NCBI RefSeq assembly: GCF_009914755.1
Contig: NC_060929.1
Source of the DNA: the human T2T-CHM13v2.0 reference genome, Homo sapiens
Reading direction: 5' to 3' (one strand)
Length of the DNA: 64,000 nt
The translations under genes and the position numbers were made by a program. The notes beneath the pieces were generated by a model, which did not search any database, had not been told where the DNA came from, and worked only from the letters and a program-made list of their open reading frames with translations. Positions 1 through 64,000 of the stretch are shown piece after piece. Numbering within the stretch: the stretch's first letter is position 1; the number at the start of each line of letters is the position of its first letter.

Positions 1-2427
1 AGAAATATTTTCCTCCCCTTAGTTATTATTACAAAGACATTCAAATAATTAAATTAAGACAATGGGGAAATTGGAAACTCAATGAGAAAAATCTTTGAAA
101 ATATGTAATTGAAACTTAGAATGCAGAAACATATGTTTCTGGTGAGCTAAATAATCTTAGAGAAGGAGAATATCTTTGGACACTTTAGTGAGGTTCAAAG
201 CACAATCATACTTCAAGGTTATGTTTTTTAAGACAGAACCATCGGAATGAGCAGGTCCATCATAAGCTATTTTCTTCCTTATTATTCTACTCTTTCACGT
301 TGTAGGGCACAAAGCAAATGCTAGTTTTTAGACCTAAGACCTAGTTTCATCTCTTCTATTAATGGCCTGTGTCACTTAAAGAAATAACATAATTTTCTGA
401 GATATTTTGTCATTTGTAAAATAATAGAAATAAAACTAAGCCCTGGGACCTTCCATATCTTATGTATCATTTTGTGTGACAGTAGCAGATGAATTTTACT
501 ACTATGCAAGATTTTAAATGGATGTACAAGTAAAAAAAAAATCAATGAGATTTAGCTGATAGAGAAGCCAGTGTTCACTGTAGCTGGTCATAATTACAAA
601 AACAAATACACTTAGAAATACAAAAAAAATGGGTAAAGGATTCCTGTGATATTATGGAGTAAGCTTGACTACTAAAGCCAAATAACCTTAATGGGTAGTT
701 CAATCAGTTGCTGAGATGGCAGAAAAATATATATCTGACTATGTAAAGTTTAGCTGCAAAGATAGTCTCAGAAATCAATTGTTATTTCCTTTTCTTCTCT
801 TTACAAAGGTGAATTGATCTTTAACAGGATCTGGTTGACTAATACAGTTTACCAAAGCATGGATGCTTCACAGACATACTAGATAGTATTTGGGAGGCCA
901 TAATGCCTAAGGGCCTTAATGCTGAAACAGAGTAAAGTGAATTTTAGCCCTGGCACTTTCATTTTATAGCTTTGTGAACTCTCTGATGTTTATTTCACTT
1001 ATATATAAAATAAACATATAAAGGACTATCTCTGTGTGGAGAATTAAATGAGAAAAAGGCATGTACAATGCTTAACATAGTGGATGGGGTATAGTGCATG
1101 TTTAACAAATGTCTATTAACATTATTGCCATAATAAAGTTTAATAAAAAGAGTACTAAATTGGACTCCGTCATTGTGAATATTAATCCTGTTTTTGCCTT
1201 GCCAATTCCTACGTATGAGACATTAGGCAAATCTCTCCTCTTTTGATGACAGATTTGTACAGTGGAGACTTACTGAAAATTCTAATAATAAAATATCCCT
1301 GGCTATAAAAACCACTTAGAGTCTTTAAAAAATATGGACTGTCCAGGAACTCTCTGGTTTTATATAATAGAATTTTTAAGTGATTGCCCTAAGAATTTGT
1401 CATTTTAATAATCACCCATATTGCTAGTTATAAATCAATAAGGCTGGTAATCACTGCTGAAAAAATGAACAGTAACCTTCTTTCAAATTAAAAAACAACA
1501 GCTTGTTTTCTCCTTATCTTTATTATTAGAGATTGTGCTTTAAGGAATTTCCGGTTGTTATCCCATAAGTGTTGGCCATCATTGGAGATGGATTCCGCTA
1601 ACCCACACTCTCTCTCATTGCAGTGCTCTTGGGCTTATGTGTCAGAGGGATTGGGAAAGGAGTCCCATAGGAATGGCCACACATCAAAACTCAGCAGCCC
1701 ATTCCAAGACTGGATTGAGGGATTTTATTATTTAAGTATTTTAAACCACTGAACTAATTAGTCACACAAACTAAAATTACACATACAATATTAAGAGAAA
1801 GGAAAAGGGAGAGAAACAAGACTATATATATGGGATCTTTTCCCTTTTTAGGAATTTAGAGAGATGTAAAAGGAGAAATAAGTCACAAGAATGAATGAGT
1901 TGTTCCTTACCAGTTTATATTTGGGCCAAGTTTTAAAAGTTGAGCAATTTCAAACTCAAAGAACAAACTACAAGCTTAATCTCTTTCCCAACTGCCTGTG
2001 GCAAAGGCTTTTGGGAGGAACTGCATGAAATGAACCTTGAAATGTCAAAGGTAGAGGATACTTTCCAATTCAACTTCTCCACAGTGAGACCAGCGATGAT
2101 AAGGTCATTTTCGTAGTAAATTAGTGACTGGGCTAGGACTGTAACATGAATTTCCAGATCCTTAATCCATTTTTTTTCTACCCCACCCTAACCTCCAACA
2201 ATTGTTACCTCCTCATGGTTCATGTCTTTATATGACCTTCTTAAGAAGTGAGCAGATTAAAAAAAAAAAGAAGAAGAAGAAGAAAACAAAAACAAACAAA
2301 AAAAATACGATGACTTTTTAAGATAGCCAAGTACCAGGAGTAGATATTAGGAATTTCCTAATGTTGAAAATTTCACTTTTTGTACATCAATGAATTACAG
2401 TGTTTGAATGTTGTGCTTTTCTTTCAG

Positions 2428-2450
2428 GTGTCTTCAGTCAGGGAGGACAG
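2428..2450 (+). CDS. SPINK6: SPINK6 coding exon 2 (G-VFSQGGQ), phase 1 to phase 0
   Basis: Acceptor ttttctttcAG at 2426-2427, 23-nt exon GT GTC TTC AGT CAG GGA GGA CAG, donor GTcagt at 2451. Peptide matches the SPINK6 signal/mature junction as I recall it. Exon 1 not found in the window. Confidence 0.93.
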
Positions 2451-2719
2451 GTCAGTGCCTATTTTTATCTCTGCTTTCTGCCTGGGTGGTGCTTGGCTTG
2501 ATCTTCACTGGCCAAAAAGAAATTTGTCTATGGTTAACAGAGCAAAAACAATGAGCAGGCAAACCTTATGCAGACATCAGCAGAAATTATTATTCTTTAA
2601 CTAAACTCTTGTCAGTTTAAAAGAACCTAACCACACATTCTCATAATTTTTTAGGGAAGAATAAATATAAATAAAAAATAGGATGTATCTGGGATAAAAT
2701 TCATGCTCTATCATTGATT

Positions 2720-2885
2720 TCACTGTGTGATCTTGGGGAAGTTACTCAACTTCTCTGAGCTGCAAGTTCCACAACTATAGAAAAGGGATAATATTCACTT
2801 CATAGAATTGCAATTATATTTAAATTATTTAAACAATGTGAAAGTATTTGGCAAGCCATTAAAGGCTATATATGTATTAGTTATC
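2720..2885 (+). mobile_element. MIR SINE fragment
   Basis: MIR core: ctgtgtgatcttggggaagttactcaacttctctgagc...aaggggataataatt. Boundaries approximate. Confidence 0.65.
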
Positions 2886-3413
2886 GATTAAAAATTAACA
2901 TCCTCTGAAGAAGTTAGGATATAAGTTATTATTTCTTTTTCAGAAATAAGAACTGAAAGTAGATAAGAAACTAGTTTACTGCTCTGTAATGAGGATATAC
3001 AGACTGATTCACTCAAATTTTAATAATATTTGGTTTAAAAACTGGAATGAGCACAAGTTATCTTCATCATTGGATTTTTTTTTCCTCCAAATTAGTTCAC
3101 CAATGTCTTTCTATCTTTTTCATTTTAACTGTCAAAGGACAACACAAGTACTATTTGTTCTGCCAATCCTGTTCCTTTGTCCATATTAAGCATTTCTACT
3201 TGGTCTTGGCACTAGTTCTTGTTTAGCCTTGGCGTGCCTTGTTATACCTTTGACATGAAAATTTCTAGACACTACTGCTAACTAATTGGAGTTGGCAAAG
3301 CCATTGGAAATATTTTCCAACCCTGATATACCCACTGCATTATATAAGAATGTTAGTTTTTTAAATTTTAGCATCTCAGAAATTAGGATGCATCTTACAA
3401 ATGATGATGCATT

Positions 3414-3440
3414 TGTGTGTGTGTGTGTGTGTGTGTGTGT
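3414..3440. repeat. (TG)n microsatellite
   Basis: About 13 uninterrupted TG units. Confidence 0.95.
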
Positions 3441-3746
3441 ACATGCATGTGCACTTTAGGTGTATGTCTAACACATGCACACATGTGTGTTGGCATTGTC
3501 ATATGAAACTGTATACCTTCAAGTTGTATTATTATGTTTAAATAAGCATGATAGTATGGTCTATACTAAACATGAAAACAAACACACAAGGAAAGGACAT
3601 AACACCCAGCCAACACATTTCATATCTCATTAGGTAGTAAAATATAGTAAAACCATTACTCATAGAATTAAGAAATATGGAATTTAATCCTAGTTTTCTC
3701 ATTAACACACACGTTACTTCCCTTCTTTGAACGTTGATTTCTCAGA

Positions 3747-3944
3747 TTTTTTTTCTTACAAACAGAGGTTTTATTGCATTTGGTCCACAGACATATTTCA
3801 CATTATCTCATGGAGCAGGGCCCCTGGGTGGGGGTCCCTGCGTAGTACTTGGCGGGGTGTGTGGCTGGGAGAGATGGCAAAGTATAGCTGCTCAGGCCCA
3901 AAAAGGGAGAAGGAAGGCTGGGGTCTCCTTAAAACCTACTGAAG
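3747..3944 (-). pseudogene. Probable retrocopied mRNA 3' UTR fragment, parent unidentified
   Basis: Minus strand: GC-rich unique sequence, AATAAA (3770-3775), then an A8 tract (3747-3754) 15 nt later. No clear TSD. Confidence 0.5.
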
Positions 3945-4189
3945 GGCCGGGCACGGTGCCTCATGCCTGTAATCCCAGCACTTGGGGAGGCCGAGGTGGG
4001 CAGATCACCTGAGGCCAGGAGTTAGAGACCAGCCTGGCTAACATGGTGAAACCCCATCTCTACTAAAAATATAAAAATTAGCCAGGCGTGGTGGAGTACC
4101 TGCAGTCCCAGCTACTTGGGAGGCTGAGGCAGGAGAATCCCCTGAGCCCAGGAGGTGGAGGTGCAGTGAGCCAAGATTGTGCCACTGCA
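3945..4189 (+). mobile_element. AluS, 3'-truncated with no A-tail
   Basis: GGCCGGGCACGGTG start, left arm, A-rich linker; right arm ends abruptly at gccactgca. Confidence 0.93.
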
Positions 4190-4261
4190 GAGTGTTTTCT
4201 AAAGTTCATTTAAATTTTACTACTTACTGATTTTATGCTTTAGATGGGCCAAAGTCTTATA

Positions 4262-4400
4262 GTTTGCTTGCTTCATGATTACCTGGATTGCTTACTAAAT
4301 ATACAGATCCCCAGGCATCATGCAAGACATTGAATAATAATCAGAAAGGTAGGGAGTTTGAGTCTGCATTTTAAATAATTATCCAGATGACATTTATACA
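4262..4400. mobile_element. MER5-type hAT-Charlie DNA transposon relic
   Basis: attacctgga...aaatatacagatccccagg...tctgcattttaa...ccagatga is typical of MER5A. Boundaries approximate. Confidence 0.55.
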
Positions 4401-5946
4401 TAAGAAAACTGAGCATTTTTCCCTAGGTAAGAGGAGGCAAACTGTATTGGGAAGCATTGGCTCTGGAGTCAGATAATATAGATGAGTGGAGTCCTCATTC
4501 ATACTTACTTGCTGTATGACTTGAAAAATGTGGTTTCCCTTCTCATTGCCTTTGTTTCCACATTACTAAGATGAAGATTTGAATTCAATGATCTCTGAAG
4601 CCCCTTCCTGCCCTAACTGTCTGAATTGTTATCAACCAAGCCTGTCCTGCCAAGGCTGCTGTCTCTTCTCCACTCAAATATAAATGACAGGGAAGCTCCT
4701 ATACTTTTAAATGGTACTGAGGCTGCCATTTCTCTTTTGCATGCCTGGAGGGAGGGTGGAAGTTTCAATGCCAGCAGAAGACATTGAAACTATCATTAGG
4801 AGCATGCTTGCTCAAGTCTGATCCAGCCAGGACAAAAGGAAGTAAGATTTCCTCCAACACTGAAGTAATTCTTCTCATGCCAAGAATTCTCTACATGATG
4901 AGACAACTGATGGGAAATTATAGTTAGCAGTCTGAATTATGGACTTCAAAAAATATCACATTAATTTGAAAAGATTATTCAAGCTAAACAAAATCATGTT
5001 GCCAGACTTTTGGAAATCATATTCCAGTAAAATTTTCCCTGTAAATGTAAATGACTAATATGCTGACAACTCTTTAATTTGCCAAGGAGATAGATTAAAT
5101 GGCACAATAATAACAATAAGAGTAAAATAAAACTACTATTTGTCATCACTAGCGTTTCATTAAGTAATTTGTTGTATAGCGCCAAAATGTTTAAAAGACA
5201 CATTTTCAGAATAAAGATAGTCCTTTGACTGAATACATTTTGCTTTTTGAATCACTTACTGCATTGCCTTTAATATTTTTATATTTTCCTATCAGGCTCT
5301 GTATTTGGGAACCTTATCCTTAAAGAGCTGTTTAGATGAATAGTTCGAAATGAAATAACCAGAACAAGCCTTTTAAAAGCAATGATTGGCAACCATTTTC
5401 TGTTACAATACTTTTTGAAATACTTAAGTTTATTTTTGCTTGTATTTTAAGATAAGAATTGGTGAATTTTCATACAATTGGTAAAACAATGCTCCATGAC
5501 TCTAATGAGTTTGAAGTTTTTCATTTTTCCTAATTAGCTTGATTTTGCTTAAAATTAATATACTGACAAAATGTCTAAATAAAATTTGGAAATGTTATCT
5601 AGTACCTATAACTTAATTACAAATTGAAAAACTAAAGCCTCAGAAACGAGGTCTAGCTGACTTACATCTACCAACAGCAGTAAAGCTGCAAAGTCAACAC
5701 TTCAAGACTCCTGACTCCATCTGGAGTGAGCTTTCCGTGGCTGCATACTGTTTTTAATCAGCAATAGAGGGCCATTGTGTAGTGAATGTGAAAGAGCTTT
5801 GAGCAGTACAATTTCTTAAGCAAATATAAGGTAGTGATTACTATTCTCACTTAAGCAAATAATATGATAAGTATATTAGTTTCAAATAAGATAACTTGTG
5901 TCCACATGCAGGAAAGATTTGAAATTAGGAGGAAAATGAGGAAGAG

Positions 5947-7790
5947 ACCATGTTAAAATGTCTCACACAGTGAGTTTAGAGGCTATCTAAAATTAAAGGA
6001 GGAAGTATTTGTGCAAAAGTAGCTATTTCTCTCACCCAGCCGAAATTAAGGAGATAAAAACTTATTTTATTAGTCCAGACAAGAAATGTTGAGAACTGGT
6101 ATAGGCAGTAAATTTGGAACTGGCAAAGAAAATGAGGTAAAGCAATGCAGAAGGTAACACAAGGGAAAATAAATGGCAATGTTTCCATCTGAGGGAGGGT
6201 TGGAGAATCTAAAAAATGCTGCTATCATGAAAAATGGAAAAAATGGAAAAATGGAAAAAACAGAATACAAAACTAGTTTGAAAGAAAAGAGTTGTACTTT
6301 GCACATAAATGTCTTAAGTATGAATGAAATTGAGTAAAAGGTTTCATATATATGTATACATACACACGTACGTATGTATGTATACATACACACGTACGTA
6401 TGTATGTATACATACACACGTACGTATGTATGTATACATACACACGTACGTATGTATGTATGTACGCATGTACGCATGCACGCACGTATGTATGCATATA
6501 TGTATGTATATGTATGTATGCATATATGTATGCATGTTTACATGTATGTATGCACATATGTATGTATGTTTACATGTATTTCTGCATACATATGTATGTA
6601 TTTCTGCATGCATATGTATTTCTGCATGCATATGTATTTCTGCATGCATACGTATGTATTTCTGCATACATATATATGTATGTGTTTCTGCATACATATA
6701 TATGTATGTGTTTCTGCATACATATATATGTATGTGTTTCTGCATACATATATATGTATGTGTTTCTGCATACATATATATGTATGTGTTTCTGCATACA
6801 TATATATGTATGTGTTTCTGCATACATATATATGTATGTGTTTCTGCATACATATATATGTATGTGTTTCTGCATACATATATATGTATGTGTTTCTGCA
6901 TACATATATATGTATGTGTTTCTGCATACATATATATGTATGTGTTTCTGCATACATATATATGTATGTGTTTCTGCATACATATATATGTATGTATTTG
7001 ACCATTGAGAGTTAGAGTTTGAGATATTTATAAAAAATCTATGAAAAATATTCTGGGATTTTTCAGTACCATATGGGAAATTATATGTCATTAGGAAGAG
7101 AAAACCAAGTATATTAAACTATCTAGGAAATGACCATAATTAATATTCAGGAGTAAAAAAGAAAAGACAGCAAGAGAGAGAAGAAACAGACGACCAGAGA
7201 ACCAACATATAATGAAAGTCTGGAAAGAGTTTCAAAAAGGTTGGAGTGATCAAGAGTAGCATATGTCATGAGGAAATCATAAAAGTTTTAAAACAACCAA
7301 TAGATGTATTCTGTATTTTTGAAAGCAGTTTCAGTAGAGTAGAAAGGGGAGGGAAATAAGGGTGAGGGGAAGCCAAGCTTGGTAGCAATTAGGACAACAG
7401 ATATGGTAAAGAATGGAAATTATTTAACCACATAGGTAGTGTTTGTCAGTAATAGACAGAAGAGATGCCATTATATATCCCAAATCTATGTTTGTGTGAT
7501 TGCAAATTTTCATTGGTTTTATCTGTAAACCTAAAACACTAGACTTAAATATGAATAATCCTGAGTCTTTAGTTGACTTAATGACCATATAAGCTCAAAT
7601 TTCCAGAAGCAATTTGCACCTTCTCCAACCCCTGGGGCCCAGAGAGAGTGGTCCTCTCCTGCCCAGCCACCATATTAAAATGTCTCATAGAGTGAGTTTA
7701 GAAGGCTCTCTAAAATTAAAGGAGGAAGTATTTGGGTAAAAGTTGCTATTTCTCTTATCCAGCTGAAGTTAAGGACATAACAGCTTTATT
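5947..7790 (+). repeat. Dispersed ~120-bp direct repeat pair (5947-6068 and 7669-7790) in SPINK6 intron 2
   Basis: Both copies contain ttaaaatgtctca..agtgagtttaga..ctaaaattaaaggaggaagtattt..aaagt.gctatttctct; roughly 85% identical by eye. Confidence 0.85.
6346..6997. repeat. Compound purine-pyrimidine VNTR with two different 26-bp units
   Basis: About 4 copies of tatacatacacacgtacgtatgtatg, a transition zone, then about 13 copies of tttctgcatacatatatatgtatgtg. Explains the overlapping ORFs at 6070-7091. Confidence 0.95.
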
Positions 7791-8865
7791 TAAAACACAT
7801 CACTGAAAGTATTCATTGATAAATCTTGAACCATCAAAGCTAGAAGAGTCCCAGGATACCATTTAATCTCATGGTGTTGATGATTTTCTATGAGTTACAG
7901 AGATCTTTTAGAGCTACTGTAGTTAGCATAGACCTGTAATAAGGTTACTTTCTACACTCCTAACCCAGAACTATTTCAAATATTCTATATTAGTTCTCTA
8001 CAACTTTTATATGACCACATTTGTTCCTTATAAAAACCTTGGGAATCTGAAAATTAGGCATGACATGTGTTCCTTGTTGTTTCTTGGTTAAGAAAATTGA
8101 GGTGCAGGCATCGAGTCCGTTGTTCAAGATAACACAGACAGTCAATGGCGGAACAGGTTCTAAAACACGATTCTCAGCTTACTTCAGAGATCATTGAAGG
8201 CCACTAAAATTTAAGAGTATGATATTTATCTGTTCTATGGAAGTTTGTTCATATGCCACTTGATTGATTTGCTTTCATTTATTGAAATGCTTTGCTCTTC
8301 CTAGTCTTCTTCCACGGGGCAGAGGAAGAAAATACTTGGGTGTGGGTTCAGTTGTGCTAGGCTCAACTGAGATAATCTGTGTGAAAGTAGCTGGAATATT
8401 TTGAAGCAATTGATAAACACAAGACAGTATCATTTTAGACAGAGAGAAAGCAAGTTTCCTCTCTCCATATGTAAGTGTCACTTCATTCCACACAGATATA
8501 TTTGGAGGGGTTCAGCTTAACCTATTGCTTGTCATTACTCTTGAAATAATGGCTCAAATGTCATTTACACACCAAATATGGACTTAATTGACATTGTGTT
8601 GAAAACAATCTTAAAACTCCAGACTACTTTTGAAAAACAGCTATAGTTGAAAGGATATGTTAGTGGCAAAGGTGCTACCATTCCTACTATGGAGCCCATA
8701 ATAATAATTATTAATCAGTCATAACATATGTTCTCAACAATAGTGCAACCTTAGAATCATTTTAAACACAGCAACTTAGGCAGCCATTACTAAATGATTG
8801 TAGTAAGCACAAAAGTTCAAATTCCACAGACTCTGAAACAGGGTAAGGTAATAAAAAGACATAGA

Positions 8866-8970
8866 TGCACCTATAATCTTAGTGACTTGGAAGGCTGAGG
8901 TGGGAAGATGTCTTGAGGCCAAGAGTTTGAGACTAGCTAGGGCAACAGAGGAAGACTCTATCTCTAAAAT
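8866..8970 (+). mobile_element. Old Alu monomer (FLAM/AluJ-like fragment)
   Basis: cacctataatctt..ttggaaggctgaggtgggaag..cttgaggccaagagtttgagactagc..ggcaaca..gactctatctctaaaa. Confidence 0.75.
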
Positions 8971-9610
8971 ACATATTTTTTATATATATATATATAAAGT
9001 ATATATTTTATATATATAAAGTATATATTTTATATATATAAAGTATATATTTTATATAAGTATATATTTATATATTTATATAATATATATTATATATTAT
9101 ATAAATATATTTTATATAATATATAATATATATTTATATTATATATTATATATTATATATAATATAAATATATATATTTATATATTTATATAATATATAT
9201 TTTATATAAACTATATATTTATACAATATATAGTTTATATATTTTATATAAACTATATATTTATACATTTTATATAAAGTATATATTGTATATATTTATA
9301 TATTATATTATATATTTTATATATATAGCAACATAGCAAGACTATCTCTAAAGTATATATATTTAGTATATAAATATATATTTATAATATACATAAGTAG
9401 ATATATTTAGTATCTATATGCTTTAGAGATAAGAGTATATATGTACTTTAGAGATACACTTTATATATACATATCCTATATAGATTAGTTTATGTGTATA
9501 TAAGTGATATATTTAGTATCTATATACTTTAGAGATAGAGTATATATATACTTGATATACTTTATATATACATATCCTATATATATTAGTTTATGTGTAT
9601 ATACATAAAC
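8971..9610. repeat. Long (TA)-rich low-complexity expansion
   Basis: About 640 bp dominated by TA runs, with repeated submotifs. Confidence 0.92.
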
Positions 9611-9719
9611 ACATTAGAATTTTGTTTTCAAGAGCTTATGGATGGATATTGCATCCACAGGGAAAAGTAACAAGCATCAGGTGATGTCCAGTGCCCCTTG
9701 TAAGGTTCATCCATGTTTT

Positions 9720-10005
<286 letters not shown>

Positions 10006-10416
10006 CATCCATGTTTTGATAGCAATACAGGAGTACTGTTAGAGCACATTAATATGATGTTTAAAAAGTCGTTTCATGACCGAAAACCACTCTCAATTGG
10101 AATAGTTTAATGTTGGAGCAAAAAGTTTTACCCATATAGCATTTGACTACATCATTAATTTACTCCTGAATACAGTCTGTATTCCTTGTAATGAGTTTCC
10201 TGTGACTCAAAGAAAATGTCTCAAGTATATTTAATGTATTCTACTTAAGTAGGTAAGTAGAATACATCAGATAAGGAGAGCTATTTTATATTTCAGAATG
10301 CTTTATGTCACAACTATTTATATATGGTTTTTAAAGTTTGCTGTCTAAAGCTTCTGTTCTGAAGGATGGTCTCTTAGAATGCACTGATGTCAATGTCACT
10401 CTGCTTACTTTGGTAG

Positions 10417-10532
10417 GTTGACTGTGGTGAGTTCCAGGACACCAAGGTCTACTGCACTCGGGAATCTAACCCACACTGTGGCTCTGATGGCCAGACATAT
10501 GGCAATAAATGTGCCTTCTGTAAGGCCATAGT
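10417..10532 (+). CDS. SPINK6: SPINK6 coding exon 3, Kazal domain core [39 protein letters not shown]
   Basis: Acceptor ttggtAG at 10415-10416, 116-nt exon, donor GTaagt at 10533. Five Kazal cysteines with C-x7-C and CGSDGxTYxNxCxxC motifs; P1 Arg in CTRE. Confidence 0.97.
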
Positions 10533-11411
10533 GTAAGTATTATATTCATCAAAGCTGACCCTTGCAAACACAAACTTCCATAATAAGACTAAGACACTTT
10601 TTCGAGGTATTATAGAAAACACCCATACCTCCCCATAGAGACTGAAGAAACAAGCTTCAGGCAATTTGATTGAAAACAGATGGGTCAAAAGCAACAAAAA
10701 CATTACATACTAAATTATTTGAAGACATAATCTTAATCGCTTTGCTTTGTTATTATTAATTTTTATTGTCTTAGACAAGTTTTCAAAAACATTCACACAT
10801 CTTATACATTATAACTTATTATATTTAATAATTTTGATATGTTTTAATGTTTTCATTTGTTTCTAATTAGAATTTGCAATATCAATACATAATGAACATA
10901 TGTCTACACTTATATATAACACATCTGACTAATTAATACCAAACTTTTCTCAGGAGAAAGTCAGTGGTGTAATATGAGATTTGAATTAATAGATGCATAT
11001 TACTGAGAGGGCTTGAATGTGTCACCTGCTCTAAAATGTCAAACGCCTGAATATCTGTTTCAACTTCTTACATCTTCTGTCAGAAAAAAACTATAGTCCC
11101 TTTGTCATTATTTCTCCTGTGACCTCTACCTTTTTCAATGGTATACATATTTACTCTTGGAGAATGAGCAATTGGTACCAAAAAGTCTAAGACTTATGAT
11201 AACTCTGAAATTTGTTTAAGATTCATACTTTCCACAGCTAGGCCAGATGTAACCTCTGAGTGCATTTAATTAACATCTTCTGAATCATATAAATGGAATT
11301 TATAGAATCAAATAATTAAATGGACCATGCCATTGTTAAATATGTTTAGAACTTCTATGGTGAGTACTTACGATATTGCACTGAGTATATATTTGTCTTT
11401 CTTTTTTGTAG

Positions 11412-11457
11412 GAAAAGTGGTGGAAAGATTAGCCTAAAGCATCCTGGAAAATGCTGA
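11412..11457 (+). CDS. SPINK6: SPINK6 terminal coding exon (KSGGKISLKHPGKC-stop)
   Basis: Acceptor ttttttgtAG at 11410-11411; phase 2 matches exon 3; sixth Cys followed by TGA at 11455-11457. Confidence 0.96.
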
Positions 11458-11620
11458 GTTAAAGCCAATGTTTCTTGGTGACTTGCCAGCTTTTGCAGCC
11501 TTCTTTTCTCACTTCTGCTTATACTTTTGCTGGTGGATTCCTTTAATTCATAAAGACATACCTACTCTGCCTGGGTCTTGAGGAGTTCAATGTATGTCTA
11601 TTTCTCTTGATTCACTTGTC

Positions 11621-11626
11621 AATAAA
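11621..11626 (+). terminator. SPINK6: SPINK6 polyadenylation signal AATAAA
   Basis: AATAAA about 165 nt after the stop, followed by a GT/T-rich stretch (tgactgtgttcttacttt). Confidence 0.8.
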
Positions 11627-12389
11627 GTACATTCTGCAAAAGCATTGACTGTGTTCTTACTTTGAGATCAAGAAAATATATACATACAACAGAGAATAAT
11701 TGAACTGGGATAAACTTGGATCAAGAAACCTATTTTCCTGATCTAAGTTAACCATCCAGTCATTGTGAGATCATAGGAAAATCCCTTCCTTTCTCTTATT
11801 CTTAGAATCTCCATGTTTATAATGAAGGATTTTGACAACATGACCATATGCTATGCTTACAGTTACTTAAAATATCTAGCATTAATTAGATCACATAATA
11901 TTCATTCTTCCCAATTTCATAAAAAGCATGTTATATAAAAGAAAAATATTTGTTCTCTACAGGCCATTTTTTTAGGCATCTGGAATGGAAAATTTGGACT
12001 ATATAATTTCTAAAGACATACAGTGTATGGTTTTCTGTAGTAGCAGTATCATAAGGTATACCAGATATAATGTAACAAAATATACAATAAATGGTGAATA
12101 TTCAATAAAATCAGTCACTTGGCAAATAAAACAGCTGTAGTTAAAAGAAGACTGAAGGTTAAAGCACAGCTCTGTTGATAACAAGCTCAATCTCCATGTA
12201 GCTGCCTCAACCCTATGAAAATCCACAGTTTGATACATATATATCTTATTCTGAACATTCACATGGAAGTATTGAGAATTCTTTCTCTGAGTCGTTTCAT
12301 GTAGTAAAGCATGCTTTTATAAATAACACCTTACTGGGGAAACTCAGACAGAATACATCTCTAGCTGCAATGTAATAATCATCACTCCA

Positions 12390-12920
12390 GCAACAAATAT
12401 TTACTGGGGCCTACTCTGTGGTAGATTCTGTTCTAGGTGCCTTGGATACAGCGTGGATGGTAATGAGACGGGCCAATGACCCTTCAATATTTAATGAAGT
12501 TTAAATTCCAACAGGAAGAAATATACTAAAACAATAAATATAATAATAAATGGTATAATAAGATAGAAGGTTATAAGGGCTATTAGAAAAAAATAAGAAG
12601 AATATGTTAATATGGATAAAAAATACTTAGGGAAAGGTGGTAACCATTTGCAGTACTAAATCAGTTGGTTCCAGTAGTTTTTATTGGAAGACCCAGAGAT
12701 GAAGAAATTGGCCAAATACATATATTGGAGAAGAGCAAAAGGAGATGCTAAAAATAGCCATTAAGGTTGTGGAGCATGCCTGTTTTGTTCAAGGTTTAGC
12801 AAGGCATTGGTGACTGAAGAGGACTGACTAAATGGGCAAATAATAGAAGACGTAAAAGAGGAATGAGCCTGATTCGGGAAAGACTTTGTAGTTATTGTTA
12901 ATATTTTTTCTTTTACCTTG
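12390..12920 (-). mobile_element. L2 3' fragment
   Basis: caacaaatatttactggggcctactctgtg..gttctaggtgc is the antisense L2 3' end. Boundaries approximate. Confidence 0.6.
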
Positions 12921-13199
12921 ATGCATGAAATGTGTTTCTAACCATGCATATTAAGATTATATTTCTGATTTTAAAATCTCAAATATATTTTATGCACATG
13001 GATGTTACCCCTAATTGTACATAATTAAAGAAGACTGACCTGGCCAGACTGAGAGATGTATCCAATATCTAGATAAAGAGCCAGGGAATAGATTAGATTA
13101 TGCTAGAAAAACTATATGAGCATTCTGTTCCATGGTTAAAGATTATTCCCCTTGATGGGTAAGAATGAACACATAGTCTATTATTTGGGTACAGCATTG

Positions 13200-13435
13200 A
13201 TAAGAGAGGGTATACTCAAGTCACACAGACCAGAATGTGAATCATGGTTCTGATGTAAGTTATGTGCCTTTGAGCAAGTCATTTAGACTTCTTTGTATCA
13301 TTATTTCTTCATCTGAAAAATAGAGATAATAATATCTACCTTTTTGTTTTATGATGAAGACTAAGGATATGATGCATGTAAAGCACTTAATCATTAATAT
13401 ATAACAAAAGCCAAGTTGTTAGTGGCTGTTATTAT
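13200..13435 (+). mobile_element. MIR SINE
   Basis: tgtgcctttgagcaagtcatttagacttc..tcttcatctgaaaaatagagataataatatctacc..gtaaagcactta. Confidence 0.65.
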
Positions 13436-13738
13436 TAAGCTCTGTCATCAGTTTCAGCATTATATTGTCTTCACCGATCAGGATCTTTTTGTGTTCTATT
13501 TCCTAGTCTAAAAATGTCTATCTTTACATTTACAATTTTTGGAAATGCTCATCTCAGCTGTTTCTTTCCACCTTCCCATTTTCTTTGTAGACTAAATTCG
13601 ATGCTCATTAGAAAAAGTAAACCTAAATCTCTTCTTTAGTTTCTACTCCCTGAAACAATTTAGCTACTTTTAATGTAAACGTGTAGAAAATTATGTATAG
13701 TTTGATAATAGAATCACCGAGCATTGGTGAAAGTACTT

Positions 13739-14038
<300 letters not shown>

Positions 14039-14497
14039 TGAAAGTACTTGTATCTCCTATTGGAACCCTCCCCACCAGCCAGACCAGATTCCTACCAGCC
14101 TTCTTCCACACAAAAGTTTCAGTTTCACCACTTTGCCTTTGCCTATCTGAAATGTCTTTTATGATATCTTCTTCCACACTGCCTAACTCTTCTTTTCTCA
14201 TACAAATCTGAATCTAATTGCACCATTTATTTTAAGGCTTATGTCAGGGGCTATATCTGAAAATTGTCATAAACTATCTCTTGTCTAGTTCTGAGCTATT
14301 CTTCAGAAATGAAGGGAAAGTATATAAAAATAAACCACAGAAGACTAGATGACTTACATTTCTTGGAAAGAAGAAGCAAGTCACATAAAAAAAGAAGTCA
14401 ACAGTCAAAATATACGGATTTGGGCTACAGAGATATCCACACTCTCAAATCTCAGTGAACACACACTTAAGATTTATGCATATTGTAGTTTGCTTGT

Positions 14498-15790
14498 TTT
14501 TGACAAACCTGACAAAAACAAGCAATGGGGAAAGGATTCCCTATTTAATAAATGATGATGGGAAAACAGGCTAGCCATATGCAGAAAGCTGAAACTGGAT
14601 CCCTTCCTCACAAGTTATACAAAAATCAACTCAAGATGGATTAAAGACTTAAACGTAAGACCTAAAACCATAAAAACCCTAGAAGAAAACCTAGGCAATG
14701 CCATTCAGGACATAGTCATAGGCAAAGATTTCATGACTAAAACACAAAAAGCAATGACAACAAAAGCCAAAATAGACAAATGGGATCTAATTAAACTAAA
14801 GAGCTTCTGCATGGCAAAAGAAACTATCATCAGAGTGAACAGGTGACCTACAGAATGGGAGAAAATTTTTGCAATCTATCCATCTGAGAAAGGTCTCATA
14901 TCCAGAATCTACAAATAACTTAAACAAATGTACAAGAAAAAAGCAAACAACCCCATCAAAAAGTGGGCGAAGAATAGGAACAAACACTTCTCAAAAGAAG
15001 ACATGTATGCAGCCAACAAACGTGAAAAGAAAAAGCTCATCATCATTGGTCATTAGAGAAAGGCAAATCAAAACCACAATGACATACCATCTCACGCCAG
15101 TTAGAATGGCAATCATTAAAAAGTCAGGAAACAACAGGTCCTGGAGAGGATGTGGAGAAAAAGGAATGCTTTTACACTGTTGGTGGAAGTGTAAATTAGT
15201 TCAACCATTGTGGAAGACAGTGTAGTGATTCCTCAAGCATCTAGAACCAGAAATACCATTCGACCCAGCAATCCCATTACTGGGTATACCCAAAGAATTA
15301 TAAATCACTCTACTATAAAGACACATGCACATGTATGTTTACTGAGGCACTGTTCACAACAGCAAAGACTTGGAACCAACCCAAATGCCCATCAACAATA
15401 GACTGGATAAAGGAAATGTGGCACATATACACCATGGAGTACTATGCAGCCATAAAAAGGATGAGTTCATATCCTTTGCAGGGACATGGATGAAGCTGGA
15501 AACCATCATTTTCAGCAAACTAACACAAGAACAGAAAACCAAACATTGCATGTTCTCACTCATAAGTGGGAGTTGAACAATGAGAACACATAGACACAGG
15601 GAGGGGAACATCACGCACTGGGGCCTGTTGGGGGGTGAAGGGTATAGGGGAGAGACAGCATTAGGAGAAATACCTAATGTAGATGACAGGTTGATGGGTG
15701 CAGCAAACCACCACGACACGCGTATACCTATGTAACAAACCTGCATGTTATGCACATGTACCCCAGAACTTAAAGTATAATTTTAAAAAA
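14498..15790 (+). mobile_element. 5'-truncated L1PA (older primate subfamily): ORF2 C-terminus and 3' UTR
   Basis: Translates to L1 ORF2 C-terminal peptides ([18 protein letters not shown]; [16 protein letters not shown]); L1 3' UTR ends ccccagaacttaaagtataa plus A-rich tail. Confidence 0.93.
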
Positions 15791-16206
15791 TGGCAAAACA
15801 CACACAGAGAGATTGTGTCAACAGGGTCAGATATTTGCAATTGTTTATGTTCCTCATTTTTGTGATATCCAGTACAAAACATGCTGTTTCACATATGGTT
15901 TGTATTCAAACTTCAAAGCATAAAAAGATAGTTCGTTTGATCTCAACATCCATATTATTATACCTTCAGATGACAATGGCAGCATTGTTAAAATTAAATC
16001 ATTCCAAATCTTTAACCATTAACTGTCCTTATTCCTCCACTACAATTGATGCCAAGACACTTATTTCTTTTCTCTTCTTACTTGTTTTTGAAGTTAAATT
16101 CGTGACAAAAATGATGTGGTATGTCAATGATTAGGCTTGAGTGAAAGGGGTTCTCTGGAGCCTTCCTGTCTGTTTATGACAATGTGAAGGTTTTTTTAAG
16201 CAAAAT

Positions 16207-16239
16207 ACACACACATACACACACACACACACACACACA
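16207..16239. repeat. (CA)n microsatellite
   Basis: CA run with one TA interruption. Confidence 0.9.
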
Positions 16240-16899
16240 GAAAAGTTAAAAAGGGTACAACATGGGGAAAAAAGGTCAGAGAAAAAATAACTAAGATAAA
16301 CATTGAAATAACTCGTTACTATATGTCAACTAACCCATTCACTGAGTTTAAATTTACTGAATTTAAATTTAAGATACTTAGTATCAATCCCATTTTCTAA
16401 ACTATATACTACATAATTATGATAAATTGAGTGACATGAATGTAGATGTTGAATTGGACAGATTAGTCTTATATATTTGGTGACATCAGAAATAGAAATA
16501 TTCATAATTCAAAAAAGCCTTAAGCGAATGTTTAGAGGGTGACATGCATCAGCCATAATTTCCAGCATGTGCACTATTATGTTAATTTTGTGATGGGACT
16601 ACCGTTTAATCCTGAGAAGGCCTGTGTTCAAATGGGCTGACTAACTCTCCACTGGACATCTAATGAACTGCTTTTTTCTTTCTTGGACTTTCTTTTTTCT
16701 TCTAGCTTTAGCACCTGTGACTTTTTAAAATGTTAATTTCAGTTCTGCAGTTTGAGTAAAGGGAGAGATAGGCAGAACAGATTTCCCCTGATTTAGTTAG
16801 AGAAGATATAGACCTAATAAAAACAGGTACTCTTAATGGCCCAGTTTAGTTCACTGCAGCTACCCTTCAGATTAGATGAGCATACTAAAAGAATCCAAG

Positions 16900-19690
16900 T
16901 AATAAAGCACAGCTATGTGTCTGCTTGGAATCATTCTACATCACTTTGGATAATATTGTCACCTTAGCAATAAATTTTCCAATCCATGAGTGGAAGATGT
17001 CTTGTGATGTATTTATGTCTTCTCTAGTTTCTATCACAGTGATCTGTAGTTTTCTTTCATAATTGAGATTTTATTGGATGTGTTGAAGGTCAGTACAAAG
17101 ACATTTCAATTTGTACACAATTCTTAAGATACAAACTGAAAATCTAAAAAGCCATGCATTGTAATTGTTTAAAAAAGTTATTCCAGTGGCTTTCTAACTT
17201 AAAATTTGGAGGCAAATTTTCCTTAAGAGGCTATAAAGTCCCAGTATGTTCACATGTTGATAAGTTATTACGTATGTCCCACCAATTCACAGTCTAATAC
17301 ACATACTATGTACTCAAAACTTTAATCTTTCACAGCACATTGACAAAGGTTTTAGGAAAACAGGACTACCATGACCAAAAAGATGTTACAGAGTGTACAC
17401 AATTCTGACAGGAAGAGCCATAATCAAGAGTGGTTTTCTTCAGGAAACAAACAATTCTACGAAAAACAGCATGGGAATAGATGTAATTTAAAATGTTGAA
17501 GACATTAAATGCAGGACTGTGACTCCATATTGCCATTTAGTGTATGCGTTGTATTAGAGGATGTAAAAACTAACCCACCATCTATAGAATGTTAAGCTGA
17601 CATCTAAGACAGTCAACGCCTCCCATAATTCAATATCCCACACTAGTTTCTGGTTGTACCCAAAATAACTACCAGTGAACCATTTCACCTCTTAAATAAA
17701 AAGCACTTACACTTAAGTAATGGGAAGGTGAGATTCCCTCCTTCTTAAATATGTTTCTAGAGCTATTAAAAAACTTGCATTTACAAAATAGTTGATTAAA
17801 ATATTCCTTTGGGTTGTACATGTAGAGAGACAAGGACCACTGATAAAACATGGTATATAGTTTTAATCAGACCTGGCTTCTTTCTCTCTGGCTTCATTAG
17901 AAGCTGGACTCTTCTCGGTTTTAGTTTCTCCATTTTAAGCAGGTAAATATTCTGGTTACATCTTTGGCCTGTTTTCTCTTTGCTCCCGCTTTCTCCTTTT
18001 CATTTTTCACTTTTTTTGGTCTGAAGATTTATCCTTTCCTGGTGCCTTTTTCGGCTTTGTTTCTGCTTTTGAAGGAGTAGGTTCACCTGACAACTAGGCA
18101 GATCTTGGGATCTTCCCTCACCACCCCTTCATTAGGCTGAGCTGACCTTCTTTTAGGCATCTTTGCCTTTGGGAGGACAAGTGCTGGGTGCCTGCAGCTC
18201 CCAGCGCACCAAAAGCCTTGGTGAAGCTGAGCTGCCCGGCCACTGCCACTCCTCCTGCAGACGAAGGAACTGAGAACCACAGGGACAGTGGAAGAGGATG
18301 GAACCGGTAGTTTTCAATATACTAGGCTTTCACCTCTTTATTAAATTTATTTCTAAGTATTTTAATCTTTTCGATGCTATTGTAAGTGAACTTTTCTTAT
18401 TTCATTTTTTGGGATTGTTGTTAATGTGGAGAAACACAAGTGATCTTTGTGTGTTGATTTTGTATCTTGCAACTTTGATATTTTTATTAGCTTTAAAAGT
18501 TCTTGTTATAGAATCTTTAGGGTACTGCATATAAGATCATGTCATCTGCAAACATAAATAATTTAATTTTTTGCTTTCAAATTTGGATGTATTTTATTGC
18601 TTTTTCTTACCTAGTTTCTCTGGCTAGAACTTCCAATTCCGTATTGAATAGAAGCAGTAAAAATAGGCATCCTTATCTTGTTCCTCTCTTAAGGAAAAAG
18701 CTTTCATTCTTTATCCACCGTGTTTGATGTTAGCTGTGAGTTTGTTATATATGGCCTTTATTAAGTTGAGAAAGCTTCCTTGTATCCCTAGTTTATTAAG
18801 TGTTTTTATCATAAAGTCATGTTGAATTTTGTCAAATATGCTTCAATTGAGATGATCATGAGCTTTTTTTCTCCCTTTTTTTCTACTAATTTCGTGTATT
18901 TCATTGGCTGAACTTTATATGGTGAACCATTCTTGCAGCAAAGAATAAATCCCACTTGGTCATGGTATATGATCCTTTTAATATGCTGCTGAATATGGTT
19001 TGCTAGTATTTTGTTGAGCAATTTTTGCATCAATATTCATAGAAGTTATTGGTCTGTAGTTTTCTTTTTTGTGTACTCTCTTTACCTATCTTTAATATCA
19101 GGGTAATACAGGGCTCACAGAGAGAGTTAGACTGTTCCTTTTTAATATTTGGGGAAAAATGGTGTTAATTCTTCTTTAAATGTTTGGCAGAATTCAATAG
19201 TTAAGTCATCTGATCAAGAATTTTTCTTCAATAGGTGGTTTTGATTACTGATTAAATCTTGTAGTTATAGGTTTAGTCAGATATTCTATTTATTCATAAT
19301 TAAATTTTGGTAGATTGTGTGTTTCCAGAAACTCATTCGTTTTATTTAGTTAATCTAATTTGTTGGCATACAATTGTTCATAGTATTCTCTTAATTTTCA
19401 AAAATTTCTGTAAGATTCGTATTAATATATAACTTTTATTACTGATCTTAGTAATTTGAGAGCTCTCTTTTTTCTCTTAGTCAATATATCTAAAGCTTCA
19501 TCAATTTTGAAAAGCCATGTTTTGGTTTTGTGGATTTTTTCCATTGTTTTTCTAGTCTCTATTTCATGTATCTTTACTTTCATCATTACTTTTTTCCTTT
19601 CTTCAGTTAGCTTTGGATTTAGATTGCCTTCTTTGTCTAGTCATTTAAGTTATACAGCTTGGTAATTGATTTGAGTTCATCTTTTTTTTT
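16900..19690 (-). mobile_element. Old L1M ORF2 fragment, interrupted by the HMGN1 retrocopy
   Basis: Minus-strand peptide [27 protein letters not shown] (L1 ORF2). The L1 sequence reads through once 17055-18315 is removed. Confidence 0.82.
17055..18306 (-). pseudogene. HMGN1P16: HMGN1 processed pseudogene; CDS remnant 17863-18160
   Basis: Minus strand MPKRR...EG..EDPK...LPA*NGETKTEKSPASNEAREKEARSD* matches HMGN1 with frameshifts and stops. Intronless, with 5' and long 3' UTR, AATAAA at 17070-17075 and TSD gtagttttc at 17046-17054 and 18307-18315. The parent is read from sequence; the P16 number is from memory of the locus and unverified. Confidence 0.88.
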
Positions 19691-20261
19691 TAATGTACCA
19701 ACATAGATATTTCATAACTACCAATCTTGTTATGAATGCTTGGCTAGTGACAAACATTTTATAAATAGTTCTATTTTTCCCAAAGAACTAATAACTTTTA
19801 CCTTTTATTTTTTCTTTATCTCTTTTGGGTAGGGGTATCTTTAGAGTAGGAGTATTCTTAGTCTTTTATTTTTTGTATCCTCAATCTGTAAGGCAATGAG
19901 TGACACATATTTAGTGCTAATAAATGGGATGTGGGATCAAGAACTTAAATTATAGCCAAATTTACATTGGAATGTTATTGGAGATTTGTTATATTTAATG
20001 GTTAACAACTTTGGCCTCTATAGTAAAGTTTTTTCAAAAATCAGATGTCTGGAGTCCAGTCTGGTGTAAAGTACCTGGTGATAGGATATTAGAAATTATA
20101 AGAAATGTGGTGACCTGTAAACTGAGTGCCCCATTAAGACAAAAACCATAGCAGCAAAGATAGAACAGAAAACATGTGAACTAGGTTCAGTCCATGTATC
20201 TCTGCTGCTTTAGAAACTCATGCTTTTCCACTAGGGGAAGGCATGTTCTAATATTAAAAAT

Positions 20262-20341
20262 TATATATGTATATATATATATGTATATATGTATATATAT
20301 ATGTGTATATGTATATGTGGATATATATATGTGGATATATA
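20262..20341. repeat. (TA/TG)n simple repeat
   Basis: tatatatgtatatatatat... run. Confidence 0.88.
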
Positions 20342-21224
20342 AACAATTTTAAACACTTGGGGAAATATAATTTGTGAATTAAATTGTTAAAAAAAGAATA
20401 CAACCAAGACGACATTTTAATCTAAAAATCTCTAAAAGGATGAAATGTGAATAGGAAATACATAGCAGTCAGAGATGTGCTGATATTCAGGAATGGAGTA
20501 AGGGTACAGGAGTGGATGCCAAAAAACTAGTAGTGAGAAATAAAGAAAATTAACTCTCAACTTTGTTGCTACAAAAGTATATGAGGTCATTTGCTGAGCA
20601 ACGAAAATGGTAGTAGTAGAGAGAATCTCACAAATCTCAGTTCAGAGTAACAATGGCAATTACCTAAATTACTTTATTATATGAATAGTTTGACTTAATA
20701 AGCACAGTCCTTAAGTTCTCATTTCACGGGAAACTGTTAGCTCACCCAATAAAATCTAACTCATTCTGTGGCACTGATCTTGTTAGATGAGCAATGCTTT
20801 GGAAAGTTTTATAGGCTTAAGCCAACGTCATTAAATACTTGCTTACTGAGTTTTTAAAGATGTATCCAGCCCCTCCTATATGTGTCATAACTAATTATAG
20901 GTTGATTTCTGGGACTTACTGAAAACTTTCTTACTGTTTTATATTCATAAACACATAAGAATCTCATAAACACATCACTGTGTATGAATTCCTTCCCACC
21001 CCTCTAAGGACACTAGCTTTTTGTTTCTAAAATCCTAGAATCTGGAAAGAAACTCACTTCAACTTGCTAATAAGCAATGTACATATATGGTTTGTAGGAA
21101 GCAGTTGTACTATTGTGCTTAGATGAGAAATATGACACAGTAGAAATACACTGAGAGGAACAGAAATGTGTAGTTTAGTAAGTAGATTGTGTAAAGCAAA
21201 AATATGTTAAAGGAGACTATTCAC

Positions 21225-22615
21225 TTTTAAAAATAGATATAGGGGGTACACCTGCATTTTTGTTATGTGAGTTTTTGCATAGTGATAAAGTCTGGGCTTT
21301 CAATGTAACCACCACCCCAATACTGTACATTGTATCCATTAGTTAACTTCTTATACTTTACCTCTCTCTCACCCTCCCACTTTTCTGAGACTTCAATGTC
21401 TATTATTCCACTCCCTATATCCGTGTGTACATATTATTTAGCTCTCACTTATAATTGAGAACATGAGAACTTGCAGTATTTGACTTTCTGTTCCTGAATG
21501 ATTTCACTTAAGATAATGGTCTCCAGCTCCTGTTGCTGCAAAATACATGATTTCATTTTTTATGCCTAAGTAGTAGTCCATTTTCTTTATGTGGACATAC
21601 ACTTATAGACACTTAGGTTGATGGTTGATTCCATAACTTTGTTATTGTGAATACTGCTGTGATAAACATATAAGTGCAGGTATCTTTTTGATATAATGAT
21701 TTCTTTTTTGTAGATACCTAGTACCGGAATTGCTGAATTGAATTGTAGTTTTCTTTTTAGTTCTTTGAAAATCTCTATACTGTTTCAACAGAAGTTGTAC
21801 TAATTTACATTCTTACTAACAGTGTCTAAATATTCCCTTTTCTCTGCATCCTCATCAACATCTGCTAATTTTTGACTTTTTAACGATAGCCATTCTGATT
21901 GGTGTAAGATTTCCCTTTACTCTGCATCCTCATCAACATCTACTAATTTTTGACTTTTTAATAATAGCCATTCTGGCTGGTGTAAGATGGCATCTCATTG
22001 TGGTTTTATTTTGCATTTCTCTGATTATTAGTGATGTTGTGCTTTTTAAAAATATGCCTTTTTGGCCAATTGTATGTGTTCTTTTGGAAAATATCTATGT
22101 TTTTTGTCCACTTTTTGTTTTTTGTTGTTGTTGTTTGTTTGTTTTTCTTGTTGAGTTGTTTGAGTTGCTTGTAGATTCTGGATATTAGTCCTTTGTTGAA
22201 TGAATACTTTGCAAATATTTTATCCCATTCTGTAGGTTTTCTATTCGTTCTCTTGATTATTTCTTTTGCTGTGAAGAAACATTTTAGTTTAATTTAGTCC
22301 CATTGATCTACTTTTGTTATTGTTGCATTTGCTTTTGAGGTCTTAGTTATGAACATTTTGCCTAGGACAATGTGCAGAAGAGTTTTTCCTAGGTTTTCTT
22401 CTGAAATTTTTATAGATTCAGGTCTTACATTTAAGACTTTAATTCAACTTTTTGTTAATTTTTTGTTTATGGTGAGAGATTGGAGTCCAGTTCTTTTTTC
22501 TACATATGGCTATCCAGTTTTCCCAGCACCGTTTAATGAATAGGGTGTCCTTTCTCCAGTGTATTTCTTGTTGACTTTATGGTTGTAGAGATGTGACTTT
22601 TATTCTGGGTTCTGA
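21225..22615 (-). mobile_element. L1PB/L1MA-type 3' portion with a ~78-bp internal tandem duplication
   Basis: Antisense L1 3' UTR start (agggggtacacctgca..aagtctgggctttcaatgtaacc) plus ORF2 3' end; 21833-21910 repeated at 21911-21988. Confidence 0.85.
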
Positions 22616-22889
22616 ATTATTGATGATACCGGTATGAGATGCAATAAGTTAGAGAGGAAAAGTTGTGAGATTCAATATTTAATATGTTAGTTGAGGATAC
22701 AAACTCTCACTTATTATTGCATATTTAGACAATAATTTCACAAATAAACTCCAGTGCCCCACAACCCTTATGCCCTTCAAGTAATTTTTCACAAAGTGGA
22801 AGCAACGATCTTTGAAATTATTTTTAATCATGATGCTTTTTATATGACTCTTATCACCTTTATAGTAAGAATAAGATAAACCCAAGTCT

Positions 22890-24140
22890 TTAGCATAAAA
22901 CTCTAGATTTGACCAAGATGCAGTAAGAGGGAGTGGTTTTACCCTCATACCTAAAACAACTAATAAACTAGACAAAATATACTTAACAATGTTTCTCATA
23001 CATTGGACACGAGGCACAGGACATTGATTCTCAAGGGAAGAGATAAATGAAGTGAGAACTAAAATGGCACCAGTTTGCTCCTTGGAGATTTTTCAGGTGA
23101 AAGCACAGGAAGCTGAAACCCAAGCAGATCTTAAATCTCCATGAGGTGAAGACAAGCAACTGGAGTTCAGAGGGCAGAATAAGAGAGGTTGGGAGCTCTG
23201 CAGTGATATCCTTTCTAGTCTTCAGCTCAATGTTGATCATGATGTGTGTGTTAGGAAACTACACGAGGCCAAGAAAAGAACCCCCTAAATGAAGTACAGA
23301 GATAATAATCCTTGGATTTCACACAGGACTGAAAATATTTTGTGGTCCTACCAGCAGAATGAAAAACTTCATAATACACGAGTAGCATGTGGAATGTTCG
23401 GCAGGGCATTGCCTCTGTAGTGTGGGGGTACAAGTGGCCCTAGAATAAAGGCTACTCTGGTTCATCTAACAAAACTTTAAAGCGAGTCTCACACACACAA
23501 AAATATCAAACCTTTTCCAAGTAATTTAATTGCATCCAGGGACAAAGATGAAAAACATTTAAAGAAAATTTTTAAAAATCCAGTGTCCAACAAAGTGAAA
23601 TTCACAATGTCTGGTTCCAAAGAAGCAGGAAAATATAGCCCATAATAAGAAAAAATATAAATCAGGTAAACAGACCCAGAAATGGGACAAATAGTATAAT
23701 TGATGATGAGGGCATTAAATCAGCTATTCCATGTGTTCAAGAAGGTAGAAGAAAAATAGAACATATTAACTAGATTCAAGGAAGATATGTATTTTTAAAA
23801 AGTGTATTTTTAAAGATGAGAAAACACAATGCTTGGAGAGGAAAATGTACTATATTGTTATTAAGAACAGATTAGACAATGCAGAAAAAAAGGCTTGTAA
23901 GCTTGAAGATACAACATTAGAAATCAACAAAAAGAAAACAGAAAAAATATTCTGAAGAAAAAAAATGAAGAGAGCATTAGTAAGTTGTGGGACTTCATGC
24001 AGCTTATAAGAAATGGTAAAATTATGAAAAATGAGAAGAAATAATGGAAATAATCTTGATTTGATAAAAACTATAAACCCATAGATACAAAGATCTTGGT
24101 GGATCTCAAGCACAAGAAACATGAAAGACACATAAAAACC
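22890..24140 (+). mobile_element. Ancient L1M 5'/ORF1 region
   Basis: A-rich degenerate ORF1-like sequence (aacagattagacaatgcagaaaaaaagg..cttgaagatacaacattagaaa; aaactataaacccatagatacaa). Confidence 0.6.
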
Positions 24141-25759
24141 TTTTTTTAAAGTTCCATCTCTGCATTCGAGTCTAACCATTACTTTCATTTCCAAAAAAAT
24201 ACAGTTTTGTTCTTATTTGTTTTATTTCCATAGCATTCTTTATTCTTAGAGTGCTGGTTATCCCTTCAAGTGCTTCAACACCTTCTAATATCTCTGAGGG
24301 TCAGGTCCTTTGTGGAGCCTGGTCATGACCATCTCTGCTCGGTCCATTCCTCCACCCTACTTCCAAGTGAATATGGTCTCTTTAGTGGTTCTCTACTTAA
24401 TTGTGTATAACTTTAATTACATTTTTTTCACCTGTTGCCTATGAGCTTCTCTCACTCATCTTTAAAATATCAATAATCAGTAGGTTCCACCTAGTAAGTG
24501 TTTGAGAGAAAAATGAAGAATGTAAGCTCTATGAATATATTTTTGTTGTTACTATATTTTCAGCATCTAATAATACCTAGAATAATCAGTCCTCAATTAT
24601 TATTTTCAAAGGAAGAAAGGACTTTTCATTGGTTCACATTTGTAAAATCAAATGGTGTCTATGTGCTTCCAAGTGCAAAACAAAAGATCCATGAGCTATA
24701 TCCTAGTGTGTATGCACCTGTGTTTGTATATATATTTGTGTGTATGTAAGTGTAGATTTGATGGTGAGAAAATATACAAATAATTAATGAAATAAAAAAG
24801 ATAATTTCAGATATTGAAAAGTATTATGATGACAATAAAACACACTGATTTTAGGTTGGAGTATTTTAAATAGTTAGGAAAATCTTTACTGAACCAGTAA
24901 TATTTGAACTGTTACTTCCGGAAAGAAGAAATGGCCATTTACTTTTCTGAGACAGTAGTTTTCCAGGCAGAGGAAACAGTAAGAACAAGAGTTCTAAGGT
25001 AAACAGTGAATGATGGATTTGAGAATGAGAAAGAACACAAGTGTGTGTGGGATATATGTACAAGGACCAAAGTCAACCTGTGAATTACTCATTAAAATTA
25101 ACAAGTAAACAAGACCAAGTAACAAGTAAACCAAGTAAACAAGAAACCATCATGCATAGGCTGACTAAAAGCAAGAGGCTGAAGGAAAGAGCCCCATGAT
25201 TCACATTCACCTTGAATGTCGAGAGTTTCTAATTCAATGATTATTGAGAGTGCCCTCTTACTTTGTCCAGTAAATCCCTTGACTTCAAAATTCCTCACAT
25301 CAGCATTTTAATTTCCCTGGTAGTTGTGACACCAAGCCATATTACTATTAATACTGTGCACAAATTGTGCAAATCATCCTATAGGTTACTGCATAGTGAA
25401 AGCTCTCTGAAACAATGCTCTACTGGAGGCAAGTCTAACATACGCAAATTGGAAGATGATGACTTGATTGTAATTATCACCATGGGCTAAACAGCGGAAA
25501 TTATGGGTATGTTACCTGTAGTACATTTCGTTCTACTTCAACATTATTTTCTGACTATTGTTCCTGTCTGTTTAAAAAAGGCCTGAAGTTTCTTTGGTTT
25601 CTGGTGTCTCTACTCTTTGGGGAAATACATTACATAATTAAGATGAGGGATGTAACTGACTACCAAATTTATAGGTACTTAGATTCATTCACATATCCAC
25701 TTAAAGTACAGCCTGTAGAATGTCAATAGTGAACTCTATTAACATATTTCCTATAAACC

Positions 25760-25838
25760 ATGCAGATCTTATTTACCAAGAAGCCATCAGGTACCCTTCT
25801 GCTTTTTATTAGTGTGGCCTGTTTATTCCTCTTTGCAG
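25760..25838 (+). other. Candidate orphan SPINK-type signal-peptide first exon (MQILFTKKPSGTLLLFISVACLFLFA|G)
   Basis: accATG at 25760, open hydrophobic frame, phase-1 donor G|GTGAGT at 25839. KPSGTLLL resembles the SPINK6 N-terminus MKLSGMFLLL. Confidence 0.5.
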
Positions 25839-26357
25839 GTGAGTTTTATGGAATTCTAGACCAGACCAGTCAATGACAGAAGCTGTAACACGATTTTTTT
25901 TATGATGATGATAAAGATGGTTAATCATAGTGACTACAAATCACACTTTTAATTTAGAAGGAATTTTTATTTATAAATTAGCTCCTTTAATTTTCACTAA
26001 AATGCTGTGGAAGAGATAGCTTTATCCAATTCGAAAAACAATGTTACATGTCAAAATGAGAAGACCTGCTCTAGGTCAAACAGGCCTTTTAATCTAGGAG
26101 TCCCAGGATTAGGAGCTATGTTCCCCTTAGTAGACCACAATTAACAACATATGTTTACAGTCAAGCTTCATCTTTAAAAAAATAAATGTATATTGAATCA
26201 GAAATTCTTATCTTAAGTCACCTTCAATAAATTATTGTCTAAAGAGCTTCAACTGCTAGAATTTTGCTGAGATCCTCCTATTTTATGAATAGCTGTTGTT
26301 ATTTTTTGCCATCTGGGTAGGCAAAGTGAAGAGATGATTAGATAGGTAAGTATATAG

Positions 26358-26364
26358 AGAAAGA

Positions 26365-26400
<36 letters not shown>
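26358..26400. repeat. (GA)n microsatellite
   Basis: Interrupted GA run. Confidence 0.85.
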
Positions 26401-27254
26401 TAAGATTAACTTGCATAACACATAGCTAAAAAAGGACAAAGTACTTGGGTCATTTGACTCCATTGCTATTGTTATTTCCACCAAGTATAATGACTACTGA
26501 AAGAAAAGCCTTGGTTTAACATCTCACTCTAAGACATGTGGACATTATCCTCCTTCTTAAATATGTGGGTGTAGTGAGCCTGCTTCAAGCCAGAATTTTG
26601 ACCTTACTCTCAAATGTGAAGGAGAGTAAAAATGGAAGACAATTCTACAGGTGGGAAAATTTCCATTATTATAAGAAAAATTTAATGTTTCAGTTAAGAT
26701 AACTGTAGCATCTAAACAAATTAGTCAAAAAGCCTTCTTAAATGATTTGGAAAATAGGTACGTAAAGAGAGACAGAGCAATCTTACTCCATGCAACCAAG
26801 AACACCTTCAACAAATAGTCTCTAAGACCTCAGAGTATGAACTTGATGCTTGATGAGAGTTTATTACTGCCCGACCTACAAGACACTCAATAACATTCAT
26901 TATTGATATTGCTATTGTGTTATATCAGCAGTACTGGAGTTAGAAAAAAGCATGGGCAGGACAGATGAGAGCACTGAGTGTTTAAGAGGCAATTGCCTAT
27001 GCAAAATACAAATGCATCTGTTGTGACCCGTTTGTTATTTGGAAATGTACTACGTTGAGTTCCATTAATGAGTATCTGCATGTGAAAATAACTTCTATAA
27101 AATTTACCTATTTTGGCGGAGCCAAGATGGCCGAATAGGAACAGCTCCGGTCTGCAGCTCCCAGCGTGATTGACGCAGAAGACGGGTGATTTCTGCATTT
27201 CCATCTGAGGTACCAGGTTCATCTCACTAGGAAGTGCCAGACAGTGGGCGCAGG

Positions 27255-27563
27255 TCAGTGGGTGCACGCACCGTGCACGAGCCGAAGCAGGGAGAGGCAT
27301 TGCCTCACTCGGGAAGCACAAGGGGTCAGGGAGTTCCCTTTCCTAGTCAAAGAAAGGGGTGATGGACGGCACCTGGAAAATCGGGTCACTCCCACCTGAA
27401 TACTGCGCTTTTCCAACGGGCTTAAAAAACGGCGCACCAGGGGATAATATCCTGCACGTGGCTCGGAGGGTCCTAGGCCCACGGAGTCTCGCTGATTGCT
27501 AGCACAGCAGTCTGAGATCAAACTGCAAGGCGGCAGCGAGGCTGGGGGAGGGGCGCCCGCCAT
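27255..27563 (-). CDS. L1 ORF0 (antisense 5' UTR ORF), open, 102 aa
   Basis: MAGAPPPASLPPCSLISDCCASNQRDSVG... is the primate L1 ORF0 N-terminus; ATG at 27563. Expression unknown. Confidence 0.65.
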   Translation of the reverse strand: MAGAPPPASLPPCSLISDCCASNQRDSVGLGPSEPRAGYYPLVRRFLSPLEKRSIQVGVTRFSRCRPSPLSLTRKGNSLTPCASRVRQCLSLLRLVHGACTH

Positions 27564-28019
27564 TGCCCAGGCTTGCTGAGGTAAACAAAGCAGCCAGGAA
27601 GCTCGAACTGGGTGGAGCCCACCACAGCTCAAGGAGGCCTGCCTGCCTCTGTAGGCTCCACCTCTGGGGGCAGGGCACAGACAAACAAAAAGACAGCACT
27701 AACCTCTGCAGACTTAAATGTCCCTGTCTTGACAGCTTTGAAGAGAGCAGTGGTTCTCCCAGCATGCAGCTGGAGATCTGAGAAGGGGAAGACTGCCTCC
27801 TCAAGTGGGTGCCTGACCCCTGAACCCCGAGCAGCCTAACTGGGAGGCACCCCCCAGCAGGGGCAGCCTGACACCTCACACGGCCCAGTACTCCAACAGA
27901 CCTGCAGCTGAGGGTCCTGTCTGTTACAAGGAAAACTAACAAACAGAAAGGACATCCACACCAAAAACCCATTTGTACATCACCATCATCAAAGACCAAA
28001 AGTAGATAAAACTACAAAG

Positions 28020-29041
28020 ATGGGGAAAAAACAGGGCAGAAAAACTGGAAACTCTAAAAAGCAGAGTGCCTCTCCTCCTCCAAAGGAACGCAGTTCCTCA
28101 CCAGCAATGGAACAAAGCTGGACGGAGAATGACTTTGACGAGCTGAGAGAAGAAGGCTTCAGACGATCAAATTACTCCAAGCTACGGGAGGATATTCAAA
28201 CCAAAGGCAAAGAAGTTGAAAACTTTGAAAAAAATTTAGAAGAATGTATAACTAGAATAACCAATACAGAGAAGTGCTTAAAGGAGCTGATGGAGCTGAA
28301 AACCAAGGCTTGAGAACTAGTTACGTGAAGAATGCAGAAGCCTCAGGAGCTGATGCGATCAACTGGAAGAAAGGGTATCAGCGATGGAAGATGAAATGAA
28401 TGAAATGAAGCGAGAAGGGAAGTTTAGAGAAAAAAAGAATAAAAAGAAACGAGCAAAGCCTCCAAGAAATATGGGACTATGTGAAAAGACCAAATCTACA
28501 TCTGATTGGTGTAACTGAAAGTGACGGGGAGAATGGAACCAAGTTGGAAAACACTCTGCAGGATATTGTCCAGGAGAACTTCCCCAATCTAGCAAGGCAG
28601 GCCAACATTCAGATTCAGGAAATACAGAGAACGCCACAAAGATACTCCTCGAGAAGAGCAACTCCAAGACACATAATTGTCAGATTCACCAAAGTTGAAA
28701 TGAAGGAAAAAATGTTAAGGGCAGTCAGAGAGAAAGGTCGGGTTACCCTCAAAAGGAAACCCATCAGACTAACAGCGGATCTCTCGGCAGAAACTCTACA
28801 AGCCAGAAGAGAGTGGGGGCCAATATTCAACATTCTTAAAGAAAAGAATTTTCAACCCAGAATTTCATATCCAGCCAAACTAAGCTTCATAAGTGAAGGA
28901 GAAATAAAATACTTTACAGCCAAGCAAATGCTGAGAGATTTTGTCACCACCAGGCCTGCCCTAAAAGAGCTCCTGAAGGAAGCGCTAAACATGGAAAGGA
29001 ACAACCGGTACCAGCTGCTGCAAAATCATGCCAAAATGTAA
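28020..29041 (+). pseudogene. L1 ORF1p, disrupted
   Basis: MGKKQGRKTGNSKKQSASPPPKERSSSP...NHAKM; TGA at 28311-28313 plus nearby indels. Confidence 0.92.
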
Positions 29042-32886
<3,845 letters not shown>

Positions 32887-33255
32887 ACAATGAGAACACA
32901 TGGACACAGGAAGGGGAACATCACACTCTGGGGACTGTTGTGGAGTGGAGGGAAGGGGGAGGGAAAGCACTGGGAGATATACGTAATGCTAGATGACGAG
33001 TTAGTGGGTGCAGCGCACCAGCATGGCACATGTATACATATGTAACTAACCTGCACATTGTGCACATGTCCCCTAAAACTTAAAGTATAATAATAATAAA
33101 TAAATAAATAAGAAAATGAAAACATATTAATAAAGCAAGCATGAATAAACTTTTATAAAATAAAAATAAAATAAAATTTACCTATTTTGATAGAGATATA
33201 GTAGAACAAATATAGCAAAATGTTAGTTGATTAATCTTGTTGGTGTGTGTATTGG

Positions 33256-33601
33256 TGTATTAGTTCATTTTCACGCTGCTTATAAAGATATACCTGAGAC
33301 TGGGTAATTTATCAAGAAAGAGGTTTAATGGCCTCACAGGTTCATGTGACTGGGGAGGGCTCACAATCATGGCAGAAGGCAAAAGGAATGTCTTACATGG
33401 AGGCAGATAAGAGAGAATCAAGCAAAAGGGATTTCCCCTTATAAACCCACCAGATCTTGTGAGAATTATTCACTAAACAAGAACAGTATGAGAGAAACTG
33501 CCCTCATGATTTAATTATCTCCCACTGGGTCCCTCCCACAACATGTGGGAATTATGAGGTTCAATATGAGATCTGGGTAGGGACACAGCCAAACCATATC
33601 A
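33256..33601 (-). mobile_element. THE1 (ERVL-MaLR) solo LTR
   Basis: tgtattagttcattttcacgctgc...gggacacagccaaaccatatca, TG...CA termini. Confidence 0.9.
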
Positions 33602-33684
33602 GTGGGTTTTCACTGCAGAATTCTTTAATTTTGTCTCTATATTGCAGCAGTTCATAATAAAATTTTTGAAAAATTAACCTGAGC

Positions 33685-33803
33685 TGTGTGTATATATATA
33701 TGTGTGTGTATGTATATATATATATATGTAAACAATCCATCCATATATGTGTGAGTATATATATGTGTGTGTGTGTGTGTGTATGTGTGTTTGTGTGTTA
33801 TAT
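33685..33803. repeat. (TA)/(TG) compound microsatellite
   Basis: Alternating TA and TG runs. Confidence 0.85.
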
Positions 33804-35014
33804 AAACAATCCAACTCTGTCTGGTTCCATAAGCTTCCTTTGATACTCATGTGAATTCCAGTCAGTTTAGAAGATAATTACGCAGGGAGAAAAAGTTGCT
33901 TTCTTACTATAGGAAACTTAAAGTTGGTCTCTTTTGATGCCATAAAATTGCTTGTTTGATTAAAAGAAATCATCTATTATTTTCAAACTTCTCCTTCTTT
34001 TAAGTAAGTTGAAGAGAAAATAAAACAATCCAGAACCACTAAATCTGAAAGTCTTAGAATCGGAAGTAATTGGAAAAATTATCTAGTTCATCTCTCCTCC
34101 CAAAGTTGAAATTTTCTTTAGAACTCTAAGATATTTATCCTGAACTTCCTTATATTATTTCTGCTCTCTGTAACTAAACAGTTCAAATAATATCTTTCTT
34201 CTCCATAGTGATGTCCTTGAGAAGATGAAGCCAATGACAGTAACACTCCCAAGTTCGTGCTTTTCTGAGCTTACATTTCCTACTGCCATAAATCTACTTC
34301 ATGCTTTATGGTATCCAGACCTCACATTATCAAAGTTATCTTTTGGACATGCTCCAACTGATTCAAGTTTCTCTTATTTAGAGAAACCAGTCGTGAAGAA
34401 AATATTCCAATGTCTAATAACATTGAGCTTATGACCAACTAAAAATCCCAAGGTAATTTTCCCATGAGCTGCTGTTTGACGTAATAACTTGAAGCAACAA
34501 TGCCAATTGTGTAATGTTATTTCTTAAACATGAGCTCTACTGTCTCCTGTTACCTCATAAAAATGCATTTCTTGTCATCATTCATCTTGATGAATACTGT
34601 ATGCATTCATTACTACTAATGACGAATATTCAATGCATTTTTACTTGCTTTTAAAAGATAATTTGAAGTAAATAATTGACACATAAATCACTTGAAAGTT
34701 TCTCTTGTGGCCATAAAAACTTGGCGAACAAATAATAATATTAACTGAAGATAAGCCATCCCTTAGCAATAAAAAAGTGAAAACTGAATTTACCACTTTC
34801 CCAGATGGGTTTCATCATTTTAATTTTCTTCTGGGAGGAAGATATCTAATAGGCACATATTAAAGTTTGAATATTTATGGGAGTTGGGGCATGGAGCTAA
34901 TTTTGAAAATGACAGTTTATTCAAGAAGCAATACCTTCCAGTTTGTGAAAATTACTCTGTAATTTATTAAAGACAGTGACAGTGTTTGGCAGTTAGGGTG
35001 AAGAATTTTTCCAA

Positions 35015-35021
35015 TATATAA
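35015..35021 (+). promoter_or_regulatory. Candidate TATA box of MARCOL
   Basis: TATATAA about 100 nt upstream of the ATG at 35118. Confidence 0.5.
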
Positions 35022-35117
35022 CACGGTGGTAGTGAGCATGGTTTATTTGAAGAGCACCTACTACAGAGTTAGGCTTAACTCCACCCAACAGCCAAGTCTG
35101 AAACCACTGACGGTACC

Positions 35118-35166
35118 ATGAGGGCTTTCATTTTCTTTCTCTTCATGCTCCTGGCCATGTTCTCAG
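35118..35166 (+). CDS. MARCOL: MARCOL exon 1, signal peptide MRAFIFFLFMLLAMFS
   Basis: accATG context, hydrophobic 16 codons plus 1 nt, donor G|GTAAGA at 35167 (phase 1). Confidence 0.9.
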
Positions 35167-38100
35167 GTAAGAAAGTCACAGTCAATAGCTTTCCTTCCAA
35201 ATCTCAAAGGAAAGAATGAGAAATGTTAAGTGATTTAGCAATACTTTATCAAAAGATTTAAAAATAGGCAATCCATCAGACAGAGAAATGGAAGAAGGTA
35301 AATTTCCGACAAAATAAATGTAGATCTGGAGTCATAAAAATAGTGACTGAATGAAATCAGAGTGAATAGTTTGGTGTGACTGAAGAGAAATAGATACAAG
35401 GGAGTAGGAAAGGCAAAACATTAGACTGGAAAGATGAATTTAGACTAAGAGGCTTATGAGTTTGTGAATATGCAAGTTCATAATTTATAAGAAAATGGTT
35501 TTGTGATATGATCCTGGACTACATGGTCAAATAATAATGTGTTCAAATCTTGATGTTTTTTTCCCATTCATGTGATTTGAGGAAACTTGTTTAACTTACT
35601 TGAATCTCAATTTTCTCATTTGCAAAACGGAAATTATTATTCTTTCCTATAGAGTTATTTCGGGAACTATACAGATAATAGCTTTAGTTACCATTACTTG
35701 TGTTTTTTTAGGTACTTGACTCTCAACTTACTTTTCTCTATTCCTTACCTCAGTACAGTTAGGTGATTTTCAGATATGTAAATTTCTAGCTTTGAGATGT
35801 AAATTTCTCAAGATAATAAATGATAGTTAATACATTTCTCAAGATAAAAATTATAATAATGAAACTGATTCTAATTTATCCCCAAATCATAAGCTCCCAC
35901 TTGACCATCTTTCTTATACCTAGTGAAATGAAATAATAAAAGTAAAGTGCCTCAGACCCCCCACTTCTTATATTTGTAACATCAAAATAGTGTTTCTCTT
36001 TTCATTGGAAACACTGCAAAGCTGTTTCCGAGTTTTGAGTACAAGAGTGATAATATTCATCTTGTTAAGAAATATCAGTCTTGTGGTAATACTAAAAATG
36101 AATTAGATGTAAGAAAAGTTGTACAGTAATGCCACTGAGGAGCTGCTGAAGTAACAGAGTTAAGAAAAAAAAAGGGTGAGTTAAGAGATAGAATTAGAGA
36201 AAGGAGAACAATACGTGTATGTGTGTGTGTTTTAAAGGGGGAAAACAGATATTCAGATAAAATTCCTTTATGGAACATATATTTCATATTTCATGATGGC
36301 AGGTACTGTAACTGTTGTGACCTTCAGTGCCTTGCTAAGTGCTAGAAGGTATTTTGTGATGGAAGAAAGTGTATTATATATGCAATGATTATATATATTA
36401 GAAGATGAAGAAGAGAGATGAATCAGAAAAGCAATACTAAGCGCATCCTAGAGTTTGTAAAATCAGAAGGGAAAAAATACAAAACAAAGCTGAAGATACT
36501 TATTTTCCAAGTTTTTAGCTTAAAAAATAGATGGTGAAACCACATTATAATATCTTAATTGTCTCTTATTACTCCAAAATTCACCCTTAGTTTTTATTTA
36601 ATAAATTTACTTATCCATGTAAGAAATGATGTATTATTAGGATTTTCATTGATTCATTACTTACTTTAGCAAAAGAGGGAAATAAACTACCTGTTTATTA
36701 CTAGAACACTGGCTAAATAAATTATGATAAACCCATAAAATGGGATACTATGCAACCAATGAGGGGAAACAAATAAATATGCTCTATATGTATTGATGTA
36801 GTGAAATCTTCATTATATTGATTGTCCTTGGAGAAAACAAAGAGTAGAACTCTGTGTAGAGTGTGCCACCAATTGTGTGAATAATTATATTCATATATGT
36901 TTGTAAATACATAGGATATCCATCAAATAATTCACAAAAACCTGTAAATGTGATGGTGTCTTAGGCACTTTACTTTTACCATTTCCTAGGTAATAGGAAA
37001 TAATTATGTCGTAGTTAGGAAATTATTTTTGTGGGGGGTTTGGAGTGGGGGTACAGACAGGAAAGAAAAGGAAAGTAATTTTAAACTGTTTACTCTTTGC
37101 ACCTTTAGGATTTGGCCCCATTTACTTGTGTCACCTGTTAAAAAAACTGAAAGTCATTAATAAAAATATGTTACCAACTCTTTTTTCCTATTTCTTCCAC
37201 ATATCTACTTTAATTTATTTCTACTTGGTGTTAGCAACTGTTAATGAGCAATGTTTTATTCCTAGAACTGAAAGAATCCATACATGTACTCATCTCTCAG
37301 CTAAAAAAAATTATTTTTTCTCATTAATTTCTCTGGTTGAATCTTATGTTTCTTATGTACCTCCTCCTCCAGGAAGAAAAAAGGATTCCACACTCTCTGC
37401 TACCTTGATTAGGAGACTATTGTCTAGTTTACTCCTCACGTGATAGCATTGATCATTCTACTATAATATAAAGTCCTACTTATTTGCCCCACTACTAGAC
37501 TTCTCAGCTTCATGTGAGCAGGGCCGTGAATGTCTTGTTCATTCCTAGCTCTTTCTAAGCTTCTTTTATAATAACAAATTATTTAAATTTATATTTTTTT
37601 GTTAAATTGAATGAATGGCTAAGTTATACTCACAATCCATATCCACACTATACCACAGTTTAGTTAAGCAGGTTGCTAACTGCTAAGCTTCTGTGTCTTG
37701 ACTAGGACCTTAATCACCTGCAGGAGTATACCATAGCATGCTCAGTGCATACCAATTGACTATCATTTGACTTTGCTTAAATTGACTTGAAGGTATAAAT
37801 GTGTATATTTATGGAAATATAAAGCAGAGCAATTGAAAATTCAAGTGAGACCCTAAGTATACATCTGAAATAATCAACATTGGAATGATTTAAAATTGCG
37901 TATATTGAAAAAAATACCAAAAAAAACCTATGCAGAAAACAAAATGTAAGCCTAATTAAAATCTTTAAGAGAACCCCACATTAGGAAAGTGAATAAAGAA
38001 AGAGGAATTATCAAGCAAGAAGGAAAGGATGAGAAAAATATACACTTCTACCAAAAAAAAAAAAAAAAGGAAAAGAAGCATAGCCCAATGCAATACTCTT

Positions 38101-38971
38101 GTACTTAGCTCTAAAGTCATTCCATTTGTTTATTTATTGTTTTTTAGATCCTGCTCATTATGGAATATAATCTGAAAAAACATAAAACATATACACATAC
38201 ACACAATTACATATATTTCATTAGGGCATAGGTGGGCTTCCAAAATAAGTTGGAGAAGCTATAAAACACAGGGTTTAAGAAATAATCGTGATATTTACCA
38301 TTCTCTTGAGCAATTTGACCAAAATAGAAAGAAGAAATATAACCACCAGAGAGAGCATGATTGATCCTAAGGCCTTTTGTTGGAAATGGTGAACATAAAG
38401 CTGATTGAAAGACACATGTTCTGAAGGAGAAAGGAAACATCTGTTTTAGGGATGGAAATGGAAAGAAAGATGGCTACAGATAATATGTATAGAGATGGAA
38501 GTGAGAAGAATAAAGTGGGGCTCACGTCTGCCAGCCTTTTCCTGTCTGGAAAGTTGATGGCGTTATCCGTAAAGTGAAGCTGGAAAATTAGGAATAAAGT
38601 ACTTGGTGTGAAAAAATAAGTTTATAATGAGCATTGAGCAGAGCCAGTTTGATTCATCAGAAAACCATTTAAAGGAATTGGGGGTAGAATGAAGTCTCAA
38701 TTCAAATAATTCAGACTTTATGATTTAGAAATGGGGCAAGTTGGATTGATCCTCTAATTTTTGAAATCCATATAGTACAGTAAAGAAAACAAAGGAGGAA
38801 CCCAAATATTCAGGATATGAGGAAGAACGAGAAGATTCTATCTTGGGGCTTGGTTAAAAAATCAAGAAAGCATTAAAAACATACTATATCTTGGACAAAT
38901 GTTGTTGATTTAAAATTATTTAATGTATATAACTTTATTTTCATTTTTTTCTGGTTGTGTTATTATTCCAG

Positions 38972-39780
38972 CATCTTCAACCCAGATTTCAAATACCAGT
39001 GTCTTCAAACTAGAAGAGAATCCAAAACCTGCACTTATTCTGGAGGAAAAAAATGAAGCTAACCATCTAGGAGGACAAAGAGATTCTAATAAGCAAGGAG
39101 GTAGTTATACACAAGGAAATCCAGGAACGTTTAGGCTTCAAGGACTACCAGGCTATTTTAACAAGCTAGAGAAACCAAGACATTTTAAGCAAGGGAGAGC
39201 AGGAGTTTTAAACCAGCCTGGGATTTTAAAGAATTCAGGAAAATCTAACCAAAAAGGGAATCCAGAATCTTCTAATAAGCAGGAAAACTCAGGATCTTCT
39301 AGCCAACTAGGGAGACCAGGGATTTCTACCCAACAGGGAAATCCAGGGTCATCTGACCAACAAGAGAAACCAGGGTCATTTAGCCAGAAAGTGATGGTGG
39401 GGTCATCTAGCCAACAGGGGAAGCCAGGATCATCTAGCCAACACGGGAATCTAGGGTCATCAACCCAGAAAGGGAATTTAGGATCTTCTAGCCTACAAGG
39501 GCATCTGGGTTTATCTAGCCATCAAGGGAAGCCGGAGTCATCTGGCCAACAGGGGAAGCCAGGGTCATCTAGCCAGCAAGGAAATCTAGGAACTTCTGGC
39601 CAACAGGAGAAGCCAGGATCTTCTAGCCAACAGGGGAAGCCAGGGTTGTCTAGCCATCAAGGGAAGCCAGGGTCATCTAGCCAACAAGGAAATCTACATT
39701 TATCTAGCCAGCAAGGGAATCAAGGACCTTCTAGCAAACAGAGGAAGCCAGGTTCATCCAGCCGTCAAGGAAATCTATGA
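38972..39780 (+). CDS. MARCOL: MARCOL exon 2 coding part: secreted Gly/Ser/Gln/Lys/Pro 9-aa repeat protein (spliced product 285 aa)
   Basis: Acceptor ttattccAG at 38970-38971, phase 1 (G+CA = Ala). 49+809 = 858 nt = 285 aa + TGA. Sequence ASSTQISNTSVFKLEENPKP...RQGNL recognised as MARCO-like protein. Confidence 0.9.
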
Positions 39781-40074
39781 TTATCTAGCCAGCAAGGGAA
39801 TATAGGATCTCCTAGCCAAAAGGAGAAGCCAGAGTCTTCTAGCCAACAAGGGAATCTAGGGTCATCTAGCTATCAAGGGAAGCCAGTGTCATCTAGCCAA
39901 CAAGGGAAGCCAGTGTCATCTAGCCAACAAGGGAAGCCAGGGGCATCTAGCCAGCAAGGAGATCTAGGATCTTCTAAGCAGCAGGGGAAGCCAGGATCAT
40001 CTAGCCAGCAAGGAAATATAGGGTCATCTGGCCAGGAATGGAAGCCAGAGCCATCTAGCCATCAGAGAAAATTA
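39238..40074 (+). repeat. 27-bp coding tandem repeat, 31 units in unbroken register (consensus GSSSQQGKP / GSSSQQGNL)
   Basis: Units recur every 27 nt from 39238: 20 before the TGA at 39778 and 11 from it onward. Confidence 0.92.
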
Positions 40075-41758
40075 AGGTCATTTTACAACCAACGACAAAG
40101 AAAAAATATCGACAGCACTTTTGATGGCAATATAACGGACTTTGAGGTTAGTGCTAATAACTTCTTTTTCTCAGTCAACTTGACCCAGCAATTCTCTTTT
40201 CCAAGACTTAAAATGCTTTAAAAACCACAGTGTGTTAATGAAAAGTCACTTGCAATGACACTGATCAAACAAAATGAGAAGAACTTTGGAGCTGATTATT
40301 TTCATGCATAACACTTATGATTATTAATGAATGTACTGCCCTTCTATTCTTTCATTTCCCTCTATTATTTTCCACTCAAACCTCCCTACCTATACTAGAA
40401 TAACTCAGATCCTCATCAACTGAGCCCACATCTTTGCCAGGTTTAACTTTCATGTCCATTTTTATCCCATCCGTAATCTATAAATCACTGAAGTAATATT
40501 CCTAAATCAAAAATCCTCTCTGATATTTTAGACCCCTGCTTGAAATTCCCCAGTGGCTTCATACTACCTAGAAGATGTAACTTAAACTCCTAAACATAGA
40601 ATTTACAGATTTTCATGATTATACTGCATACTGTTTAGCCTCATTTCATGTCACTGTTGCTCACACACCACCCATGTCATACAGAGCCCTTTGATTTTCC
40701 ACTCATGTATTCCTAATACTAATGATTTCCTCTATTATTAAACTCACCTTAACACTTTGTAATTGTCTATTATCAGCTAGATAATGAACTTCTTGAAGAA
40801 AGTACCATGTATCCCCAGAACCTAGAATAAGTGTGGCATGTAGTAAGTTCTCCTGAACTGCATGTTAGATGGATAGATTAATGCCTGCTACTTGGAAGCT
40901 ACCATTTCAAATAGGTGAACATATCTGATCCACATGTCTCCTGTATTCCCTTTTGAATCCTGCTGCGCTTTTACTTTCACTTGCCTGCCTCTCTTCCAAC
41001 AATCGGCCTCCTGATTTATTTAACAATTGCTTTGAATACTCCGTTTGATACTCACATTCAAAACAGTTTTCTAGAACACTATCTTATCATCTTAATGGAA
41101 ACCATTTTTTTACCTCATAAATTTTCATTCCTCACAAGCCTTCCAGATGAAAGTCATTTGTTCTCTTAGTCATTATCAGTTGGCTGGCATGAAGTAGTAA
41201 TCTCTCAGAGAGACTCCCTACCATTCAGTTCTTAATGCCATCACCAGCAGGTCTCTGAGTTTTTAGGATGTCACTTAAATTTTTGCAATTTTATATTTAT
41301 TCTAGAATAGGAGAAATAACCATGTCCAATTAACACAGTATGTGTGAAATAAATTGATCGTTATGAAAGGGTTGTATGATTTGGAAAATATGAAGGTTTT
41401 TTTTATCTCCCTACAACATCTCAGCTCTGAGAATTCCACATCCTCTATTAAAAATGTCTCATCATTCTCATTAATGACTCTGTTCTCACCTGCTAGTCAA
41501 AGGGTACTTATATTCACAGGCTTCTGCCATTTAGCTCACATCCAAAGAAAATGCATCAGGTATTATTTAAATAAATCCTGCATAATCCTACTTCCTGTAT
41601 AATTTTTTTCATGGGCATACCAAAAAAAGGAAATCAACAAATTATGACTGTATGCGTTTTGCATTTGCTTGTGTGACTTTTCCCTGACTATTGTTTGTCC
41701 AGGTAGAGGAAGAATTGCCTCCAGAAAATTAAAATGGAGGCAGTCTGACATATAGTAA

Positions 41759-45250
<3,492 letters not shown>

Positions 45251-48200
45251 ATGTGGCCTCTTGTGTCCAACTTCTTTCACTTAGAAAGATGTTTCTGAGG
45301 TTTATCCATGATGTAGCATGTGTCAGTAGTCCCATTCCGTCCCTGGACCCACTCTCTCTCACACACCTCTCTGTAGTTCTAACCAACCAGGAATCTAATG
45401 TCTGTCTCTATAATTTTGCCACAAACTCTTGTATTCTTATCAAGATTTAGTAGAGTTTTAGGAATAAATATTTCTCCATTTGCTGTATGCCCTCAGGACT
45501 GTTTTCAGAAACAAAAATATTTAAACAGAATTTTCATCAATTAAATGCTTGTTTCACTGGGAAGAGAGTCCTCTGAATTGTTCACATTACCATTCCACCC
45601 ATTGTGGTTTTTATTTGCTCCTTCCAAATGACTAATGCTTCTGATTGTTGTCTCATGTGCACACAACCATTTCTAAATCTTCATAGTAAAATGCCTGTTC
45701 CTATCTTTTGCCAATTTTTTTTCATTTGTCTTCTTATTACCGAGTTATATGGGCTGTATTTCATTGTACTCTATTTTTGTTTACCAGATATGCTACTTGT
45801 TTTTATCACATCGAAAATAGAAATAGGAGTTTTTTTCCTAACTATTAATCTCTTTAATGAGATTAAGGTCTTAAAAGAAAAGTACTTTTCTTGAAAGATT
45901 TACTTCTTTATTCCTCATCTTTTGATATTTTGCATAAATTTTTCACTAGAATCAGCTCTTCTTTTCTAATGCTTTTCTTGTGTTTGAATTTTTTTCAATT
46001 GAGGGTCAACCTTATAAAATTTTCCCATCATGGGTGGTCTCTTTATTGATTCTGGCACCATTTTAAGCTAGAAATAGAGGCACTGGCAACTAATGGACAA
46101 TTTGGGCTTATTTCTCATTATTGTCTCTTTTACAACTTTTTTTCTCTATACCGGAAAAAACATACAGGTATTCAATTTATATTATCAAGCTCAGTGATCA
46201 TCTACCCCTCACCACCTGGGGTTCAATAAAGGTACTCATACGTGAGAAGAAGGAAAATGCCAAGATGGGCGTCACCAGGAAAGCTCTGGTCATTTCTGGG
46301 ATTCAACTATTTGGCCACCATCCAGGGACCTGCTCCTTAAGGCCTGTAAGGTTGTTGGCAGTTATCACCTCACAACTCTATATTCAGACCATCTTTCCAA
46401 ACACAATATTTCTGGGATTTCTTTCAGTCTTATCAGTCACTTGACCAAGGCAAAGAGGTGATATATGGAATGATATCAGAGGGAACTCAGCGGTCAGAGA
46501 TGGAGAACAATATCTAGAGAACAATAGGGAATATTACACTGCCAATACTTTTGTTTTTCAATATCAAAAGAAAGTTGACCATATAACCACTACTCCATTA
46601 ATCACAACAGAATTTAATAGCAAACAAGCAATCAAGATGTGTTTATCATGCAAATCTTGGAAGTGAAAAGACTTTTCATCTTTATTGTATAGACACGGAA
46701 AGAATTCTCTTAAAGCCTTTTGCTTTAAGGTATTTAATTTTTTCCAAAAAAAATGAATTAACCTATCAAGTTTAATAATTTAAATTAGTTTATGTAAATA
46801 CATCAGGACAAATAAAAAGTACTATTAAATTCAAACAATTCAATATTCAAGATAAAACAGTAAACAGAAAAAGTATGTTTCAAAAAAATTTAGGAACTAT
46901 CTCCTAGCTATGTAAGTTTAATCAATTAAAAAGGCAAAAACTTATCTAATGAGAACTATAAACAATATTATATATAATATATATACATGTGTATATATAT
47001 GAAGGTATATATACATATATATTCATATACATGCATGCATAAGTATATATACATGTGAGTGTTACAAAACTCTTTACTTACAGCATTTTTTAAGTAAAAA
47101 TTAAGTATAATAATTTTATGACCAATGTTTTAAAAATAAACCACTGAAATATCTAGCATATATTAAGCTATTAATATATGCTTTGATTTTTTTTAAGTTT
47201 AAATCTTTCAGTTAAATGCTAGTATTTTCAATTGTAATATATAATCCCTCTTTGAGCAATTAATTTACTATTTGTTCTAACTAAGGTTTCATAACTCCTA
47301 GATATATCTTACTCTTGCCCAGCTCATATAAAGGCTATAAGAAAGTTTCCTACTGGACATCAGATGAGATCAAACTGTCAACTTCACCAGAATGAACCAG
47401 AATATTTCTATTAAATCAATGTATGTCAATTTTATTTGATTATCCAAATAATTTCTGTCCTTAAACTTTTAAATTTTATTTGTTCTTATGATTATAGTCA
47501 TTAAAATATTTGTCTTCTAGTGATACCATGAGTTCTTATTATTTAGCTTCAACCTGTAAGTGAGAAAATGTGGTATTTACTTTTCTGTTCCTGCATTAGT
47601 TGTCTAAGGATAATGCCCTCCAGCTCCATCCATGTTCTTGCAAAAGACATAATCTCATTCTTTTTTATGGCTGCATAGTATTCCATGGTGTATATGTACC
47701 ACATTTTCTTTAATCTGTCATTGACAGGCATTTAGATTGATTCCATGTCTTTGTTATTGTAAATAGTGCTACAATGAATATATGCATGGCTGTGTCTTTA
47801 TGATAGAATGATTCATATTTCTTTGGGTACATACCCAGTAATAGGATTATTGGGTTGAATGATAGTTCTGTTTTTGGCTCTTTGAGAAATCACCCACTGC
47901 TTTCCACAATGATTAAACTAATTTACACTCCCACCAATGGTGTATAAGTATTCCTTTTTCTCTGCAACCTCACCATCGTCTGTTATTTTTTGACTTTTAC
48001 ATAATAGCCATTCTGATTGGTGTGAGATGGTATCTCATTGTGGCTTTCATTAGCATTTCTCTAATGATAGGTGAGATTGAGTTCTTATGCTTGTTGGCTG
48101 CGTGTATAGGTCTTCTTTTGAAAAATGTCTATTCATATCCTTTGCCTACTTTTAATGGGGTTTTGGTTTGTTTGTTGTAAATTTGTTTAAATTCCTTATA

Positions 48201-48361
48201 GATACTGGCTATTAGTCCTTTGTCAGATGCATAGTTTGCAAATATTTTCTCCTATTCTGTAGGTTATGTTTACTCTGTTGATAGTTTTCTTTGCTCTGCA
48301 GAAGCTCTTAAGTTTAATTAGATCCCACTTGTCAATTTTTGCTTTTGTTGTGATTGCTTTT

Positions 48362-48511
48362 CTATTTGATGTTTTATTTTCAATAATGAATTGTTTGAAT
48401 TTAATTGTACTTTTTATTTGTCCTGATATATTTGCATACTAATTAAAATTATTAAACTGGACAGGTTAATTCATTTCTTTGGAGAAAATTAAATACCTTA
48501 AAGCAAAAGAC
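48362..48511 (-). other. 150-bp inverted copy of 46715-46867 inserted with a 14-bp TSD
   Basis: Reverse complement aligns over its whole length to 46715-46867; flanked by ttgtgattgctttt at 48348-48361 and 48512-48525. Confidence 0.88.
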
Positions 48512-48625
48512 TTGTGATTGCTTTTGACGTCTTTGCCATGAAATCTTCGCCTGTACCTACGTCCAGAATAGTAGTGCCTAAACCCCAAGTCCTCTAGGGT
48601 TTTTATAGTTTGGGGTTTTACATTT

Positions 48626-51515
<2,890 letters not shown>

Positions 51516-54500
51516 TAAATCTTTACTCCATCTTGAGTTGATTTCTGTCTATAGTATAAAGAAGAGGTTCAGTTTCAATCTTCTCCATGTGGCCAACTAG
51601 TTATTCTAGCACTATTTATTGAATAGAGAGTCCTTTCCCCATTGCTCGTTTTCATTAGCTTTGTTGAAGATCAAATGGTTGTACATGTGTGGCCTTATTT
51701 TGGGGCTCTCTATTCTGTTCCATTGGTCTATGTGTCTGTTTTTGTACCAGAATCATCCTGGTTTGGTTACTGTAGCCCTGTCATACAGTTTGAAGTCAGG
51801 TAACATAATGCCTTCAGCTTTGTTTTTTTTTTGCATGGGTTGCCTTGGCTATTTGGGCCCATTTATGGTTCCATGTGAATTTTAAAATCGTTTTTTCTAG
51901 TTTTGTGAAGAATGTCATTGGTAGTTTGATAGGAATAACTTTGAATCTATAAATTGCTTTAGATAGGACAGCCATTTTAACAATATTCACTCTTTTTATA
52001 AATGATCATGGCATGTTTTTCCTTTTTTGTGTGTGTATCATCTCTAATTTCTTTGAGAAGTGTTTTGTAATTCTCATTGTAGAGATCTTTCACTTCCATG
52101 GTTAGCTGTAGTCCTTGGTATTTTATTCTTTTTGTGGCAGTTGTGAATGGAATTGCATTCCTGATTTGTCACTCAGCATGACTGTTTTTCATTTATAGGA
52201 ATGCTAGTGATTTTTTATGTTGATTTTGTATCCTGAAACTTGGCTGAAGTTGTTTATCAGCTGAAGGAACTTTTAGGCCAAGACTATGAGATTTTCTAGG
52301 TACAGAATCATGTCATCTGAAAACAGGGAGAGTTTGACTTTTTCTCTCTTCCCATTTGGATGCCCTTTATTTTTTTCTCTTGCCTGATTGCTCTGGCCAG
52401 GACTTCCAATACTGTGTTGGATATGAGTGGTGAGAAAGGGCATCCTTGTCTTGTGCCAGTCTTCAAGGGAAATACTTCCAGCTTTTGTTCATTCAGTATG
52501 AGTTTGGCTATGCGTTTGTCATACATCCTTCTTATTATTTTAAGGTATGCTCCTTCAAACTTAGCTTTTTGAGAGTTTTTAACATGAAGTGATGTTGAAT
52601 TTTATCAAAAGCTTTTTTGCATCTATTGAGATAATTTGTGGGTTTTGTCTTTAGTTCTGTTTATGTGATAAATTATCTTTATTGATTTATGTACGTTGAA
52701 TCAACCTTGCATCCCAGGATTAAGCCTACTTGATCATGGTGGACTTGCTTTTTGATATACTGCTGGGTTTTGTTTACAAGTATTTTGTTGAGGATTTTTA
52801 CATCAATTTTCATCAAGGATATTGGCCTGAAGTTTTCTTTTTTTGTTGCCTTTCTGCCAGGTTTTGGTATTAGGATGATGCTGTCCTCATCGAATGAGTT
52901 GGGGAGAAGTCCCTTCTCCACAATTTTCTAGAATAGTTTCAGCAAGAGTGGTACCAGCTCTTTGTTGTACAACAGGTAAAATTCACCTGTGAATCCATCT
53001 AGTCCTGGGATTTTTTTGGTTTGTAGGCTATTTATTACTGATTCAATTTTGGAGCTCATTATTGGTCCTGGTTCAGTCTTGGGAGGGTGTATGTGTCCAT
53101 TTCTTCTAGATGTTTAGTTTGTGTTTATAGAGTGAACATAGTACTATTATATTGACATTTTTCTTTCTGTGCGATCAGAGGTAACATGCCCTTCATCATT
53201 TTTAATTGTGTTTATTTTGATGTTCTCTCTTTCTTTCTTTATTAGTCTAGCTAACAGCCTATCTATCTTAGTGTTTAAAAAGAAACCCAACTCTCATATT
53301 TGTTGATCTTTTGAATGTTGTTTTGTATGTCAATTTCCTTCAGCACAGCTCTGATTTTGGTTATTTCTTGTCATCTGCTAGCTTCAGAACTGATTTGTTC
53401 TTGCTTCTCTAATTCTTTCAGCTGTGATATTAGGTTGCTAGTCTGAGCTCTTTCTAACTTTTCAATGTGAGCATTTAGTGCTAAGAATTTTCCTCTTATC
53501 ACTGCCTTAGCTGTACCCCAGAGTTTCTGATACGTTGTATCTTTCTTCTCATTAGTTTCAAAGAGCTTCTTTATTTCTGCCTTAATTTTATTATTTACCC
53601 AAAAGTCATTTTGAGAGTATGTTGCTTAATTTCCATGTAATTGCATTGTTTTGAGTGATCTTCTTAGTCTTGACTTGTATTTTTATTGTGCAGTGGCCCT
53701 AGAGTGTGTTTGTTATGATTTTGGTTCTTTTGTATTTGCTGAAGATTCTTTTATGTCCAATTATGTGGTTGATTTTAGAGAATGTGCCATGTGGCAATGA
53801 GAAGAATGTATATTCTGTTGTTTTCAGGTGGAGAGTTCTGTAGAAGTATATCATATCCATTTGGTCCAAAGTGGAGTTCCAGTCCTGAATATCTTTGTTA
53901 ATTTTCTGCCTTGATGATCTGCCTAAAAACTGTCAGCAGAGTGTTGAAGTCCCCACTATTATTGTGTGAGATTCTCTGTCTCTTTGTAGGCCTCTAAGAA
54001 TTTGCTCTATGAATCTTTGTGTTCCTGTGTTGGGTGCATATATAGTTAGGCTAGTTAGGTCTTCTTGCTGAATTGAACCCTTTACCATTATGTAATCCCC
54101 TTTTTTTGTCTTAGTTAATCTTTATTGGTTTAAAGTCTGTTTTCTTTGAAATTAGGGTTAAAACCATTGCTTTTTTCTGGTTTCTTTCATTTCTTTATTT
54201 GGAGTCTGTGGGTGTCATTGCATGTGACATTGGTCTCTTGAAGACAGCATACCATTGGGTCTTGCTTTTTTATCCATCCTGGCCCTCTGTGCCTTTTAAA
54301 TGAAGTATTTAGCACATTTACATTAAAGGTTAGTATCGATATGTGTGGATTTTATCCTGTCATTGTGTTGCTAGCTGGTTATTATGCTGACTTGTTTGTG
54401 TGGTTGGTTTGTAGTGGCAGTGGTCTGTGTGCTTAAAGGGTGTTTTTGTATAGACTGGTAACAGTCTTTTCTTTCCATATTCAGTGCTCCTTTCAAGATC

Positions 54501-57339
54501 TCCCGTAAGGCAGGTTTGATGGTTAAAACAAAACAAAAACAAAAACAAAGAACCTCCCTCAGCATTTGCTTATCTAAAAACAATCTCATTGCTCTTTGGC
54601 TAAGGAAGCTTAGTTTGCGTAGATATTAAATTCTTGGCTTAAGAATTTTTCTTTAAGAATGTTGAATATAAACTCCCAAACTCTTCTGGCTTATAGGGTT
54701 TCTGCTGAGCAGTTCACTGTTAGCCTAATGGGCTTCCCTTTGTAGGGAAATGGCGGCTTTTTCTTGCTAGCTGCCTTTAACATTCCTTTTTTCATTTCAA
54801 CATTAGAAAATCTGGTGGTGATGTGTCTTGAGGATGATCTTTTTGTGTAGAATCTCACAGGGTTTTTCTCTGTTTCCTGAATTTGACTATTAGCTTCTCT
54901 AGTGGGGCTGGAGAAGTTTTCGTGATGATATCATGAAATATGTTTTCCAAGTTGTTTGCTTTCTTCCTGTCCCTTTCAGGGATGCAAATGATTCACAGAT
55001 TTGTCTTCCTTACATAATCCCATATTTCCCAGAGTTTTTGTTTCTTATTTTTTATTCTTTTATCTTTATTTTTGTCTGACTGTCTTATTTCAGAAAACCA
55101 CTCTTTAAGTTCTGATGTTCTTTCCTCAGTGTGGTCTATTCTGCTGTTAATATTTGTGATTGCCTTGTGAAATTCTCATCCTGTAGTGTGTTTTTTGCTC
55201 TATCACATGAGTTAGATTATTTTTTAAATCGGCTGTTTCATCTGTCAGCTCCTGTACACTTTTGTTGTGATTCTTAGTTTCCTTGGATTGAATTTTGGTC
55301 TTCTGCTGAATCTTGATGACCTTTTCTGTCCAGATTCTGAATTATATTTCTGTCATTTCTCCAGATTCTGGAGAGTTCACAAGGACCAGGGGCCTGGAGA
55401 CAGCAAGACAAGTGTTGTGAAACAGCAAAGACCACAACCCACCCCTCCTACTTGAAGCTCCAACCCAGGGAACTGCAAAGCTACTACTGGTTTGATACCC
55501 CTGGTTGGGGGAGTGGCTGGAGACTCAGCCCAGGAAGGATCCACCCAGTGAGAAGATATGGGATAGGGGACCCACATAACAAATAGTCTGGCTACCTTTG
55601 TGTAGGGCTGCTGCAGTATGCTGGGAGTCCACCACACTCCCTAGTCACCTCAGATTTTCCAGTATCTGAAGGTATCAACAGTGAAGGCTGTCAAACAGCA
55701 AAGATAGTGGCCTGCCCCTCCCTCTGAAAGCTCTGTCCCAGGGAGGTATGGACATGTTGTCAGCCCAAACACACCTGCAGGATGTGGCTGGAGACCCCAG
55801 TCAAGAGAGGCCACCCAGTGAGGAGAAACAGGATTGGGAAACTGCATAAACAGGATTGGGAATCTGGCTGCATTTTTTGTAGTGCATCTGTGCTGCACTG
55901 GAGGCCTACTCCAGCCTCCAGTCACCTCAGACTTTCCAAAGCCCAAAGGCAAGAACAACTAAGGCTGTCAAACATCACAGATGGTTATCTGTCCCTCCCT
56001 CTGGGAGCTTCATCCTAGGGAGGTATGCAATCACTGTCGGCTGGAGTTTGGATGACTGGAGACCCCAGGTGGCGATTTTGGCCAGTGAAGACAAATGGGA
56101 TCTGGGTTCCATGTGAATAAGCAGTCTAGCTGCCTCTCCATAGAGTTCCTGGGCTATGCCCTGGGACCACTCCAGTTCCTAATTGCCTTGGACTACCACT
56201 TCTTTGGGTTGGGGAAGCTCCCTTGGCTCTGGGTCACTCCTGGGAGGATTGTCATCCTGCCTTGCTTTTCTCCCTTCCCCATGGGTTATTTCTTTGATGA
56301 GTCCCAATGTGTGTACCTGGATCTTTCAACTGAAGGTGCTATATTTATTATTACTTGTCCCTTCCCTTCATGAGAGTGGCACACATTAGCTCCTTCTAGT
56401 TGGCCATCTTGGCCAACCTCCTTATAATTGTTTATAGTTTCATATTTTCTTTTTCTCTCTCAAACTCTACAAGTACTTGACCAAAGGATGAAATTTTTAA
56501 TTTGGTTTTAACTTTATTAATTTGAATTTTAAATCAGCAGCAGAAAAAGCTGAGCCCTGGGGCAGAGTGCATGACATTTTTATGTGTGAGGATTATCTGG
56601 AAAGAGGGGGCTTATAGTGAAGAGAGAGTCAGAAGCTAAAGGTTCCTGTCTTGCCTCCCTATATGTTTAACATGTAATAGGTGAAATTTCCCTCCCTACT
56701 TTGAGCCTTCTGCTCCCCCCATGTCCAATGAAATTAACCTCGATTAGGGCTCTCAAATTTTTATTCAGCAAAACAATCCTTTCCTCAAATAAATCATCCT
56801 CAAAACACCTGTATATATAACAGATTAATATGCCTGAGAGATGAGGGTCAGGCTGACTTTGGATGAGATTGGAATCTTACAACTGGATACTTTTTTCACA
56901 CCTAACACACACTCTACTCCACCCACAATGCTTTCACAGATTTTTTTGTAGTCATTTTTGTATTACTGTTTTAGATTTGGCAGACTAGCTCTAACCTTTT
57001 ATATTTCCCCTCTTTCCTTTTTCCTTCCATTTGAAACATGGTATGTCTAAGAAACTTAACACTTTTTTTTAAATTGTATTAATTTAAATCTAAATTTAAA
57101 TTGTCACAGGTCCTTTGACTAGTGACTACTGTGTTGGATGTGCAGGTCCTCAGTTCATCACATGAAACTGAGAAAGGGCACAAGCTTTATTTCTGAAAGC
57201 TTTTTTTCTGAAAGCTCTTTCCTGAGACACTCCTGCTCTACTGTGCCTCCTGTAGTCCTGGTAGGCTAACTCTCTTCTGCTTTTCCTCCTTTTACAACTG
57301 CTGCTCTCAGTTCCCAGAACCTGAGTTTATTCTACTCCA

Positions 57340-57492
<153 letters not shown>

Positions 57493-57729
57493 GAACCCCA
57501 TCATTTTTCTGCTGTTTTTCAATCATAGGTTGCTTCCAGGTCCCATCTGCTCTTGCATATGGAGCCACTTCTAATTCTTGAATTTCTCAAATACCTCACC
57601 TGTTACAATTTCTTGTGTTTTCCTATCATTTCAATTCTCATTTCTTCATCTTCTCTTGTCTCCCATTGTATTCTTCTTCAAAAAATGTTCTCACAGCTTT
57701 ACTCTTTATACACCCTCAAAATCTTAAAA

Positions 57730-58236
57730 TGGGGTCTTAAAATAGAAATCATAAGGCTAAAATAACAGATTCTTATGACAATAAGATCCAAATTCTAAAC
57801 ATGACCTAAGGCCATGCCAGACAAGGGTCAAATCATACACCCCTACAGGTCACTCTGACCCAGTGTATTGGTTAACAGACTTCCTGATTTTAACTTAAAC
57901 ATTCATTTCTGCTGACTCCATATATTTAGACTAAGCTTTATTCCTTTAGCCAATAGCAAATTAAATAATTTCTGAAACCACATATGACCTGTAAGCCATT
58001 TCAAGATATCCAATCTTTTAGGCCAAACCAATATATACAGTTCATGTATTAATTTATGACTTTGCCTGTAACTTCTACTTTCCTAAACTGTAAAAAACAG
58101 AGTTGTGACCTAACTGCCTCAAGACATCACACTCAAGGCTTCTTAGGTTTGTGTTGCCCTCTGGCTGTGGTCACTCATGTTGGCTCACAATAAACCTCCC
58201 TAAAATATTTTACATCGTTTGGGTTTTCCCTGAACA
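57730..58236 (+). mobile_element. ERV1 solo LTR (MER34/MER39-group-like)
   Basis: 3' end ggtcactcatgttggctcacAATAAAcctccctaaaatattttac..gggttttccctgaaCA is typical of this LTR group. 5' boundary approximate. Confidence 0.7.
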
Positions 58237-58701
58237 AGTCAAGTAATAAGAGTGCTCCCTACTGAATTAATAAATATATAAGTATTTTGCATCACTCAAT
58301 TTATTTGAGAAAAGAAGATATTTTACACTGAATATTGCCTTAATCACTCTTCCATTCAGGAGTCCTAGTGACTTCTTCATTGTCTAAATTTCAATCTAGG
58401 GAACATGAGGATGGTAGCCTAAATTTATTGAACACTGATTATTCACCAGGCCTTGCAAAAAGTGTTTTAAATCTGTTATTACACTTACTTTTCTCAAAAC
58501 TAGTTTGAAAAAATACAGTTCTCTTCTCTTCTTTCTATATGAGAAAACTGAGGTTTGAAGAGGCTAAAAATGTTTCTTAATTCCAGAAAGTTGGTTAATG
58601 ATGGTGCTGTTCCTGACCTCATTCTTCTGACTTTAGAGTCCATGTAATTACTTGCTGCAGTCTACAATATGGGTATGTGAAAACTCCTTTTCTCCTTGCA
58701 G

Positions 58702-58827
58702 CTGGATTGTGAGAAATATAATTCAAGGCACAGGAACATCTTGACATTCTGAGCTAATCCTCATCTCTGTGTGTGGTACAGATAGAACAAATCAGGATAA
58801 TCCTAGCCAACTGTCCATGGAAATCAA
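58702..58827 (+). pseudogene. Decayed Kazal-domain exon (SPINK exon-3 type)
   Basis: Acceptor ctccttttctccttgcAG; LDCEKY, then after a 1-nt shift GTS*HSELILISVCGTDRTNQDNPSQLSMEI; phase-2 donor AA|GTGAGG at 58828. Confidence 0.72.
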
Positions 58828-59994
58828 GTGAGGATATTAATAGGAGTATGATGTACAGTATAGGCTAATTATGCATGTCTACTTAGAATTCTTGCTTTTT
58901 AGAGCAGGAAGAGAGCAAGTCAACCACCCCATTTTACAGATGGACACACTGAGCTCCAGAGAGGGAAATGATTCCTTACTCATATTCCTTACTCATAATG
59001 ATTCCTTACTCATGTACATTAGAACTAGATCCCAGGTCTGCTGACTCCCAATCGAGGGCCCAAGTAGTATTGAGGTCTGCATCATGAGACAGTCAACTGT
59101 CAGGTTGTGGACCTGAGACACAAGGTGCATTATATTTCTACTGAATGTAATCTTAATCTCATCAGATTGTCTAAATATAAATTCTTTCCTTTTTCAGTGA
59201 TTTTGTCATCTGTGGCAACTTAGTTTCCTTCTTTTTAGCTAACCTTGGGAGTGACTTTGGCTTATGATGACTGTATTTTCTAAGCCTTTGACAGAGACAG
59301 TTCGTGTGTCCATGATTAAGCCATAAAAAGGCTTATTGGTGTCAGTCACATTCAGCATGAGTATACTCTCTGACCTTCTTTGTTTGAGGAGTATTTTGGA
59401 CTAGAAGTTCTTTCTGGTGTTTTCTTTTGAGGCCTCCCAGTTTCTCTGACCTATCCTGCTCCTACCTCGGAAATTTCTCAGTTGACTGGATCCTTTCTCT
59501 TCCTCTTCTCCAACCCCTGCTGACTGTATGCTCCACTACTATGACACCAATTCTGTCCACTTTCTTCCTTATTGATATGAATATACTAACTTTAAGCCCT
59601 CTGCCTCCAATGGGTTCAGTTTTTGAGAAATTCAGAAACCCCAAAAGCAACCACGTGTGGCCAAAGCCATTTTCTCCATCAAATTATATGTTAGAACAAA
59701 ATATTATATTAAGAGTCCTCCATAATATTAGAGGAAAGTTTTCACCCTCATTTAAGCAGATAACCTTAATATGTCCAATCTTCCAGAGAAAGAATTCTAA
59801 TAAAAATGTAAAGTGGGAACAGATGAGAACCAACTTTTATACAAATTAGTAAGTTTTATGCTTTTGTATTTGTACCTAACTCATTACTAAAATTTTTAAG
59901 TGAAATCTGTAAGGTTTCTATTTGTGTCAGTCTATATGTTTATACATGTTTGCTATGTATATCTGACATTTTTCTACCCCCAGATGGTATTGTC

Positions 59995-60289
59995 TTTTTT
60001 GTTTGTTTGAGACAGAGTCTTACTCTGTCACCAGGCTGGAGTGCAGTGGTGTGATCTCGGCTCACTGCCAACCTCTGCCTCCTGGGTTCAAGCTATCCTC
60101 CTGCCTCAGCCTCCTGAGTAGCCGGGACTACAGGCACACACCACCATGCCCAGCTAATTTTCTGTATTTTTAGTAGAGACGGGGTTTCACCATGTTGGCC
60201 AGGATGGTCTCGATCTCTTGACCTCATGATCCACCTGCCTCGGCCTCCCAAACTTTTGGGATTACAGGTGTGAGCCACTATGCCCGGCC
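59995..60289 (-). mobile_element. AluS (Sc/Sg-like)
   Basis: Complete antisense Alu; TSD tggtattgtc at 59985-59994 and 60290-60299. Confidence 0.93.
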
Positions 60290-60319
60290 TGGTATTGTCA
60301 TATTAATTTATAAAATATC

Positions 60320-60684
60320 TGTATTAGTCCATTTTCATACTGCCGATAAAGACTTACTCAAGACTGGGCAATTTACAAAAGAAAGGTTTAATGGACTCAC
60401 AGTTCCACGTGGCTGGGGAGGCCTCACAATCATGGTGGAAGGTGAAAGGCATGTCTCACATGGATGGCAGCAGGCAAAGAGAAAGAGTGAGAGCCAAGTG
60501 AAAGGGATTTCCCCTTATAAAACCGTCAGATATCATGAGACTTATTCACTACCACGAAAACAGTTTTGGGGAAACCAACCCCACGATTCAATTATCTCCC
60601 ACTGGTCCCTCCCACAACATGAGGAAATTATGGGAGCTACAATTCGAGATGAGATTTGGGTGGGAACACAGCCAAACTATATCA
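60320..60684 (-). mobile_element. THE1 solo LTR
   Basis: tgtattagtccattttcatactgc...acacagccaaactatatca; imperfect 5-bp TSD atatc/atctc. Confidence 0.92.
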
Positions 60685-61039
60685 ATCTCTTAAAAAGAAT
60701 TCTATTCTAATAGGCTTAGAAAAAAATAAGCACTTCCTTAAAACTCCCAGAAATTTAGTAACTAATCCAAATGTTTTTCAAGGGTATGTAATTTGTATAA
60801 ATCTTTGATAAGTAAGACATTTGATAGTATTGGCTAAATAAAATCAGATATGTGACTGAGTTGTCAGCATGAAGTATAATGGAGACATACATTTTATTCT
60901 ACTTGGGTTTACTATCCAAATAAGCTAATATTATATTTGATAGGTGTTGAATATTATAAAACTTATAAATCTGATTTTAATCAAAGTGAGTAATTATGCT
61001 AACAACTTTTTTTAGTGATGATTATGTTTTCAGCTAACA

Positions 61040-62700
61040 TTTACTCAATGGTGAAAACTGAAAGCTTTTCTTCTGAGATCAGGAACAAGACATGATACTC
61101 ACTTTAACCATTTATTTTCAATGTAGTACTGGAAGTCCTAACTGGAAAATTAAGCAAGAAAAATAAATAAAAGTCACCCAAATAGGAGAGAAAAAAGTAA
61201 TCCCTAAAGACTTCATCAAAAAAAAAATGTTAAAACTGATAAACAAATTTAGTAAAGTTGGGTGCAGGATAGAAAGTCAACATATAAAATCAGTAGTGTT
61301 TCTGTATACTAACAACAAACTGTTTAAAAAGTAAATCAAGAAAATAATCACTGCCATGGTCTGAATGTGTCCTCCAAACTGTGTGTAGAAAACTTAATCC
61401 CCAATGTAACCATGTTGAGAAGTGTGGCCTTTTGGGAGGTATTTAGGTTATGAGGGTTTTGTCCTCATGAATGGATTAATGCCATGATAAAATGGGCTTC
61501 AGGGAATAGGTTCATTCACTTTTATACATACATCTTCTGCCATGTGAGGATGTAGAAAGAGTAAGAAGGCCCACATTAGATGCTAGTACCTTGATCTTAG
61601 ACTTCCCAGCCTCTAGTACCATTAGAGAATAAATTATTTTCTTTATAATTTATTTATAGCAGCACAAAATAAACTAAGATAATCTCACTTACAATAGCAT
61701 AAAACAAATAATAAAATACCTAGGAGTAAGTTTAAACAAAGAAGTGTAAGATAAGTATACTGAAAACTATAAAACACTGATGAACGGAATTAAACACAAG
61801 TAAATGAAATATGTCCCATGCTCATAGATTCAAAGAATTAGTATTGTTGCAACATCCTTATTACCCAAATCAATCTACAGATGCAAAGCAATCCCTATCA
61901 ACATTCCAATGTCATTCTTCACAGAAGTAGAAAAAAATTTCTGAAATTCATATAGAGTAACAGAAACCTCAAAGAGCCAAAGCAATCTTGATCAAAGAGA
62001 ACAAAGCTAGAGGACCCATGCTATTAAATTTCAAAATATACTACAAAGCTATAGTAATCAAAACAGCATGGAACGACCATAAAAGTAGACACACTAAACA
62101 ATGGATAGGATAGACAGCCCAGAAATAAACCCACACATATATGATTTTCAACAAAGGTGCCAAGAATCTACAATGGGGAAAGAACAGTATCTTCAATAAA
62201 TGGTGCTGGGAAAACTGGATATTCACATGCACAGAAATGAAAGTGGATCCTTAGCTCATCCCCTATACAAGAGTCAACTCAAAATTCATTAAATACTTTA
62301 ATGTAATACCCAAAACTAAAACTACTAGAAGAAAACAGAGGGGGAAGAAAGAGCTCCATAACATTGATCTGGACAATAATTTCTTGGGTATAACCCCAAA
62401 ATCACAAGCAGCCAAAGCAAAAATAGACAAATGGGACAATACCAAACTAAAAAGCTTTGCACAGAAAAACAAAACAAAACAAAACAAACAAAAAAAACCA
62501 GAGTGAAGTGACATGGAAAGAGAGAAAATATTTGCAAATCATATATCTGATAAGGGACTAAAACTTGAAATATGCTAGGAACTCAAACACATCAATAGCA
62601 AGGAAACAATAAACCAACTAAACAGTGGGCAAAGGACTTGAATAAAGATTTCTTAAAAGAAGACACACAAATGGCCAATACATACATGAAAAAATGTTGA
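61040..62700 (+). mobile_element. L1M ORF2 fragment
   Basis: ctcaatggtgaaaactgaaagc..gatcaggaacaagaca; ttcaataaatggtgctgggaaaactggatat. Confidence 0.85.
61352..61681 (+). mobile_element. MST/MLT1 (MaLR) solo LTR nested in the L1M
   Basis: tgccatggtctgaatgtgtcctccaaa..aacttaatccccaatg...atagcagcacaaaataaactaagata; flanks atcac/atctc. Confidence 0.8.
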
Positions 62701-63783
62701 AAGTTATGTTAAGCAGTGGATATTTATTAAATACGTAGATCATTTCTAGCTAAGAAACTACTGAAACATTCATTGCTAAACCTAAATTTGAGCTCATATA
62801 ATTTTGGCTTCTAATTTTTATAGAAATATTAATATTATTAATTACTAAACGTGGAATTTTTCAATTCCACATTGAAAAATTGCACTATTACAGCATATTT
62901 ATAAAATTTGCTAATCTTCTATAAAATTCTTATATATGACAGATAAATCACAACAATCTACTTTCTCATTTTCTCTGTAAAAGAAAGGTTACTAATGATT
63001 GAACATTATAATCAATATATGTGCATAAAAACACTAGAAATAATGAGGGTGAAGGGAAGCAACATTGCATACATGAAAAGTATGCAAGGAATATTGTGTG
63101 TGTTTCTATTCAGGGGGAAAATAAAGGGTAACTTTATCCTTAAGTAAAATGAACAAGTTGATTTCAGTTACACAAAGTAAAATGTTACTTTTGTCATACC
63201 CGAGTATTATTACCATAAATAATAGTACCATAATATAAGCAATGAAGAGCCAATGGAGGACTTGAGTAGGGCAACAAGATCAGATTTGTATTTGGATTTG
63301 TGTCCACCATTCAGGTAATATCTGTACATAAATAAAATGGATAAACTACCCTGCAAGTCAAAAAGAAGGCCCATCATATTCATGTATAAAGGAACTATAT
63401 TATAAAAATATTACTTTTCCAAAATTTATGTGACTCCTTCATCAAAATTAGGTGTTTTTTTTTTGGTGGACTAGATACAATGTCTCTAAATTACATCTGT
63501 GAAGACACATTTTTAAAAATATCCAAGAACACAGTAAACAACCGAATAAAAAAGGGATGGGTGGACTACTTTATTTCACCTTATATCTATTTATTTACTG
63601 AATACTTACCATGTGGCAAATTCAATGCTCTTCACTGTGATTACAAGGTAAAAATTATTAACAGATATAGGCAAGGCCTTTTCCTTAACAGAGCCTATAT
63701 TCTAATAAATTAGAAGGCAGTATTTTGAAGAGATTAAAATCACTGGCTTTGGGAAAAGCAAGATTTAATGAAAGGAAGAGGGG

Positions 63784-63786
<3 letters not shown>

Positions 63787-63816
<30 letters not shown>
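63787..63816. repeat. Poly-T tract (~30 nt)
   Basis: Homopolymer run. Confidence 0.95.
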
Positions 63817-63819
<3 letters not shown>

Positions 63820-64000
63820 AGAAAGGTGAAATGTGTTATACAAGGCATCCATGGTAAGGTTCTAAGAAGACTGTTGGAGGATAAATTGAAGGGATTTTTT
63901 TTTTCTAAACTTAGAGCAAATGTAGAGATAGCAAGTCAACATGGTCTTTGGCATGAATGTCATCTCTGTCCATTCTAGCATGGTTAGTAGCTAGTTGGTA

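What the first reader, a model, noticed from the sequence alone, without database searches (positions are those of the whole stretch)
35118..58833. MARCOL appears to be a truncated SPINK-architecture gene: signal exon, giant Gln/Lys repeat exon, lost Kazal domain
Seen: the MARCOL signal exon ends in phase 1. Exon 2 starts in phase 1 and, ignoring one stop, ends at a phase-0 donor (GAG|GTTAGT, 40147). A decayed Kazal exon (phase 0 in, phase 2 out) follows at 58702. These are the SPINK6 intron phases (1/0/2), but exon 2 would be 1175 nt instead of 23. About 12 kb of the 18.5-kb gap is L1. Inference: the ancestral product was a ~460-aa secreted protein with a Gln/Lys-rich repeat tethered to a Kazal inhibitor, a Kazal analogue of trappin/elafin, where a transglutaminase-substrate cementoin repeat anchors a WAP inhibitor to matrix or cornified envelope.
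Basis: partly seen in the sequence, partly recalled or inferred. Interest (0 to 1): 0.9.

Follow-up and report, generated by a model that had tools for sequence, protein, structure and literature searches.

The report
MARCOL: a SPINK gene minus Kazal
Human MARCOL is the front part (signal peptide plus a long Ser/Gly/Gln-rich repeat) of a gene that in many other mammals ends in a Kazal protease-inhibitor domain, but the decayed Kazal exon 18 kb downstream is most likely debris of a different, long-dead SPINK gene copy.

Summary
MARCOL exon 1 ends in phase 1. Exon 2 (38972-40146, 1175 nt) has one in-frame TGA and otherwise runs open to a phase-0 donor. SPINK6 is 1/0/2.

The main inference is supported. 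Of 24 named mammalian "MARCO-like" models, all non-primate, 20 carry a C-terminal Kazal domain directly after the repeat. The human post-stop tail aligns in frame with their exon-2 ends.

The link to 58702 is not supported. The orthologues' Kazal exon is a conserved form with only four cysteines. No copy of it is detectable between exon 2 and SPINK13.

The 58702 exon is a genuine Kazal relic of another type, with a canonical first cysteine and SPINK9-like spacing. It shares about 800 nt, introns included, at about 69% identity with a second relic between SPINK7 and SPINK9. That relic scores above the Pfam Kazal cut-offs. It has weak matches to its own first and last exons in the right order.

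The transglutaminase ("trappin-like") idea is untested. Searches of the held paper library found nothing on MARCOL's structure.

The parts
35118..35166 (+). Coding part of the MARCOL signal exon (49 nt, ends in phase 1)
   Evidence: A SPINK exon-1 DNA profile built without MARCOL hits 35111-35172 at E=0.029, second best in the window.
38972..40146 (+). Ancestral extent of MARCOL exon 2 (1175 nt, phase 1 in, phase 0 out). The annotated CDS stops at 39780.
   Evidence: The tail 40033-40146 aligns in frame with orthologue exon-2 ends (E 8e-9 to 3e-4).
39236..40061 (+). Tandem array of 27-nt units, 30.6 copies, coding consensus KPGSSSQQG, with a 108-nt higher-order period
   Evidence: The units stay in register. 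The 18 units before the stop match the consensus at 6.50/9 and the 9 units after it at 6.78/9.
39778..39780 (+). Premature TGA at the Gly position of a repeat unit (NL*LSSQQG). It is one base away from the Gly codon GGA (inference).
40147..40152 (+). Conserved phase-0 donor GTTAGT, now 40 nt beyond the annotated transcript end
   Evidence: The rabbit and hamster models (and probably the pangolin one) read through this point into intron, beginning 'VS' or 'VE'. The rabbit read-through aligns to human 40171-40278 (E=0.003).
40147..58701 (.). Gap that holds no recognisable copy of MARCOL's own Kazal exons; at least 10,951 of 18,555 nt are interspersed repeats
   Evidence: tblastn, 20-orthologue HMM, frameshift-tolerant protein-to-DNA alignment, repeat match.
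58702..58827 (+). Relic A: a decayed canonical Kazal exon 3. C2 is now TGA, C4 and C5 are now Ser, and there is a 2-nt deletion in the C2-C3 loop.
58240..59055 (+). Block paralogous to relic B (chr5:148856287-148857060), covering both intron flanks and the exon
   Evidence: blastn gives 69.5% over 275 nt (E 6e-39) plus 4 colinear pieces. B is the only substantial partner genome-wide; the other three matches are 40-46 nt. JC distances are 0.41 for the exon and 0.39 and 0.36 for the flanks.
25778..25838 (+). Decayed SPINK-type signal exon (ATG now AAG, 61 nt, phase 1, donor CAG|GTGAGT, TATAAA 25 nt upstream). Either a dead alternative first exon of MARCOL or a relic of a neighbouring gene.
   Evidence: nhmmer E=1.9e-5, the best hit in the window. 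BLASTP gives 10/18 identity (pairwise E=2e-6) to the N-terminus of the ferret MARCO-like model P0014.

Best explanation
MARCOL is a member of the 5q32 SPINK cluster. At the position of the SPINK micro-exon 2 (23 nt in SPINK6) it has a 1.2-kb exon. That exon encodes about 104 unique residues followed by about 30 copies of a 9-residue Ser/Gly/Gln-rich unit (KPGSSSQQG).

In many other mammals, as predicted gene models, the gene continues through a phase-0 intron into two Kazal exons. The product there is a secreted protein made of a disordered repeat and a C-terminal Kazal domain. That domain keeps cysteines 2, 3, 4 and 6 and has lost the 1-5 pair. It has Ser at the presumed P1 position.

In the human genome the gene is truncated.
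- A TGA, one base away from a Gly codon, ends the frame inside the array.
- The rest of the exon is still open and still homologous up to the old donor.
- No recognisable copy of MARCOL's own Kazal exons is left in the 26 kb before SPINK13. They were deleted or overwritten; this is inference.

The human product is therefore the signal peptide plus the repeat without an inhibitor head. It is either a relic on its way out or a matrix or cross-linking protein in its own right.

The Kazal-like exon at 58702 is genuine, but it belongs to an older lineage of SPINK7/9/2-type pseudogene pieces. It is either what remains of a stand-alone SPINK gene or a fragmentary copy of the dead gene between SPINK7 and SPINK9.
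For: Orthologues:
- 20 of the 24 named mammalian hits (31 hits in all) carry Kazal_1/Kazal_2.
- The six orthologues I scanned give Kazal_1 E values of 4e-14 to 9e-12 at the extreme C-terminus. Neither part of human exon 2 gives any Kazal hit.
- The exon-2/exon-3 junction is the same in all of them. The human tail aligns up to 40146.
- The three models that end at this junction without a Kazal domain read on into intron.

SPINK kinship:
- Exon 1 is found by a SPINK exon-1 profile.
- All seven signal exons examined end in phase 1.
- The orthologues' Kazal exon 3 is 55-68% identical to human SPINK9, SPINK7 and SPINK1. Their exon 4 is 60-67% identical to SPINK6.
- The best solved relatives are ovomucoid third domains.

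No human copy of MARCOL's own Kazal exons: searches gave no hit above noise in 40147-66500.

Separate origin of the 58702 exon:
- It ranks first or second in the 26-kb region for 5 of 9 canonical human Kazal exons. It is never in the top 4 for the 5 MARCOL-orthologue queries.
- Its colinear paralogy with relic B includes the introns.
- Relic B scores 26.2 bits for Kazal_1 (cut-off 21).
- Relic B has exon-1-like (E=0.047) and exon-4-like (E=0.063) pieces in the right order.
- The exon is as diverged as the introns.
Against: - All orthologue evidence comes from predicted protein models. I saw no transcript and no non-human DNA.
- No primate proteins appeared in the database, so I cannot date the loss.
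- No first, second or last exon belonging to relic A was found.
- Relic B's exon-1 and exon-4 matches are individually weak.
- Homology between A and B stops abruptly at 58240 and 59055, so A may never have been part of a whole gene.
- Gene conversion of a primate MARCOL exon by a neighbouring gene is not excluded.
Confidence: 0.68

Rival explanations
1. One reading: the 58702 exon is MARCOL's own former exon 3, so the human locus still holds the decayed inhibitor domain 18.5 kb downstream of the repeat exon.
For: - Strand, order and phase fit. The exon enters in phase 0, and the ancestral 128 nt would leave it in phase 2.
- No SPINK-like signal exon lies between 40147 and 58702. The best plus-strand hit there has E=20.
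- The acceptor and donor of the exon are intact.
Against: - The orthologues' exon 3 is shared by Glires and Laurasiatheria, so the primate ancestor should have inherited it. It lacks C1, has C2 at position 15 rather than 17, and is about 122 nt by residue count. It matches 58702 at 5 of 40 positions (my own alignment of the sequences). By contrast the neighbouring exon-2 tail is 46-72% identical.
- 58702 is never among the top hits for orthologue queries.
- It is a paralogue, introns included, of a relic that sits away from any MARCOL-like exon.
- No last Kazal exon follows it.
Confidence: 0.15
2. MARCOL never had a Kazal domain. On this view the non-primate models are run-on predictions that fuse MARCOL to a neighbouring SPINK gene. 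All SPINK introns share phases, which would make such fusions easy to predict.
For: - Only predicted models were seen.
- 11 of the 20 Kazal-bearing models have aberrant ends after exon 3.
- One cat model is fused to a trypsin-like protease (PF00089), and one kangaroo-rat model starts with a piece of another Kazal exon. Over-extension by prediction pipelines therefore does happen at this locus.
Against: - The same junction recurs in 20 species. The hits come from more than one source (ncbi, uniref, eukprot, nr).
- In these models exon 2 has no stop before its donor.
- The human donor is conserved, and the frame is open up to it apart from the one TGA.
- The Kazal part has a distinctive and conserved four-cysteine form that none of the human SPINK exons I examined shows.
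- No model shows a separate signal peptide in front of it.
Confidence: 0.07
3. The similarity of 58702 to Kazal exons is chance.
For: Taken alone it is weak. nhmmer gives E=0.023. Pfam gives no hit. The protein-to-DNA scores are only at the level of the shuffled-query maximum.
Against: The block aligns to relic B at E 6e-39 and 9.6e-25 in the whole genome, with no other substantial partner. Relic B passes both Pfam Kazal cut-offs and scores E=1.1e-7 with the SPINK exon-3 DNA profile.
Confidence: 0.03

Closest known systems
SPINK6, SPINK7 and SPINK9 (single-domain Kazal inhibitors of the same 5q32 cluster)
   Same: Same strand and same cluster. All have a phase-1 signal exon. The intron after exon 2 is phase 0 in SPINK6 and MARCOL (not checked for SPINK7/9). 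The orthologues' Kazal exons are 55-68% identical to SPINK9/7 (exon 3) and 60-67% identical to SPINK6 (exon 4).
   Different: Exon 2 is 1175 nt instead of 23 nt and encodes a repeat. The orthologues' Kazal domain lacks cysteines 1 and 5 and has Ser rather than a basic residue two places after C2. The human gene has no Kazal exons at all.
Trappin-2/elafin (PI3) and the trappin family (description recalled, not tested here)
   Same: The overall layout is a signal peptide, then a short-unit repeat containing Gln and Lys, then a small disulfide-rich canonical protease inhibitor at the C-terminus.
   Different: The inhibitor is Kazal, not WAP. The unit is 9 residues (KPGSSSQQG), not the trappin hexapeptide. 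The repeat has its own exon. Cross-linking by transglutaminase is unproven.
LEKTI (SPINK5) four-cysteine Kazal-like domains (recalled)
   Same: These are Kazal-derived domains that function with two instead of three disulfides, encoded in the same gene cluster.
   Different: As I recall, LEKTI domains lack a different cysteine pair. LEKTI is a chain of 15 domains without a low-complexity repeat.
Ovomucoid third domain (PDB 1yu6, 1ct0, 1cho and others)
   Same: It is the best solved sequence relative of the dog orthologue's C-terminus (E 4.5e-12 to 1e-8, residues 305-346). The alignment includes the reactive-loop scaffold and the YGN motif.
   Different: Ovomucoid has all six cysteines. Ser at the aligned P1 place occurs only in an engineered variant among the hits.
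MARCO / collagen (the source of the gene's name)
   Same: The repeats are rich in Gly and Pro. The Pfam Collagen model scores 24.0 bits on the human repeat and 30.6 and 32.5 bits on two of the six orthologues.
   Different: The human score is below the 27.2-bit cut-off. Gly falls on only two of every three triplets (KPG SSS QQG), so there is no continuous Gly-X-Y run. Pfam reported no scavenger-receptor domain. The name is a misnomer.

Membership tests
Kazal-type inhibitor domain (Pfam PF00050/PF07648) | Profile match above the curated cut-off | tested here: not met
   Human MARCOL exon 2, both before and after the stop, gives no Kazal hit. All six orthologues scanned meet it: Kazal_1 at 45-53 bits against a cut-off of 21.
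Kazal-type inhibitor domain (Pfam PF00050/PF07648) | Six cysteines forming three disulfides (connectivity recalled) | tested here: not met
   In the exon-3 part, all 20 orthologue domains keep C2, C3 and C4 and lack C1 and C5. C6 lies in exon 4 and is seen in the 9 complete models.
SPINK gene architecture | Signal exon ending in phase 1 | tested here: met
   MARCOL 49 nt. SPINK1, 6, 7, 9, 13 and 14 are 55-70 nt, all phase 1.
SPINK gene architecture | Second exon entering in phase 1 and leaving in phase 0 | tested here: met
   1175 nt from 38972 to 40146, counting through one TGA. SPINK6 exon 2 is 23 nt.
SPINK gene architecture | Two Kazal exons (phase 0 to 2, then the last exon) belonging to the same gene | tested here: not met
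   In human, no copy of the orthologues' exons 3 and 4 was found in 40147-66500. In the orthologues this is inferred from proteins only.
Trappin-like anchored inhibitor | WAP four-disulfide core domain | tested here: not met
   Pfam reports only Kazal and Collagen on the orthologues.
Trappin-like anchored inhibitor | The repeat is a transglutaminase substrate | not testable with these tools
   Only composition can be stated: Gln-Gln and usually one Lys per 9-residue unit.
Collagen / MARCO-like | Continuous Gly-X-Y repeats and an SRCR domain | tested here: not met
   The human Collagen score is 24.0 bits, below the 27.2 cut-off. No SRCR hit. The unit KPGSSSQQG breaks the triplet rule.
Kazal exon (the 58702 relic) | Homology to a sequence that itself passes the Kazal profile | tested here: met
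   The relic itself has no Pfham-level match: no Pfam hit in either frame. Its paralogue relic B scores 26.2 bits (Kazal_1) and 24.4 bits (Kazal_2). A and B align at E 6e-39.

The most novel reading that the evidence does not exclude
In most placental mammals MARCOL encodes a 'Kazal trappin'. On this reading the Gln/Lys-bearing repeat is cross-linked by transglutaminase into an epithelial or seminal matrix, and it holds a two-disulfide Kazal inhibitor with an unusual Ser at P1 in place. The human lineage has discarded the inhibitor head and kept, and enlarged, only the anchor. Human MARCOL would then be a free cross-linking or decoy substrate, and one tethered protease inhibitor present in other mammals would be missing from human tissue.
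Probability: 0.22. Interest if true: 0.75.

Novelty: new variant of a known kind. Interest (0 to 1): 0.58.

Why it matters
A human protein-coding gene with an uninformative and misleading name gets an identity. It is a SPINK-family gene whose inhibitor domain is missing in human but present in dog, horse, deer, bats and rodents.

This has several consequences.
- It adds a previously undescribed architecture (a low-complexity repeat plus a Kazal domain) to a cluster that matters for skin and mucosal protease control.
- It gives a concrete hypothesis to test, namely a matrix-anchored inhibitor.
- It points to a lineage difference between humans and common model or veterinary species.
- It is a caution for annotation. 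This interval holds at least two unannotated SPINK relics in the window and a whole dead SPINK gene nearby. A phase-compatible Kazal exon downstream is therefore not proof that it belongs to the gene upstream.

Tried and rejected
Searches for MARCOL's own Kazal exons in human all found nothing above noise:
- tblastn with 9 orthologue C-termini
- a 20-sequence HMM against the six-frame translation of 40001-67000
- a frameshift-tolerant protein-to-DNA alignment

Weak candidates that I looked at and dropped:
- 46278-46333, which resembles SPINK6 exon 4 (tblastn E=0.11). It has no stop after the Cys and a poor acceptor, and the exon-4 DNA profile does not find it.
- 45295-45321, 45360-45420 and 46640-46700.
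- 59644-59694 as a last exon for relic A. Its score of 30 compares with a null of 25.9 +/- 2.8, it has no in-frame acceptor, and nhmmer does not find it.
- 66425-66460, which lies just upstream of the SPINK13 start codon.
- 26000-26046.
- 44432-44453, which lies inside the repeat-matching block 41906-45106 and looks like L1 to me.

Other negative or uninformative results:
- Homology between SPINK6 exon 2 with its flanks and the ends of MARCOL exon 2 is not above shuffles. There is a 9-nt identity, GTGTCTTCA, in the same codon frame, and a similar donor.
- A database search for an intact relative of the 58702 exon found no candidate sharing words.
- phmmer with relic B against 1.84 billion proteins gave mostly multi-Kazal proteins. 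It also gave one unnamed 145-aa entry, 80% identical, that also lacks the first cysteine and runs on past the exon end.
- A search restricted to the N-terminal region found only two voles.
- The MARCOL exons have no paralogue elsewhere in 137 kb.

I estimated repeat content by blastn instead.

Literature:
- Six searches gave only mineral-oil 'Marcol', author names and what look from their titles like gene-list papers (not opened).
- I read passages of two papers, and both were author-name matches.
- For all other papers I saw the search listing only.


Full report
**What is in the sequence**

The window is human chr5:148738001-148802000.
- MARCOL exon 1 codes from 35118 to 35166. That is 16 codons plus one base, with donor CAG|GTAAGA.
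- Exon 2 begins at 38972. Read from phase 1 it runs 1175 nt to GAG|GTTAGT, with GT at 40147.
- It contains one stop, TGA at 39778-39780, followed by 122 further open codons.
- SPINK6 in the same window has exons of 58 (coding part), 23, 116 and 46 nt. Its intron phases are therefore 1/0/2.

**The repeat**

- Tandem Repeats Finder reports a 27-nt unit in 30.6 copies at 39236-40061, with a 108-nt higher-order period.
- In protein terms the units stay in register, with consensus KPGSSSQQG.
- The stop falls on the Gly position of one unit.
- The 9 units after the stop match the consensus as well as the 18 units before it (6.78 against 6.50 of 9).
- The composition is Ser 27%, Gly 19%, Gln 18%, Lys 7%.
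- Pfam sees only a sub-threshold Collagen match, and no scavenger-receptor domain was reported. The name 'MARCO like' reflects composition, not kinship.

**Orthologues**

I searched a database of 5.8 billion proteins with the read-through of exon 2, placing X at the stop. It returned 31 hits.
- 24 are named 'MARCO-like' or unnamed models from non-primate mammals: deer, sheep, serow, reindeer, dog, bear, hyena, cats, mustelids, horse, four bats, beaver, voles, kangaroo rat, rabbit, hamster and pangolin.
- 20 of these 24 carry Pfam Kazal_1/Kazal_2.
- The other 7 hits come from short unnamed contigs.
- No primate protein appeared, even in a search restricted to the unique N-terminal 105 residues. 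I therefore cannot date events within primates.
- In nine models the protein ends with a complete Kazal domain (239-346 aa). Eleven others have the first Kazal exon followed by aberrant ends.
- The six orthologues I scanned give Kazal_1 E values of 4e-14 to 9e-12 at the very C-terminus.
- The best solved relatives are ovomucoid third domains.

The human tail after the stop aligns in frame to the orthologues' exon-2 ends. It is 72% identical to the vole over 25 residues (E 8e-9), and the alignment to the dog runs up to residue 40146 (E 3e-4). The three models that end at this junction without a Kazal domain simply read on into the intron. The rabbit extension aligns to human 40171-40278. The donor at 40147 is therefore an old, conserved exon boundary.

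**SPINK kinship**

- A DNA profile of six SPINK signal exons, built without MARCOL, ranks MARCOL exon 1 second in the window (E=0.029).
- The orthologues' Kazal exon 3 is closest to human SPINK9, SPINK7 and SPINK1. Their last exon is closest to SPINK6.
- The domain is unusual. All 20 models lack cysteines 1 and 5, and the residue two places after C2 is Ser in 18 of 20 and Pro in 2 (one search list). That this position is P1 is recalled from ovomucoid work.

**MARCOL's own Kazal exons are not found in human**

Three methods found nothing above noise on the plus strand between 40147 and the SPINK13 start codon (extended coordinate 66587):
- tblastn
- a 20-sequence HMM
- a frameshift-tolerant protein-to-DNA alignment with five queries

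At least 10,951 of the 18,555 nt up to 58701 are interspersed repeats.

**What the 58702 exon is**

It has an intact acceptor and donor. It reads LDCEKY... up to a TGA at the C2 place, and then, in the next frame...CGTDRTNQDNPSQLSMEI.

Taken alone its Kazal signal is weak:
- nhmmer gives E=0.023.
- Pfam gives no hit.
- It ranks first or second in the 26-kb region for 5 of 9 canonical human Kazal exons, at scores near the shuffled maximum.

A genome-wide Pfam scan drew my attention to a second relic at chr5:148856739-148856855, between SPINK7 and SPINK9.
- That exon, relic B, passes both Pfam Kazal cut-offs.
- It scores E=1.1e-7 with the SPINK exon-3 profile.
- It has an exon-1-like piece 4.9 kb upstream (E=0.047) and an exon-4-like piece 1.2 kb downstream that ends Cys-stop (E=0.063). 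All are on the plus strand and in the right order.

Relics A and B are colinear paralogues over about 800 nt that include both intron flanks.
- Identity is 69.5% over 275 nt (E 6e-39), with four further pieces.
- Each is the other's only substantial partner in the human genome.
- The comparison shows that A has a 2-nt deletion in the C2-C3 loop. The ancestral exon was therefore 128 nt, with the same cysteine spacing as SPINK9 exon 3.
- Exon and intron flanks are equally diverged, with JC distances of 0.41 against 0.39 and 0.36. I see no sign of constraint since the split, although 126 nt gives little power.

The orthologues' exon 3 is shared by Glires and Laurasiatheria, so it should have been present in the primate ancestor. 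It has no C1, is shorter, and matches the 58702 exon at only 5 of 40 positions (my own alignment). The adjoining exon-2 tail keeps 46-72% identity. I therefore read 58702 as debris of another SPINK lineage.

There are caveats:
- I found no first or last exon for relic A.
- A-B homology ends abruptly at 58240 and 59055, so A may be a fragmentary copy and not the remains of a whole gene.
- I had no non-human DNA.

**How it most likely works**

Shown:
- the architecture of the gene
- the Kazal membership of the orthologues' C-terminus
- the human truncation

Inferred:
- The orthologous protein is secreted.
- Its repeat is disordered.
- Its Kazal head is a canonical-loop inhibitor held by two disulfides.

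The repeat has Gln-Gln in nearly every unit and Lys in most. It is equally compatible with a Ser-rich, glycosylated, mucin-like spacer. I could not test either.

The human product would be the repeat alone. Its annotated 3' end, at 40106, sits in a genomic A-run. The first canonical poly(A) hexamer after the stop is at 40737, so the true transcript end is uncertain.

**Literature**

Six searches of the held library returned nothing on MARCOL's gene structure. I saw search listings, plus passages of two irrelevant papers. Two of the identifiers used were recalled from memory. Subscription journals and supplements were not covered.

Noticed in passing
window 25778-25838 (+): An unannotated, decayed SPINK-type signal exon with the start codon changed to AAG, a phase-1 donor and a TATAAA box upstream. 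It is the best hit of the SPINK exon-1 profile in the window (E=1.9e-5). It is 10/18 identical to the first exon used in the ferret MARCO-like model. It may be a dead alternative MARCOL promoter or a relic of a neighbouring gene.
   Followed up: partly
outside the window: chr5:148851822-148858141 (extended coordinates 113822-120141), loci L017/L014: An apparently complete but dead SPINK gene between SPINK7 and SPINK9, not listed in the annotation supplied with the finding. Its pieces are an exon-1-like stretch, a Kazal exon 3 with a stop and lost cysteines (above the Pfam cut-offs), and an exon-4-like stretch ending Cys-stop. An unnamed 145-aa database protein is 80% identical to the exon. It also lacks the first cysteine and runs on past the exon end.
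   Followed up: partly
window 20730-20778 (+): A 49-nt stretch resembling the C2-C3 loop and CGTD core of a Kazal exon (22 of 27 nt identical to SPINK6 by eye; nhmmer E=0.06). It sits at the edge of the RefSeq CAGE cluster and enhancer. It could be chance or a third relic.
   Followed up: no
window 46278-46333 (+): A weak resemblance to the last SPINK6 exon (tblastn E=0.11), in unique DNA between MARCOL exon 2 and the 58702 exon. It is not confirmed by the DNA profile and is left unexplained.
   Followed up: partly
window 40070-40106 and 40737: The RefSeq transcript end falls in the genomic run GAAAAAA, with only an AATTAA 30 nt upstream. The first canonical hexamer (ATTAAA) after the stop is at 40737. 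The annotated 3' end may be an internal-priming artefact.
   Followed up: no
proteins P0012, P0005, P0014: Some 'MARCO-like' models are clearly over-extended. One cat isoform is fused to a trypsin-like protease. One kangaroo-rat model starts with a piece of another Kazal exon. The ferret model uses the upstream alternative first exon.
   Followed up: no

What the first reader, a model, noticed from the sequence alone, without database searches (positions are those of the whole stretch)
35118..58833. MARCOL appears to be a truncated SPINK-architecture gene: signal exon, giant Gln/Lys repeat exon, lost Kazal domain
Seen: the MARCOL signal exon ends in phase 1. Exon 2 starts in phase 1 and, ignoring one stop, ends at a phase-0 donor (GAG|GTTAGT, 40147). 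A decayed Kazal exon (phase 0 in, phase 2 out) follows at 58702. These are the SPINK6 intron phases (1/0/2), but exon 2 would be 1175 nt instead of 23. About 12 kb of the 18.5-kb gap is L1. Inference: the ancestral product was a ~460-aa secreted protein with a Gln/Lys-rich repeat tethered to a Kazal inhibitor, a Kazal analogue of trappin/elafin, where a transglutaminase-substrate cementoin repeat anchors a WAP inhibitor to matrix or cornified envelope.
Basis: partly seen in the sequence, partly recalled or inferred. Interest (0 to 1): 0.9.

Follow-up and report, generated by a model that had tools for sequence, protein, structure and literature searches.

The report
Human MARCOL: SPINK-type gene without Kazal
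Human MARCOL is the shortened remnant of a mammalian secreted protein that joins a long Gly/Ser/Gln/Lys repeat to a Kazal protease-inhibitor domain, but the broken Kazal exon 18 kb downstream is probably a relic of a different dead SPINK gene.

Summary
MARCOL exon 1 ends in phase 1. Exon 2 stays open for 1175 nt apart from one TGA, and it ends at a phase-0 GT donor at 40147. A decayed Kazal exon lies at 58702-58827.

The main inference is right. In 20 of 31 non-primate "MARCO-like" proteins the same signal peptide, 9-residue repeat and tail are followed by a C-terminal Kazal domain. Pfam Kazal_1 scores 45-53 bits in 8 of 8 tested. That domain has only four Cys, and its P1 residue is Ser in 18 of 20.

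The 58702 exon does not appear to be that domain. It keeps relics of the classical six-Cys pattern. It has a 76%-identical dead twin between SPINK7 and SPINK9. It is no more like the MARCOL-type Kazal than chance allows. By contrast, plain intron sequence after the 40147 donor is still 48% identical to horse when translated.

No MARCOL-type Kazal exon was found in 26 kb downstream or anywhere in the genome, so it was probably deleted.

The trappin-like idea of a transglutaminase anchor is plausible but untested. I found no paper on the gene. The name "MARCO like" rests on a weak collagen match.

The parts
35045..35166 (+). MARCOL exon 1. The signal-peptide coding part is 35118-35166 and ends in phase 1.
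   Evidence: Sequence and phase. The peptide MRAFIFFLFMLLAMFS matches the orthologue N-termini MKAFIFLPFMFLAMFS.
38972..40146 (+). MARCOL exon 2 up to the conserved phase-0 donor. The annotated CDS stops at 39780.
   Evidence: It is 1175 nt with one stop. It is homologous to 31 'MARCO-like' proteins, best E 6.1e-75.
39236..40061 (+). Tandem array of 27-nt units (9 residues, GKPGSSSQQ-like) with a 108-nt higher-order period.
   Evidence: TRF finds 30.6 copies at 71% matches. Composition of the repeat part is S 26%, G 18%, Q 18%, K 7.5%.
39778..39780 (+). TGA that ends the annotated protein, about two-thirds of the way into the array.
   Evidence: The unit reads GNL*LSSQQ.
40027..40146 (+). Non-repeat tail after the stop (…RKLRSFYNQRQRKNIDSTFDGNITDFE), orthologous to the linker that precedes the Kazal exon in other mammals.
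   Evidence: tblastn gives E 2.7e-10 with beaver and 3.7e-10 with vole.
40147..40400 (+). Conserved GT donor and the start of intron 2.
   Evidence: In seven single-exon ORFs from unnamed genomic contigs (of the seven fetched) the tail is followed directly by read-through starting VS or VC, as in human VSANNFFF. The horse read-through aligns to 40147-40350 at 48% identity over 71 codons, E 1.1e-13.
41940..55061 (.). L1 fragments that fill much of the gap.
   Evidence: RVT_1 or L1 ORF1 domain hits occur at 42917-43246(-), 48841-50838(-), 50943-51515(+), 52311-52601(-) and 54374-54625(-). In total 8980 nt align to the L1 at 27-34 kb of the window.
58702..58827 (+). Decayed classical Kazal exon with both splice sites intact. 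It is a relic of a SPINK paralogue and most likely not MARCOL's own.
   Evidence: The C1 codon TGT is at 58708. The codons at the C2, C4 and C5 positions are TCT (58748), AGC (58805) and TCC (58814). The C3 codon TGT is at 58772.
58263..59071 (+). Ancient duplicated segment (intron, exon, intron) shared with window-coordinate 118310-119082.
   Evidence: blastn finds three colinear blocks at 70.7-77.6% identity. In the mafft alignment the exon is 66.7% identical and the flanks 64.5% and 71.2%.
10417..10532 (+). SPINK6 exon 3, used as the comparator Kazal exon in this window.
   Evidence: It was the only hit of the MARCOL-type Kazal HMM in the window (E 1.3e-8).

Best explanation
MARCOL is a member of the 5q32 SPINK cluster. 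Its small second exon has grown, by slippage of a 27-nt unit, into a long Gly/Ser/Gln/Lys repeat.

In other boreoeutherian mammals the gene encodes four parts in order: a signal peptide, a conserved region of about 110 residues, 5-15 copies of a GKPGSSSQQ repeat with a short linker, and a C-terminal Kazal domain on two further exons. That domain has four Cys (C1 and C5 are missing) and usually Ser at P1.

In human the inhibitor module is gone. No MARCOL-type Kazal exon remains downstream or anywhere in the genome. A TGA also truncates the expanded repeat. The gene can therefore make at most a 285-residue secreted, disordered repeat protein.

The Kazal pseudo-exon at 58702 is a separate, older relic of a classical six-Cys SPINK gene. 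It has a dead twin between SPINK7 and SPINK9.

Inferred, not shown: in species with the full protein, the Gln/Lys repeat serves as a flexible tether, possibly a transglutaminase substrate, that holds the Kazal inhibitor at an epithelial surface or matrix. Human MARCOL would then parallel the REST/semenogelin genes, which kept a trappin-like repeat and lost the inhibitor.
For: Orthologue layout.
- 31 hits at E <= 0.001, and 20 of 31 carry Kazal_1/Kazal_2.
- 9 models end in the complete ...EAKR-LSNGKLSLNHEGKC type C-terminus.
- Pfam Kazal_1 scores 45-53 bits (cut-off 21) in 8 of 8 orthologues tested. The human read-through protein gives only Collagen at 30.2 bits (cut-off 27.2).
- A protein-atlas cluster named 'MARCO-like protein' has 94 members, 98% of them with Kazal (score 0.88, a lead only).

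SPINK architecture.
- The phases are 1 and 0 in human.
- The donor at 40147 is shared with the seven genomic read-through ORFs.
- 11 incomplete models diverge right after EAK(R) (EAQR in one). This is the position that aligns with the SPINK6 exon 3/4 junction.

Loss of the MARCOL-type Kazal in human.
- An HMM built from 20 exon-3 and 6 exon-4 peptides finds only SPINK6 in the window plus the next 10 kb.
- A frameshift-tolerant scan of 40000-66000 on both strands finds nothing that stands clear of the maxima of shuffled queries; the best score, 47, is below the highest shuffled maximum for the same query, 48.
- A whole-genome search with the dog Kazal gives 33 hits, none between exon 2 and SPINK13.
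- In simulation, an exon with 15% divergence and two indels is recovered in 91-98 of 100 trials.
- Neutral intron sequence at 40147-40400 still matches horse at E 1.1e-13.

The 58702 exon is a different Kazal.
- It has a paralogue at C5:148856773 with 76% identity.
- Both copies start x-D/N-C..Y after the acceptor, and their Cys-position codons are each one step from TGT/TGC.
- Its z-scores are 0.6-3.3 against 9 MARCOL-type exons and 4.3-5.7 against two SPINK5 domains.
- Exon identity to the twin is about the same as intron identity.
Against: - No primate protein, not even the human one, came back from the protein library. The loss therefore cannot be dated, and a primate with a MARCOL-type exon at the 58702 position cannot be excluded.
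- The core of the twin copy (IFTPVCGTHRKTYVNPC) is slightly closer to the MARCOL type (11 of 17) than to SPINK9, SPINK7 or the SPINK5 domain compared (9 of 17 each; my count from the sequences). The relic lineage may therefore be a sister of the MARCOL Kazal.
- The 58702 exon lies in the right place and on the right strand, has compatible phases, and keeps both splice sites.
- No first exon of a separate gene was found.
- At 25-35% divergence my scan would miss most exons: 41-67 and about 10 of 100 were recovered.
- The tether or transglutaminase function rests on composition only. Nothing here shows expression, secretion, cross-linking or inhibition.
Confidence: 0.72

Rival explanations
1. 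One reading: the exon at 58702 is MARCOL's own Kazal exon, decayed in place after the gene was truncated.
For: It is the first Kazal-like exon downstream of the conserved phase-0 donor. It is on the same strand, has compatible phases and keeps its AG and GT sites. At least 9 kb of the 18.6-kb gap is L1 insertion. No other candidate exon was found.
Against: An ungapped comparison anchored on the C3 codon gives about 7 of 40 identities to the MARCOL-type exon (my count), and z-scores are 0.6-3.3. Neutral intron sequence beside exon 2 is 48% identical to horse when translated. The exon keeps a C1 codon and one-step relics of C2, C4 and C5, while 20 of 20 orthologues lack C1 and C5. Its twin lies 60 kb away with no MARCOL-like repeat nearby.
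Confidence: 0.12
2. The Kazal ends of the orthologue models are annotation artefacts. On this view, gene predictors joined the MARCOL repeat exon to exons 3-4 of a neighbouring independent SPINK gene, and MARCOL never had an inhibitor domain.
For: Most entries are automatic predictions. Several are clearly mis-joined, such as a cat model fused to a trypsin-like domain and a kangaroo-rat model that starts with a Kazal fragment. Eleven of the 20 Kazal-bearing models miss exon 4.
Against: The same junction appears in 20 models from carnivores, ruminants, bats, horse and rodents, plus a hedgehog model seen only in a listing. The conserved tail has no stop at its end and runs into a conserved phase-0 donor. 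The attached Kazal is of a special four-Cys type, with an N-terminal extension that is not seen in any human SPINK exon.
Confidence: 0.06
3. The repeat is not a transglutaminase anchor. It is instead a hydrated, possibly O-glycosylated or phosphorylated spacer or lubricant. Alternatively, human MARCOL has no function and is simply a unitary gene loss in progress.
For: Ser is the commonest residue, at 26% of the repeat. About half of the human units have lost the Lys, reading GNL, GNI or GHL instead of GKP. Human MARCOL has also lost the Kazal exons and 122 codons.
Against: In orthologues nearly every unit keeps one Lys and a Gln-Gln pair. This is the kind of composition described for transglutaminase-substrate repeats in trappins (PMC2831891, Background section, read). 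A curated human mRNA exists, according to the annotation supplied with the finding.
Confidence: 0.4

Closest known systems
SPINK6 and the other single-domain SPINK genes of the 5q32 cluster (SPINK7, SPINK9)
   Same: They share the cluster and strand. The signal exon ends in phase 1, a second exon ends in phase 0, and the Kazal domain is split over the last two exons in phase 2. The orthologue Kazal matches SPINK6 (PDB 2n52, E 1.9e-9) and the ovomucoid third domain (about 1e-10).
   Different: Exon 2 is 1175 nt instead of 23 nt. The orthologue Kazal has four Cys instead of six. P1 is Ser in 18 of 20 orthologues, against Arg in SPINK6. The human copy has no Kazal at all.
Trappin-2 / elafin (PI3)
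   Same: Both are secreted proteins with an N-terminal Gln/Lys-containing short tandem repeat followed by a small disulfide-rich protease-inhibitor domain. Repeat number varies between species. The trappin definition is from PMC2831891, Background section, read.
   Different: The inhibitor is Kazal, not WAP. The unit is 9 residues (GKPGSSSQQ), not the hexapeptide KGQDPV. The repeat and the inhibitor lie on separate exons, not on one exon. The locus is different. Cross-linking is untested.
REST genes (SEMG1, SEMG2, rodent Svs2-6)
   Same: These are repeat-only secreted proteins thought to derive from an inhibitor gene that kept the transglutaminase-substrate part and lost the inhibitor. Their exons expand by slippage, and fixed or polymorphic stop codons are frequent (PMC7556508, Introduction, read). 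Human MARCOL shows the same three features.
   Different: REST genes lie in the WFDC locus, have a three-exon layout with a non-coding last exon, and are expressed in seminal vesicle. The site of MARCOL expression is unknown to me.
MARCO (the collagenous scavenger receptor behind the gene's name)
   Same: The only shared feature is a weak Pfam Collagen match: 30.2 bits against a cut-off of 27.2, with no single stretch passing.
   Different: Gly sits at positions 1 and 4 of each 9-residue unit but not at 7, so there is no continuous Gly-X-Y. No other Pfam family was found at E <= 0.01 in the human read-through protein or the eight orthologues, so no domain links them to a scavenger receptor. 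That MARCO has an SRCR domain and a membrane anchor is recalled, not tested. The name is misleading.

Membership tests
Kazal-type inhibitor / SPINK family (Pfam PF00050) | A Kazal domain detected above Pfam's gathering score | tested here: not met
   The human read-through protein P0001 gives no Kazal hit. Orthologues give Kazal_1 at 45-53 bits in 8 of 8. The family, therefore, is a member but the human gene product is not.
Kazal-type inhibitor / SPINK family (Pfam PF00050) | Six conserved Cys forming the C1-C5, C2-C4 and C3-C6 bridges (pairing recalled) | tested here: not met
   20 of 20 orthologue exon-3 peptides lack C1 and C5, leaving four Cys. The 58702 relic and its twin do keep C1 and one-step relics of the other Cys codons.
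Kazal-type inhibitor / SPINK family (Pfam PF00050) | SPINK gene layout: signal exon in phase 1, short exon in phase 0, Kazal split in phase 2, location in the 5q32 cluster | tested here: met
   Phases 1 and 0 were read in human. The phase-2 split is inferred from 11 orthologue models that diverge after EAK(R) (EAQR in one). The position between SPINK6 and SPINK13 comes from the supplied annotation.
Kazal-type inhibitor / SPINK family (Pfam PF00050) | Inhibition of a serine protease through the loop after C2 | not testable with these tools
   P1 is Ser in 18 of 20 orthologues and Pro in 2 of 20. The target protease is unknown.
Trappin | N-terminal transglutaminase-substrate domain of KGQDPV-type hexapeptide repeats | tested here: not met
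   The unit is 9 residues, GKPGSSSQQ-like. It contains Gln and Lys, but cross-linking cannot be tested here.
Trappin | C-terminal WAP four-disulfide core, encoded on the same exon as the repeat | tested here: not met
   The domain is Kazal rather than WAP, and it lies on separate exons.
Collagen / MARCO-like scavenger receptor | Uninterrupted Gly-X-Y repeats and the other domains of MARCO | tested here: not met
   Gly is at positions 1 and 4 of 9 only. Pfam gives a marginal Collagen score and no other family for the human protein.

The most novel reading that the evidence does not exclude
MARCOL is the Kazal-locus counterpart of the trappin-to-semenogelin story. In most boreoeutherian mammals it would be a Kazal inhibitor anchored to epithelial matrix or cornified envelope by transglutaminase, through its Gln/Lys repeat. 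In the human lineage the inhibitor exons were deleted and the repeat expanded to about 30 units. That would leave a repeat-only cross-linkable protein, a second and independent case of an inhibitor gene turning into a structural substrate.
Probability: 0.2. Interest if true: 0.75.

Novelty: new variant of a known kind. Interest (0 to 1): 0.45.

Why it matters
The SPINK cluster controls epidermal and mucosal kallikrein proteolysis (recalled knowledge). This work points to an unstudied cluster member with an unusual layout, in which a long repeat precedes a four-Cys Kazal domain. It appears intact in dogs, horses, ruminants, bats and rodents but truncated in humans. That means animal models carry an inhibitor that humans lack. 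It also means the human gene name and protein description are misleading. If the repeat proves to be a transglutaminase substrate, the locus would offer a second, independent example of the trappin/REST principle. Six literature searches found no paper on the gene beyond entries in gene lists.

Tried and rejected
- A possible exon-4 relic at 46280-46333 (KALVISGIQLFGHHPGTC; E 0.08-0.28 against SPINK6). The MARCOL-type exon-4 HMM does not hit it, and its scan scores are within the shuffled null. I treat it as chance.
- A hit 'SINHQGKC' at window-coordinate 66437 (E 0.56). It has no exon context and I rejected it.
- DNA similarity of MARCOL exon 1, or of the exon 2 acceptor region, to SPINK6, 7, 9, 13 or 14 first exons. 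Nothing was found beyond chance. A shared 9-mer, GTGTCTTCA, between SPINK6 exon 2 and MARCOL exon 2 has a chance expectation of about 0.07 by my own estimate, so it is not usable.
- A chr8 match to exon 2 (E 3.4e-10). It is an unrelated 27-nt minisatellite encoding GDNSLQGKL.
- My recollection that mouse Gm94 might be the orthologue was wrong. Gm94 is the C5orf46 orthologue (listing).
- A search for functional relatives of the 58702-type exon, using its twin read with X at a stop. No candidates were found, which is weak evidence.
- Exon length as a discriminator. The pseudo-exon is 126 nt, SPINK7 exon 3 is 125, SPINK9 is 128, SPINK6 is 116 and the MARCOL type is about 122. This is not decisive.
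No 3D model was made.
- Passages from two papers that matched 'Marcol' plus 'SPINK' turned out to be author names.


Full report
**What is in the sequence**

MARCOL exon 1 codes 49 nt from the ATG at 35118 and ends CAG|GTAAGA, which is phase 1. Exon 2 begins at 38972. Read with exon 1, it gives 408 codons up to GAG|GTTAGT at 40147, which is phase 0. The only stop is the annotated TGA at 39778-39780.

Most of exon 2 is a 27-nt tandem array: 30.6 copies at 39236-40061, with a 108-nt higher-order period. An open frame after the stop is therefore not remarkable in itself. What matters is that the non-repeat tail after the array is homologous to the end of the same exon in other mammals (tblastn E 2.7e-10 with beaver and 3.7e-10 with vole).

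SPINK6, in the same window, has coding exons of 58, 23 and 116 nt, giving phases 1/0/2.

**The decisive test: orthologues**

I searched the large protein library with the read-through translation, with X at the stop. It returned 31 proteins at E <= 0.001. The named ones are called 'MARCO-like protein' or 'MARCO like', and one horse entry is called 'Kazal-like domain-containing protein'. They come from ruminants, carnivores, bats, horse, pangolin, rabbit and rodents.

- Twenty of the 31 carry Kazal_1/Kazal_2.
- Nine models (dog, reindeer, horse, Eptesicus, two Myotis, beaver, water vole, Molossus) are complete. They run signal peptide, conserved N-terminal region, GKPGSSSQQ repeats, the linker ...SFYNQEERKNVGNPLN..IQ, and then a Kazal domain that ends ...EGKC.
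- The 11 without Kazal are not real Kazal-less ends. Seven are single-exon ORFs from unnamed genomic contigs in which the tail is followed directly by read-through beginning VS or VC, as human does with VSANNFFF. Three more (rabbit, hamster, pangolin) also run into that intron. One cat model is fused to a trypsin-like domain.

My own Pfam scan gave Kazal_1 at 45-53 bits (cut-off 21) at the extreme C-terminus in 8 of 8 orthologues. The human read-through gave only a marginal Collagen hit of 30.2 bits (cut-off 27.2), which is evidently the source of the name.

An atlas cluster 'MARCO-like protein' has 94 members, 98% with Kazal (a lead only). A second library search with the dog tail and Kazal added a hedgehog model to the Kazal-bearing set.

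**The MARCOL-type Kazal**

All 20 exon-3 peptides follow the pattern TGKTSSKNPTGNTK-C-QSIYKPV-C-GSDGKTYGNR-C-VFNEAK. They have no Cys at the C1 or C5 positions. With the last Cys in exon 4, that makes four Cys in all.

The residue two places after C2 is the P1 position of classical Kazal inhibitors (recalled). It is Ser in 18 of 20 and Pro in 2 of 20. SPINK6 has Arg there.

The closest solved structures by sequence are single classical Kazal domains: the ovomucoid third domain at about 1e-10 and SPINK6 (2n52) at 1.9e-9.

Eleven incomplete models diverge immediately after EAK(R) (EAQR in one). This is the position that aligns with the SPINK6 exon 3/4 junction, so the phase-2 split is probably shared.

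**Is the exon at 58702 that domain?**

The exon is real. It has an AG acceptor and a GTGAGG donor at 58828, and is 126 nt. Frame 0 reads LDCEKYNS... and frame +1 reads ...SVCGTDRTNQDNPSQLSMEI, so it needs one frameshift and at least one stop.

It has a DNA paralogue at C5:148856773-148856871 (window-coordinate 118773, between SPINK7 and the SPINK9 Kazal exon), with 76% identity and E 1.3e-10. Colinear homology runs over about 0.8 kb of intron, exon and intron.

Several results count against it being MARCOL's own exon.

- *Cys relics.* Both copies start x-D/N-C-x-K/R-Y directly after the acceptor, like SPINK5, 7 and 9 exon 3. Their codons at the C2, C4 and C5 positions are TCT/TGG, AGC/TGC and TCC/TAC, each one step from a Cys codon. 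This is the classical six-Cys pattern, which the MARCOL type lacks.
- *Similarity.* A frameshift-tolerant alignment scored 58702 at z 0.6-3.3 against nine MARCOL-type exons and z 4.3-5.7 against two SPINK5 domains.
- *Neutral evolution.* Between the two copies the exon is 66.7% identical and the flanks 64.5% and 71.2%. Both have therefore drifted neutrally for most of the time since they duplicated.
- *An internal yardstick.* The first 250 nt of intron 2 after the 40147 donor, which is plain non-coding DNA, still aligns with the horse read-through at 48% identity over 71 codons (E 1.1e-13). An exon that was constrained in horse and neutral only on the human branch should look at least that similar. 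The 58702 exon shows about 7 of 40 identities (my count).

**Where MARCOL's own Kazal went**

- An HMM of the MARCOL-type exons finds only SPINK6 in the window plus the next 10 kb.
- A frameshift-tolerant scan of 40000-66000 on both strands finds nothing clear of the shuffled maxima. The highest score was 47, against a highest shuffled maximum of 48 for the same query.
- A search of the whole T2T genome with the dog domain gives 33 hits, all outside the stretch between exon 2 and SPINK13. The chr5-cluster hits lie at the Kazal-exon places already seen.
- In simulation, an exon with 15% divergence and two indels is found in 91-98 of 100 trials. At 25% it is found in 41-67, and at 35% in about 10.

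I conclude that the exons were deleted rather than decayed. At least 9.0 kb of the 18.6-kb gap is L1.

The caveats are these. No primate protein was returned by the library, so I cannot date the loss. The twin's core is marginally closer to the MARCOL type than to other SPINKs (11 of 17 against 9 of 17), so the relic may be a sister lineage of the MARCOL Kazal. I found no first exon for it.

**How it probably works**

Shown: the layout of the orthologues, and the loss of the inhibitor module and of 122 codons in human.

Inferred: the repeat, which has one Lys and a Gln-Gln pair per 9 residues in orthologues, acts as a flexible tether and possible transglutaminase substrate for the Kazal domain.

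This is analogous to trappins, whose KGQDPV repeats are cross-linked to matrix (PMC2831891, Background section). It is an analogy, not membership: the unit, the inhibitor fold and the exon layout all differ.

Human MARCOL resembles the REST/semenogelin genes. Those are thought to have kept the substrate repeat of a PI3-like ancestor and lost the inhibitor. They expand by slippage and often carry stop codons (PMC7556508, Introduction).

About half of the human units have lost the Lys. Simple decay of the human gene is therefore an equally live reading.

**Novelty**

The Kazal domain of the orthologues is visible in automatic database annotation. However, six full-text searches found no paper on the gene, its Kazal domain or its human truncation. 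I rate it a new variant of a known kind, of moderate interest.

Noticed in passing
L016:5697-5871 (G000:C5:148856697-148856871; window-coordinate about 118697-118871, outside the window): A second dead Kazal exon lies between SPINK7 and the SPINK9 Kazal exon. It reads VNCNRYID...PVCGTHRKTYVNPCQLYMKIR, has intact AG and GT sites, and appears to contain an internal tandem duplication of about 36 nt. It is not in the supplied gene table.
   Followed up: partly
L016:4816-4935 (window-coordinate 117816, the annotated start of the long SPINK9 transcript): The annotated first exon of SPINK9 translates to an L1 ORF1 piece (Pfam Tnp_22_trimer, 30.4 bits). That transcript therefore starts inside an L1 element, not at a SPINK signal exon.
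   Followed up: partly
window 40098-40106: The RefSeq 3' end of MARCOL (40106) falls at the end of a genomic GAAAAAA run. No AATAAA or ATTAAA occurs between 40000 and that end. It lies 40 nt before the conserved donor. The annotated end may reflect internal priming, and real transcripts may run on or splice at 40147.
   Followed up: partly
L023 (G000:C8:111068620-111068913, minus strand): A 27-nt minisatellite encoding GDNSLQGKL units matched MARCOL exon 2 at E 3.4e-10. The resemblance is low-complexity only.
   Followed up: yes
proteins P0007 and P0014: Two orthologue models are chimeric. The kangaroo-rat model begins with a Kazal-like fragment from an upstream gene. A cat isoform is fused to a trypsin-like protease. 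Automatic models in this cluster need care.
   Followed up: no
window 39243-40061: The human array has a 108-nt (four-unit) higher-order period and about 30 units, against roughly 5-15 in the orthologues fetched. This suggests a lineage-specific expansion by four-unit blocks.
   Followed up: no

What the first reader, a model, noticed from the sequence alone, without database searches (positions are those of the whole stretch)
39778..40152. The MARCOL stop codon looks premature: 122 in-frame sense codons follow
Seen: TGA at 39778 occupies the first, usually Gly, position of a repeat unit (GGA to TGA is one change). The frame stays open through 11 units and a unique tail (RSFYNQRQRKNIDSTFDGNITDFE) to a donor at 40147; restoring it gives 408 codons to the donor. 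Inference: a fairly recent nonsense mutation. If the donor is still used, the stop lies 366 nt upstream of a junction and the mRNA would be an NMD target, so the 285-aa protein may be a pseudogenising remnant. The context TGA-TTA is not the strong TGA-CTAG read-through motif.
Basis: partly seen in the sequence, partly recalled or inferred. Interest (0 to 1): 0.75.

Follow-up and report, generated by a model that had tools for sequence, protein, structure and literature searches.

The report
Human MARCOL: truncated Kazal-inhibitor gene remnant
The stop codon of human MARCOL cuts short a reading frame that in other mammals runs on into a protease-inhibitor (Kazal) domain, and the exons for that domain cannot be found in the human genome, so the human gene is a shortened remnant.

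Summary
TGA at 39778-39780 sits at the usually-Gly position of unit 20 in a 30-unit, 27-nt in-frame array. After it come 122 sense codons, ending at a GAG|GTTAGT donor at 40147.

Comparison explains it. All 31 database relatives are from non-primate mammals or unnamed contigs, and 30 of them read through the array into a 27-residue tail. The human post-stop tail is colinear with that tail, and so is the start of intron 2. Twenty of the 31 continue into one Kazal domain. MARCOL is therefore a SPINK-cluster gene, not a MARCO or collagen relative. The human TGA is premature relative to the ancestral frame.

The Kazal exons were not found in the window, in 10 kb beyond it, or genome-wide, while the SPINK6 exons scored as positive controls. 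The donor has no ancestral partner, so the NMD scenario is untested.

"Recent" cannot be shown. The open frame is compatible with ages up to 51-272 My, and no primate sequences were obtainable. The case is an ordinary lineage-specific truncation of an uncharacterised gene and of moderate interest.

The parts
35118..35166 (+). MARCOL exon 1 coding part: hydrophobic signal-peptide-like start (MRAFIFFLFMLLAMFS), 49 nt, leaves phase 1
   Evidence: same phase as SPINK6 exon 1 (58 nt, phase 1); orthologue N-termini align
38972..40146 (+). Ancestral extent of exon 2 (1175 nt, ends in phase 0): N-terminal unique part, repeat array, tail
   Evidence: horse, ruminant, bat, carnivore and rodent proteins cover it end to end
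39253..40062 (+). Tandem array of 30 in-register 27-nt units, consensus CAAGGGAAGCCAGGGTCATCTAGCCAA = QGKPGSSSQ
39766..39792 (+). Unit 20, which carries the stop (QGNL*LSSQ)
39778..39780 (+). Annotated MARCOL stop codon TGA, at unit position 5 (Gly in 22 of 30 units)
39781..40146 (+). 122 in-frame sense codons after the stop (rest of unit 20, 10 units, 27-codon tail)
40066..40146 (+). 27-codon tail RKLRSFYNQRQRKNIDSTFDGNITDFE, colinear without gaps with the end of exon 2 of other mammals (consensus GKSRSFYNQEERKNVGNPLNDNTMEIQ)
40097..40106 (+). Genomic A-rich run AAAGAAAAAA, where the annotated transcript ends; no AATAAA or ATTAAA between 39701 and 40737
   Evidence: hub annotation table
40147..40152 (+). 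Orthologous exon-2 splice donor GTTAGT (context GAG|GTTAGT)
   Evidence: junction position identical in orthologues
40147..40400 (+). Start of ancestral intron 2, colinear with the intron read-through of unnamed single-ORF predictions and therefore retained in human
   Evidence: E 4.6e-21 for P0010 over 40069-40350, plus 40353-40400

Best explanation
Human MARCOL is the shortened remnant of a SPINK-family gene. The ancestral boreoeutherian gene encoded four parts. First a signal peptide (exon 1). Then a long exon 2 holding a variable array of 9-residue Gln/Lys/Gly/Ser units and a 27-residue tail. Then a single Kazal-type protease-inhibitor domain on two further exons.

Two things separate the human gene from that form. 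A TGA now stands at a normally-Gly codon in unit 20 of the array, one base from GGA. The two Kazal exons can no longer be found. The 122 open codons behind the stop and the good donor at 40147 are leftovers of the ancestral exon 2. They are not a hidden extension that is still in use.

What human cells can make at most is a 285-residue secreted repeat protein without the inhibitor domain.

Shown: the stop, the frame, the orthology of tail and donor, the Kazal domain in other mammals, and the failure to find it in human.

Inferred: the direction of change (loss in the lineage to human), that the ancestral codon was GGA, and that the repeat part serves as a transglutaminase-cross-linkable anchor like the repeat domain of trappins.
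For: (1) Position and frame of the stop, the 122 codons and the donor.

(2) One search gave 31 relatives. Twenty-four are named, all non-primate mammals from ruminants, horse, carnivores, bats, pangolin, rodents and rabbit. Seven are unnamed.

(3) Thirty of the 31 carry the tail motif at the end of exon 2, and the human tail has the same 27-residue length.

(4) The seven unnamed proteins are single open frames from raw contigs. They run through the whole array and into intron 2. Five of the six I used as queries are colinear with the human sequence from 40066-40069 into the intron (as far as 40400 for P0010; E down to 4.6e-21).

(5) Twenty of the 31 have Kazal Pfam domains and the core C..YKPVCGSDGKTYGN.C.F.EAK. 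Five of five rescanned scored 45-53 bits for PF00050 against a cut-off of 21.

(6) The human read-through ORF has no Kazal match.

(7) tblastn with 8 orthologues at E up to 10 found Kazal matches in the window only at the SPINK6 exons (10444-10593, 11410-11454).

(8) Profile searches of all six frames of window plus 10 kb (1-74000) found only SPINK6 exon 3 (8.8e-10) and exon 4 (0.0067). Nothing downstream of 40147 scored better than 0.48.

(9) A genome-wide search with a 55-residue Kazal segment gave 32 matches. The best identity on chromosome 5 was 58%, at places that fall within SPINK9, and within SPINK6, SPINK13 and SPINK5 by the hub table, plus one at 148363724 that I take to be SPINK1 (recalled). 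None lies between MARCOL and SPINK13.

(10) Exon phases match SPINK6 (phase 1, then phase 0).

(11) The locus is single-copy in the genome.

(12) Differences of units from the consensus are biased towards synonymous changes on both sides of the stop. The counts are 42 synonymous to 58 non-synonymous before it and 14 to 28 after, on 6.3 against 20.7 sites per unit (Fisher p = 0.35). The post-stop units therefore diverged mostly while being read as protein.
Against: No primate or other close outgroup could be examined. The polarity, timing and order of the two lesions therefore rest on distant mammals only.

Most relatives are automatic gene models. One is flagged LOW QUALITY (P0004). One is a chimera with a trypsin domain (P0012). 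Three named models (rabbit, Chinese hamster, pangolin) lack the Kazal part, and only 9 of the 20 with the core end in the canonical ...GKC.

Failure to find the Kazal exons rests on protein-level searches. A very decayed or rearranged remnant could escape, although conserved paralogous exons were found.

Post-stop units could in part be later in-frame duplications rather than retained coding sequence. Units 39874-39900 and 39901-39927 are identical.

The post-stop absence of stops is not significant alone (P = 0.083).

No expression, ribosome or population data were available, so I cannot say whether the 285-residue product is made or is useful.
Confidence: 0.8

Rival explanations
1. The truncation is the working human form. 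After losing the Kazal domain the gene persists as a secreted, repeat-only protein, for example a cross-linkable surface or matrix component, and the TGA is simply its fixed stop. The downstream frame is a relic without consequence. This rival concerns function and is compatible with the best explanation.
For: Exon 1, the acceptor and the N-terminal part are intact. Human N-terminal identity to the consensus of the others is 61/96, within the 57-70 of 97-98 seen for rodents, bats and carnivores that keep the Kazal domain. The 19 whole units before the stop exceed the array length of all 20 orthologues parsed in register (4-16 units). Pre-stop unit differences are biased towards synonymous changes (42 to 58 on 6.3 against 20.7 sites). 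Precedent for an inhibitor gene giving rise to a cross-linkable repeat protein by exon loss comes only from the title of Hagstrom et al. 1996, seen in the reference list of PMC2831891.
Against: No expression, peptide or population-constraint data were available. The synonymous bias may date from before the truncation. The consensus is dominated by ruminants. Literature searches found the gene only in gene lists.
Confidence: 0.3
2. One reading: the donor at 40147 is still used, so the stop lies 366 nt before an exon junction and the mRNA is degraded by nonsense-mediated decay.
For: The donor GAG|GTTAGT is intact. The annotated 3' end at 40106 abuts a genomic A-run and has no AATAAA or ATTAAA upstream. 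The first such hexamer after it is at 40737. The real 3' structure is therefore open and transcripts must run past the donor. The 50-55 nt rule for NMD is established knowledge.
Against: The ancestral acceptor exons were not found, so splicing would need a cryptic exon. The single RefSeq transcript has two exons and its stop lies in the last one (hub table). No RNA data could be consulted.
Confidence: 0.15
3. The TGA is a variant of the sequenced haplotype or a polymorphism, and many people carry an open codon there.
For: Tandem arrays mutate and rearrange readily. Two adjacent units are identical, which shows recent turnover.
Against: The RefSeq coding sequence as placed on this assembly ends at exactly this codon (hub table), which suggests the reference mRNA has the same stop. 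This could not be tested with the tools at hand.
Confidence: 0.07
4. The stop is the ancestral end of the protein, and the open frame behind it exists only because repeat units copied from an open frame stay open.
For: P(no stop in the 10 post-stop units) is 0.083 under random placement of differences, which is not significant.
Against: The unique 27-codon tail and the donor are colinear with coding sequence and the exon boundary of other mammals. Thirty of 31 relatives read through the array.
Confidence: 0.03
5. The TGA is decoded, either by programmed read-through or as selenocysteine, so the long form is made.
For: The frame is open for 122 codons behind the stop.
Against: No Rfam match of any kind, SECIS included, at E up to 1 in 38900-43000. 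The context is TGA-T, not the TGA-CTAG read-through motif (motif recalled). A long form would still lack a Kazal domain and would end in intron sequence at 40219-40221 if unspliced.
Confidence: 0.02

Closest known systems
Single-Kazal SPINK genes of the 5q32 cluster (SPINK6, SPINK9, SPINK7, SPINK13)
   Same: MARCOL lies between SPINK6 and SPINK13 (hub table). Exon 1 is a signal-peptide exon ending in phase 1 and exon 2 ends in phase 0, as in SPINK6. Orthologues end in a Kazal domain split over two exons, with the ending ...L.HEGKC like SPINK6's ...LKHPGKC.
   Different: Exon 2 is 1175 nt of tandem repeats instead of 23 nt. The orthologue Kazal domain has 4 cysteines, not 6 (9 of 9 complete C-termini). 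The human gene has no Kazal domain at all.
Trappin-2 / pre-elafin (PI3): a transglutaminase-substrate repeat domain followed by a protease-inhibitor domain
   Same: The architecture of the non-human MARCOL proteins is similar: secreted, with N-terminal short repeats that each carry Gln and Lys, and a small C-terminal disulphide-rich inhibitor domain. In trappins the KGQDPV repeats are cross-linked to matrix by transglutaminase (PMC2831891, Background passage). SPINK6 next door is also reported as cross-linked by transglutaminases (PMC8873584, passages).
   Different: The inhibitor domain is Kazal, not WAP. The unit is 9 residues, not 6. There is no sequence relationship, and cross-linking of MARCOL repeats is untested.
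Seminal-vesicle transglutaminase substrates that arose from inhibitor-type genes by exon loss
   Same: A repeat-rich cross-linkable protein is left after loss of the inhibitor-coding exon. That is what human MARCOL would be if it is still functional.
   Different: [quoted passage not shown] The rest is recalled. It is a different gene family and tissue.
MARCO / class A scavenger receptors (source of the gene's name)
   Same: A marginal Pfam Collagen match in the repeat region (30.2 bits against a cut-off of 27.2, with no single stretch passing).
   Different: Gly occurs at positions 2 and 5 of a 9-residue unit but not at position 8, so there is no Gly-X-Y run. No SRCR domain was found in the human or orthologue scans. 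The protein starts with a cleavable-looking signal sequence rather than a type II anchor (seen in the sequence, not run through a predictor).
Unitary (lineage-specific) pseudogenes and truncated genes in human
   Same: It is single-copy, intact in other orders, and carries disabling changes in human: an in-array nonsense codon and missing terminal exons.
   Different: It is still annotated as protein-coding with an intact 285-codon frame. Loss of function is not shown.

Membership tests
Kazal-type serine protease inhibitor (SPINK) family | A Kazal domain (Pfam PF00050 / PF07648) | tested here: not met
   Human: none in the read-through ORF, none downstream to window position 74000, and no MARCOL-like Kazal exon genome-wide. 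Orthologues: present in 20 of 31 and 5 of 5 rescanned. The human gene therefore descends from the family but is not a structural member.
Kazal-type serine protease inhibitor (SPINK) family | Position in the 5q32 SPINK cluster and shared exon-phase pattern | tested here: met
   Hub table places it between SPINK6 and SPINK13. Phases are 1 then 0 in both MARCOL (49 nt, +1175 nt) and SPINK6 (58 nt, +23 nt).
Kazal-type serine protease inhibitor (SPINK) family | Six conserved cysteines forming three disulphides | tested here: not met
   Orthologues have 4 cysteines in the Kazal part in 9 of 9 complete C-termini, against 6 in SPINK6. Human has none.
MARCO / collagenous scavenger receptors | Gly-X-Y collagen repeats with Gly at every third residue | tested here: not met
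   The unit QGKPGSSSQ has Gly at positions 2 and 5 only. The Pfam Collagen match is 30.2 bits against a 27.2 cut-off, with 0 stretches passing on their own.
MARCO / collagenous scavenger receptors | C-terminal SRCR domain | tested here: not met
   No SRCR family at E up to 0.01 in the human read-through or in 5 orthologues.
Nonsense-mediated-decay target | Stop more than about 50-55 nt upstream of a spliced exon junction | tested here: inconclusive
   The stop-to-donor distance is 366 nt, so the geometry fits. The annotated transcript ends at 40106 and does not use the donor (hub table), and the ancestral acceptor exons were not found.
Nonsense-mediated-decay target | The junction is actually formed and the RNA is stabilised when NMD is blocked | not testable with these tools
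   No RNA data were available.
Unitary pseudogene | Intact orthologues elsewhere, a disabling lesion here, and no second copy | tested here: met
   orthologues with Kazal; stop and missing exons; all 5 genome matches lie at this one locus.
Unitary pseudogene | Loss of expression or of selective constraint | tested here: inconclusive
   The human tail is the most diverged of 21 sequences (11/27 to consensus; tail to N-terminus ratio 0.64, the lowest). The tail is weakly conserved everywhere and the numbers are small. The pre-stop part is not unusually diverged.
Recoded stop (selenocysteine or programmed read-through) | A SECIS element or a known read-through context | tested here: not met
   0 Rfam matches at E up to 1 in 38900-43000. 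The context is TGA-TTA.
Trappin-like anchored inhibitor (works-like comparison) | Short tandem units carrying Gln and Lys, followed by an inhibitor domain | tested here: met
   Orthologues have QGKPGSSSQ units followed by a Kazal domain. Human keeps only the units.
Trappin-like anchored inhibitor (works-like comparison) | Cross-linking by transglutaminase | not testable with these tools
   This is a biochemical assay. The analogy rests only on passages in PMC2831891 and PMC8873584.

The most novel reading that the evidence does not exclude
Human MARCOL is not a dying gene. It has changed from an anchored Kazal protease inhibitor into a secreted repeat-only protein that serves as a transglutaminase substrate. 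The human array has 30 units, 19 of them before the stop, which is more than in any orthologue I could count. The loss of the inhibitor exons and the in-array stop are steps of that conversion. This would parallel the way seminal-vesicle clotting proteins are thought to have arisen from trappin-type inhibitor genes by exon loss.
Probability: 0.2. Interest if true: 0.55.

Novelty: new member of a known kind. Interest (0 to 1): 0.4.

Why it matters
MARCOL is an uncharacterised human gene with a misleading name. The comparison shows that it belongs to the SPINK protease-inhibitor cluster, whose members guard stratified epithelia. It also shows that the lineage leading to humans has lost the inhibitor domain that other mammals keep.

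This matters in three ways:
- Annotation: the name, the Collagen domain label and the doubtful 3' end at 40106 all need review.
- Use of animal models: the non-primate protein is an inhibitor and the human one cannot be.
- Catalogues of lineage-specific gene loss.

It gives no new mechanism. The event itself, a nonsense codon plus exon loss, is of an ordinary kind.

Tried and rejected
- **MARCOL in print:** searching 'MARCOL' as a whole word gave 459 papers, and the 30 listed concern the mineral oil Marcol or persons. 'MARCO-like' gave 7 papers, none on this gene by title or abstract start.
- **MARCOL with SPINK:** 46 papers. The two I opened matched only the author names Marcolla and Marcolongo.
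- **Six-term search:** only two papers among those listed held MARCOL, both by their titles expression studies that I did not open. MARCOL with Kazal gave 2 papers, not opened. MARCOL with 'epiderm' gave name matches only, judging by titles. I found no paper on the gene's structure or evolution. Supplementary tables were not searched.
- **Gm94:** my recalled guess that mouse Gm94 is the orthologue was wrong. Gm94 is tied to C5orf46 / AP-64 (listing and abstract).
- **Whole-protein alignment:** MAFFT misplaced the human tail because of the long array. I replaced it with motif-anchored tails and tblastn.
- **Tail against intron conservation:** this was meant as a test of relaxed constraint and proved undiscriminating. 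In non-primate pairs the tail (14-17 of 26-27) is no better conserved than the start of the intron (10-24 of 22-38). Human against the others gives 9-13 of 26-27 for the tail and 5-34 of 18-71 for the intron.
- **Dating from the open frame:** the mean time to the first disruption is 17-91 My, which gives no useful bound.
- **Looking for primates:** the 'near' search returned no primate and not even the human protein. The 'shorter' search returned one unnamed 150-residue fragment identical to the window that ends before the stop.
- **Unit parser:** the script worked in register for 20 of 31 relatives (4-16 units). It misparsed 4 (P0006, P0007, P0023, P0027) and skipped 7. One of the skipped, Dipodomys P0005, has about 20 units by my eye count. 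Notebook entry 2 wrongly says 17 parsed; the correct number is 20.
Full report
**What is in the sequence**

The MARCOL frame starts at ATG 35118. Exon 1 coding is 49 nt, and exon 2 runs from 38972. In this frame TGA stands at 39778-39780 after 285 sense codons. The frame then stays open for 122 further codons to base 40146. GT follows at 40147 in the context GAG|GTTAGT, and the total is 408 codons.

Exon 2 contains a tandem array with a 27-nt period (Tandem Repeats Finder: 30.6 copies, 71% matches). Written out, it is 30 units in perfect register from 39253 to 40062, with consensus QGKPGSSSQ. The stop is codon 5 of unit 20. That position is Gly in 22 of 30 units, and GGA is used in 9 of them, so a single G-to-T change is a sufficient origin.

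**Is the open frame more than chance?**

The two other frames of 39781-40146 hold 6 and 12 stops. I placed each unit's observed number of differences from the consensus at random. That predicts 8.3 stops in the 30 units, and one is seen (P of at most one = 0.0014). For the 10 post-stop units alone, the chance of no stop is 0.083.

Differences from the consensus lean towards synonymous changes on both sides of the stop. The counts are 42 synonymous to 58 non-synonymous before it and 14 to 28 after, on 6.3 synonymous and 20.7 non-synonymous sites per unit. The two sides do not differ (Fisher p = 0.35). These counts are rough, because units share differences by descent. They suggest that the whole array, including its post-stop part, diverged mainly while it was read as protein.

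**What the frame used to encode**

A search with the exon-2 frame, stop read as X, returned 31 proteins. Twenty-four are named. All are 'MARCO-like' or Kazal-domain proteins of non-primate mammals: deer, sheep, serow, reindeer, horse, dog, bear, hyaena, cats, mustelids, bats, pangolin, kangaroo rat, beaver, voles, hamster and rabbit. Seven are unnamed open frames from short contigs.

Thirty of the 31 read through their own array into a tail with consensus GKSRSFYNQEERKNVGNPLNDNTMEIQ. The exception is P0029. The human post-stop tail RKLRSFYNQRQRKNIDSTFDGNITDFE has the same 27-residue length and ends at the same junction.

The seven unnamed proteins are single open frames that run from intron 1 through exon 2 into intron 2. 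Their intron read-through (VSANFSFF..., VSVNLSFFSSVNSLQSFYFP...) is colinear with the human sequence beyond the donor, as far as 40400 (E 4.6e-21 for P0010). The donor at 40147 is therefore the orthologous exon-2 donor, and the start of intron 2 is retained in human.

Beyond that junction, 20 of the 31 proteins continue with ...TKC.SIYKPVCGSDGKTYGN.C.F.EAKR. Nine of those 20 end in LSNGKL.L.HEGKC. Pfam calls this a Kazal domain. It appears in 20 of 31 in the precomputed column. On rescanning, 5 of 5 scored 45-53 bits for PF00050 against a cut-off of 21.

The 11 proteins without the domain are accounted for as follows:
- Seven are the unnamed intron read-through frames.
- One is a chimeric model joined to a trypsin domain (P0012).
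- Three are models that stop at or in intron 2 (rabbit, Chinese hamster, pangolin).

One sheep model is flagged LOW QUALITY (P0004).

**Family placement**

MARCOL lies between SPINK6 and SPINK13 (hub table). Its exon 1 ends in phase 1 and its exon 2 in phase 0, exactly as in SPINK6, where the exons are 58 nt and 23 nt. The last two ancestral exons correspond to the two Kazal exons of SPINK6. MARCOL is therefore a SPINK-cluster gene whose small second exon has been replaced or expanded by a repeat array.

The name 'MARCO like' rests on a marginal Collagen match (30.2 bits against 27.2, with no single stretch passing). The units have Gly at positions 2 and 5 but not 8, so there is no Gly-X-Y run, and no SRCR domain is present.

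**The Kazal exons in human**

The human read-through frame has no Kazal match. I ran tblastn with eight orthologues against the whole window at E up to 10 and word size 2. The only Kazal matches were at the SPINK6 exons (10444-10593 and 11410-11454).

I built profiles from the 20 exon-3 segments and from the 9 complete C-termini. I ran them over every stop-to-stop piece of 8 or more residues in all six frames of the window plus the next 10 kb (positions 1-74000). They found SPINK6 exon 3 (8.8e-10) and exon 4 (0.0067) as positive controls. Nothing better than 0.48 appeared downstream of 40147.

A genome-wide search with a 55-residue horse Kazal segment gave 32 matches at E up to 10. On chromosome 5 the best identity was 58%. 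By the hub table those matches fall within SPINK9, SPINK6, SPINK13 and the SPINK5 span. One at 148363724 I take to be SPINK1 (recalled). None lies between MARCOL and SPINK13.

An orthologous exon that had merely decayed should still score well above paralogues. I therefore read this as deletion or replacement of exons 3 and 4, with the caveat that the search was at protein level only. The repeat exon itself is single-copy in the genome.

The stop is premature relative to the ancestral frame, and the 'would refute' condition is not met. But the gene is not one base away from being whole, because the domain the donor led to cannot be found.

The NMD idea needs the donor to pair with some non-ancestral acceptor, and that cannot be tested here. 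The annotated transcript ends at 40106, which is the last A of a genomic AAAGAAAAAA run. There is no AATAAA or ATTAAA between 39701 and 40737. That 3' end therefore looks like internal priming, and the true 3' structure is open.

No Rfam family, SECIS included, matches 38900-43000 at E up to 1. The context is TGA-T, so recoding is unlikely.

**Age of the stop**

Sixty-five of the 1098 possible single-base changes in the 122 codons would create a stop. That equals 22 site-equivalents with transitions taken as half of all changes. The mean time to the first disruption is then 17-91 My, and the 95% bound on the age of a still-open frame is 51-272 My. The rates are my assumptions.

The open frame therefore does not show that the stop is recent.

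The human tail is the most diverged of 21 sequences (11/27 identical to the consensus; tail to N-terminus ratio 0.64, the lowest). Human-to-other tail identities (9-13 of 26-27) are below those of non-primate pairs (14-17 of 26-27). This hints at a long period without constraint on the tail. However, the tail is weakly conserved in all species, the consensus is dominated by ruminants, and the numbers are small.

No primate sequence could be obtained. The first search returned none, not even the human protein. A search among shorter proteins returned only one unnamed 150-residue fragment identical to the window, which ends before the stop.

Because both Laurasiatheria and Glires have the Kazal form, both lesions fall on the lineage to human after its split from Glires. 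This is inference, and I cannot narrow it further.

**How it most likely works**

In other mammals the protein is a secreted single-Kazal inhibitor that carries a long array of units, each holding Gln and Lys. This is the architecture of trappins. There, KGQDPV repeats are cross-linked to matrix proteins by transglutaminase and hold a WAP inhibitor domain in place (PMC2831891, Background passage). The neighbouring SPINK6 is reported to be cross-linked by transglutaminases in epidermis (PMC8873584, passages citing Fischer et al. 2013).

I therefore propose, as inference only, that ancestral MARCOL is an anchored Kazal inhibitor of epithelial surfaces.

The orthologue Kazal domain is unusual in having four cysteines instead of six (9 of 9 complete C-termini). 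By alignment to SPINK6 by eye, the missing ones are the first and fifth.

Human MARCOL can at most provide the anchor without the inhibitor. The human array is long: 30 units, 19 of them before the stop. The 20 relatives that my script parsed in register have 4-16 units. Dipodomys, which the script skipped, has about 20 by my eye count. Whether the human product is still useful or is on the way to being a pseudogene cannot be decided here.

**Novelty and literature**

I found no paper on the structure, evolution or function of this gene. I saw listings only, plus passages of two papers that turned out to match author names. Supplements were not searched.

The fact that orthologues carry a Kazal domain is visible in public annotation: one UniRef name is 'Kazal-like domain-containing protein'. 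The finding is therefore a new, documented example of a known kind of event, a lineage-specific truncation of a gene. It is not a new mechanism.

Noticed in passing
window 38972-40146 and orthologues P0001-P0031: The name 'MARCO like' and the Collagen label are misleading. The gene is a SPINK-cluster member with SPINK6-like exon phases. Its repeats have Gly at positions 2 and 5 of 9, so they are not Gly-X-Y.
   Followed up: yes
orthologues P0006, P0007, P0008, P0013, P0018, P0019, P0020, P0023, P0029 (C-terminal 45 residues): The Kazal domain of non-primate MARCOL has four cysteines instead of the six of SPINK6. By eye, the partners of one disulphide (first and fifth Cys) are both absent. The residue two after the first remaining Cys, the usual P1 place (recalled), is Ser in all nine.
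   Followed up: partly
window 40097-40106: The RefSeq transcript ends on a genomic AAAGAAAAAA run with no AATAAA or ATTAAA upstream. The first hexamers after it are at 40737 and 41348. The annotated 3' end is probably an internal-priming artefact.
   Followed up: partly
window 39253-40062: The human array has 30 units, against 4-16 in the 20 relatives parsed in register and about 20 in Dipodomys by eye. TRF also reports a 108-nt (four-unit) higher-order period.
   Followed up: partly
window 39874-39927: Two adjacent post-stop units (39874-39900 and 39901-39927, QGKPVSSSQ) are identical in all 27 bases, a sign of a recent unit duplication.
   Followed up: no
window 39685-39711 versus 39766-39792: Unit 17 (QGNLHLSSQ) and the stop-bearing unit 20 (QGNL*LSSQ) are identical except for codon 5, CAT against TGA, which differ at all three bases. 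Both share the unusual TTA (Leu) at position 6. The one-step GGA-to-TGA origin is therefore plausible but not the only path.
   Followed up: no
P0012: One cat gene model joins MARCOL exon 2 to a trypsin-type protease domain (PF00089). It looks like a prediction artefact.
   Followed up: no
P0025, P0030, P0031: The rabbit, Chinese hamster and pangolin models end at or just inside intron 2 without a Kazal domain. This could be incomplete models or further independent losses.
   Followed up: no
Mouse Gm94 is discussed in a paper on human C5orf46 (AP-64), not on MARCOL. No mouse or rat MARCOL protein appeared in either protein search.
   Followed up: partly

What the first reader, a model, noticed from the sequence alone, without database searches (positions are those of the whole stretch)
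58684..58833. Decayed Kazal exon with intact splice sites
Seen: strong acceptor, then LDCEKY (Cys1) and a 1-nt frameshift. TGA falls at the Cys2 position (58742). HSELILISVC gives Kazal C-x7-C spacing if the near-duplicate CTAATC/CTCATC 6-mer is counted once. VCGTD-R has AGA for Gly, and DNP-S-QL-S-MEI has AGC and TCC, each one base from TGC, at the Cys4 and Cys5 positions, the same spacing as SPINK6 [16 protein letters not shown] phase-2 donor follows. Inference: a Kazal pseudo-exon with predicted ancestral P1 near Ser. Its many lesions imply it died well before the repeat-exon stop arose. I found no convincing terminal exon.
Basis: partly seen in the sequence, partly recalled or inferred. 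Interest (0 to 1): 0.8.

Follow-up and report, generated by a model that had tools for sequence, protein, structure and literature searches.

The report
Dead Kazal exon in SPINK cluster
This is a long-dead leftover of one exon of a Kazal-type protease-inhibitor gene, lying between MARCOL and SPINK13 in the human SPINK cluster; it is an ordinary relic of gene birth and death and no longer codes for anything.

Summary
Window 58702-58827 (+) is a real but dead Kazal-domain exon (psiA). The listed features are in the sequence. On its own the translation is not significant: no Pfam hit, absent from 85 genome-wide Kazal_1 matches, rank 44 of 6471 six-frame fragments.

A paralogue settles it. The exon and about 0.7 kb of flanks match one other genomic place (E 8.9e-12), 60 kb downstream between SPINK7 and the SPINK9 Kazal exon (psiB). 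psiB passes the Pfam Kazal_1 cut-off (26.5 bits), keeps Cys1, Cys3 and Cys4, has SPINK9's exon length and cysteine layout, and has a terminal exon ending HMGSC-stop.

Corrections from aligning psiA to psiB and SPINK9:
- The TGA is codon 15, not Cys2.
- Cys2 is the TCT at 58748-58750.
- No 6-mer insertion is needed.
- The predicted P1 is Leu, not Ser.

The exon is no better conserved than its flanks, and codon-position differences are 6/6/8, so both copies look neutral since an old duplication. No other psiA exon was found. Orthologues in other mammals could not be examined.

Verdict: a low-interest, apparently unannotated pseudo-exon.

The parts
58240..58701 (+). Upstream intronic flank homologous to the flank of the paralogue psiB
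   Evidence: 58240-58983 aligns to window-extended 118287-119017 (E 1.7e-51); 264 of 412 aligned bases identical (64.1%); the genome-wide tool found no other long match.
58682..58701 (+). Acceptor: polypyrimidine tract plus CAG
   Evidence: aactccttttctccttgcag. It is homologous to the psiB acceptor ...gcttgcag. psiA carries about 10 extra pyrimidine-rich bases.
58702..58827 (+). psiA: decayed Kazal-domain exon, 126 nt
   Evidence: 88 of 126 bases identical to de-duplicated psiB. It has the same start (two codons before Cys1) and the same phase-2 end as the SPINK6/7/9 Kazal exons.
58708..58710 (+). Cys1 codon TGT, retained
   Evidence: LDCEKY. It aligns with VDC/VNC of SPINK6/7/9, L011a and psiB.
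58722..58723 (+). Approximate place of a net 2-nt loss (frameshift); the exact place depends on the alignment
   Evidence: psiA has 40 nt and psiB 42 nt between the acceptor and the TGA. The pairwise alignment puts the gap after 58722.
58742..58744 (+). In-frame TGA, codon 15 of the SPINK9-type layout; the same codon is TGA in psiB
   Evidence: SPINK9 has AGA (Arg) here. The psiB-like ORF P0003 from an unnamed contig has Trp.
58748..58750 (+). Cys2 position, now TCT (Ser)
   Evidence: codon 17. psiB has TGG and SPINK9 has TGT. This gives C2-x7-C3, as in all six intact cluster exons aligned.
58754..58756 (+). Predicted P1 codon, CTA (Leu)
   Evidence: Leu in psiA and psiB. Placing P1 two residues after Cys2 is established knowledge of classical Kazal inhibitors (recalled).
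58772..58774 (+). Cys3 codon TGT, retained, in the VCGT motif
   Evidence: codon 25, identical in psiB. It is the only stretch the local Kazal HMM aligns in psiA.
58805..58807 (+). Cys4 position, now AGC (Ser)
   Evidence: codon 36. psiB keeps TGC.
58814..58816 (+). Cys5 position, now TCC (Ser)
   Evidence: codon 39. psiB has TAC; SPINK9 has TGT.
58828..58833 (+). Donor GTGAGG, phase 2
   Evidence: psiB has AG|gtaaag at the same place. SPINK6/7/9 have phase 2.
58828..59071 (+). Downstream intronic flank homologous to psiB, including an old dispersed-repeat core (about 58905-58975; MIR-like by recalled consensus)
   Evidence: 154 of 223 aligned bases, 69.1%; besides psiB, two short matches on other chromosomes to the core.

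Best explanation
Window 58702-58827 (+) is the non-functional remnant (psiA) of the main Kazal-domain exon of a single-domain SPINK gene of the SPINK7/SPINK9 type.

The exon would have encoded, from an acceptor two codons before Cys1 to a phase-2 donor three codons after Cys5, the layout C1-x13-C2-x7-C3-x10-C4-x2-C5, with Leu at the predicted P1.

Today it carries:
- a 2-nt loss after Cys1
- an in-frame TGA at codon 15
- Cys2, Cys4 and Cys5 each changed to Ser.

No signal-peptide exon and no terminal (Cys6) exon can be found, so no inhibitor can be made.

Its closest relative is a second relic, psiB, 60 kb downstream between SPINK7 and the SPINK9 Kazal exon. The two arose by an old duplication that carried exon and flanking intron, including an already inserted dispersed repeat. 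Both have drifted neutrally for most or all of the time since.

Shown: the homology, the lesions, the layout, and the lack of excess exon conservation. Inferred: the age (of the order of 100 million years), and that the copy was disabled at or soon after duplication, possibly as a partial copy.
For: Homology to psiB:
- Genome-wide DNA search of 58650-58880 finds one other place, psiB, at 75% identity and E 8.9e-12.
- The homology runs collinearly over 58240-59071 against 118287-119082.

psiB is Kazal:
- Pfam Kazal_1 E 6.7e-6, 26.5 bits against a cut-off of 21, and Kazal_2 25.6 bits.
- It is listed in the genome-wide PF00050 scan at 24.4 bits.
- It is rank 5 of 6471 fragments, after the four real exons, with a model built without it.
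- De-duplicated psiB is 128 nt, the same as the SPINK9 exon, with C3, W17, C25, C36, Y39 against SPINK9's C3, C17, C25, C36, C39.
- A terminal exon ending HMGSC-stop lies 1.24 kb downstream. It is the best non-training hit, E 0.049, with psiB left out of the model.

The joint profile is Kazal:
- A profile of psiA plus psiB finds 651 library proteins at E<=0.001. All 5 top hits sampled are Kazal by Pfam.
- In the PDB, 28 sequences hit at E<=1, and all but one carry Kazal-type names.

Neutral drift:
- Exon identity is 88/126 (69.8%) against flanks at 64.1% and 69.1%.
- Differences by codon position are 6/6/8 over 28 codons.
Against: psiA alone does not reach significance as Kazal:
- 0 Pfam families at E<=10.
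- Not among the 85 genome-wide PF00050 matches.
- 4.7 bits, E 14, rank 44 of 6471; its N-terminal piece is rank 194.
- No DNA similarity to any intact Kazal exon of the cluster.

The case is therefore transitive, through psiB.

Other gaps:
- No other psiA exon was found, so it may never have belonged to a whole gene.
- The 3' part of the exon (76% identity) is somewhat better kept than the flanks, which leaves room for an early period of constraint.
- No sequence from another mammal at this locus could be examined, and there are no expression data.
Confidence: 0.85

Rival explanations
1. psiA is the human remnant of a complete SPINK gene that stayed functional long after the duplication and is still intact in other mammals. 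One candidate is a rodent Spink gene reported to have no human orthologue. On this view psiA is a unitary pseudogene lost on the primate lineage.
For: - The lesions at Cys2, Cys4, Cys5 and the frameshifts differ between psiA and psiB, so they arose independently.
- The 3' exon part is 76% identical against 64-69% for the flanks.
- One paper states, in passages I read, that mouse Spink10 has no known human orthologue (PMC10291479).
Against: - The TGA at codon 15 is shared by both copies.
- There is no third-position excess (6/6/8).
- No terminal or upstream exon was detected.
- No intact close relative appears among the 150 listed hits, but that list is crowded by multi-domain proteins and cut at 51 bits, so this is weak.
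Confidence: 0.3
2. The exon is alive as RNA. Its good acceptor and donor let it be spliced into a non-coding or read-through transcript, for instance upstream of SPINK13 6.5 kb downstream, where it could act as a non-coding or poison exon.
For: AG and GT are retained, the polypyrimidine tract is strong, and the acceptor tract is longer than in psiB.
Against: - The RefSeq table supplied with the finding has no transcript here.
- Retention of four splice bases is expected by chance in nearly half of cases at this divergence (inference).
- The exon is no better conserved than its flanks.
- No RNA family matches at the exon.
Confidence: 0.08
3. The Kazal likeness is a chance resemblance in unique intergenic DNA.
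For: psiA alone scores 4.7 bits at rank 44 of 6471, with no Pfam hit.
Against: - psiA is homologous to psiB with E 8.9e-12 genome-wide.
- psiB passes the Pfam cut-off and has a terminal exon.
- Exon boundaries, phases and cysteine places coincide codon for codon.
Confidence: 0.03
4. The exon once belonged to the neighbouring MARCOL gene as a downstream Kazal exon, which the reader's 'repeat-exon stop' remark seems to imply.
For: Same strand, 19 kb downstream of the MARCOL stop (the supplied gene table).
Against: - The paralogue psiB has its own SPINK-type terminal exon and sits among single-domain SPINK genes with no collagen-like neighbour.
- The exon starts like every single-domain SPINK Kazal exon of the cluster.
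Confidence: 0.03

Closest known systems
psiB, a Kazal pseudogene relic at chr5:148856696-148856858 plus a terminal exon at 148858099-148858133 (T2T), not in the supplied gene table
   Same: It is the only genomic homologue. The exon is 69.8% identical, the flanks are collinear, and the acceptor, donor and phase are the same. Both have TGA at codon 15, Arg at the usual Gly place, and Leu at the predicted P1.
   Different: psiB keeps Cys4. It has TGG and TAC where psiA has TCT and TCC. It carries a 35/36-nt tandem duplication instead of the 2-nt loss. It still has a terminal exon, with an 11-nt deletion.
SPINK9 (LEKTI-2) Kazal exon
   Same: The exon length (128 nt) and the codon numbers of all five cysteines are identical to the psiB/psiA layout, and start and phase are the same.
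   Different: SPINK9 is intact and has a different reactive loop (C-H-H-M against C-E-L-I). DNA similarity is not above background (60% in a gapped global alignment; no BLAST hit).
SPINK7 (ECRG2)
   Same: It is the neighbour of psiB. Its terminal-exon peptide GRVQFLHDGSC is the closest to psiB's GRVNHSHMGSC, and it has the same exon plan.
   Different: It has one codon fewer between Cys1 and Cys2 and is intact. In the PDB search with the psi profile it scores only E 0.62.
SPINK2 (PDB 2jxd)
   Same: It is the best full-length single-domain PDB match to the psiA+psiB profile (E 1.3e-4). It shares VCG..tY.N.C.L.MKIR after the reactive loop.
   Different: It lies on another chromosome (recalled). 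The similarity is at family level only.

Membership tests
Kazal-type inhibitor domain (Pfam PF00050/PF07648) | Profile score above the curated cut-off | tested here: not met
   psiA: 0 families at E<=10 and not among the 85 genome-wide matches. With the local model it scores 4.7 bits. Its paralogue psiB meets the cut-off (26.5 and 25.6 bits).
Kazal-type inhibitor domain (Pfam PF00050/PF07648) | Six cysteines with spacing C2-x7-C3-x10-C4-x2-C5 | tested here: not met
   Only Cys1 and Cys3 remain. Cys2, Cys4 and Cys5 are Ser codons, each one base from TGY, and they sit at exactly the expected spacing. The Cys6 exon was not found. The spacing of the relic positions is met; the residues are not.
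Kazal-type inhibitor domain (Pfam PF00050/PF07648) | Open reading frame through the domain | tested here: not met
   A 2-nt loss and a TGA at 58742.
5q32 SPINK cluster genes, by descent (pseudogene member) | Kazal exon that starts two codons before Cys1 in phase 0 and ends in phase 2, three codons after Cys5 | tested here: met
   the same as SPINK6, SPINK7, SPINK9 and psiB.
5q32 SPINK cluster genes, by descent (pseudogene member) | Significant sequence homology to another cluster member | tested here: met
   To psiB only (E 8.9e-12, E 2e-21 within 164 kb). There is none to the intact exons.
5q32 SPINK cluster genes, by descent (pseudogene member) | Companion exons: signal peptide, short exon 2, terminal exon with Cys6 and stop | tested here: not met
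   Terminal exon: the best nhmmer hit downstream of psiA has E 0.28 or E 1.8 and is not exon-like. Upstream: only Alu/L1 similarity. The signal-peptide search had no power, because the controls also failed.
5q32 SPINK cluster genes, by descent (pseudogene member) | Orthologue in other mammals | not testable with these tools
   No mammalian genomes are held. The only cross-species sequence met was P0003, a psiB-like ORF from an unnamed contig. A search with the psiA read-through found none.

The most novel reading that the evidence does not exclude
psiA and psiB are the human remains of a lost lineage of SPINK7/9-type inhibitors with Leu at P1, which would point to a chymotrypsin- or elastase-like target. 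That lineage may survive intact in other mammals, possibly as the rodent Spink genes said to lack human orthologues. The two relics would then date the loss of an epithelial or reproductive protease inhibitor on the primate line. psiA's well-kept splice sites might still allow exonisation.
Probability: 0.25. Interest if true: 0.45.

Novelty: new member of a known kind. Interest (0 to 1): 0.25.

Why it matters
The 5q32 SPINK cluster (SPINK5, 6, 7, 9, 13, 14) controls kallikrein activity in skin and mucosa. Two unlisted relics show that the cluster once held at least two more SPINK7/9-type copies, and that it evolves by duplication and decay. This gives anchors for working out orthology with the rodent-only Spink genes. 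It also marks a spliceable pseudo-exon that annotation or variant-interpretation pipelines could mistake for coding sequence. Beyond that it is an ordinary pseudogene fragment.

Tried and rejected
- Pfam on the psiA translation: nothing.
- Genome-wide PF00050 scan: psiA is not listed.
- Local Kazal HMM over all 6471 six-frame fragments of 144 kb: psiA is rank 44 and not significant.
- Sensitive blastn of psiA and psiB against 164 kb of the cluster: no similarity to the intact Kazal exons.
- Search for a psiA terminal exon by regex and by nhmmer with and without psiB in the model: only noise. The best hit was inspected and rejected.
- Search for upstream exons by DNA comparison with the SPINK6/7/9/13 gene regions: only Alu/L1.
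- tblastn with the SPINK7 signal-peptide exon: noise, and also noise in the positive controls, so the test is uninformative.
- Word-index protein search with the psiB read-through: one hit, a psiB-like ORF that reads through into the intron. With the psiA read-through: none.
- Exhaustive profile search: Kazal proteins only. No full-length single-domain close relative appears among the 150 listed, but the list is dominated by multi-domain proteins.
- ESM Atlas: not usable.
- Rfam over 56500-61000: only Alu-derived matches away from the exon.
- Literature: four searches and passages of three papers gave no description of Kazal pseudogenes in this cluster. Subscription journals and annotation sets such as GENCODE were not searchable.
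- Rejected readings: TGA as Cys2, the 6-mer duplication, and P1 = Ser.

Full report
**What is there**

The window is T2T chr5:148738001-148802000. At 58682-58833 (+) the sequence reads ...aactccttttctccttgcag|CTGGATTGTGAG...GAAATCAA|gtgagg. The acceptor has 14 of 16 pyrimidines at -20..-5 and ends in CAG. The donor GT is at 58828-58829, so the exon is 58702-58827 (126 nt), one base shorter than a reading that puts AAG in the exon.

Frame 0 gives LDCEKYNSRHRNI. One base further on, a second frame gives TGA (58742), then HSELILISVCGTDRTNQDNPSQLSMEI, then two bases of a split codon.

The SPINK6 Kazal exon in the same window (10417-10532) begins ag|VDC and ends phase 2, three codons after Cys5. 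Its spacing is C-x10-C-x2-C. The candidate repeats this as C-x10-S(AGC)-x2-S(TCC).

**Is psiA more than chance on its own?**

No, not at protein level.
- Pfam finds nothing for the 27-residue piece even at E<=10.
- A six-frame scan of the whole genome with Kazal_1 lists 85 matches at E<=10. These include SPINK6, 13, 7 and 9 and the SPINK5 domains, but not this site.
- I built an HMM from six intact Kazal exons of the cluster. With it, the piece ranks 44th of 6471 stop-to-stop fragments of the 144-kb region (4.7 bits, E 14). The N-terminal piece ranks 194th.
- Neither psiA nor its paralogue shows DNA similarity to any intact Kazal exon.

**The paralogue decides it**

A genome-wide DNA search with 58650-58880 finds exactly one other place: chr5:148856773-148856886, 75% identical, E 8.9e-12. 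I call it psiB. It lies 60 kb downstream, between the end of SPINK7 and the Kazal exon of SPINK9.

The homology is collinear over 58240-59071 against 118287-119082 in window-extended coordinates. It includes a dispersed-repeat core downstream of the exon. That core has two further short matches on other chromosomes, and by recalled consensus it is MIR-like. So exon and intron were copied together, after that repeat had been inserted.

psiB is recognisably Kazal:
- Its 28-residue piece HWELIFTPVCGTHRKTYVNPCQLYMKIR scores 26.5 bits with Kazal_1 (cut-off 21) and 25.6 bits with Kazal_2.
- It appears in the genome-wide scan at 24.4 bits.
- It ranks fifth of 6471 fragments, directly after the four real exons, with a model that did not contain it.
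- A terminal exon lies 1.24 kb downstream, ttcttag|GAAGAGTAA...CACATGGGAAGCTGCTAA. It ends HMGSC-stop and has an 11-nt deletion relative to five paralogues. With psiB left out of the model it is still the best non-training hit in 144 kb (E 0.049).

A profile of psiB with the two psiA pieces behaves as Kazal:
- It finds 651 proteins at E<=0.001 in the 1.84-billion library. All 5 of the top hits I sampled are Kazal proteins by Pfam.
- In the PDB it finds 28 sequences at E<=1. All but one have Kazal-type names, among them rhodniin, SPINK2, ovomucoid, SPINK5 and SPINK1.

**Anatomy by alignment**

psiB carries a 35/36-nt tandem duplication of the stretch beginning at Cys1. With one copy removed (computed, not typed) the exon is 128 nt, exactly the length of the SPINK9 exon. 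It reads VNCNRYIDHNTSIL*HWELIFTPVCGTHRKTYVNPCQLYMKI. That is C3, W17, C25, C36, Y39 against SPINK9's C3, C17, C25, C36, C39.

psiA aligns to this with 88 of 126 identical bases and one 2-nt gap.

| Layout position | psiA | psiB | SPINK9 |
|---|---|---|---|
| Cys1 (codon 3) | TGT, 58708 | TGT | TGC |
| Between the acceptor and codon 15 | 40 nt (net 2-nt loss, near 58722) | 42 nt | 42 nt |
| Codon 15 | TGA, 58742 | TGA | AGA (Arg) |
| Cys2 (codon 17) | TCT, 58748 | TGG | TGT |
| Cys3 (codon 25) | TGT, 58772 | TGT | TGT |
| Cys4 (codon 36) | AGC, 58805 | TGC | TGC |
| Cys5 (codon 39) | TCC, 58814 | TAC | TGT |

After Cys5 come three codons and a phase-2 donor.

- The TGA is not at Cys2. C2-x7-C3 holds without editing, as it does in all six intact exons aligned.
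- The CTAATC/CTCATC pair is not an insertion, because psiB has the same 18 nt there.
- The predicted P1, two residues after Cys2 (established for classical Kazal inhibitors, recalled), is Leu in both copies, not Ser.

The AGA at the usual Gly place is shared with psiB and is therefore ancestral to both copies.

**History**

- Exon identity is 69.8%. The flanks are 64.1% (264 of 412) and 69.1% (154 of 223) identical.
- In the ungapped 28 codons from the TGA onward, differences fall 6/6/8 on codon positions 1/2/3. Three changes are synonymous and 12 are non-synonymous. This is the pattern of neutral drift.
- That stretch is 76% identical, which leaves room for a short early period of constraint.
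- Raw divergence is about one third. This corresponds to about 0.44 substitutions per site by Jukes-Cantor (my arithmetic). With commonly used mammalian neutral rates (recalled) that is of the order of 100 million years. It is an inference with wide error.
- Only the TGA is a shared lesion. The cysteine losses and the frameshifts are independent.
- P0003, an ORF from an unnamed contig, is 81% identical to the psiB read-through and continues into the intron. It has Trp at the TGA codon and Arg at Cys1. So psiB is also decayed in that source.
- I could not find any other psiA exon.

It remains open whether psiA was a whole gene that lost its other exons or a partial copy that was dead on arrival.

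**Splice sites**

AG and GT are kept in both relics. At about 15-18% change per lineage, four bases survive together in nearly half of cases (inference). Their intactness therefore needs no selection. Whether the exon is ever spliced cannot be tested here.

**Other strand and surroundings**

- No open frame longer than 66 residues overlaps 58400-59100 on either strand.
- Rfam finds only Alu-derived matches at 57398-57457 and 60007-60288.
- Local repeats are trivial.

**What is known**

The RefSeq table supplied with the finding has nothing between MARCOL and SPINK13. Four literature searches and the passages I read in three papers mention no Kazal pseudogene in this cluster.
- PMC10291479 says mouse Spink10 has no known human orthologue and calls Spink12 a putative SPINK9 orthologue (passages).
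- PMC13639018 lists SPINK10-12 as human 'SPINK-like' paralogues without evidence (passages).

Non-open journals, GENCODE and paper supplements were not examined.

**Verdict**

This is a genuine but long-dead Kazal exon, a new and apparently unlisted member of a well-known kind. Interest is low.

Noticed in passing
L002 1424-1586 and L008 about 6099-6133 (chr5:148856696-148856858 and 148858099-148858133): psiB is a second Kazal pseudogene relic between SPINK7 and the SPINK9 Kazal exon, inside the RefSeq SPINK9 span. It has a Kazal exon with a 35/36-nt tandem duplication, a TGA, and Cys2 changed to Trp and Cys5 to Tyr. It also has a terminal exon with an 11-nt deletion.
   Followed up: yes
L011 3819-3938, 6814-6924 and 7392-7427 (chr5:148683819-148687427): Two Kazal exons with all cysteines intact lie between SPINK5 and SPINK14, where the supplied gene table lists nothing. 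One scores 59.4 bits, the best PF00050 match in the genome; the other scores 40.8 bits. A matching terminal exon (KSQGAIWLKNYGLC-stop) follows. The first exon lacks GT at the paralogous donor place. This could be an unlisted SPINK gene or a young pseudogene.
   Followed up: partly
L008 about 3816-3950 (window-extended 117816-117950): The RefSeq SPINK9 span begins in a sequence whose translation (MELKAKARELHEECKSLRSRCDQLEERVSVMEDEMN) looks like L1 ORF1 (label recalled). So the long SPINK9 span probably reflects a repeat-derived alternative first exon.
   Followed up: no
window 58967-59021: A small local triplication of about 13-17 nt (AATGATTCCTTACTCAT...) sits inside the downstream flank. It is absent from psiB, where the alignment shows a 29-nt gap.
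   Followed up: no
window 57343-57493 and 59987-60316: Alu-type elements flank the relic (Rfam SRP-like matches and many cluster-wide BLAST hits). The downstream one sits about where a terminal exon would be expected from psiB's 1.24-kb intron.
   Followed up: partly
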